The position numbers were made by a program, and so were the translations under genes. The notes under the pieces are model-generated. The model saw only the letters and a program-made list of their open reading frames with translations. It was not told the DNA's origin and ran no database searches. 33,745 bases of DNA. It comes from a virus (Duplodnaviria; Caudoviricetes). Shown one piece after another: positions 1-33,745 of this stretch. The stretch lies in the IMG/VR virus record IMGVR_UViG_3300037308_000012, positions 1 through 33,745 of that record; one strand, written 5' to 3'. Each line of letters begins with the position of its first letter. Position 1 is the stretch's first letter.

Positions 1-132
1 TCTTGTCTTGTCTCTTCTTGTCTTGTCTCTTCTTGTCCTGTTTCGTCTTGTCCTGTTTCGTCTTGTCCTGTTTCGTCTTGTCCTGTTTCGTCTTGTCCTG
101 TTTCGTCTTGTCCTGTTTCGTCTTGTCCTGTT
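1..132. repeat. 15-bp tandem repeat array, running off the left edge of the window
   Basis: Six exact copies of TCTTGTCCTGTTTCG at 31-120, a partial copy at 121-132, and two variant units TCTTGTCTTGTCTCT at 1-30. Confidence 0.97.
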
Positions 133-138
133 AAAAGC

Positions 139-167
139 ATTATATCGTCTTCATTTTACGTTGTCAA
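139..167 (-). promoter_or_regulatory. Consensus sigma70 (early-type) promoter
   Basis: The minus strand reads TTGACA (167-162), a 17-nt spacer, then TATAAT (144-139). A second TTGACA lies 15 bp upstream at 182-177. Confidence 0.85.
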
Positions 168-494
168 GCCTTTTGTTGTCAAGCCTTCGACGTCAGGTGC
201 ATTGATGACATCCATCGCCCTATTGTTAGCAGCCTGAAGCAAGTATGTCAAGAGTTCTTTAACTTGATTGTTGAAGTCCTCGCCTAATTGAGCTTCATCA
301 ATATCTTTGAGATGAGCGACATCCAAGTCGAACATTATGGGAACCATGTTGTCTTCATCGGGGGTGCCAAATCTGATGTTGTCATAACGGAATTTGACTG
401 ATGGAAAGGTTTCAAGATTGAAATAGATAACTTCCTTACTATCTATCATCTCATTTTGATAGTTAAAATTGATCACTTTCTGTTCGGTGTTCAT
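156..494 (-). CDS. Hypothetical protein of T4-like phages (112 aa), possibly a gp40-like head vertex assembly chaperone
   Basis: An AGGAG SD at 507-503 favours the ATG at 494 over the ORF-track start at 503. The acidic sequence VKFRYDNIRFG..DEDNMVPIMFDLDV..FNNQVKELL resembles, from recollection only, a conserved T4-like family. Confidence 0.7.
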   Translation of the reverse strand: MNTEQKVINFNYQNEMIDSKEVIYFNLETFPSVKFRYDNIRFGTPDEDNMVPIMFDLDVAHLKDIDEAQLGEDFNNQVKELLTYLLQAANNRAMDVINAPDVEGLTTKGLTT

Positions 495-519
495 ACTATT
501 CACTCCTATTGTTAATCAT

Positions 520-548
520 AATCTATTCTATTGTATTAAAGATGTCAA
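520..548 (-). promoter_or_regulatory. Probable sigma70 promoter for the 156-494 gene
   Basis: TTGACA (548-543), a 17-nt spacer, then TAGATT (525-520). It lies just downstream of the gp23 terminator and upstream of an SD. Confidence 0.6.
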
Positions 549-597
549 TAATTCAGTTCACGATGGTATGTCGTCTCCTTTTCATTACTTATGACGT

Positions 598-622
598 AAA
601 AAACCCCGCCGGAGCGGGGTTT
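598..622 (-). terminator. Rho-independent terminator after gp23
   Basis: The minus strand reads AAACCCCGC-TCCG-GCGGGGTTT-TTT, a GC-rich stem followed by a U tract, about 45 bp past the gp23 stop. Confidence 0.92.
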
Positions 623-667
623 AAAACTTCCCTGTTTTCTCTGTCTTCTTGACGGACAGATTTCACT

Positions 668-1882
668 TTACAGCAAGTTAAGGATCTTAGCCTTGCGGTA
701 GTATACGTTGCTGTTGGCGTTCAAGGTGGTGAACGGATTGGCAATCATTCCGTAACGAGTCTTGAAGCCGATCGCTGGCTGGAATGTATCAACGCTGGTA
801 GCGCGAACCATTTGGAGAGGAACATAGGGGCAATAGAACAGACCTGCGTCGTATGCACTTGCGCCCTTGTATCCGACAACATAACCGTCAGAACCGAGAT
901 AAGGGTCGATATAGACCTTGAAGCGACCAACACGACCGGCGAGTGTAACGCCAGTTTCGTCTACGTCTAGAGCAATGTCACTCTGCAGAGCAGGTGCATA
1001 GTTCAATACGCCAGCCATTGCGAGTGCAGAAGCGACGTCGGCGGTAGTGATAACGATATTACCTTTACCACGGCGGGTGTTCTTGGCAATAGCGTTTGCA
1101 TCGCGCTCGATAGCAAAGAGCAGTCCCTTGACTCTCTCGAGGAACCAACGACCGTCGGCATCGTTAGCAAGGTCGAATGTGCCAGGTGTACCAGCAAACT
1201 GTGCGCCAACTTCTGATACAGCGTAAATGGTACGGACGACTTCGCGGTTGATCTCAGCAATAATTTCAGTGCTAAGGATATTGCTCAGTTCGTTTTCTGC
1301 ATCGAGTCCATGGATTGCGCGGAGATCTTGTGCAAGCTCCAAACTGTAGTCAGCGCGGAGTTGGCGAGTCTTAGCGGTTACGCTTGTGCGCTCGATGGTC
1401 ATTGACATGCTGTTCCATGCGTCTACTTCGCCAGCTGTGGTAGCTTTACCAACGCCTGTAGTGAATGTAACATCCCAAGGATCGTCACCAACGTGAGCAG
1501 GCGTTGCAGCGCCAGACTTGTTGGTGTCTGCTTCGTAATAGAGCGCTTCACCGGTGCTGCTAGGTGGTGTTGGGTTGTTATACCCACCAACATCAGCATA
1601 TTTAGAACGCATTGCAAATACGAGTCCAGTAGGTCCAGTCATGGGTTGTACGCCGCAAACATCATAAGCAATCAGCTTAGGAGCAAGACGACGAACGAGG
1701 TTGATCAAGATTGGATCCCAATTCTGGATATTACCCGTTGTGGTTTGTGCAGCTTCTTGTAGGAACTTCTCTTGGTTCTCTAAGAGCTGGGCTGTTACTT
1801 TGGTGCGATAAGCATCAGAGATTTTAGCAACCTTTTCATTTTCTAGAAGTGGCTGCCATTTTTCAGTCAGTGCAGTAATCAT
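668..1882 (-). CDS. gp23: Major capsid protein (T4 gp23 family), 404 aa
   Basis: Diagnostic motifs L.EKWQPLLE, LLENQE, DVCGVQPMTGPTGLVFAMR, ELAQDLRAIHGLDAENELSNILSTEI.AEINRE, DAGLFYCPYVPL and FQPAIGFKTRYG. Confidence 0.99.
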   Translation of the reverse strand: MITALTEKWQPLLENEKVAKISDAYRTKVTAQLLENQEKFLQEAAQTTTGNIQNWDPILINLVRRLAPKLIAYDVCGVQPMTGPTGLVFAMRSKYADVGGYNNPTPPSSTGEALYYEADTNKSGAATPAHVGDDPWDVTFTTGVGKATTAGEVDAWNSMSMTIERTSVTAKTRQLRADYSLELAQDLRAIHGLDAENELSNILSTEIIAEINREVVRTIYAVSEVGAQFAGTPGTFDLANDADGRWFLERVKGLLFAIERDANAIAKNTRRGKGNIVITTADVASALAMAGVLNYAPALQSDIALDVDETGVTLAGRVGRFKVYIDPYLGSDGYVVGYKGASAYDAGLFYCPYVPLQMVRATSVDTFQPAIGFKTRYGMIANPFTTLNANSNVYYRKAKILNLL

Positions 1883-1912
1883 TGTTTTTGTCTCCTTTCG
1901 TGAAACTTGGTT

Positions 1913-2725
1913 TTACAATCTTTCGAGATAAGCCTTCATTCGATCATTCTGAGGAACCACTTTAGTTTCAGTGATTACAGTCTTGCCTTCTGTGATTGCT
2001 GGCTTTGCAGCAATTTCAGCAGCTGCTTTCTCTGAAGAAGTGATCTCTTGAACCATCAGCAAAACTCCCGCCTCATATGCTTCAAGGGTTGGGAAATTAG
2101 CCTTTTCGATGAGGCGTCCTAGTCTCTCTTTCTGTGTGTCAGCAAGATTAACCGTCAGTCTCTCAAAAATAGCTCCACGCTTTTGAACTTCTGCTGCATT
2201 TTCCATTTCCTGAATCTGATGCTTCAAAGTTCTGTGCTCTTCGAATAGAGTGTTATAGGCAGTCTTGCTCTCTTCGAGTTTGGCTTCTAGGCTAGTGTTA
2301 GCTAGCTCATCGCTGAGTGTGAAGTAGTTGGCTTCAAAAGCTTCGCGGATAGTGCGCAAGACATTCGACATACGGGCATATTCGACGGTCTCAATCAATC
2401 TTTCTTTCTGCTCTTGGACAAACTTCTCAATCACATATTCACAGTAGTCATCAACTTTCTTGGTCATCTCTTCTACGACATATTCAGAGTAAGCGTTGGC
2501 TTTTTCTGTAATCTCGTCGATCTGAGCTTTGCATTGTGCTGAATACTCTTCTGCCTGCTCATAGACGTACTGTCCATAAGCGTTGGCTTTTTCTGTGATT
2601 TCCTTTGTCTCTTCTTCAACTCTCTGGGCGACTGCGGCCTCAATACTAGCTGTGAGCTTGGTTACAAACTCTTCTGTGATCTCGACACCTGGTAAAAGTG
2701 TTTTGAGTTGTTCAGCGATATTCAT
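1913..2725 (-). CDS. gp22: Prohead core scaffold protein (T4 gp22 family)
   Basis: Lies between gp21 and gp23. Glu-rich coiled coil with F..K....EAAV, KVDDYCEYVIEKF, LADTQKERL..L.E and C-terminal M.AYL. AGGAG SD present. Confidence 0.92.
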   Translation of the reverse strand: MNIAEQLKTLLPGVEITEEFVTKLTASIEAAVAQRVEEETKEITEKANAYGQYVYEQAEEYSAQCKAQIDEITEKANAYSEYVVEEMTKKVDDYCEYVIEKFVQEQKERLIETVEYARMSNVLRTIREAFEANYFTLSDELANTSLEAKLEESKTAYNTLFEEHRTLKHQIQEMENAAEVQKRGAIFERLTVNLADTQKERLGRLIEKANFPTLEAYEAGVLLMVQEITSSEKAAAEIAAKPAITEGKTVITETKVVPQNDRMKAYLERL

Positions 2726-2895
2726 GGGCAGTATACTCCTTTGTTTTTCATTTAGTAGACTTATTAAGTCTAATCAGTATGACTCATTTTTCTCATAATA
2801 ATAGTCACATCATTATTCACTCACTTCTTACGAAGTCCATTCCTTGTCCATGGTATCGCATGTTGAAAGGAGCGCTCACATTCAAATTGTATCAT

Positions 2896-2903
2896 TATTT
2901 AGT
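2896..2903 (-). promoter_or_regulatory. Possible T4 late-promoter variant (ACTAAATA)
   Basis: TAAATA core just after the gp21 stop and upstream of gp22. It matches 6 of 8 positions of TATAAATA. Confidence 0.5.
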
Positions 2904-2908
2904 TTGTT

Positions 2909-3577
2909 TTAAATCAACTTAAGTATCTGGTTAAAGACCCTCAAAAGACCAACTTCGTCCAACTGATGCTTAGCTGCAGCATTGTTAACGAGTTTCTTAA
3001 CTTCAGTTTCCTTTTCTACTAGCCTTCCTGCGGGATCCCAAGCCCATTCCTTGTTCTCCATAACCGCATTGACAAAGCAGTTTGGTCCCGAAGGATCGCT
3101 TACGATGTCAGCAGGAGTAATCAAGAAATAGTCTTCGCAGACAATGTTGACTCCATTCTCTTCTTTTAGGCTACCTAGTCCACGGGAAGACACGCCAAAC
3201 TTAACTTTCTCATCCATTAGGTTCTTTACAATCTTACCGAATGGAGTGTCGATAACCTTGGCTTTCCCAATCCAATTGTTACCATCTTCTGACAAAGAGA
3301 CAATTTTGTGACTAACTCGATCTAGGTTAATCGTTGGTGTATCGGGATGACCCAGTTCACCAACGCCTTGATGGTCTTCAATCTTTTCTCTGATGTATCT
3401 AGATGCTTCTTTGGCGAGAACGGTCTTAGGGTAAATCCTGCGATTATGGTTCTTTATTTCTGATTGCAAAAAAGGACCATTGATCCAGTAGGTTTTTACT
3501 TTTGTTGACTCATTGATAACAATCTCTTCTACAACGGTATCAAATTCGTCAAGATGTCTTTCAATCAATAGTCTCAT
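2909..3577 (-). CDS. gp21: Prohead maturation protease (T4 gp21 family)
   Basis: Motifs GPFLQSEIKNHNRRIYP, GELGHP.TPTINLDRVSH, GVSSRGLGSL and DIVSDPSGP. Confidence 0.98.
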   Translation of the reverse strand: MRLLIERHLDEFDTVVEEIVINESTKVKTYWINGPFLQSEIKNHNRRIYPKTVLAKEASRYIREKIEDHQGVGELGHPDTPTINLDRVSHKIVSLSEDGNNWIGKAKVIDTPFGKIVKNLMDEKVKFGVSSRGLGSLKEENGVNIVCEDYFLITPADIVSDPSGPNCFVNAVMENKEWAWDPAGRLVEKETEVKKLVNNAAAKHQLDEVGLLRVFNQILKLI

Positions 3578-3591
3578 GATTGCATTCCTTC

Positions 3592-4566
3592 TTAGTAACC
3601 AGCCATCTCTCTCTTCTTGAGAGAAGCTTCCCTGCGCTTAGATGCTCTTCTCTGCGAAATAGCTCTCTTGCGAACACCAGAAATTTGACCAATTGCCATA
3701 TTCCTTTTTGCTTGAGCAGTCAGCCTTACATATCCGCCATCAACAATCTTAAAGCCTGGTCGATGTGGCAGTTTGAGCTGCTTCTTGATGTCGTTTGAAT
3801 CTGTTGATACATGGCGGAAGGTAACAATCTTAGACACTTCAGATAATGGCTTGATATTCTCAATGGGCGTAACGCTAGAGACAAATTCATTAAACTTGCC
3901 CATTAAGCCTAGGTGAGTTGATTCGTTCATATCGTCGTCTTCTTCACTGTCATCTTCACGGTCATCCGAACTTTCGAAATCGTCTTCGCTATCGTCTTCT
4001 TCCTTAACAGCCTTCTTCTTAGAAACACACTTTTCTTGCATCTCTTCGTCATCAGACTCGTCATCGTCTTCGCTATCGTCTTCTTCCTTTTTAGTGGGTC
4101 TCTTTGACTCTTCTAAGTCTTGGTGACCCGTGAACTCGAAAACATTTTCTGAGCTCAATTCGATTGCAAAGTGAACTTCAGTTCTGCCTTCTCCACCCTC
4201 TAGATCGGTTGGGCTTTCTGATGTCACTGGCAATACTATTATGTTTTCATCGTATGATTCGACATCATCGCAATCGTCGAGATACGCAGCAAAACCATCG
4301 GCTGATTCGCCCTCAGGCACAAGAACGCCCAGCATACCTTGGTCATAGATGAACCCATGTCCACCAAAAGACTTTGCGGCAGCTTGGATAGAAGATACCA
4401 TTCTCATCTCTGGATCATCTTGCTCTACAATCTGTCTTACGATGTCTTTTTGTCGTCTATGATATGACTCTAATAGACGTCTTTTGAAAATTTCTTGAAA
4501 CTTCATGGCGTCGCCTTGTTCCAGACTTTCTGCCACCTGTGATCTAAAAGTGATCAATCGTGCCAT
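3592..4566 (-). CDS. Prohead core/internal protein, probable gp67-gp68 fusion with an acidic middle
   Basis: The only gene between gp20 and gp21. The N-terminal ~48 aa look gp67-like (LEQGDAMKFQEIFKRRL). The basic C-terminus looks gp68-like (PGFKIVDGGYVRL...RRASKRREASLKKREMAGY). Confidence 0.75.
   Translation of the reverse strand: MARLITFRSQVAESLEQGDAMKFQEIFKRRLLESYHRRQKDIVRQIVEQDDPEMRMVSSIQAAAKSFGGHGFIYDQGMLGVLVPEGESADGFAAYLDDCDDVESYDENIIVLPVTSESPTDLEGGEGRTEVHFAIELSSENVFEFTGHQDLEESKRPTKKEEDDSEDDDESDDEEMQEKCVSKKKAVKEEDDSEDDFESSDDREDDSEEDDDMNESTHLGLMGKFNEFVSSVTPIENIKPLSEVSKIVTFRHVSTDSNDIKKQLKLPHRPGFKIVDGGYVRLTAQAKRNMAIGQISGVRKRAISQRRASKRREASLKKREMAGY
3979..4089. repeat. 27-bp exact direct repeat inside the prohead core gene (encodes KEEDDSEDD)
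   Basis: ATCGTCTTCGCTATCGTCTTCTTCCTT occurs at 3979-4005 and 4063-4089. Confidence 0.9.
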
Positions 4567-4602
4567 TGTGATTACTCCTGTTTATTTGTGGTATACAATT
4601 CG

Positions 4603-6228
4603 TCATTGAGATGGCGTTTCTGCGAGTTGAATAGGCTCTAATGCCTCAGTCTCAGTTCCATTATCTTGCAGTTCTCCTTCAGGTTCAACGGGTCCTGAAT
4701 CGCTAGGCATGGGTACCTCTGGCGGAGCTAAAAGTTTCGCATCTTCTGATGCGGCTGCTAATAGGTCTTCAACTTCTTTCTCGTCAGTTAGCTTCATTAC
4801 ATTCCTGAGAACCCAAGCTCTATCAAAATACTTACCGACCAAAGGATCTATGGAAACCATAGATTCTATCCTTGAATTAAGAACTTCAGCTTCCTTCCAT
4901 TGGACAAAGTTGTTGTCCTCAGCATAGACCCAGACAATCGATCTCTTAATAGCATCCCAATCGGTTTCAGTAATAATGTTCTTTAACATAAGTTGTGTTT
5001 TAAGAAGATCTTCAAACAAAATCACAAAACGATTGCGAAGCCTATCTAGAAACTTCTTAAATCGGTACTCGTCTCTTGATATTTCATTTGTCCTACCAAA
5101 AGTAAACGAAGCCAATTCATCCTTAAAGCGAGATGCTGGGATGTTAGAAGCATCTAAGAATTTTTTCTTAAAAAGCTCAACGTCATCTATGGTGCCGAGA
5201 TTAGTCGCACCCGGCAATGGTTGTATCTCAGTACCTTTCCCGTCCTCTCTTCGAGGCAGCCAGTAGTCTTCGACCATACTCATTACATTCTTACGATCAA
5301 CGACGGTGCCTGTTCTTGAATCATAGACGAGTTTGTTCTTAAACCTGTTCATCAATTCTTTAATGTACTGTTCGGCTTTAGGCTTGCTCAAGTTACCCGT
5401 ACTAATGTAGAAAGCTCTTCTCTCAGGGCTTCTTACGACCCTATAGATTAGCAACGCTTCTTCCATCATCTTCATATTGTTATATGGCACAACCATTTTC
5501 CACAAATTACTAAGAGCAACTCCTGTCGCGTAGTCGTAGATTCCTGAATCGCAGTAAGCTATAGCGTCTTTAGAGATGATCATGCAGCGAGATGTTCTGT
5601 TGTCAGAAAATACATCACCCACATCAGAAAAGACATAGTACACTTTAGTCTTGTTGAGATCATATATTCCTTCCGCGTTTGGCTGCGGGTACTCTACAAT
5701 TCTTTTTATCTTCAACGGATCAATGCGAATGATCTTTTGAATGCCGTCCTTAAGCTTATCACTATTTACAATCTTATGTAAGAAAATGCGCCCATCAATA
5801 TACCACCTGTCAAAGTACTCTAAGCCTCTCCTCTGAAAGTCAAGTATTTCATACAGTATATCGTATTCCGTCTTGATCTTCTTTAGAGTTGCTTTACTGA
5901 GCAGCTTTTGTTCATTAGTCTCATCGAATGTCAAATCGATGGCTTTTTTATCAGGAACATCAAAAATGAAGATCTCATTTCTAATCTCATTGAGTACTCG
6001 ATCAACGTCACTTGTTAGAGCTAGTGTTCGATAAGTCTTAATCAGTTCAACTTCACTTACTGGAAGTTGGTATGTGTCTGATGTCAAACTCATGATACCG
6101 CCAAAAGGCGTCACAACTTCGGTCGAGCCGTCCTCATGGTCGATATCTATTGCTTCGAGGTTACTTTTGGGCTTATCCGTTTTAAGGTTAAACCCAAAAG
6201 TCCTCGATATCATCTCAAATAAGTTCAT
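4603..6228 (-). CDS. gp20: Portal vertex protein (T4 gp20 family)
   Basis: Motifs FDRWYIDGR, IDPLKIKR, MMEEALLIYRVVRSPERRAFYI.TGNL.K.KAEQY, EDYWLPRRE.GKGTEI and EISRDE..F.KF..RLR.RF. Confidence 0.99.
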   Translation of the reverse strand: MNLFEMISRTFGFNLKTDKPKSNLEAIDIDHEDGSTEVVTPFGGIMSLTSDTYQLPVSEVELIKTYRTLALTSDVDRVLNEIRNEIFIFDVPDKKAIDLTFDETNEQKLLSKATLKKIKTEYDILYEILDFQRRGLEYFDRWYIDGRIFLHKIVNSDKLKDGIQKIIRIDPLKIKRIVEYPQPNAEGIYDLNKTKVYYVFSDVGDVFSDNRTSRCMIISKDAIAYCDSGIYDYATGVALSNLWKMVVPYNNMKMMEEALLIYRVVRSPERRAFYISTGNLSKPKAEQYIKELMNRFKNKLVYDSRTGTVVDRKNVMSMVEDYWLPRREDGKGTEIQPLPGATNLGTIDDVELFKKKFLDASNIPASRFKDELASFTFGRTNEISRDEYRFKKFLDRLRNRFVILFEDLLKTQLMLKNIITETDWDAIKRSIVWVYAEDNNFVQWKEAEVLNSRIESMVSIDPLVGKYFDRAWVLRNVMKLTDEKEVEDLLAAASEDAKLLAPPEVPMPSDSGPVEPEGELQDNGTETEALEPIQLAETPSQ

Positions 6229-6245
6229 TAGTTCTGAGCCCAGTG

Positions 6246-6785
6246 TTAATCTGAATCCGTTGCGTCAGAAACCCAATAGTTCACAGCAAAGGTTACGTTG
6301 AACTCTTCGACGGTGTTATTGGAGTCATATGCCAACGCAATGTCACCTACGTTCGTTGGGAAAATCTTTCTGAACTTGTAGGTGTTCATTGGGTTCTCAT
6401 GTCTATCAAGCTGCTGGACTTCTCCATCGGCCATGTAAGTTGAATCTTCTTGGAAATCTGTAATATTTGCAAAGTTCTGCAACATGTTACTAGACCACCT
6501 CTCGAAAAACTTTCTGAGATCAAAGTCCTTCTTGTTGTAGATCGTTACATTCCAGTCATCAAATATTCTATCGCCTGACAGCTTGATTGCTCTACCCATA
6601 TAAGCGACTTCCGCAACGCCCATCACGCTACCTGGTACAGATGTTGCTCTGCAAAGGTATTGGATAGAAACGGGCACGCTTGGAACGCCTGGTGCAGATA
6701 GAGCGGTGATGTTTACTAGGTAACGATTTGGGCGAGCACCGCCATCAAATACACCTAAGAATGAGTTTACGTCTGAATATGCCAT
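6246..6785 (-). CDS. gp19: Tail tube protein (T4 gp19 family)
   Basis: Motifs GGARPNRY, YMGR.IKL.GDR.F.DW.VT.YN and FPTNVG.I.L.YD...VEEF.VTF...YW. AAGGAG SD present. Confidence 0.98.
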   Translation of the reverse strand: MAYSDVNSFLGVFDGGARPNRYLVNITALSAPGVPSVPVSIQYLCRATSVPGSVMGVAEVAYMGRAIKLSGDRIFDDWNVTIYNKKDFDLRKFFERWSSNMLQNFANITDFQEDSTYMADGEVQQLDRHENPMNTYKFRKIFPTNVGDIALAYDSNNTVEEFNVTFAVNYWVSDATDSD

Positions 6786-6820
6786 TGAATATCTCCTTTA
6801 TTGGTTACTGTTACATTAGT

Positions 6821-6828
6821 TACTTACA
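6821..6828 (-). promoter_or_regulatory. Possible late-promoter variant (TGTAAGTA) upstream of gp19
   Basis: Overlaps the gp18 stop codon, in the same relative position as the TATAAATA boxes near other gene ends. Confidence 0.35.
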
Positions 6829-9592
6829 CAACGCCAACAACTTCAGAGAATTCAACACCAGTACGCACTGCAACGAAGTTCAATGTGATGAAGTTGATGC
6901 TACGTGCCGGCTTGACAAAGATACTGGCCACAAACTCAGCGCGGTCAATAACTTCAGGTGTATTGTTTGACTCATCACAGATTACCTTGTAATCATAGAT
7001 ACCACGTCTTGCTTTCACCATACGGAGGAATGGTTCGACAGCACCTACGAACTGAGCACGAGTGAATGAATCATTGAACTCAAACAAGTGATATTTGGCT
7101 GATCTACCAATACTCTTTTCGAGTGTAATAAACAGGCGGCGGACATTGATGTAACTGAATGCACTGTTCTTCGTTAGCATAGTTCTATCGCCATAGAGGA
7201 ATGTGCCTTCTCCGGTGAAGCTTACTACGCTATTGATATTGGCTTTGTAAAGATCATCACGGCTTGCTTTGTTAGGATTGAATGCAAGGCTAACAACGTT
7301 CTTGATCATACCACGATTAAGACCCGCAGGGCTCCACCAGGCATCGTAGTCTGTTTCTGTTTGAGCGCAAAGACCCGCGATGTCGGCATTGAGTGGTACC
7401 CAACGATACTTGTCATTGATAACGTCATACTGCAACTTCCATCCGCTATCGCATACTGCAAAGCTGGTGTTGCGGTTAATGCCATTCACTGTATGAGTAA
7501 CAAAGTCTCTAACAGATTTTGTTGCTGATGTCTGTTCACGGTTTAGAACATCGATTAGGTTAGGGCTGAAGAATACGATGCAGTCTCTACGATACTCGGC
7601 AATGTTGTCGATGACATGGCGGATAACGTTCTTGCTCGTTGTAAATCCGCCAGCGTTGCCTACGAACAACAAGCTAACGTCAACTTCTTCTGCGTTCTTG
7701 AACATGTCCCATCCGGCGATAATTTCGCTGGCATCAGCGCGGTCACCATCAGAACCACCACCGAGGACCTTACTGAATGCGCCTTCAGACACGGCGTTCA
7801 AGCTGTAGAACGTGCGAGGAATACCCGTAGATGTTGCGCATGGAAGACCCCAATTCGTTGAAGCGGGGTCATCAGTCGCAAGGGTTGCGACTGCGGTTGC
7901 GCCATTACCACCAGATGTGATAACGACTGTTGGGTTACCGTAGTTAGTTCCACCATTGGTCACTTCGTAACCGATGATTTGACCTTCTGAGCTTGTGCCA
8001 ATCTCACCAATAATGGCGGTAACGACTGCGCCTGAACCACCAGGAGTGATGGTGACAGTAGGAGCCGATTCATAACCTTCACCCGCAGTGGTGTTAGTGA
8101 TCGACATAATCTTGCCAGCATTCAGACCCGTTCCAATAACTGCAGTTGCAGTGCCTGGAATGGATGGGTTGCCACCCGTGAGAGTGACTACGGCTGTTCC
8201 ATAAGATGCGCCATTAAGGTTCACGGTATAAGAAGCAATTGCCTTGCCTACGACAATTGTAAACAATGCGCCTGTTCCACCCGAAGGAACGACTGTGCTA
8301 GTTACGTTGGTTGATGTTCCAGCCGTTGCATAACCCGTGCCATGTGAGACGGTACCGGTTAGAATCTCACCACCAACATCTACCGTCAGAACGGTGTAGG
8401 TTGCAGTTCCACCTGTAATGGTTAGAACGTCGCCAACAGAGTAGCCTGAACCAGGATTGGTCAAAGTAACCGTCTTTGTGGTGCCTGTTGCTGCGAGAAC
8501 TGCGACTGCGGTTGCGCCTGAACCACCGTCAACAATTGAAACATTGGCCGTATAGTAGTTCTTACCTGCATTAACTGGGATAACAGAAGTAATAACGCCA
8601 CTGCTGTTCTTAAGAGCGGTTGCGGTTGCATCTTCGCCACTGTCTGTAAAGGTTACATAGACGGGTGAGGTATAGCCACTACCACGATTTGTGATTGTGA
8701 CACCTGTAATCGATCCATTTGCATCGATAGTTGCGACTGCGGTTGCGCCTACGCCGTTTCCTTGCTCGGGGGTCTCAGTTTCTGGATTATAGTCGGTGAT
8801 GGTGACAATTGGCTTGCCATAGTTAATACCAGGTGAAACGACGTTAATTTCGTCGATATAGTCTTCGACATCAAGGTCAACAGCACCTTTCACTGGACCG
8901 AAGTACCAGAGGTATTGGCTAACGTTGTTGATAACGTTTCCATAATAGTTAGGCTCGTTGTCGAGGCTCTTACAATCTGAAGCCTTGCTGAGGAATGAAT
9001 ACTTCTCGAGGATTGAGCCTGGGATACCAGTGAACTTACCCTTTTCGTCAACTACAACGATATGGACTTCGTCATTGGCTGCGCCAAGATTTGCAGCGTA
9101 TTGGCTAGTGCCAGGTGTAATATAATCAAACTCGTCCTTGTACTTCCAAGTGTTGAAGGTTGCACTGTCTGCCATGCTGACTTTGAGTGAGTCGCCAAGA
9201 ACGCCAGGGCAACGTGCGACAAAGAGTTCAGATACACCCGTGTCTGCAGCAACAAGTGTCTGCCAATGCTGCTTGTTCATAACAAGCAAGCCCGTGCCAT
9301 CGATGCTTGAGTTAAGAGCAGTCTGTTGGTCAACGATACGGACCAATTTCAAGTTGTCGCTGTATGAGAGGAAGTTAAAGGCGCTAAACCAATCGACATA
9401 ATTTTCGTCAGTTGGCTTTCCAAAGATCTTGACGAGAGTGTTTGAATCATTGATGAGCGCATATTCGTTTACTGGACCCCAGACGAATTGACCTACGAAT
9501 GCACCACCTGAAGTACCTGTTGTTGGTACAAAGTTGGTTAAGTCAATTTCGCGAATCTGGACGCCAGGACTAAGCTGTTTTGCAAATGCCAT
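6824..9592 (-). CDS. gp18: Contractile tail sheath protein (T4 gp18 family), 922 aa, with a Gly/Thr-rich insertion
   Basis: Motifs LSPGVQIREIDLT, GAFVGQFVWGPV, WVPLNADIAGLCA, WWSPAGLNRG, INVRRLF, FEFND.FTR and KPARSINFITLNFVAVRTGVEF.E. Confidence 0.99.
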   Translation of the reverse strand: MAFAKQLSPGVQIREIDLTNFVPTTGTSGGAFVGQFVWGPVNEYALINDSNTLVKIFGKPTDENYVDWFSAFNFLSYSDNLKLVRIVDQQTALNSSIDGTGLLVMNKQHWQTLVAADTGVSELFVARCPGVLGDSLKVSMADSATFNTWKYKDEFDYITPGTSQYAANLGAANDEVHIVVVDEKGKFTGIPGSILEKYSFLSKASDCKSLDNEPNYYGNVINNVSQYLWYFGPVKGAVDLDVEDYIDEINVVSPGINYGKPIVTITDYNPETETPEQGNGVGATAVATIDANGSITGVTITNRGSGYTSPVYVTFTDSGEDATATALKNSSGVITSVIPVNAGKNYYTANVSIVDGGSGATAVAVLAATGTTKTVTLTNPGSGYSVGDVLTITGGTATYTVLTVDVGGEILTGTVSHGTGYATAGTSTNVTSTVVPSGGTGALFTIVVGKAIASYTVNLNGASYGTAVVTLTGGNPSIPGTATAVIGTGLNAGKIMSITNTTAGEGYESAPTVTITPGGSGAVVTAIIGEIGTSSEGQIIGYEVTNGGTNYGNPTVVITSGGNGATAVATLATDDPASTNWGLPCATSTGIPRTFYSLNAVSEGAFSKVLGGGSDGDRADASEIIAGWDMFKNAEEVDVSLLFVGNAGGFTTSKNVIRHVIDNIAEYRRDCIVFFSPNLIDVLNREQTSATKSVRDFVTHTVNGINRNTSFAVCDSGWKLQYDVINDKYRWVPLNADIAGLCAQTETDYDAWWSPAGLNRGMIKNVVSLAFNPNKASRDDLYKANINSVVSFTGEGTFLYGDRTMLTKNSAFSYINVRRLFITLEKSIGRSAKYHLFEFNDSFTRAQFVGAVEPFLRMVKARRGIYDYKVICDESNNTPEVIDRAEFVASIFVKPARSINFITLNFVAVRTGVEFSEVVGVV

Positions 9593-9713
9593 AGTCTTCT
9601 CCTTATTATTCGGTAAATTTGAATGGAATGACTTCCATTTCCAGTTCCCAATCGTCTATGTCACGCATAGATTCACTTCGGTTGGTGTTCACATTATTAT
9701 TGTTTTACGAAGG

Positions 9714-9721
9714 TATTTATA
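9714..9721 (-). promoter_or_regulatory. T4-type late promoter (TATAAATA)
   Basis: Exact TATAAATA immediately after the gp17 stop and upstream of gp18. Confidence 0.85.
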
Positions 9722-9723
9722 TT

Positions 9724-11109
9724 TTAAGAATTCCAAATTCTGGACCTAAATACCTCATCGGCATATTCAGTACCATCATCGTAATAGCCGAACACCAACG
9801 AGTTGTCTGTTTCTCTTTCCTTCGCTTCTTTCAGCAACACATCTATACCCTTGAGAGACAAATCTTCAAACATCGTTTGAGTGGTGAGCCAAGCGAAATT
9901 AACTAATGGCATAACCAAATCATCATGTCTTTTCTTCTCTGCTTCATACGAATTGCGAACCTTTATAAAGCACGATAGTTCTTGAATGGTGTTAAAATCG
10001 ACAATTTGCAGTAAGCCTTCTTCTATCAATGTCTTGAGAGCCGAACACCCAATCATTTTAGTCTTTCGATTCATAGTAACACCAAAAGCCTCCATATTGT
10101 TGCCCGTATATCTTTCTTCTCCGCCTTTAACTTTTGAGCTTACAACATTCTCGTAATCATGTTCGTAGAACATCTCATCCGCAACAATCTTACCTACGCT
10201 GTTATTCTCTACGAGAATATGCGCTAGATTATACCTTTGAGCAATCTGTAAGATTGTCCCTGTGATCAACCAAGGACTGATGTCGTTCCTCCTAAATACA
10301 AACACTTGCTCATATGGTTTAGAGGTTATGTCTATCACGACCGCCGTGCTAAAGTCGCGACCTATGCCCTCTCCTACGTCTACGCACACGACATAGGTAT
10401 GATCTATAATGGGCTTCTTATAAAGGTAGTGATAATCTGACTCTGTAATAGGATTTTGATAGACCATCTTCTCAAGGCACTCACCAGAGATAAGCGTATC
10501 GCTGCTTCCTAAGAACTCACAAGCGTGTTCTTGTTTGAACTGAGCCAGTGAGGTGTTTCTGATAGTCTCTTTCTTCCAAGCTTCATCTCTATCAGGATGG
10601 CATTCCCAGGTAAATTTCACTGGATAGAACTCGTTCCTATTGTGTTGAGCGTCTGTGTATATCTTGTAAAATAAGTTCATTCCATTTGGAGTAGAGGTAA
10701 TGATGATCTTTGTTTTCTTTCCTGAGGCAATAACCGGATAGGTAGAGGTAAAGAACTCTACATCGTTTTGCACAAAAGCGAACTCATCCAAATAGACGCA
10801 CTGATGTGACAGAATCCCATTTGAAAAGTAGTTGTGTGTTTCTTCTACTTCTACGGGGTCAAACACCTCAACCAACTCATTCGATTTGGTTTTGAAAATA
10901 AGTACAACTTCACCATTAGTAGAAATAACTTTATCAGATTCTTTCAAATCTTTAGATTCGATGTAACCTTTAGATGTCATAATCTTGTGTTCAGGGGTCG
11001 TTTTTAACCACGATCCATCGGAAAAATATAATTCGATAATATCTTTTCTGGCAGAAACTCTAACCCCATCAAACTCTCTAAACACTCCTCCTTCTGATAA
11101 AATCTTCAT
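9724..11109 (-). CDS. gp17: Terminase large subunit, C-terminal part (Walker B plus nuclease domain), preceded by the C-fragment of a split intein
   Basis: The intein end GILSHQ is followed by CVYLDEFAFV, IITSTPNGMNLFY, QEHACEFLGS, VDVGEGIGRDFS and HDDLVM. Confidence 0.95.
   Translation of the reverse strand: MKILSEGGVFREFDGVRVSARKDIIELYFSDGSWLKTTPEHKIMTSKGYIESKDLKESDKVISTNGEVVLIFKTKSNELVEVFDPVEVEETHNYFSNGILSHQCVYLDEFAFVQNDVEFFTSTYPVIASGKKTKIIITSTPNGMNLFYKIYTDAQHNRNEFYPVKFTWECHPDRDEAWKKETIRNTSLAQFKQEHACEFLGSSDTLISGECLEKMVYQNPITESDYHYLYKKPIIDHTYVVCVDVGEGIGRDFSTAVVIDITSKPYEQVFVFRRNDISPWLITGTILQIAQRYNLAHILVENNSVGKIVADEMFYEHDYENVVSSKVKGGEERYTGNNMEAFGVTMNRKTKMIGCSALKTLIEEGLLQIVDFNTIQELSCFIKVRNSYEAEKKRHDDLVMPLVNFAWLTTQTMFEDLSLKGIDVLLKEAKERETDNSLVFGYYDDGTEYADEVFRSRIWNS
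10801..11109 (-). mobile_element. Split intein C-fragment (103 aa) containing blocks B, F and G and ending His-Gln before Cys+1
   Basis: LKTTPEHK (block B TxxH), VEVFDPVEVEETHNYFSNGILSHQ/C (blocks F and G). It has its own ATG at 11109. Confidence 0.93.
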
Positions 11110-11681
11110 AGTTTCTTTCCCACCCCATTGATGATACTTATTTTCCTTCGAGTTTTTCTGAACGTTTGATTTCTTTATGCTTCTCTGCTGTCTTTCTTAT
11201 CTTTTCGGGATTCTTATTAATTTTGTTAATATGATTCTAAGGCATCGGAAATTTTCTGATAATGATCTGATTTGTATTGTTGTTTCATAATCAACTCTTT
11301 ATTCTGCTCCCAATAAACTTTCTTCAAAGAAGACATCGAACTTTTTTCTACATCGGTCCTATTTTGCAAAAAAGCGAGTCTTTCTTCTTCATAAAGACGA
11401 GATGATATTCTTATTCCGCGAGTATTGCTCATCATAAAAAGAGCAACTGCCATTTTTGCTCTCTTTTCTCCTTCATTCATTCTAACAAGAAGTTTATGGG
11501 CAACAAAATGTTCTCTTAGAGTTAAAAGAACGGTGTTGTTTTGATCACCACCACCAAAAGATCGTGGGATGATATGATGTCTCTCATAGTAGTTCTCGTT
11601 TTTATACCTTTCTTCTGATAATGCTTTCATAATCAAACGATTATAGATTTTCTCGTATTTGTTTTCTTTTATGATCGGCAT
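11106..11681 (-). pseudogene. HNH homing endonuclease with a frameshifted NUMOD3-type tail, lying between the intein halves
   Basis: HNH core YYERHHIIPRSFGGGDQNNTVLLTLREHFVAHKLL is intact, with a possible internal start MPIIKENKY at 11681. After the stop at 11226-11228 the family-like sequence continues in the +1 frame (KINKNPEKIRKTAEKHKEIKRSEK), then in the original frame (TRRKIS...KKL*), whose TGA overlaps the ATG at 11109. Confidence 0.8.
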
Positions 11682-12341
11682 ACTATTTTTTTCTTTTTCA
11701 CAGAAATCGAACTTGTTGATTTTATACTTATCATTTTCAAAAAGTTCTTGAATAGTTATCTTTTCTACTACCCCATCATCATTCTGTATTACAATTTCTG
11801 TTTCACCTACTACACAGTTGATCGAGAAGCCACGGATACTGCTGTTTGTCGTCGGTCCTGCAAATATCTTGCTGCCATTGCTGAACTCTATTGATCCCTT
11901 GTTCCACTCGACCACTCCAGGCTTAAGCCACCAGGGAAGCAACTCATACATCATCTTCAAACGACCTAGGATTTCTCTACTCTTAGAAGCATTGTTAGCG
12001 AGGATGGCTATTGCATAATCTTTGTTAAAGATTGCTTCGTACAGTAGAAACGCGCATACGGTGATGGTCTTTCCCATTTGACGAGAAAGAGTTGCGACTG
12101 TAAACCTGTTCTGACGGAATATAGCTAGCATCTCTTTCTGAAATTCGTAAGGTTTGAAAAGGATCTTGCCTTCGTCTAATGAGATAATATAAACGTAATT
12201 GGTTAAGAAATAAACTACATCCTTCTGGCACTTCACAATCTCAGCGACTTGCTCTGGAGTGTATTGAAGTATCACACCCTTTTTCTTTAACTCTTGATTG
12301 CCTTTGTAATAAGGAGTAGGTGGACTCTGTTCGTAGTTCAT
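11226..12341 (-). CDS. gp17: Terminase large subunit, N-terminal ATPase part (175 aa) plus intein N-fragment plus in-frame HNH domain
   Basis: Motifs YKGNQELKK, YEFQKEM, Walker A SRQMGKT, ILAN...SREIL, YELLP.WL.PGV.EWNKGSIE.SNGS and SSIRG.S, then the intein start CVVGETEI at residue 176. Confidence 0.95.
   Translation of the reverse strand: MNYEQSPPTPYYKGNQELKKKGVILQYTPEQVAEIVKCQKDVVYFLTNYVYIISLDEGKILFKPYEFQKEMLAIFRQNRFTVATLSRQMGKTITVCAFLLYEAIFNKDYAIAILANNASKSREILGRLKMMYELLPWWLKPGVVEWNKGSIEFSNGSKIFAGPTTNSSIRGFSINCVVGETEIVIQNDDGVVEKITIQELFENDKYKINKFDFCEKEKNSMPIIKENKYEKIYNRLIMKALSEERYKNENYYERHHIIPRSFGGGDQNNTVLLTLREHFVAHKLLVRMNEGEKRAKMAVALFMMSNTRGIRISSRLYEEERLAFLQNRTDVEKSSMSSLKKVYWEQNKELIMKQQYKSDHYQKISDALESY
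11730..11816 (-). mobile_element. Short split intein N-fragment (block A, about 29 aa; 3' boundary approximate)
   Basis: CVVGETEIVIQNDDGVVEKITIQELFE is a typical intein block A plus the following strands. Block B is not in this ORF. Confidence 0.88.
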
Positions 12342-12346
12342 AACAG

Positions 12347-12769
12347 TTATCCCATGTGCGATTTGATTTGCTCTATTAGACTATCGCTAGTTCCTACGAA
12401 TACAACATTGTTTACGGGAGAGCGTTGCGATTGTTCATCAGACTGAGTGGGCAAGATCTTTTGTGGTCCGCTGACTTCGATTAAGTCCTTATTCAAATCA
12501 GCATACGTCCTTACTAGAAGAGCAAATGTCTCATACATCCTAGCACCAGGATTGCTCCTTACTTCATCGACTGCGTCGCTTACAACCAGTTCTACTTCGG
12601 CAATGAGATTTCTAATGTTGTCTCTCGCTGCAACGTAGTCTTCTTTCTTGTTCTTTATCACCATCGCAGTGAAGTCGTCCTGTGTCGCTGGGACTAGGCT
12701 GGTCACTTTCTGCGGTCTTTCAAAGAGCTTAGGTTCCACCCCTAAGCTCTCAGCAATTTTATCGGTCAT
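12347..12769 (-). CDS. gp16: Terminase small subunit (T4 gp16 family), 140 aa
   Basis: Directly upstream of gp17. Motifs DYVAARDNIRNLI, PGARMYETFA.L and NNVVFVGTSDSL. The ATG at 12769 with a GAGG SD is preferred over the ORF-track start at 12826. Confidence 0.92.
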   Translation of the reverse strand: MTDKIAESLGVEPKLFERPQKVTSLVPATQDDFTAMVIKNKKEDYVAARDNIRNLIAEVELVVSDAVDEVRSNPGARMYETFALLVRTYADLNKDLIEVSGPQKILPTQSDEQSQRSPVNNVVFVGTSDSLIEQIKSHMG

Positions 12770-12776
12770 TATTATA

Positions 12777-13087
12777 CTACCTCTTTTCTTCTTTCCAGGA
12801 GTCTTTAAGTTTTTGACGGTGTTCATCAGAACACGTTCTCCCGATTAGAGATTTATAAATTGCAGCAGAATGATTGTCTGAGTGGTTTCGACCTTTTCGA
12901 GTTTGACTCATTTTCTTTTCATCATCAAACATCTTACCTTTATTAGGAGATTCTCTATTTTGCATTCTTTCACTATGTCTTCGTAGTCCATCAGTCATTA
13001 GGACAGCACCTACGAGTATAACAGACTCCGATAATACTATCGATCAAGGTCTTTCTATCCGATAAGATATGCATAAGGTTGAAACAT
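12777..13087 (-). pseudogene. Decayed free-standing homing endonuclease (GIY-YIG/Seg-like N-terminus plus NUMOD3 repeats)
   Basis: AGGAG SD and ATG at 13087 give MFQPYAYLIG*KDLDR*YY, then a frameshift to GVCYTRRCCPND*WTT, recalling the PYTYLIGW....WYYGVRY...C.P.DLW family. It then joins NUMOD3-like SPNKGK..KKMSQTRKGRNHS..CSDEHRQKLK. Confidence 0.75.
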
Positions 13088-13116
13088 AATTGCTCTCCTA
13101 TAGATACCATGATGTT

Positions 13117-13124
13117 TATTTATA
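13117..13124 (-). promoter_or_regulatory. T4-type late promoter (TATAAATA)
   Basis: Exact TATAAATA overlapping the TAA stop of the LamG ORF, upstream of the endonuclease remnant, gp16 and gp17. Confidence 0.85.
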
Positions 13125-16100
13125 CAATTTCGGCACGAACTTTGCTCCTTATTATGTCGTTATAATGGTAGTCTTTATGGTCCTCTGCCACAACACTGAA
13201 CAGCGCGCTAGTGTCAAGTTCAATGAACTCATAGTACCCTGTATCTGGATCGCTTACGACTTCTGCCACAGGAGCATAACTCCAGTATTCTATGAGCACC
13301 ACCTTTCTAGACATTGGTTGACCTCCAGCATCAGTAACGGTTCCCCATATCTTGCCTTGTCCAAACCATCGTCCGTTATCAAAGTTCTTTTTCTTTGATA
13401 GCATAGTATCAACAGTTGATACTCTTGGTAATGCGGGAGGAGATAAATTACCCTCTTCTCGTATATATTGAATCATTGAATCAGAAGCGATACCATCAAA
13501 TATAGACACTTCATCGAGTTTTCCTACGAAGTTACCTAGTACGAGATTGTTATCGGGATCAACCAATTCTGGTAAGTTACTTTGAGCTTGAGCTAAAAGA
13601 GTTGTGCTTGGAATGAAATCTGTAGTATAAGAAACTACCCATTTCAGAATCCTAAAGTTAGAAATAAAACCTCTAAAACGATACTCACTAGCGCTTATTG
13701 TCTCATCGGACAATAGTCCTAAAACAGATAAACCTCCACCAAATAATGGTACAGATTCCTCATACTTCTTAACACCGTTTACGAATATTTTGAGTAGACC
13801 ATCTTCTCTTGTGATGGCGCAGTGCGTCCAAGTGTACAATAGTACCGTGTCGAGAGTGGTGAGTGTAGTTCCGTAGAGCCACTTTAGTTCAGTCCCTGCT
13901 GATACGATTCCTACTTTGTCTGTCTGTGCTATTGTGTTACCTTGACTCCAAAGGTAAATAGGTTTAGTCTCTGATCCATACTGGTGCAGTTCAAACCAGA
14001 ATTCTAAAGTAAAGTCTTCACTGCTTATAACAGATCCAGTTATGAGTTGGATATAGTCATCGTCGCCGTCAAACCAACAAGCACCTCTCTCCAAAATCGA
14101 TGACGGTCTAACAATTTGTGGCTGACCGATGAGTTTGACTGAGTTAGGCAAACTTGATGGATTTGAGAAGAATGCCAACAAGCGGGTGTTAGAAAACGAC
14201 TTGAACTTGGTTGGGAACTGTTCTGTTGGTGGAGTGAAATTTGAGAGGTAACGTGCAACGCCTCTAGTATAGCGGAATCCATCCATATAACCTATATAGC
14301 GACTTCCAGTGGAGATAGATGTTGGCGCACCCAAATAGATAGTGTCATCGAGAGCATTCGCATCGAATGGAGTTGATGCCTCTAAAATCTTAACACCATT
14401 TATAAAGACTTGTTTAAGATTGCCTCTCCTCTGCCAAACCACATGATTCCATCCCGAAAGTGAAAGAGTTGATGACGACAATGATGTCGTTCCAGGGCAT
14501 GTAAAATAAAGACTATTTGACGAGATACCTATTGAGAATCCGTAAATTTGGTTAACATCTTTCGTCATTAACCAACGTGTGGAAGAAACTGTAGGATAAA
14601 ACCAACCCTCAATTGTAAAGTCTGTTACACCGGGAACCATCGAGAAGTTAAACTCCGCGACAGACCATTGACAATTGCTTTCTATTGACGAGCTTGTCAT
14701 CGAAGGATACGTGAGATCGACGGCTACATCAAACTTTGCTTCAGCCCCTCTTAATGTTCGGACTGAATTCGGTAATGTGACATTTGAAGGAATATCTTGA
14801 ATCTTTCTGCGTCTGATTGGAAGAAGCCCTGTATGCGGTTTGGTAGATGAATACACAAACTCTGTAGGATAACGCCCTGTTCCTTTGGTGATCCTGATGT
14901 CATCAAGCCATCCCTTGAAGTACGCTGCATCCCCGCCAGCCCATTTTCCGATTAAAAGACTTGCACCAATATCAGGAATGGTGACTGAGTTGGTTGAGGT
15001 TGCAATAGAGACTCCATCAATCCAAATTGTGAAAACGTTTCCAACTCTAGTCAAGGCAAAATGATGCCATTGAGAATCGTGAACTGTTGTTCCGCTAAGA
15101 GTAATAACATTAACGCTCAAATTGTAAGCCTCGAAAGTCCATCCACTCTTGCTCGCAGAAATCTGAACATTGCTGGAACTTAAGTAATGCGAGTAAACGA
15201 ATTGAGAACCTGCTGTATCACTGTAGATCGTATGTGGTAGAATTCTAAACTTGTACCAGAATTCTATGGTAAAATCTCCTGTTCCATAGTTCCAGTCATC
15301 ACTATCTGCTAGAGAGAGATAACCTGTAGTTCCATCGAATTGTGCGCTTGCTGTTTCAAATCTCTTAGTTGAGGTCACCGTTGTGACAGTCCCATTGACA
15401 GTCACCGTCTTGTTTGAGTTAGAAGAATCTGTAAACGTCGTACCACCATCAGTACCATCACAATTTAAAAGGAGCATCACGTTGTTGGCATAAGTATCAC
15501 CAACCAATGTCTTCTCTGCCCATGTCATTCCATACCTTACAACACCACGAGTAAGTCTAACATCGTCGATGTTGCCATAGAATGATTCGAGAGCAGAGTT
15601 GTTGGCTCCAATAGACACTTTTGTTTTGTAAAGGACTAATTGGCTGTTTTCTCTTAGAGAAACGAAATTTAATGGCATAGGATATGTAAACTCACTCACA
15701 CTTGATCTTATGGTGTGACTGGTAGTTCCTGTAAACCTAGAGGCTCCAGCAAATAATAGTCCAGTGAGGTTTGAGTATGCAGGATTGGCTTCTGTTACGG
15801 GATCACCACTGGCTTGCCACACCCCGTTCTTGCTAAACCATATCTTGCCATTCTTAACAGCGACTCCTATGACGTCATTCGCTGTCCAGGTAGACCCGTA
15901 GGTTGCTCCTATTGCATTGTTAAACTTTTGAGCAGTTCCTCCTAGATATCCCCAACTATCCAAGCTACTTCCAACATAATAATTTATTGGATTAAGTGAT
16001 ATCGCTGTAACTCCTACGAATTGCTGATTGGAAGTGTGTGTTGTAGTAAAGACAATCTCAAAGTATGTTCCTACGCTAGACTGAGAATTGAAATAAGATG

Positions 16101-17001
16101 TAGATATGGTAGATTGCCATGCGTTGCTTATCGTACAAGCTGCTGTCTTGTTACTGTTTGATAGAGTGTAGCCCGAGCCAATCTTATCTATAGACCAAAT
16201 AACTTCTGGTTTTACTATGCTCTTTAGGACTCCATTCAGATATGATTTAAAGTAACCGTTCTCTCTTGTGAAAGCAACATGACTCCAAGCAGAGTTAGGG
16301 AGAGCCGTTACAGTGTTAATATTAAGCTCATAACCACTTGTTCTTGAATCCTGAAGATACACAGCACAAGGGTTTGTTGTTCCTGAGTTATTCATAGCCA
16401 TACAGAACCCACCCGCAGTCTGATATTGCTCTGTCTCTATGATTCTGCCATATGTTTGCGAGGAATATCCGCCGTTGATCGGATAAACCCACGCTTCTAT
16501 GGTGAAGTCATCGACTAGGACTGCCACATCACCAGGCATAGACGTGTTGTAACGGATGGCATCTCCATTGCCATCGAATGAGGCATAAGAGCCTCCAATC
16601 ACTTTACCCGCAATAATGCCTCCCTCAAAGGATAGGGCATTGCAAGCGATAGACTTGTCTCTAATCTGATAGTCTTGGTTGATATCAAGGAATAACTTAA
16701 CATTGGAATTTCTGTACGGATAGTTCGTGCTGAGAGAGTAAGCAGCAGTAGGTACCGAGAATGGCTCAGTGTACATCGCCCTGCCTTTAACTATTCGTAC
16801 TTCGTCGATGTAGCCGATAAAATCAGTAAACGTAGTTCCGTACTTGGTTCCATCGAAGCAATCACCTATAGAAACACTAACGTCTTTCCATTGGGTTGGT
16901 CTGAACTTTGTTCCAGTTCTAAAGTTTCTTGGTGCCAATGACGCTTGAGCATCAATAGCACCGTTAGTCCAGAGAGTCCACCAATCATTCCTTCTTGTCA
17001 C
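13120..17001 (-). CDS. LamG/ConA-like repeat tail fibre or adhesin, C-terminal segment (frame open up to 17091; probably a frameshifted continuation of the upstream ORF)
   Basis: Four DFT(I/L)E.W LamG cores, one SPRY-like domain, and a C-terminal beta domain (GKIWGTVTDAGGQPMSRKVVL...SDPDTGYYEF). The GTG at 17001 falls mid-motif, in WYHVAVTR. Confidence 0.85.
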   Translation of the reverse strand: MTRRNDWWTLWTNGAIDAQASLAPRNFRTGTKFRPTQWKDVSVSIGDCFDGTKYGTTFTDFIGYIDEVRIVKGRAMYTEPFSVPTAAYSLSTNYPYRNSNVKLFLDINQDYQIRDKSIACNALSFEGGIIAGKVIGGSYASFDGNGDAIRYNTSMPGDVAVLVDDFTIEAWVYPINGGYSSQTYGRIIETEQYQTAGGFCMAMNNSGTTNPCAVYLQDSRTSGYELNINTVTALPNSAWSHVAFTRENGYFKSYLNGVLKSIVKPEVIWSIDKIGSGYTLSNSNKTAACTISNAWQSTISTSYFNSQSSVGTYFEIVFTTTHTSNQQFVGVTAISLNPINYYVGSSLDSWGYLGGTAQKFNNAIGATYGSTWTANDVIGVAVKNGKIWFSKNGVWQASGDPVTEANPAYSNLTGLLFAGASRFTGTTSHTIRSSVSEFTYPMPLNFVSLRENSQLVLYKTKVSIGANNSALESFYGNIDDVRLTRGVVRYGMTWAEKTLVGDTYANNVMLLLNCDGTDGGTTFTDSSNSNKTVTVNGTVTTVTSTKRFETASAQFDGTTGYLSLADSDDWNYGTGDFTIEFWYKFRILPHTIYSDTAGSQFVYSHYLSSSNVQISASKSGWTFEAYNLSVNVITLSGTTVHDSQWHHFALTRVGNVFTIWIDGVSIATSTNSVTIPDIGASLLIGKWAGGDAAYFKGWLDDIRITKGTGRYPTEFVYSSTKPHTGLLPIRRRKIQDIPSNVTLPNSVRTLRGAEAKFDVAVDLTYPSMTSSSIESNCQWSVAEFNFSMVPGVTDFTIEGWFYPTVSSTRWLMTKDVNQIYGFSIGISSNSLYFTCPGTTSLSSSTLSLSGWNHVVWQRRGNLKQVFINGVKILEASTPFDANALDDTIYLGAPTSISTGSRYIGYMDGFRYTRGVARYLSNFTPPTEQFPTKFKSFSNTRLLAFFSNPSSLPNSVKLIGQPQIVRPSSILERGACWFDGDDDYIQLITGSVISSEDFTLEFWFELHQYGSETKPIYLWSQGNTIAQTDKVGIVSAGTELKWLYGTTLTTLDTVLLYTWTHCAITREDGLLKIFVNGVKKYEESVPLFGGGLSVLGLLSDETISASEYRFRGFISNFRILKWVVSYTTDFIPSTTLLAQAQSNLPELVDPDNNLVLGNFVGKLDEVSIFDGIASDSMIQYIREEGNLSPPALPRVSTVDTMLSKKKNFDNGRWFGQGKIWGTVTDAGGQPMSRKVVLIEYWSYAPVAEVVSDPDTGYYEFIELDTSALFSVVAEDHKDYHYNDIIRSKVRAEIV

Positions 17002-17020
17002 TGCGACATGATACCAAGTA

Positions 17021-18775
17021 TTAGCAGCAACGGTTGTCGCAGTTCCAGTGAGTAGAATAGTTCCGTGGGCTATAAGGTTCCCAATAAAAAACTAATCGAT
17101 TGGATGCGTTAACCATTATTATAAACCAAGGACCATTAACTACTTGATTCCACATTGCGAGAATAGGTCTTTGAGCACCAATGGAATCTAACCTAAACCA
17201 GCACTCTGCTGTAAAGTCTCCCTCACCCAGATTGAGTGATTCATGTGGATTGATTTGCACCCCACAACCAGCAGTACCGCTCAGATAGAGAGAACTTCCA
17301 CCAAACTTAGACTGAGTGGTAGAGATCTTGGCACCTAGTGTTCCTGTCACAGTGTGGTTCCATCGAGAACTATCAGAGAAGACATAGGTTGAATCCGCAC
17401 CATCGAAGTGTAACAGCAATGATGTTTGTTCGTATTCGAGATTGATTGCATCAGGTACAGGAGCAGTAGGTACAGACACCGAGGTGGTGTACTTCGCAGT
17501 GTTCTGAGTAAGTTGAATCTCACTGAGTTGACCATGGAAGTATTCGGCATTAGACAAATTACGCCCAATGAGTAAATTAGCACTTTCAGCGACGGTGATA
17601 GCACTGTTTACCGTAGAGCCTGCCTGTGAGCCATCGACAAATAGTTTCCACGAGTTTGTATCAGATGCGTTTCTTACGATTGCAACATGATGCCACCCTG
17701 TTGAGAGAGTACCTGAAGTCAGTTCTACGTCCCATCCCGCCGTATTGTCACCGAACTTAGCATAGAGCTTGGTGTCGGTGTCAGTATAGATGTTCATTCC
17801 GGTTAGAGAATCCGATTCACGCTTATCGAAAATTGTCATCTTAGCATCGTAATCAGGCAGATACATCCAAAACTCGAGAGTAAAAGTATTGCCCAGTGTG
17901 ATGTTTGGCGTATTTGTGATAACGATTGCGTCATTGACACCGTCGAATGAGATCGATGGGTAGTTGTGCTTGAAATGGCTTGAAAGTATCTTGGCGTTGC
18001 CTACGAATGTTGTACCATTAACATCCGAATCGTCCCAGGGTCCCATATAAGATGAGTTATTAAAGTGATCCATCCCCACTTGCAATGCAAGCCTGTCTGC
18101 ATAGGGATCTCTTTCTGATGTAAAACTGTCTCCTCTGAGCAACAAGCTTACATCATCGAAGTACTCATCTGCGATGTAGTCACTACGGATAGGAACGGAG
18201 AATGACGCTGTCCAGCTTTCTTCCGTTCTAAATCTAACAGCATCCATCATTCCTGCGAATAAATTTGCTCCCAGTCTTGCACCGACCTGGGTAAAAGTTC
18301 TATCAGGAGCCACAAACGATTCATAGGTTGCTTCTAAAGATCCATTGAGATAAGCTTTACATATTGCGCCGTTTCTTACCAGCGCAACATGGTGCCACAT
18401 CTTAGGGATTACTGTAGTCGTACCTGCTGTTTCTACCGAGTTGTTGACAATAGTAAGCTTTTGGTTCTTGACAGAGAGACTAGTATCTCCTGCAGAACCA
18501 CTTACTGCTTGTGACAAGATTACTTGCTCTACGTTTTCAATAGAGCTAAACCACACCCAGAGGTCGGCTGTAAAGGTCGTACCTATAAGCAACGGCTCAG
18601 TAATAACGATATAGTCTGTTGTCCCATTGAGTTTCAAACAAGTGTGATTGATCTTTCTTGTGCCTTCTATGACAACAGGATTTCCGAACACCGTGTTTAC
18701 GAATTCGTTAGTCGATTGAAGCTGAGCGGGTGTGGCTGCCCCCATCTCTGCGACAGGCGGCGTAAAGTTAGCCAT
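17021..18775 (-). CDS. LamG/ConA-like repeat protein, middle segment
   Basis: Cores TFTADLW, TFTLEFW and DFTAECW. The ATG at 18775 has GAGGAG 6 nt upstream and overlaps the previous ORF end. The last ~15 aa appear to be out of frame. Confidence 0.8.
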   Translation of the reverse strand: MANFTPPVAEMGAATPAQLQSTNEFVNTVFGNPVVIEGTRKINHTCLKLNGTTDYIVITEPLLIGTTFTADLWVWFSSIENVEQVILSQAVSGSAGDTSLSVKNQKLTIVNNSVETAGTTTVIPKMWHHVALVRNGAICKAYLNGSLEATYESFVAPDRTFTQVGARLGANLFAGMMDAVRFRTEESWTASFSVPIRSDYIADEYFDDVSLLLRGDSFTSERDPYADRLALQVGMDHFNNSSYMGPWDDSDVNGTTFVGNAKILSSHFKHNYPSISFDGVNDAIVITNTPNITLGNTFTLEFWMYLPDYDAKMTIFDKRESDSLTGMNIYTDTDTKLYAKFGDNTAGWDVELTSGTLSTGWHHVAIVRNASDTNSWKLFVDGSQAGSTVNSAITVAESANLLIGRNLSNAEYFHGQLSEIQLTQNTAKYTTSVSVPTAPVPDAINLEYEQTSLLLHFDGADSTYVFSDSSRWNHTVTGTLGAKISTTQSKFGGSSLYLSGTAGCGVQINPHESLNLGEGDFTAECWFRLDSIGAQRPILAMWNQVVNGPWFIIMVNASNRLVFYWEPYSPRNYSTHWNCDNRCC

Positions 18776-21700
18776 AGATTGCTCCTCTAGTGATTCTGAT
18801 ATCGTCAAATGCTATGTTTCCTGCTCTCCAGGCATTAATGTTGCCTTCTCCCATGATACCGTTATTGAAGTTGTATCCGCCGATGTTAAGTGGGTATGTA
18901 GTATAAACATTGCAATTTATCAGACTATTGTTTCCATAATTGGCTATGTTATAGAAAGTCATCGTTTGCTCTACTCCATCCTGATACAGTTTGATGATAT
19001 GATCTTTACAGGTTACAGCAATATGAGTCCAATCTAGTGTAGGTATAGTGACGGTTCCTTTTTTATAGTAGGCGGCTCCCGCACCACCTAAGGAAGAGTT
19101 ACCTGCTCTGATACCAACCAAACCATCGGCTTCTATGAGAATAGAAAATCCAACTCTTAATGCAGTTTCATCTCCGACGCTGCTCGTAGGATTACCAAAT
19201 ACAATGAGTGGGAGAAAAGTAGTGGGAGATTGATACAACTTCACCCAGAGTTCAATCGTAAAGTCAATCGCTGACGGGTAACAAGAACTAGTCAATGTCT
19301 GTTGTCTAGAGAGATGCAACTTAGGAACTTCTAAGTGATAATTTCCGTTGAGGTATATAGATTTTGTTGCGAATGGAGAATCATTGATGATGGCTGGTTC
19401 TACTGCTCCGTATATAGAAATTAAATTCTTGCAATCATCAATCATATTGTTGCATCTCAATTGAAGCATTGTAGAGTTAGAAGTTCCATCAAATAAAATC
19501 TCTGAATTCTTGTATATCTGCTCGATCACACTAAAGTTTGAATAAGAGTCCAAAGAGCCATCAATTAGTATCTCAACCAAATAAGCAGAAGCTAGATTGA
19601 CTGTAACTTGATGAGTTACGCCATCATTGACAAATGTATCGCTTGTTGATACGACTGTTCCTCCCCCATAGAGGTTAAATTCAGCTTGAATCTTACCACT
19701 CTGCAAGGATATTTTATAGGATCCTTGCTTCTCTATGATTGTTCCAGAAGAACTTGTTGTGTTAATGAAGAAGTTGAACGATAATGCTTTCTTTCCTGCA
19801 ACGTTCTGTGACGGTCCTGTGCAATAGCCTCCATCGAATGCAATACACCCATCCTTATTCGCATTATACGGCACCAATGTTGTCTGATTGAGATCGATGT
19901 CTGAAGGATTAACCTGGCTAAGATCCCATTCGCCAGTACAGTCTGCGATAGTGGTTCCAGTGTCCCCTAGCGTATAGTGACTGAGGATTGGAGGTGAGAA
20001 TGAAAGCACTGACTTACGATAGAAATCGATCAAAAAGTAATCTAACGAATCAGTGGGGGGAATGAATGAACCGACATATTTAGCATATCCACGCACAATC
20101 TGAACACCCTTCATGTATCCGTAGAAGTAGGCATAGGTGTCAGAAGAACCAATATTGAGATAGTTAGATCCCCACGATGCCATTCTCAAAGAACCAGTAC
20201 CTATATTGTATGTTCCAACAGCAGAGCTATTCAGATAGAATGTAATCGTCTCCTTAAAACGGACAATGGCAATGTGATACCAAGTGTATGCCGATGTGGC
20301 AGAAGTAATGATATTTCCCCAGTCCGAACCATTTCTCGTAATATAAAATCCAATGGTGTTATCTATTGCACGTTCTACTAGGATTGTTGTATACCCTGCC
20401 GCTGATCTTGTTGATATTATCGATCTTGCCGTACCAAGATCAAGGAAGTATACCCACGCCTCTATAGTGAAGTCTTCGTACTCGATCCACTCATCAGGTC
20501 CCTTCTCAATCTGAATTTGAGAGTTGCCATTGAAGTAGGCTACCATCCTGTCTTGTTTCTTAATTTCATTCAGAGTGATTAACTCATCGGTTATCACGAC
20601 ATTCTTATTGATATGCATGGTAGAGTTTGGGACTAAGTCTATGCAATCGAATGAGTTGTTTGGAATAGTCTCAGTTTGCAGTGTAAGGTTACGCTTCACT
20701 CCATCACCCTGACTAATCACAAGATCATCAATGTATCCCTTAAAGCCATTCGTACCATCGCCACCTATGAGCAATGAAGTTGGAGTTACGAAATAGTAAT
20801 AATCCCCGCTGTCTTTATATGGGGATGTTGGTAGAGTGAATGATTTGGAGTAATGACACGATCTACTAACCCTTAACTCGTCGATGTAACCGTTGAAAAA
20901 CTTAGCGTTCCCACCCGATGTTTCTTGGCAACCAATTCTCATAACTGGAGAGCCTGCACCGAATGATGCAGGCATATTTTGAGATGCTATCAGCACGCCA
21001 TCCAAAAACATCCTAACAATCGAGTTTTCTCTGGTGACTGCAAAGTGGTACCAAGTGTTTTTTGAGAGCGCAGCAGGAAAGGTATAACTGATCATCTCGG
21101 CATCGGCCGCATACTCATTTGATAACCAACATTTTGTTCCCGTTGTGGTTGCATTTCCGCTCAAGACAAGTTTCAAGTAGCCTACAATATACACGAGTCC
21201 TGCTTCTCTTATTCCATTAGTTGAAACAGCCGAATCGCCCTCTATGTTGAACCAGAACTCTATAGTGAAGTTACCTGTATCGAATCCGAAGTCTGATGAA
21301 GATGCACTCGAAATATAATCGCCATTACCGTCAAAATAAGCACTAGCTCCCCCGAACTTGCTGTTGGCTGTCCTGATTCTCGCATTGCCGGTGGCAGTGT
21401 AGGACTTAGGTATTGAACCGTTATCGGTGAACGTCGTGGATCCATCAGCACCATTAAAATGGAGTTGCGATACATCATAGAATCTCGTTTGGGCTCTTCC
21501 TCTATCGAGAGAACAAGAGCCATAACACACTCCATCGACAAAGACACTGAAGTGCGTTGCTTTCTTCTGTACCTGAAGATGCTTAAACGAAGTAGAGAAG
21601 TCTGTCTTTGTCAACGACGTGGTTACCCATTCATTGAGAGGATCGCCTATGTTTACCATCAACTTATGACTGTCAGAGACTCCGCCAAACTTGATGTTGA

Positions 21701-24700
21701 TTTGTCTGACTGATTCAGAATCGACTTGCTTAAATACAACTTGCTCTCCGCCTGAGGTCTCTGTTGTCTTGATCCACATCTCTATGAGAAAGTCTTTGTC
21801 AAAATGCTTGAAGTTACTGAGTGGACTTATCGTGATGTAGTCGCTAGAGCCTGTAAAGTATGCACTGCTTGCACCGAACTTCTTGTCAGAGGTTGAGATT
21901 ACGGCATTGCCATTTATTGTATAGGTGTGACCTACAGAGTCAAAAAAGCCACTCTCGTTGAACGATGACTTGAGTAGTGGAGTCTTAGAGAACGTGGTGA
22001 GAGCATAGCCCTTGTTAGAATACGAGCTGTCTGGACTCTGGATATAGCGCATTACAAAGTCTTGGAGATAGCCTTGATAGAATTCTGCGGTAGTATAATA
22101 ACATCCCAGATAACAAGTTCTTCCATTCGCTGGCGGATATGGCAACTCCGTCAATCCTCCGGTAGTATCGTAAACACCATTGAGGTAGAGCACAACCGAA
22201 TACCCTATTTTCTGAATCTTGACATGCGTCCAGGTGTTGGCTGTGATTGAGGTAGACGATACTACAGACATTGCTGTGGTTGGTGATGAAGCCTTGGCTA
22301 AGAAAACTCCGAGTTTTGACGCAGATGTGATTTGAATACCATGACTGAAGTGAACACTTGCCGAACCATCCACCGATAGAATATCTCTATTAGACCCTCC
22401 TACGGAAGTAGGATACATCCAGAACTCGATAACCCAGTCTCTCTGGAAGTTGAGTAATAAAGAGTTAGGCTGGGTTGATATTGGAATGAATGTAATCCTA
22501 GAAGAGGTTCCATTGAAGTACGCTGGGAAGCCGTTACGAGGTAATCTAGCAACGGTACTTGAATATGTCATGTTGGTTGCAGTTGTAGGATACGCCATTA
22601 GACCGATATCAGGGTATGACGGTGAAGCGTTCCCATTGATACCCGTCAGAGGAAAGTGAAGAACCTCATAGTCTGCACTTGGATTTCCAGAGAACGCGGG
22701 CAATGGCTGAGATGGAGGCGTAAACGCTGCGGTGTATCTCGCGTATCCTTTTGTCAATCTGAAATCGTCAATATAACCTTTGAAATAGCGAGTGCTATCG
22801 TTATCAGATTTTCCGATGTAGGGAGTCGTTGATGCGGTCCAGTTCGTTGTAAGTGAGTTTTCGTAACCCAGTTGTCCATTAACGAACACTCTAAGTGTGC
22901 CATTAGATCTACACCAAGCGACATGAGTCCAGGTGTCTGGAGATATTGCAATAGATGAAGTTGCTTGAGAAGTCCCATCCCATAGACAAGGAGCAAGATC
23001 GGAATTCAGAAGGAATACAACGAAAGCAGGAGTAAAACTAAATCCACCAAAAATTAGATTGTCATAAGATGACCCGCCACCGGGAGCAGAGCCTATATGA
23101 TACACCCAACACTCGATAGTGAAGTCATTCGTTCCAAAAGTAAAGTCTGAGCTTGCAGGAGTAGTGATGTAGGATGTCATTCCATCGAAGTAGCCGCTTA
23201 CTCCACCCCACTTGTATTGAGAGGTAGATAGAGTTACTCCACCGTTTAGAGTCAGAGTATGACCTTTCTCGTCATAGATTGCTCTCGGTGTTCGATTCAT
23301 GTGCATCAAGAGAGATGTATTAGTCCAGTAAGAGTCTGTCTCGTTAGGCAAGACTTCTGTAGGTGCGGTGAAGTTGGCAATATAACGTGCAACGCCTTTG
23401 GTTATTCTAACATCTTGTATGTAACCTGTTGCATAATTGACTGATGTTGACTTACCTCTTCCGATTCTAAACTCTCCAGTATCGTTTATATTATATGAGT
23501 CAGAGAATGAATAGGCCTCAGTTCCATTTAGAAACAGACGGTTTGTGGAACCTGAACGAGTCCAAGCAACATGATTCCAAGCATTGAGCGTTGGCGCTGT
23601 TGTCGAAATGTAATTCGTAGATCCCATATTAGCATAGAGGTAACCTGTGGTTACCCCTAGTCCGAAAAAGAATCCGTCGGATCCCGATGTTCCTTTAGAT
23701 ACAATAACCCATTGCATCGTTGCAAATGTGGTTGGATATATCCACGCCTCAATCGTAAAATCACTTGTACCTAATGATAGATCTGTTGCGTGCGGGGTTG
23801 ACAGATAATCACCACTGCCATCAAAATAAGCGCAATCTCCACCAAACTTGCTGATGGTCGAAAAGACGAGGGTGGTGTTACCGTATGCCGTTATCGCATG
23901 TCCTTTCTCATCAAACCATTCAGTGATGCACAAATAGTTGTTGAATCGTAAGTGCATTCCTGAATAGAGTGAACCTAAGGTATCACCATCTCCATAGTCA
24001 AGATGAGACGCAGTAGGAGGAGTGAATGCGTCAACATAACGCGCTACGTTCTTAGTAATCCTTAAGTCATCTAGATAGCCTGAGTAACCGTACAGCCTAT
24101 TAACGCTATCTCCACCAATAACCATCGGCAAGGTATTTTGAGCAGAGATAAAACTACATAAAGATCCATATCCCGTCCATCCTATGACTCCGTCTAAGAA
24201 GCCTTTCCAGGTATTGCCCATTCTAACAACAGCAAAATGGTGCCAGGTGTTAAGTGATACCGTTCCAAAGGTTTGATTAAGGAACATCTCCGTGTTCACT
24301 GCATTGGTCTTATAGGAAGTGAACTGAATACTTGTCCCGCTCAATCGAATCTCATAGGCTGGATACGGATAAGTCGTAGTATTGTCGGGTTTTCTGATGA
24401 TGATTTGCGTGCCTGTTACGCTTTCGGGTCTAATCCATCCCTCTATCGTAAAGTCTCCAATAAAGTTGATGTCTTCTCTATGCGGAGTGGTGAGATAGCC
24501 CGTGCCTTTGAATCTTGCAGAGCGTCCACCAAACTTACTTTGAAGTGAGCTGATCTCTACATTCCCTATCGGGGTAAAGTCATGTAGTCTCATTGTGTCA
24601 TTAAACTGATTCATCTCGTCAAACGGAATCAATAGAGCAACGTTGCTCCAGTAGGTATCAGAAGAATCCGTTGGAAACGGCTCAGTTGGTACGGAGAAGT

Positions 24701-26786
24701 TGGTTGAGTATCTTGCAACACCCTTAGTCAATCTGAAGTTGTCTAAGTAGGCGTTCAATGGATACGATGAAGCATCTCTACAAACTCCAAACCACAGGGG
24801 TGCGGAATTGATGTAAATGGTGCCAGTCCACACGGTTGATGCCTCTAACGACCCATTTACCCAAAGTCCAAACGTGTTATCTGAGTTTCTCGTGACTGCG
24901 ATATGGTACCATGTTCCAATCACAAGAGATGTCTGCGACTGTAGAGTTACTTCCCATCCTGTTGTGGAGCTATCTCCAATCCAAACCCCCATTTTATTAG
25001 GTGTGCCTGTTGTTTGAATTACAAAGCCAAAAGAGTTAAAAGAAGATCTCCAATCAATAAGGGTTTGATTAGCAGAACTATAGATATGTTTGTACCAAAG
25101 CTCTATAGTAAATGGTCCCGTCGAAATATCATAGTCTGCATTATAAGTGACGGCTAATCTATCACCGCCAGAAGTCCCATCCCAGTAAGCGCATGTTCCA
25201 TCGAACTTACCACCAGAAGACAGTGAGACGTCTACGGTTAGTGTGATTGGGTGCGCTTTAAGATCGTTAGTCAATCCGAAGAACGGATTCTTTGCTGTGT
25301 CGTTAAACTGCATTATCAATGAAGTGTCTGCTAGATATGGATCGCCAGGATTTGCTTCCGCCGTGGGCGGGGTGAAGTCTCCAAAATATCGGCAGTCTTT
25401 TGTGATGCGAATATTTGCCATCCAACCTACAAATGATCTCAAATAGCCAGTAAAGTTATCTGATCCAATCTTAAGCGGGAGTGTAGATGTAAATGATGCA
25501 ACAGGAGTATTCTGTAAGACATCAATAGATTTGAGATGCTTCCCATCCAGATAGGCAGAAACAAAACTCATATTGCTCTCTTTACAGAGTGCTAAATGAT
25601 GCCATGTACCCTTTTCTATAGGAGCCAAGAACGTGTGAAACCAGTCGACGGTCGAGGTTTGATACTCTATCTCTATACCAGCTCCTGTATTCGTGCTTCC
25701 TGATACACGAATAGCCATGCCATTCGTAAAGCTTCCTGAATTTGGCCAACCAAAAGCAATCAAGCATCCTGATCTAAAAGAACTTGACGATACGGGTGAG
25801 TTCCTGTCTATCTTGAACCAGAACTCTATAGTGAATGCAGTGAGCTGATTGAATAAATCAAAGTACCTATGATAAGGTACCGTAAGAAATGTTGCACCAT
25901 TGAAATACAGAGCTGGCTCGCCGAATGGACCTGCAGTGTAATCGAGTCTAGGTCCCTGTCCACCTGCCGAGTAGCAGTCGCCTAAAATCTGATCATAGAT
26001 TCGGGGACCTTTTGGAGTGATCTCAGGAATGGTTTCGGGAGGTGTAAAGTCACCTGTATAGCGAGACACTCCGCGAGTGATACGGATATCGTTAGCGTAT
26101 CCTATTAAGTCATTGCTTCCTGTGGAGGTTGCACCAATGCGAATGCCTGAGGTGTTAGTGACAGGAGTCAGCCAATAAAACGATAAAGCGGATACTCCGT
26201 TGATGTAAACAGTGCACGTGTTATTGACAGAACAAACTGCAAGATGAAACCAGGTGTTCTGAGTGATAGAGTTGTTTGGAGTGTAATGATATACGGATCC
26301 TGCTGCGCCATCCCACACAAAAACTTGCCAGTTCGTGATTTCGACACCAATACTCCAATTTATGTTTCCACTACTAGAACCTCTAAAATCGAAGAGATAG
26401 GATTGCCCTGTCGCATTGCCCACATTAAACCATCCCTCAACAGTGAAGTCTACGCCTTGTAGATTTAGTTCGCTGGAGTATGCAAGATTAAAAAAAGAGT
26501 CACCGCCTTCAAAGTAAATTGCTGGATTACCATTTCTAGTCACAGATGATACTAATGGCGTTCCAGTTTTTGTAATCAGAACGCCACAGTCATCAGAGAA
26601 GAAGTAGCTTGATGTAGGTTGATCAAGTCTCAGGTTAAATGTGACATAAGGAGCATAGGCATCAAGAGCTGTCGATCTCTGATTGATTAGATTAGTGTTG
26701 AGGACGACTGAGTTAGCCAGAGGATCATTGCTGGTTGATTTAGATTTATCGAAGTTGAATATATGCGTAATTTTATTAGTTATCAT
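18768..26786 (-). CDS. Giant LamG/ConA-like repeat tail fibre or adhesin, N-terminal segment (2672 aa)
   Basis: About 12 repeats of YFDG..DY, DFTIE.W, W.H.A..R, ..NG, IG...F.GYIDD.R.TKG.ARY...F..P. ATGA overlap with the upstream gene. Confidence 0.92.
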   Translation of the reverse strand: MITNKITHIFNFDKSKSTSNDPLANSVVLNTNLINQRSTALDAYAPYVTFNLRLDQPTSSYFFSDDCGVLITKTGTPLVSSVTRNGNPAIYFEGGDSFFNLAYSSELNLQGVDFTVEGWFNVGNATGQSYLFDFRGSSSGNINWSIGVEITNWQVFVWDGAAGSVYHYTPNNSITQNTWFHLAVCSVNNTCTVYINGVSALSFYWLTPVTNTSGIRIGATSTGSNDLIGYANDIRITRGVSRYTGDFTPPETIPEITPKGPRIYDQILGDCYSAGGQGPRLDYTAGPFGEPALYFNGATFLTVPYHRYFDLFNQLTAFTIEFWFKIDRNSPVSSSSFRSGCLIAFGWPNSGSFTNGMAIRVSGSTNTGAGIEIEYQTSTVDWFHTFLAPIEKGTWHHLALCKESNMSFVSAYLDGKHLKSIDVLQNTPVASFTSTLPLKIGSDNFTGYLRSFVGWMANIRITKDCRYFGDFTPPTAEANPGDPYLADTSLIMQFNDTAKNPFFGLTNDLKAHPITLTVDVSLSSGGKFDGTCAYWDGTSGGDRLAVTYNADYDISTGPFTIELWYKHIYSSANQTLIDWRSSFNSFGFVIQTTGTPNKMGVWIGDSSTTGWEVTLQSQTSLVIGTWYHIAVTRNSDNTFGLWVNGSLEASTVWTGTIYINSAPLWFGVCRDASSYPLNAYLDNFRLTKGVARYSTNFSVPTEPFPTDSSDTYWSNVALLIPFDEMNQFNDTMRLHDFTPIGNVEISSLQSKFGGRSARFKGTGYLTTPHREDINFIGDFTIEGWIRPESVTGTQIIIRKPDNTTTYPYPAYEIRLSGTSIQFTSYKTNAVNTEMFLNQTFGTVSLNTWHHFAVVRMGNTWKGFLDGVIGWTGYGSLCSFISAQNTLPMVIGGDSVNRLYGYSGYLDDLRITKNVARYVDAFTPPTASHLDYGDGDTLGSLYSGMHLRFNNYLCITEWFDEKGHAITAYGNTTLVFSTISKFGGDCAYFDGSGDYLSTPHATDLSLGTSDFTIEAWIYPTTFATMQWVIVSKGTSGSDGFFFGLGVTTGYLYANMGSTNYISTTAPTLNAWNHVAWTRSGSTNRLFLNGTEAYSFSDSYNINDTGEFRIGRGKSTSVNYATGYIQDVRITKGVARYIANFTAPTEVLPNETDSYWTNTSLLMHMNRTPRAIYDEKGHTLTLNGGVTLSTSQYKWGGVSGYFDGMTSYITTPASSDFTFGTNDFTIECWVYHIGSAPGGGSSYDNLIFGGFSFTPAFVVFLLNSDLAPCLWDGTSQATSSIAISPDTWTHVAWCRSNGTLRVFVNGQLGYENSLTTNWTASTTPYIGKSDNDSTRYFKGYIDDFRLTKGYARYTAAFTPPSQPLPAFSGNPSADYEVLHFPLTGINGNASPSYPDIGLMAYPTTATNMTYSSTVARLPRNGFPAYFNGTSSRITFIPISTQPNSLLLNFQRDWVIEFWMYPTSVGGSNRDILSVDGSASVHFSHGIQITSASKLGVFLAKASSPTTAMSVVSSTSITANTWTHVKIQKIGYSVVLYLNGVYDTTGGLTELPYPPANGRTCYLGCYYTTAEFYQGYLQDFVMRYIQSPDSSYSNKGYALTTFSKTPLLKSSFNESGFFDSVGHTYTINGNAVISTSDKKFGASSAYFTGSSDYITISPLSNFKHFDKDFLIEMWIKTTETSGGEQVVFKQVDSESVRQINIKFGGVSDSHKLMVNIGDPLNEWVTTSLTKTDFSTSFKHLQVQKKATHFSVFVDGVCYGSCSLDRGRAQTRFYDVSQLHFNGADGSTTFTDNGSIPKSYTATGNARIRTANSKFGGASAYFDGNGDYISSASSSDFGFDTGNFTIEFWFNIEGDSAVSTNGIREAGLVYIVGYLKLVLSGNATTTGTKCWLSNEYAADAEMISYTFPAALSKNTWYHFAVTRENSIVRMFLDGVLIASQNMPASFGAGSPVMRIGCQETSGGNAKFFNGYIDELRVSRSCHYSKSFTLPTSPYKDSGDYYYFVTPTSLLIGGDGTNGFKGYIDDLVISQGDGVKRNLTLQTETIPNNSFDCIDLVPNSTMHINKNVVITDELITLNEIKKQDRMVAYFNGNSQIQIEKGPDEWIEYEDFTIEAWVYFLDLGTARSIISTRSAAGYTTILVERAIDNTIGFYITRNGSDWGNIITSATSAYTWYHIAIVRFKETITFYLNSSAVGTYNIGTGSLRMASWGSNYLNIGSSDTYAYFYGYMKGVQIVRGYAKYVGSFIPPTDSLDYFLIDFYRKSVLSFSPPILSHYTLGDTGTTIADCTGEWDLSQVNPSDIDLNQTTLVPYNANKDGCIAFDGGYCTGPSQNVAGKKALSFNFFINTTSSSGTIIEKQGSYKISLQSGKIQAEFNLYGGGTVVSTSDTFVNDGVTHQVTVNLASAYLVEILIDGSLDSYSNFSVIEQIYKNSEILFDGTSNSTMLQLRCNNMIDDCKNLISIYGAVEPAIINDSPFATKSIYLNGNYHLEVPKLHLSRQQTLTSSCYPSAIDFTIELWVKLYQSPTTFLPLIVFGNPTSSVGDETALRVGFSILIEADGLVGIRAGNSSLGGAGAAYYKKGTVTIPTLDWTHIAVTCKDHIIKLYQDGVEQTMTFYNIANYGNNSLINCNVYTTYPLNIGGYNFNNGIMGEGNINAWRAGNIAFDDIRITRGAIYG

Positions 26787-28057
26787 TGTAGTAATGATGT
26801 GTTCCAGTCTTTATCGAGGCTGATCAGGAAGAACCCATAATAAGTAGACCAAAATCCAGCAGGCATATAGACAAATCTCTCTCCTCCAATCGTGATTATC
26901 TCGCCCGACAGGTAACGAGTAGGCAAAGATACAAAGTCATTAAGTGCAACGGCTATTCCTGGCATTTCTCCCCTAATGCTGGTAGCATTATTCTCATCTG
27001 ATATAAGGAATGGTCGATATATGATTACCCTATTAGAATACTCATCAGGTTCTAAGATAGTGTTTTGATTGCCCATCATTACATTTGTTGTAGAGGATAT
27101 AGTGGGCATATTCCAAAGTTTCCATCTCTGAACAGATATTGTGTGATTCTTTTTACTATTTCTAGGACAGAAATTTGTGGTGTATTGATTCATGTATGAG
27201 ACAGCGATGGTATTGTAGAAGGTTGATGACGTATCAACGTCTATTGATAGTCCTGTCGCACCAACATCACCAGGAACATAGCTAATTAGGTCTCCAAAAA
27301 ACATGTTGATTCTAAACCTGTTGTCACTCCCCGATACCGCTTGAGAAGAGAAAAAGAATTGATTGTTGTTGCCAACTAGCACCCAAGAGATGTTAACACC
27401 TGAAGCAGGGAAGTAGATTCCTGCACTTGTAGCTAAACATTTTCTAAAGTTGCCCCCTCTACTTAAATGATTTTTAGGAGGAAAGCCATACAATCCATTA
27501 TCAGCCGCAGATGACATATACTCGTAACCACGGAAGTAAGTTGCCCCAAATTCGAGGTAATTTAGATTGTCTGAATCATCAACTCTTAGAAAATGTCTAC
27601 GGCTTAATGGGTTAAGGCTCTGATATACGGCAACGAAGTTGGATGCATCGTTAAACGGCTTTGACCAACCCAACGGTGCAACCTTCATGGTGATCGTTAT
27701 TCCAGTAATCGTGGTAGACGTTAATCCAGAGTCTGTAGCATCAAACTGGACTTCATTAGCGTTAGGGATAGCAGTTATAGTCCACTCTCCATTGATCGCT
27801 TCTTGGTCAGCACCAGAAATCAGGATAACGGTGTGAATCTTAAGATAGCCATGAGAAGTAGCTGTTGCTGTAGCTATGCCTTGAGCGTCTATGGTTAACG
27901 ATGATAGAGTTACCTGTCCAAATCCTGTAATCAAACAAGCATCCAATAGATTTATAGTTGTTCCCGATGAGATTGAACGGACAGGAGAGTTAGTGTGAGT
28001 TCGTAGTGAATCTACTGAACCGCCACTAAAAATTTTATTTAAAACTGTGTGGGACAT
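26783..28057 (-). CDS. Putative tail fibre-associated structural protein, 424 aa
   Basis: LLDACLITGFG..TLSSL...G.ATAT...APLGWSKPF...AVY.S......LRVDDS is a motif I recall from tail genes of proteobacterial phages and prophages. Tightly coupled to both neighbours. Confidence 0.75.
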   Translation of the reverse strand: MSHTVLNKIFSGGSVDSLRTHTNSPVRSISSGTTINLLDACLITGFGQVTLSSLTIDAQGIATATATSHGYLKIHTVILISGADQEAINGEWTITAIPNANEVQFDATDSGLTSTTITGITITMKVAPLGWSKPFNDASNFVAVYQSLNPLSRRHFLRVDDSDNLNYLEFGATYFRGYEYMSSAADNGLYGFPPKNHLSRGGNFRKCLATSAGIYFPASGVNISWVLVGNNNQFFFSSQAVSGSDNRFRINMFFGDLISYVPGDVGATGLSIDVDTSSTFYNTIAVSYMNQYTTNFCPRNSKKNHTISVQRWKLWNMPTISSTTNVMMGNQNTILEPDEYSNRVIIYRPFLISDENNATSIRGEMPGIAVALNDFVSLPTRYLSGEIITIGGERFVYMPAGFWSTYYGFFLISLDKDWNTSLLQ

Positions 28058-28060
28058 AGG

Positions 28061-28801
28061 TTACCCGACAAAGAAATCTGTAGGAAGAGTCCATTGACTC
28101 TGTAGTTTAGCTTCAAGATCTGTTATCTCAGTTAAGGCATCTTGAAAGATTGCTCTACCATTGAGAGTAATGCCACTAGGTAATGTGAACCCGTCATATT
28201 TAAGCATATTCTGACCCCATTGTTTCTTAATGAGTGCGGCTGCATAAGACTGAAGCCACCAATCATTCCACGTCTCTCGATATGAATTGGGGTCACAAAA
28301 TCGGTAGACTTCAAAAACAATGATGTCGCCTGCCTTGTAGCCATTCATCTCAGATTCAATCTGAATAAAGTTTCTCTTCTGATTAAACGATAACACCTTT
28401 TCTCGGTTGAAGAAATCGTTTACTAGGCTCAAATAGCTCATGCTGACGGTATAGTTGACTATTCCGTCTCCCCATACAACTACCTGGGTACCTATGGTTT
28501 GCATAAGTGACATGTATTCGAGGTTTACTTCCGAGTCTACTCCGCCGATACGGACTACTCTAAGCACGCTATACACCCAGGGATCAACGGGAATGGTTCG
28601 TGACACCATCTCTTGTTCTGTAATGACATGCGAGATATAATCACGGTATGAGCCTTCGTGATGGAACTCCCAATAGATTGCAAGTGCTTCATCGATTCTA
28701 TCTTCTATCTGATCTGGGGTGACATTAATTTGGATTACAGGTGCGCCTAGGCTTCTGAGGCAATAGTTCTTAAGGTCTTCTCGGCAATTGGCATAGGGCA
28801 T
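28061..28801 (-). CDS. gp13: Neck protein (T4 gp13 family)
   Basis: Motifs LKNYCLRSLGAPVIQINV..DQIEDRIDEAL..Y.E.H.EG, WL..YA.ALIKKQWGQN..KY.G..LP.G.TLNG and P.DFFVG. Confidence 0.97.
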   Translation of the reverse strand: MPYANCREDLKNYCLRSLGAPVIQINVTPDQIEDRIDEALAIYWEFHHEGSYRDYISHVITEQEMVSRTIPVDPWVYSVLRVVRIGGVDSEVNLEYMSLMQTIGTQVVVWGDGIVNYTVSMSYLSLVNDFFNREKVLSFNQKRNFIQIESEMNGYKAGDIIVFEVYRFCDPNSYRETWNDWWLQSYAAALIKKQWGQNMLKYDGFTLPSGITLNGRAIFQDALTEITDLEAKLQSQWTLPTDFFVG

Positions 28802-28803
28802 AA

Positions 28804-29145
28804 TTAGTTACCTCTAAGTTCTGGTGGTAACTGATTTCTCTCTTTCTCGCTCTCATAGCTCTTCTTGCAATGGTCAGATTCCCAGAAGAAGATAGTATCT
28901 ATAACTTGTTTCATTACAGGGCACCAATGACAATCGTTGAGACTCCTGCGATATGCGCGGCTACTGATACTTTCATCTGCCCATCCCTTGAAGTAGGTGT
29001 TGACTAGCTGATCATACGCAATGAGCATCTGAAGTCTCCACCACTTTTTGTTTGCAGCAGAATCCGAAGAGAAGAACGACACACCAACAATCATCAATGT
29101 TAGAAGCATAGGTAAAGCAAATAGTACAAGGATTGTAGTAATCAT
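28804..29145 (-). CDS. Conserved phage hypothetical protein with an N-terminal hydrophobic (membrane) segment
   Basis: About 25 hydrophobic residues, then LIAYDQLVNT..KGWADESISSRAYR...IDTIFFWE.DHC..SY..E..R.QLPPE, a recurrent phage motif. Confidence 0.8.
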   Translation of the reverse strand: MITTILVLFALPMLLTLMIVGVSFFSSDSAANKKWWRLQMLIAYDQLVNTYFKGWADESISSRAYRRSLNDCHWCPVMKQVIDTIFFWESDHCKKSYESEKERNQLPPELRGN

Positions 29146-29157
29146 GTCTTTATCCTA

Positions 29158-30345
29158 TTAGGCCGCGTGAGTAATGGCATCACTAACGATGTTCTTTCCA
29201 TTCGGTAAGACCACAACCAGGTAGGCTGTCTTTCCTGCTGTTTCTGTGATGTCTACGTTGAACGCACCCGTTGCATTGGTTGTAAAATTGGCAGCTTTAT
29301 TAGCAATAAGTGGGATAAGAAGACCTGCTGTTCCGATAGCCCAACCACCGCTATGTTCGGTTGATAGTAGGGTGCTTCCGTCGCTATTGTCGCTCAAGTA
29401 AGCGAATACATTGGCGCGGAATGCGATGTTATTACCTTCACTGTCTTTTAATTGAACTGATGCTCTAATCACATCAGCCGCTTCTGCACCAACCGATAGA
29501 GTGCAGTTGGTTATAAGATGCATTCTGAACACTTCATTAATGCCATCAACAGCACTATCTTTGTCTGTAGTCAATAGCTGAGTCAGTGTTCCCATTTCGT
29601 TATCAAGTTCGTTGATTGCTCCAACCAGCGTTGACTTGGTATTCGTTGTTAGTGTTGATAGAGTGCCTATCTCGCCATCCAACTCGTTGAGTGCATCGAC
29701 TACCGTGTCTTTGTCTGTTGTTGTAAGCAGAGTGATAACGCCAATCTCGCTGTCATGTTCATTAATTGCTGCCACGGCACTAGTCTTAGCCGTTGTGGTC
29801 AGACTGGCTATGGTGCCCAACTCTGTCTGAACTTCTGAGACAGCTTCTACCAAGTTGTCTTTTGCTGTGGTGTTCAGAGTTGGTAATGGTCCAATCTTAT
29901 CAACTAACTCGTTAATTGCTCCGACGAATGTGGCTTTATAGGTTGTAGTCAAGCTGCTCAGAGTACCATGCTCGCCATCTAACTCATTAACCGCGGCGAG
30001 TAACGTCTGAGCCGTTGTACTCAGAGTGGCTGTGCCAATCTTATTCTGATGCTCGTTGATTGCAGCGACTAAATTGTTCTTAGCAGTCGTAGTCAGAAAA
30101 GATGGCTCACCAAGTTCATCTTTCAATTCGTTTAACGCATCAACGATAGAATCCTTTTCATCTGTAGCAAGGATAGCTAATGGACCAATGTTGCTGATCA
30201 CTTTGTTAATTGCTTCTACAACAGAGTCACGATCATCCGCAGCAACATTGATGAGAGTGATATCACCCATAAGAGTAGCAATGAGATTGGTTTTATCTCT
30301 CCACTGATAGAAGTAATCATAGGGTACGATTTGTGGAATTGCCAT
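29158..30345 (-). CDS. Fibritin/wac-like neck whisker protein with ~25-aa repeats
   Basis: About ten repeats of G.L..LTT..K...V.A(I/L/V)NEL, N-terminal F.QWRDKTN, located upstream of gp13 where T4 has wac. Confidence 0.7.
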   Translation of the reverse strand: MAIPQIVPYDYFYQWRDKTNLIATLMGDITLINVAADDRDSVVEAINKVISNIGPLAILATDEKDSIVDALNELKDELGEPSFLTTTAKNNLVAAINEHQNKIGTATLSTTAQTLLAAVNELDGEHGTLSSLTTTYKATFVGAINELVDKIGPLPTLNTTAKDNLVEAVSEVQTELGTIASLTTTAKTSAVAAINEHDSEIGVITLLTTTDKDTVVDALNELDGEIGTLSTLTTNTKSTLVGAINELDNEMGTLTQLLTTDKDSAVDGINEVFRMHLITNCTLSVGAEAADVIRASVQLKDSEGNNIAFRANVFAYLSDNSDGSTLLSTEHSGGWAIGTAGLLIPLIANKAANFTTNATGAFNVDITETAGKTAYLVVVLPNGKNIVSDAITHAA

Positions 30346-30346
30346 T

Positions 30347-30553
30347 TTATGTTTCCTTTGGTTGTAATATGTTTAAGACTCTCTGAAGCATGTCTTCTAG
30401 GTTCGAAACCCTCTCTTCGAGAGTCCCAAACCTTTTATGGGTTTTTCTTCTAAGTAGAGCAGCGTTATACTGGTCGTCATTGGTGTTGACGACGTAAGAT
30501 TTGTTGACTTTAACTAGATCAGGTTGGTCTGAAATTCTCTCGTTCATCATCAT
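30347..30553 (-). CDS. Small coiled-coil hypothetical protein
   Basis: DLVK.....VVNTN...Y...L.RR...LEERVSNLEDML. It fills the gap exactly with a GGGGA SD, a pattern typical downstream of VrlC-like genes. Confidence 0.75.
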   Translation of the reverse strand: MMMNERISDQPDLVKVNKSYVVNTNDDQYNAALLRRKTHKRFGTLEERVSNLEDMLQRVLNILQPKET

Positions 30554-30559
30554 CCCCTA

Positions 30560-33500
30560 TTAAGTCACTGCAATGGCTCTAAAGGATTGGAACAACGGCG
30601 GCGTTGCAGGGTTCTTAGCTTTACCTACGATCTTGATCTTGAATGAGCTAAAGCCATCTCCAACTACGTCTTCCCAATCTTCAAGTGTGAACATAGTGTC
30701 TGTTGTATAAACCGCCACTTGCATGTTGCTCATTGTAAGCTCATATTCAACTCTGTCGGTTAAGTCTACCGAATGATGGGTCTTTTCTAATCCGTCAACT
30801 TTCATCCAACGCTTGGTGTCTATGTCAACTCCTTCATATGGTGCAACGATTTTGATCCATAAATCAAAGTCCGCATTGATGTCTTTGTAAACATCGAACG
30901 CAATAACGAGATCCGATGCTGGGTTCTTGAGATTGATGGACTTAGTGACATACTTGTAATTCTCAGAACCATTCATAGGATCACTTTCGCTCTTATAGCG
31001 TCCAGACGCATTAGGCTCTACAGCCAGTTGATCAGAAGTTACCCATTCTACTCTATTGGAGATTGTTGTTATACTGAATGTGTCAGTATTTATTACAGGT
31101 GATATATACTCACTAGGAGAGGTAAACGAAGCATCAACTATAACCATTCTTCCACCAGAACCAAGATTGTCGGCACTGACTAACTTATGAGGCTGTTCTA
31201 AGAACATATCGTTTCCGACCTTAAACTCCTTAGACTCCATTGTCTGATAGTCTTGGGACTGGAACGGACCGTTGATTGGGTTGTGACCAATACCTGTGTA
31301 TTGCCAATTCTCTATCGATCCATAGGGGAGATACGAACCTGCGACATTGAACACCTCATACTTCTCATTAATCTGAATGTAACCTGATTCACCACCAAAG
31401 CGTCCACTGACTGTAGCAGTCGTTCCTGGAATCTGGATAATGAACGTGTCCATGCTATCGGTCTCTACCACAATATGCTGTTTGCACAACTGCTCGAAGG
31501 TAAAGCCATTGACTGCGGCTGGTGGTCCTGAAACGAATGTTCCTGACACTTGATTAAATCTAACAACGCCATTTCCTTGAACAAGATCGCTCTGATAACC
31601 CATTTGAGAAATCAAATAATTATCGTGCATTTGCCAATCCATTTGCTCGCATATCCAATGCTGACCGACAGTATAACCTCCCTTGATGTTCTTCAGCTTG
31701 ATATAGGTGTGGTCTTGATCTATCTTGTAATCGGACACTATAGCAGTCAACGAGTTATTAGCAGTCCTTAAGTTCAATCCTATTTGCATCTGTCCAGAGC
31801 CCTCTGGAATATTGATCTCGATCCAGTTGTTCTCTAAGAGACTAATCGTAACCTTATCTCCTGCGAGTAAGCCATGATCCATAGCATACACTCTGAGGCG
31901 GCTACTTCCCTCTTCTCCTTCAAACGGGTCTCTTCCTAATGCAATGCGCTCTGGAATATGCTCGAATTGGAGGTCTAAAGTTTTCTTCTTGAACTTAGCG
32001 CCATAAAGCTTGTACTTGATATCTTCAAACTGCTCAGCATTCCAAGTCTCACCATTCTGACTTCTGAAGCTACTCTGAATAGACGGTTGAGTTTCTAAAA
32101 TCTTTTCTGGCTGATCTACGATTGTCTGACCTAAATGAGCTACCCAAATCCTAGTTAATGGGCTAAAACCACCGACTACGAAACAGTATGACACTCCACC
32201 TTGAACAAAGATCGGCATACTGAATTCTATATGGAATGGAGTCTTGCTATCCTCGCTAACAAATTCTGCAATTTCTGTCGTAGAATGCTTCTTCTCTCCC
32301 AATACTACGGAAGTTGGATATCCATTGAGCATAGTTCTAATCTGGAAGAACAATTCTTCGGGGACTTCAACATCGGCGGTTTGGAAATAGACGTCTAAAC
32401 CTGTAATAAAGCAGTCATAATCAATCTTGAATCCTTGTGCGACTGGATCACGGCATCTTCGTCCTGCTGGATTACAGGAGCATCCTGCAATACAGGTCTG
32501 GGATCCCGCACTCCAAACAAAACATGCAGGATTAGCACACTGTCCTATCGTCATTGTACTAGTACTGGTTACTGTTTGATTATCGACAAGATTCTGAACT
32601 TCTAAAGTAGGCGTTATCACATTCATTGTGGTCTTTTGCTTTGTTACGTCTAAGCCACCACTAAAGAACATCGCTTCTGCCGATGCCCACTCAGCATCAG
32701 GATCGCCTGTGAGATCTTTGTCCGTTGTGATTTTGAATATTCTGTCTCCAGTATGGAATATACCTTCTGGAACGCTAAACACACCAGCAAGTTGTCCTTT
32801 TGCATCAGTAATCAATTGCTCTCCAGGGCGTCCTTTTAGAGAGCGGACATACTCAGTTACCGGTTTTTTGTCAAAGAACGCCCAGAGTTTTGTATTCCCA
32901 GCCAGCTTAGTTGCGAAGAACGTAATATCAATAGGGCGCATCCAAGGATTGAGTGACACATCGGTAACTCTATCACCCATGTCATATGAGTCAGTCCTAC
33001 TCCCAACGGTGGTTAGAGTGCCAGTTCTTTGCTGTTGAGTCGTGATCGTGGACGTGGTCGTGGTTACAGTCGCAGGTACGTTAGAAGTAGTTTGTCTAGT
33101 TGATACATCCTGAACAACGGTCCTATTTAAGTCTACCCAAGACCCCCACTTAGTACCGAGAACTTTAGCAGCGTTTGCTAATTGAGTAAACGCATCGACA
33201 CCTGTGTCTACATTAACGACAAGGTCAGGAACACGAGTTGTATCTGTCCAGACGTCAGTGTTAGGCATCAGTACTATTTGACCAGAACGCTTGAATTGAA
33301 AGTATGGGTTAATGCTGATGTGCTTTGTTGCGTATGGCTGTTCGTCGATTTGTACGCTATCATAATCGATGATTGCCATCTTACCTATAAATTTAGCATC
33401 GCAATTGGTTAGGACTGTTTGGAGTTTCTTGTTGCGCGGAGTAAACATCGGACGAAGTTCTCTCTGCTTAGTGTCTAATGCTGCCCTAAAATCAGAGTTA

Positions 33501-33745
33501 ATGACGTCGCCTGCTTGGAATTCTTGGAAGTTATCTGCGACAAAGCCATTCTTGAATCTATCAAGACCGTTTTGGTCCTTAATGCTCATATCTTTCGCGT
33601 TCTTCTCCAACAAGTTTAGAGCAGTGTAGTATTCAACATGTTTAACTCTCTCATCGATCTTACCAATATCGCGCATGGTATAACGCTTGTTTTCGATATA
33701 CTTCACCTTGATGTCGGCAGGTGAGTAGGTGTACGACGGGAAGTA
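30560..33745 (-). CDS. VrlC-like (DUF4815-type) large baseplate/structural protein, 5' end outside the window
   Basis: Motifs NKRYTMRDIGK...RV..VEYYT.L.LLE, GLDRFKNGF..DNF, ELRP, QPYAT....INPY, DPVAQ.F, FITGLDVYF, QNG.TW...Q.ED.K and YVTK.I.L.NPA. The frame stays open to the window edge. Confidence 0.88.
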   Translation of the reverse strand, partial: YFPSYTYSPADIKVKYIENKRYTMRDIGKIDERVKHVEYYTALNLLEKNAKDMSIKDQNGLDRFKNGFVADNFQEFQAGDVINSDFRAALDTKQRELRPMFTPRNKKLQTVLTNCDAKFIGKMAIIDYDSVQIDEQPYATKHISINPYFQFKRSGQIVLMPNTDVWTDTTRVPDLVVNVDTGVDAFTQLANAAKVLGTKWGSWVDLNRTVVQDVSTRQTTSNVPATVTTTTSTITTQQQRTGTLTTVGSRTDSYDMGDRVTDVSLNPWMRPIDITFFATKLAGNTKLWAFFDKKPVTEYVRSLKGRPGEQLITDAKGQLAGVFSVPEGIFHTGDRIFKITTDKDLTGDPDAEWASAEAMFFSGGLDVTKQKTTMNVITPTLEVQNLVDNQTVTSTSTMTIGQCANPACFVWSAGSQTCIAGCSCNPAGRRCRDPVAQGFKIDYDCFITGLDVYFQTADVEVPEELFFQIRTMLNGYPTSVVLGEKKHSTTEIAEFVSEDSKTPFHIEFSMPIFVQGGVSYCFVVGGFSPLTRIWVAHLGQTIVDQPEKILETQPSIQSSFRSQNGETWNAEQFEDIKYKLYGAKFKKKTLDLQFEHIPERIALGRDPFEGEEGSSRLRVYAMDHGLLAGDKVTISLLENNWIEINIPEGSGQMQIGLNLRTANNSLTAIVSDYKIDQDHTYIKLKNIKGGYTVGQHWICEQMDWQMHDNYLISQMGYQSDLVQGNGVVRFNQVSGTFVSGPPAAVNGFTFEQLCKQHIVVETDSMDTFIIQIPGTTATVSGRFGGESGYIQINEKYEVFNVAGSYLPYGSIENWQYTGIGHNPINGPFQSQDYQTMESKEFKVGNDMFLEQPHKLVSADNLGSGGRMVIVDASFTSPSEYISPVINTDTFSITTISNRVEWVTSDQLAVEPNASGRYKSESDPMNGSENYKYVTKSINLKNPASDLVIAFDVYKDINADFDLWIKIVAPYEGVDIDTKRWMKVDGLEKTHHSVDLTDRVEYELTMSNMQVAVYTTDTMFTLEDWEDVVGDGFSSFKIKIVGKAKNPATPPLFQSFRAIAVT

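Follow-up and report, generated by a model that had tools for sequence, protein, structure and literature searches.

Genome setting and layout of the array

The window (the whole stretch of 33,745 nt that was analysed) has the gene content of a T4-like phage, with a gp23 capsid protein, portal, prohead protease, sheath, tube and terminase. Its capsid protein is 62 % identical to those of the Variovorax phage V45v66 and the Acidovorax phage ACP17, the nearest cultured capsids. A LamG array of 13.7 kb runs through three frames (26786–18768, 18775–17021 and 17091–13120), flanked by a head–tail adaptor gene and a 424 aa gene on one side and by the small terminase gene on the other. PHROGs matches in the context of the array were to virion, baseplate and unknown-function families, and the array protein is probably virion-borne. 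Promoter and terminator counts in the window were lower than in shuffled sequences, and no RNA dataset was found among those listed as carrying the sequence. The genes and junctions of the array are as follows, compared with those of a sister phage found in the same samples.

18768–26786, minus strand: chain 1 gene (2,672 aa), with LamG units U1–U10, the front half of domain X and unit A; orthologous to sister P0004 (2,684 aa)
18768–18787, minus strand: junction 1, where a GAGGAG ribosome-binding site precedes an ATG (18775) that overlaps the stop of chain 1 (ATGGCTAA); the same in the sister contig and in L235/L253
17021–18775, minus strand: beginning of chain 2, 584 aa long in the window genome, with the tail arm of unit A, units B and C and the front of D; matches the start of sister P0009 (1,881 aa)
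17021–17091, minus strand: junction 2, a +1 frameshift inside unit D in a strain-variable segment, found in the window lineage only; no strong ribosome-binding site at downstream starts
13120–17091, minus strand: remainder of chain 2, with the back of unit D, units E–H, a SPRY domain, the closing part of domain X and a C-terminal Ig-like domain, from the reading frame and unit matches
13123–13374, minus strand: the C-terminal Ig-like domain, a possible anchor (CarboxypepD_reg match weak and below cut-off; 53 % identical to the end of P0017)

A LamG domain in two parts

A first-pass annotation of this DNA had proposed that one LamG domain, here called X, is divided into an opening piece and a distant closing piece that lie in different ORFs. 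The motifs it quoted were all found where it had placed them on the minus strand (PPILSHY at 19994, LSFNFF at 19784, VNDGVTHQ at 19631 and EILIDGS at 19574 for the front half; NNLVLGNF at 13551 and YIREEG at 13467 for the closing half), and the domain begins about 13 residues before PPILSHY, at the preceding helix (about 20033).

19530–20033, minus strand: front half of domain X (YW subtype), stopping after the ILIDG strand; YW profile columns 22–177, Laminin_G_2 27.8 bits (cut-off 22.9)
13450–13578, minus strand: closing hairpin and helix of domain X; YW profile columns 196–219, aligning to P0017 from residue 161

The lack of local closing strands in the opening piece was borne out by the profile match, which ends at column 177, while the orphan segment fills columns 196–219, a span reached by no other unit in the window. 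Subtype was scored with two profiles built from candidate LamG domains that were found in IMG/VR by their motifs: YW (50 of 68 candidates, 18 without a closing motif being omitted) and LL (24 of 37, 13 omitted on the same ground). In forced alignments, with z from 100 shuffles, the front half of X was alone among 23 window openings in a positive-scoring preference for YW over LL (11.7 versus 5.5 bits, z 6.5), and the orphan alone among 19 closing segments preferred YW (21.5 versus 10.8 bits, z 8.3). Both pieces are thus of a subtype that sets them apart from the other repeats, as had been claimed.

The front half of X was scanned against 1.84 billion representatives, giving 12 matches. Among the relatives are the shorter homologues with adjacent halves that had been named as a check: P0017 (313 aa) consists of an intact X and the same Ig-like end as the window array, and P0024 (531 aa) of one LamG, an intact X and Ig. 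P0017 matches Laminin_G_3 (31.3 bits, columns 2–139), and 63 of 178 columns of the front half are identical to it. Its AlphaFold2 model (mean pLDDT 81.8) folds as one beta-sandwich and matches LamG-type jelly rolls in structure comparison; its matches in the PDB to clostridial toxin binding domains, at about 15 % identity, reflect the common jelly roll only. Three further relatives (P0018, P0019 and P0026, the closing part of the last read by eye) carry both halves on a single chain, about 1,965 residues apart and with the unit order of the window. P0019 is 4,094 aa in one open frame in L254, with the front half at 1820–1977 and the closing part at 3949–3981. No relative was found when cultured phages were searched with the front half of X and with P0017, metagenome contigs with the front half of X, or viral contigs with P0002. 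Two proteins considered as a further split, P0001 and P0002 (616 and 615 aa), were set aside as they look like contig-edge truncations.

Joining the two halves, another check that had been suggested, gave a divided result. Against P0017 the true join scored 270, whereas the front half by itself reached 214 and none of 17 decoy closings exceeded 236; against P0024 it scored 162 and the decoys at most 151, and profile column 217 was reached by the true join only. The profile bit score failed to single out the true join (47.8 bits versus 48.2–50.5 for five decoys). This last result and the shortness of the closing piece are what could be said for the view that the pieces are left over from different domains and have no relation to each other, or that the breaks are assembly errors. 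That view is very improbable and already largely refuted by P0017 and P0019: compact and one-chain homologues exist, and four lineages share junction 1, which also appears in a groundwater run from 2017. The segments 20033–19530 and 13578–13450 are confirmed, at the level of sequence, as two parts of one LamG domain. Permuted LamG units are common among the family loci examined, and NNLVLG was considered as a permuted opening strand of unit H; this was rejected, since P0017 and P0024 natively have the same short hairpin. As the P0017 strand aligns also to a spare strand, ILFDG, a duplicated relic may be present.

Insertion and nesting at one loop

Between the halves of X lie about 1,983 codons, and the same kind of interruption is found at two further places.

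13581–19529, minus strand: insert of LamG units A–H and SPRY, from profile and alignment matches
20682–21995, minus strand: nest U8[U9], with a complete LamG, U9 (20808–21485), in the same loop of U8; YW columns 60–175, then 60–204, then 180–204
15523–16722, minus strand: nest E[SPRY], with SPRY (15661–16197) in the same loop of unit E, from profile matches

In the model of P0017 the insertion site falls in a predicted loop (residues 162–173) between strands 155–161 and 174–178, and the blocks around it have pLDDT 91–94. The claim that eight LamG units and a SPRY domain were inserted into a single surface loop of X is therefore upheld as far as the model goes. U8 and unit E are both broken at columns 175–179, around U9 and SPRY, respectively. 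Both nests are conserved in relatives, U8[U9] being kept in the sister, P0015, P0016, P0019, P0026 and L235. With X contiguous elsewhere, whole domains as guests and a predicted loop as the site, the arrangement is that of a domain insertion (A1-B-A2), and U8[U9] and X[...E[SPRY]...] represent recursive nesting of more than one level, with a fold inserted into itself. Signs of a mobile element were sought as direct or inverted repeats of at least 20 nt at 19530/13580 and none was found, a search that old short repeats would escape.

Conserved gene split at junction 1

The first-pass annotation had treated both breaks in the array as possible frameshifts. This holds for the break near 17070, a true frameshift confined to the window lineage, but not for that at 18775, where a conserved gene fission has its own start signal. 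The ATG of junction 1 sits six bases past AGGAG and overlaps the stop of chain 1, and the conservation of both the overlap and the ribosome-binding site marks a probable translationally coupled pair. Runs X2 (possibly the source sample) and X3 both span junction 1 with no gap, and it was unchanged in the sister phage. The end of chain 1 (RGxIYG, then stop) is common to the window, the sister, L235/L253 and P0015, which stops at the same residue as window chain 1 and whose next gene lay outside view. P0016 is in frame across junction 1, its record stopping in unit G. The split form was found in four of eight giant family members, and in a midpoint-rooted tree that includes one long branch these fall on the same side of a branch supported at 99/99. 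Four rows containing unit A only were misaligned and were taken out of one family alignment. As judged from these sequences, junction 1 is a real gene split, and since it is common to this group, the halves of X lie on two proteins, in line with the original placing of them in different ORFs.

Ribosomal frameshifting could instead bridge junction 1, with a single chain still produced and X completed in cis. In its favour, the sequence at the junction is conserved and a Shine–Dalgarno motif stands before a stop. However, an in-frame ATG follows this motif by 6 nt, the spacing usual for initiation, and a shift from GGC to GCT would presumably give poor tRNA re-pairing, making such bridging quite unlikely.

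After the split, both halves of X are as conserved as intact units, at 71 % and 73 % identity to the sister (units 49–94 %) and 52 % and 53 % to L235. This undiminished conservation suggests that the halves re-join in trans, and closure of X across two chains is likely. Alternatively, the halves no longer meet and the chains have become separate adhesins carrying half-domain relics. In support, chain 2 is broken before the closing half in two of the three split lineages in which it was seen. Conservation of both halves at the level of intact units, even across lineages about 52 % identical, and the absence from chain 1 of an Ig-like end of its own make separate adhesins unlikely, though a little less so than frameshifting. 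Junction 1 also severs the last arm of unit A. In an unsplit AlphaFold2 model (the spare strand, A, B and strand c from L254; 60 alignment rows, shallow for unit A), this arm is ordered (pLDDT 88) and lies inside the structural match to unit A.

A lineage-specific frameshift in chain 2

Junction 2 was absent from all seven relatives that cover it (the sister, L235, L253, P0016, P0018, P0019 and P0026). This indicates that the split form of the family is, from its sequences, one of two chains and not three. The frame is open in relatives, so the conserved shift site of a programmed frameshift is absent. A T6 slip was also rejected, because the match of the sister to the upstream frame continues through YW..YS. 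The change was gap-free in runs X1 and X2, both possible sources, X3 lacking coverage there, and the unitig at this point is one base longer in the window than in the sister (383 versus 382). L235/L253 carry a break of their own in unit H, and no strong internal start was found after the mid-domain breaks in the window or L235/L253 lineages. With a frameshift upstream of the closing half in two of three split lineages and no strong internal start, the split fibre appears often to be broken and may be dispensable.

Junction 2 may block production of the closing half in the window genome. We consider it slightly more probable than the converse that the fibre of this phage is switched off or decaying, with junction 2 a null allele and X never closed there, a reading compatible with the explanation proposed for the family. 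It is favoured by the restriction of the shift to the window lineage, the longer unitig, the presence of the allele in two runs and the lack of a strong start downstream. Against it, the 1,320 codons downstream are open and 70–81 % identical to the sister, which indicates that the change is recent or leaky; moreover, both runs may be the source sample, and contigs hide rare alleles.

Spare opening strands

Four cores in the array (U2, U10, B and G) have no opening strand nearby, and four spare opening-like strands were found.

19485–19523, minus strand: spare opening-type strand after the front half of X (LL 6.5 bits, z 5.1); disordered in the unsplit L254 model
18128–18175, minus strand: strand c, a spare opening strand that separates B from C (13.5 bits), with 100 % identity to the sister and low model confidence
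26685–26786, minus strand: a pair of spare opening-like strands at the N-terminus that might close U2 and U10; weakly scoring and identified by eye, 51 % identical in P0019

Strand c scored well, the strand after X moderately and the N-terminal pair weakly. In the unsplit L254 model (60 rows), the first two strands both have pLDDT below 50, and c falls weakly inside the structural match to unit B. A nested pairing of the four strands with the four cores is tidy but unproven: permuted units occur in the family, and the model leans weakly towards closure of B by c. Any third level of nesting would depend on how the spare strands pair.

Proposed assembly of the fibre

Our main reading, to which we give a probability of about 0.7, is that a giant LamG protein acquired an insert of about 1,980 residues in one predicted loop of a host domain and was later split, and that the halves of this domain probably re-join by strand complementation. 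A compact LamG and Ig protein would have grown as LamG units, each with its two ends near one another, were inserted in frame time after time. That the compact ancestor came first is something we infer, because P0017 and P0024 come without genomic context and a tree of X only leaves their position unfixed. A later gene split would have left the halves of X on two proteins, with chain 2 made by translational coupling at junction 1. Chain 2 would then bind chain 1 at both its ends, completing unit A with its N-terminal arm and domain X with its C-terminal hairpin and helix, and the lectin-like domains would form a closed loop. The assembly is probably attached to the virion through the Ig-like end, and binding of host surface glycans by the array probably relies on avidity. 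In the window genome, the lineage-specific frameshift probably truncates chain 2.

A wider scheme for the whole array of 4,560 residues is tentative and, taken as a whole, doubtful. It would be a LamG-X-Ig scaffold as in P0024 with two loops of about 2,000 residues each, the product of seven nested insertions into two hot-spot loops. Each of the four units without an opening strand would be closed by one of the spare strands. Chain 2 would hold on to chain 1 by strand complementation at three sites and could link two chain 1 molecules, giving a daisy-chain net of lectins on the virion.

Comparison with known systems

Nested insertion is itself already known; the insert in the window is unusually large and comes with a clear evolutionary series. 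In the parts of the ECOD survey drawn on here, discontinuous hosts surround complete guest domains (A1-B-A2), recursion occurs, the median length of an insert is 115 residues and the host exceeds its insert in size in 77 % of events (PMC13114784). The window likewise has a discontinuous host domain around complete guests, with recursion. However, about 1,980 residues and nine domains lie in a host of about 210 residues, some 17 times the median in that survey, and this host domain is divided between two genes. The deepest case of nesting described in these sources is Si3 of cyanobacterial RNA polymerase (640–690 aa), with eight SBHMs, up to six levels and a structure solved experimentally (PMC10895346, PMC13114784). 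Both systems have repeats of one fold folded over themselves, domains assembled from distant sequence and an elongated arm, as far as Si3 is covered there. The window insert has three times the length of Si3 and is of LamG fold, and its nesting is shallower, with two levels shown and a third possible. Evolved Dit proteins of siphophages carry one or two carbohydrate-binding modules in loops of the lectin-like domain of a virion protein, and the window array has its lectin-like modules in a comparable place; the account used describes neither recursion nor a gene split, and no Dit homology is claimed for the window (PMC7291167).

Virion proteins with LamG3 and SPRY domains are known in jumbo and T4-like phages, according to the portion of the literature used (PMC7824862). 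The window shares its folds with such proteins (ACP17 ASD50350.1 and BUDD USV40906.1), and in ACP17 a YW-type LamG is likewise followed by a similar Ig-like end, whereas the cultured relatives have short, separate genes. Most giant tandem LamG proteins examined lack an X-type split, and no description of a nested-and-split LamG architecture was found in open-licence papers.

The natural series from compact to one-chain giant to two-chain giant bears on how far a beta-sandwich can separate in sequence and still close, the last strands of X being supplied after about 2,000 further residues or by a second protein. It suggests that phage adhesins may be looped or branched rather than linear, and domain annotation miscounts the units of these nested fibres. 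Delayed domain closure becomes testable, and a natural split beta-sandwich tag is on offer. In the donor-strand complementation of pili, a beta-sandwich is completed by strands from another chain. The window would differ in that its donor is a hairpin and helix, arising by fission of a nested gene.

Variation within the fibre gene

The number of tandem LamG units from U3 to U7 (22017-25346 in the window) differed between relatives, with the related giant protein P0019 lacking two units and P0015 and the related phage record L235 having additional ones, while the nests (U8 enclosing U9, and E enclosing SPRY) were fixed. High variability was also found in the front of unit D (17022-17352), for which loose contig ends in sequencing runs X2 and X3 supplied further alleles beyond those of the window and its sister phage. 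The unit D front is a possible receptor-binding hot spot.

Contig depth in run X1 was twofold at 20506-23306 and 24487-25803, and the related protein P0002 was identical to the window as far as 20506. The sister phage and the window appear to have identical blocks in common, which suggests recent recombination in the fibre gene.

Frame disruptions

L235 12885-12961 and L253 12240-12316: frameshift in the middle of the unit H domain, ahead of the closing part of domain X

These two records were 99.97 % identical and both carried the frameshift, which arose independently.

12830-13090, - strand: interval separating the fibre and small terminase genes, interrupted by many stop codons and having an AGGAG start
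9724-12341, - strand: large terminase in two frames, the reading frame broken inside an intein

Judged by eye, the first of these resembles a decayed homing endonuclease. The first terminase ORF contains approximately 35 intein residues followed by an HNH-like stretch, and the second opens with the remainder of the intein. Contig coverage across the break was gap-free in both X1 and X2; the L235 terminase was unbroken. This looks like a naturally split intein, a known type; a literature search gave no match.

Other LamG arrangements in phages

Circularly permuted LamG domains of the LL subtype, with profile columns 35-226 preceding columns 12-47, occurred in many short phage proteins (L115, L123-L125, L136, L139 and others). 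Within residues 1248-1856 of protein P0030, four LamG opening segments follow in succession, interleaved with kelch-like repeats, and the cores come later. P0030 is an apparent further nested fibre, distinct from that of the window.
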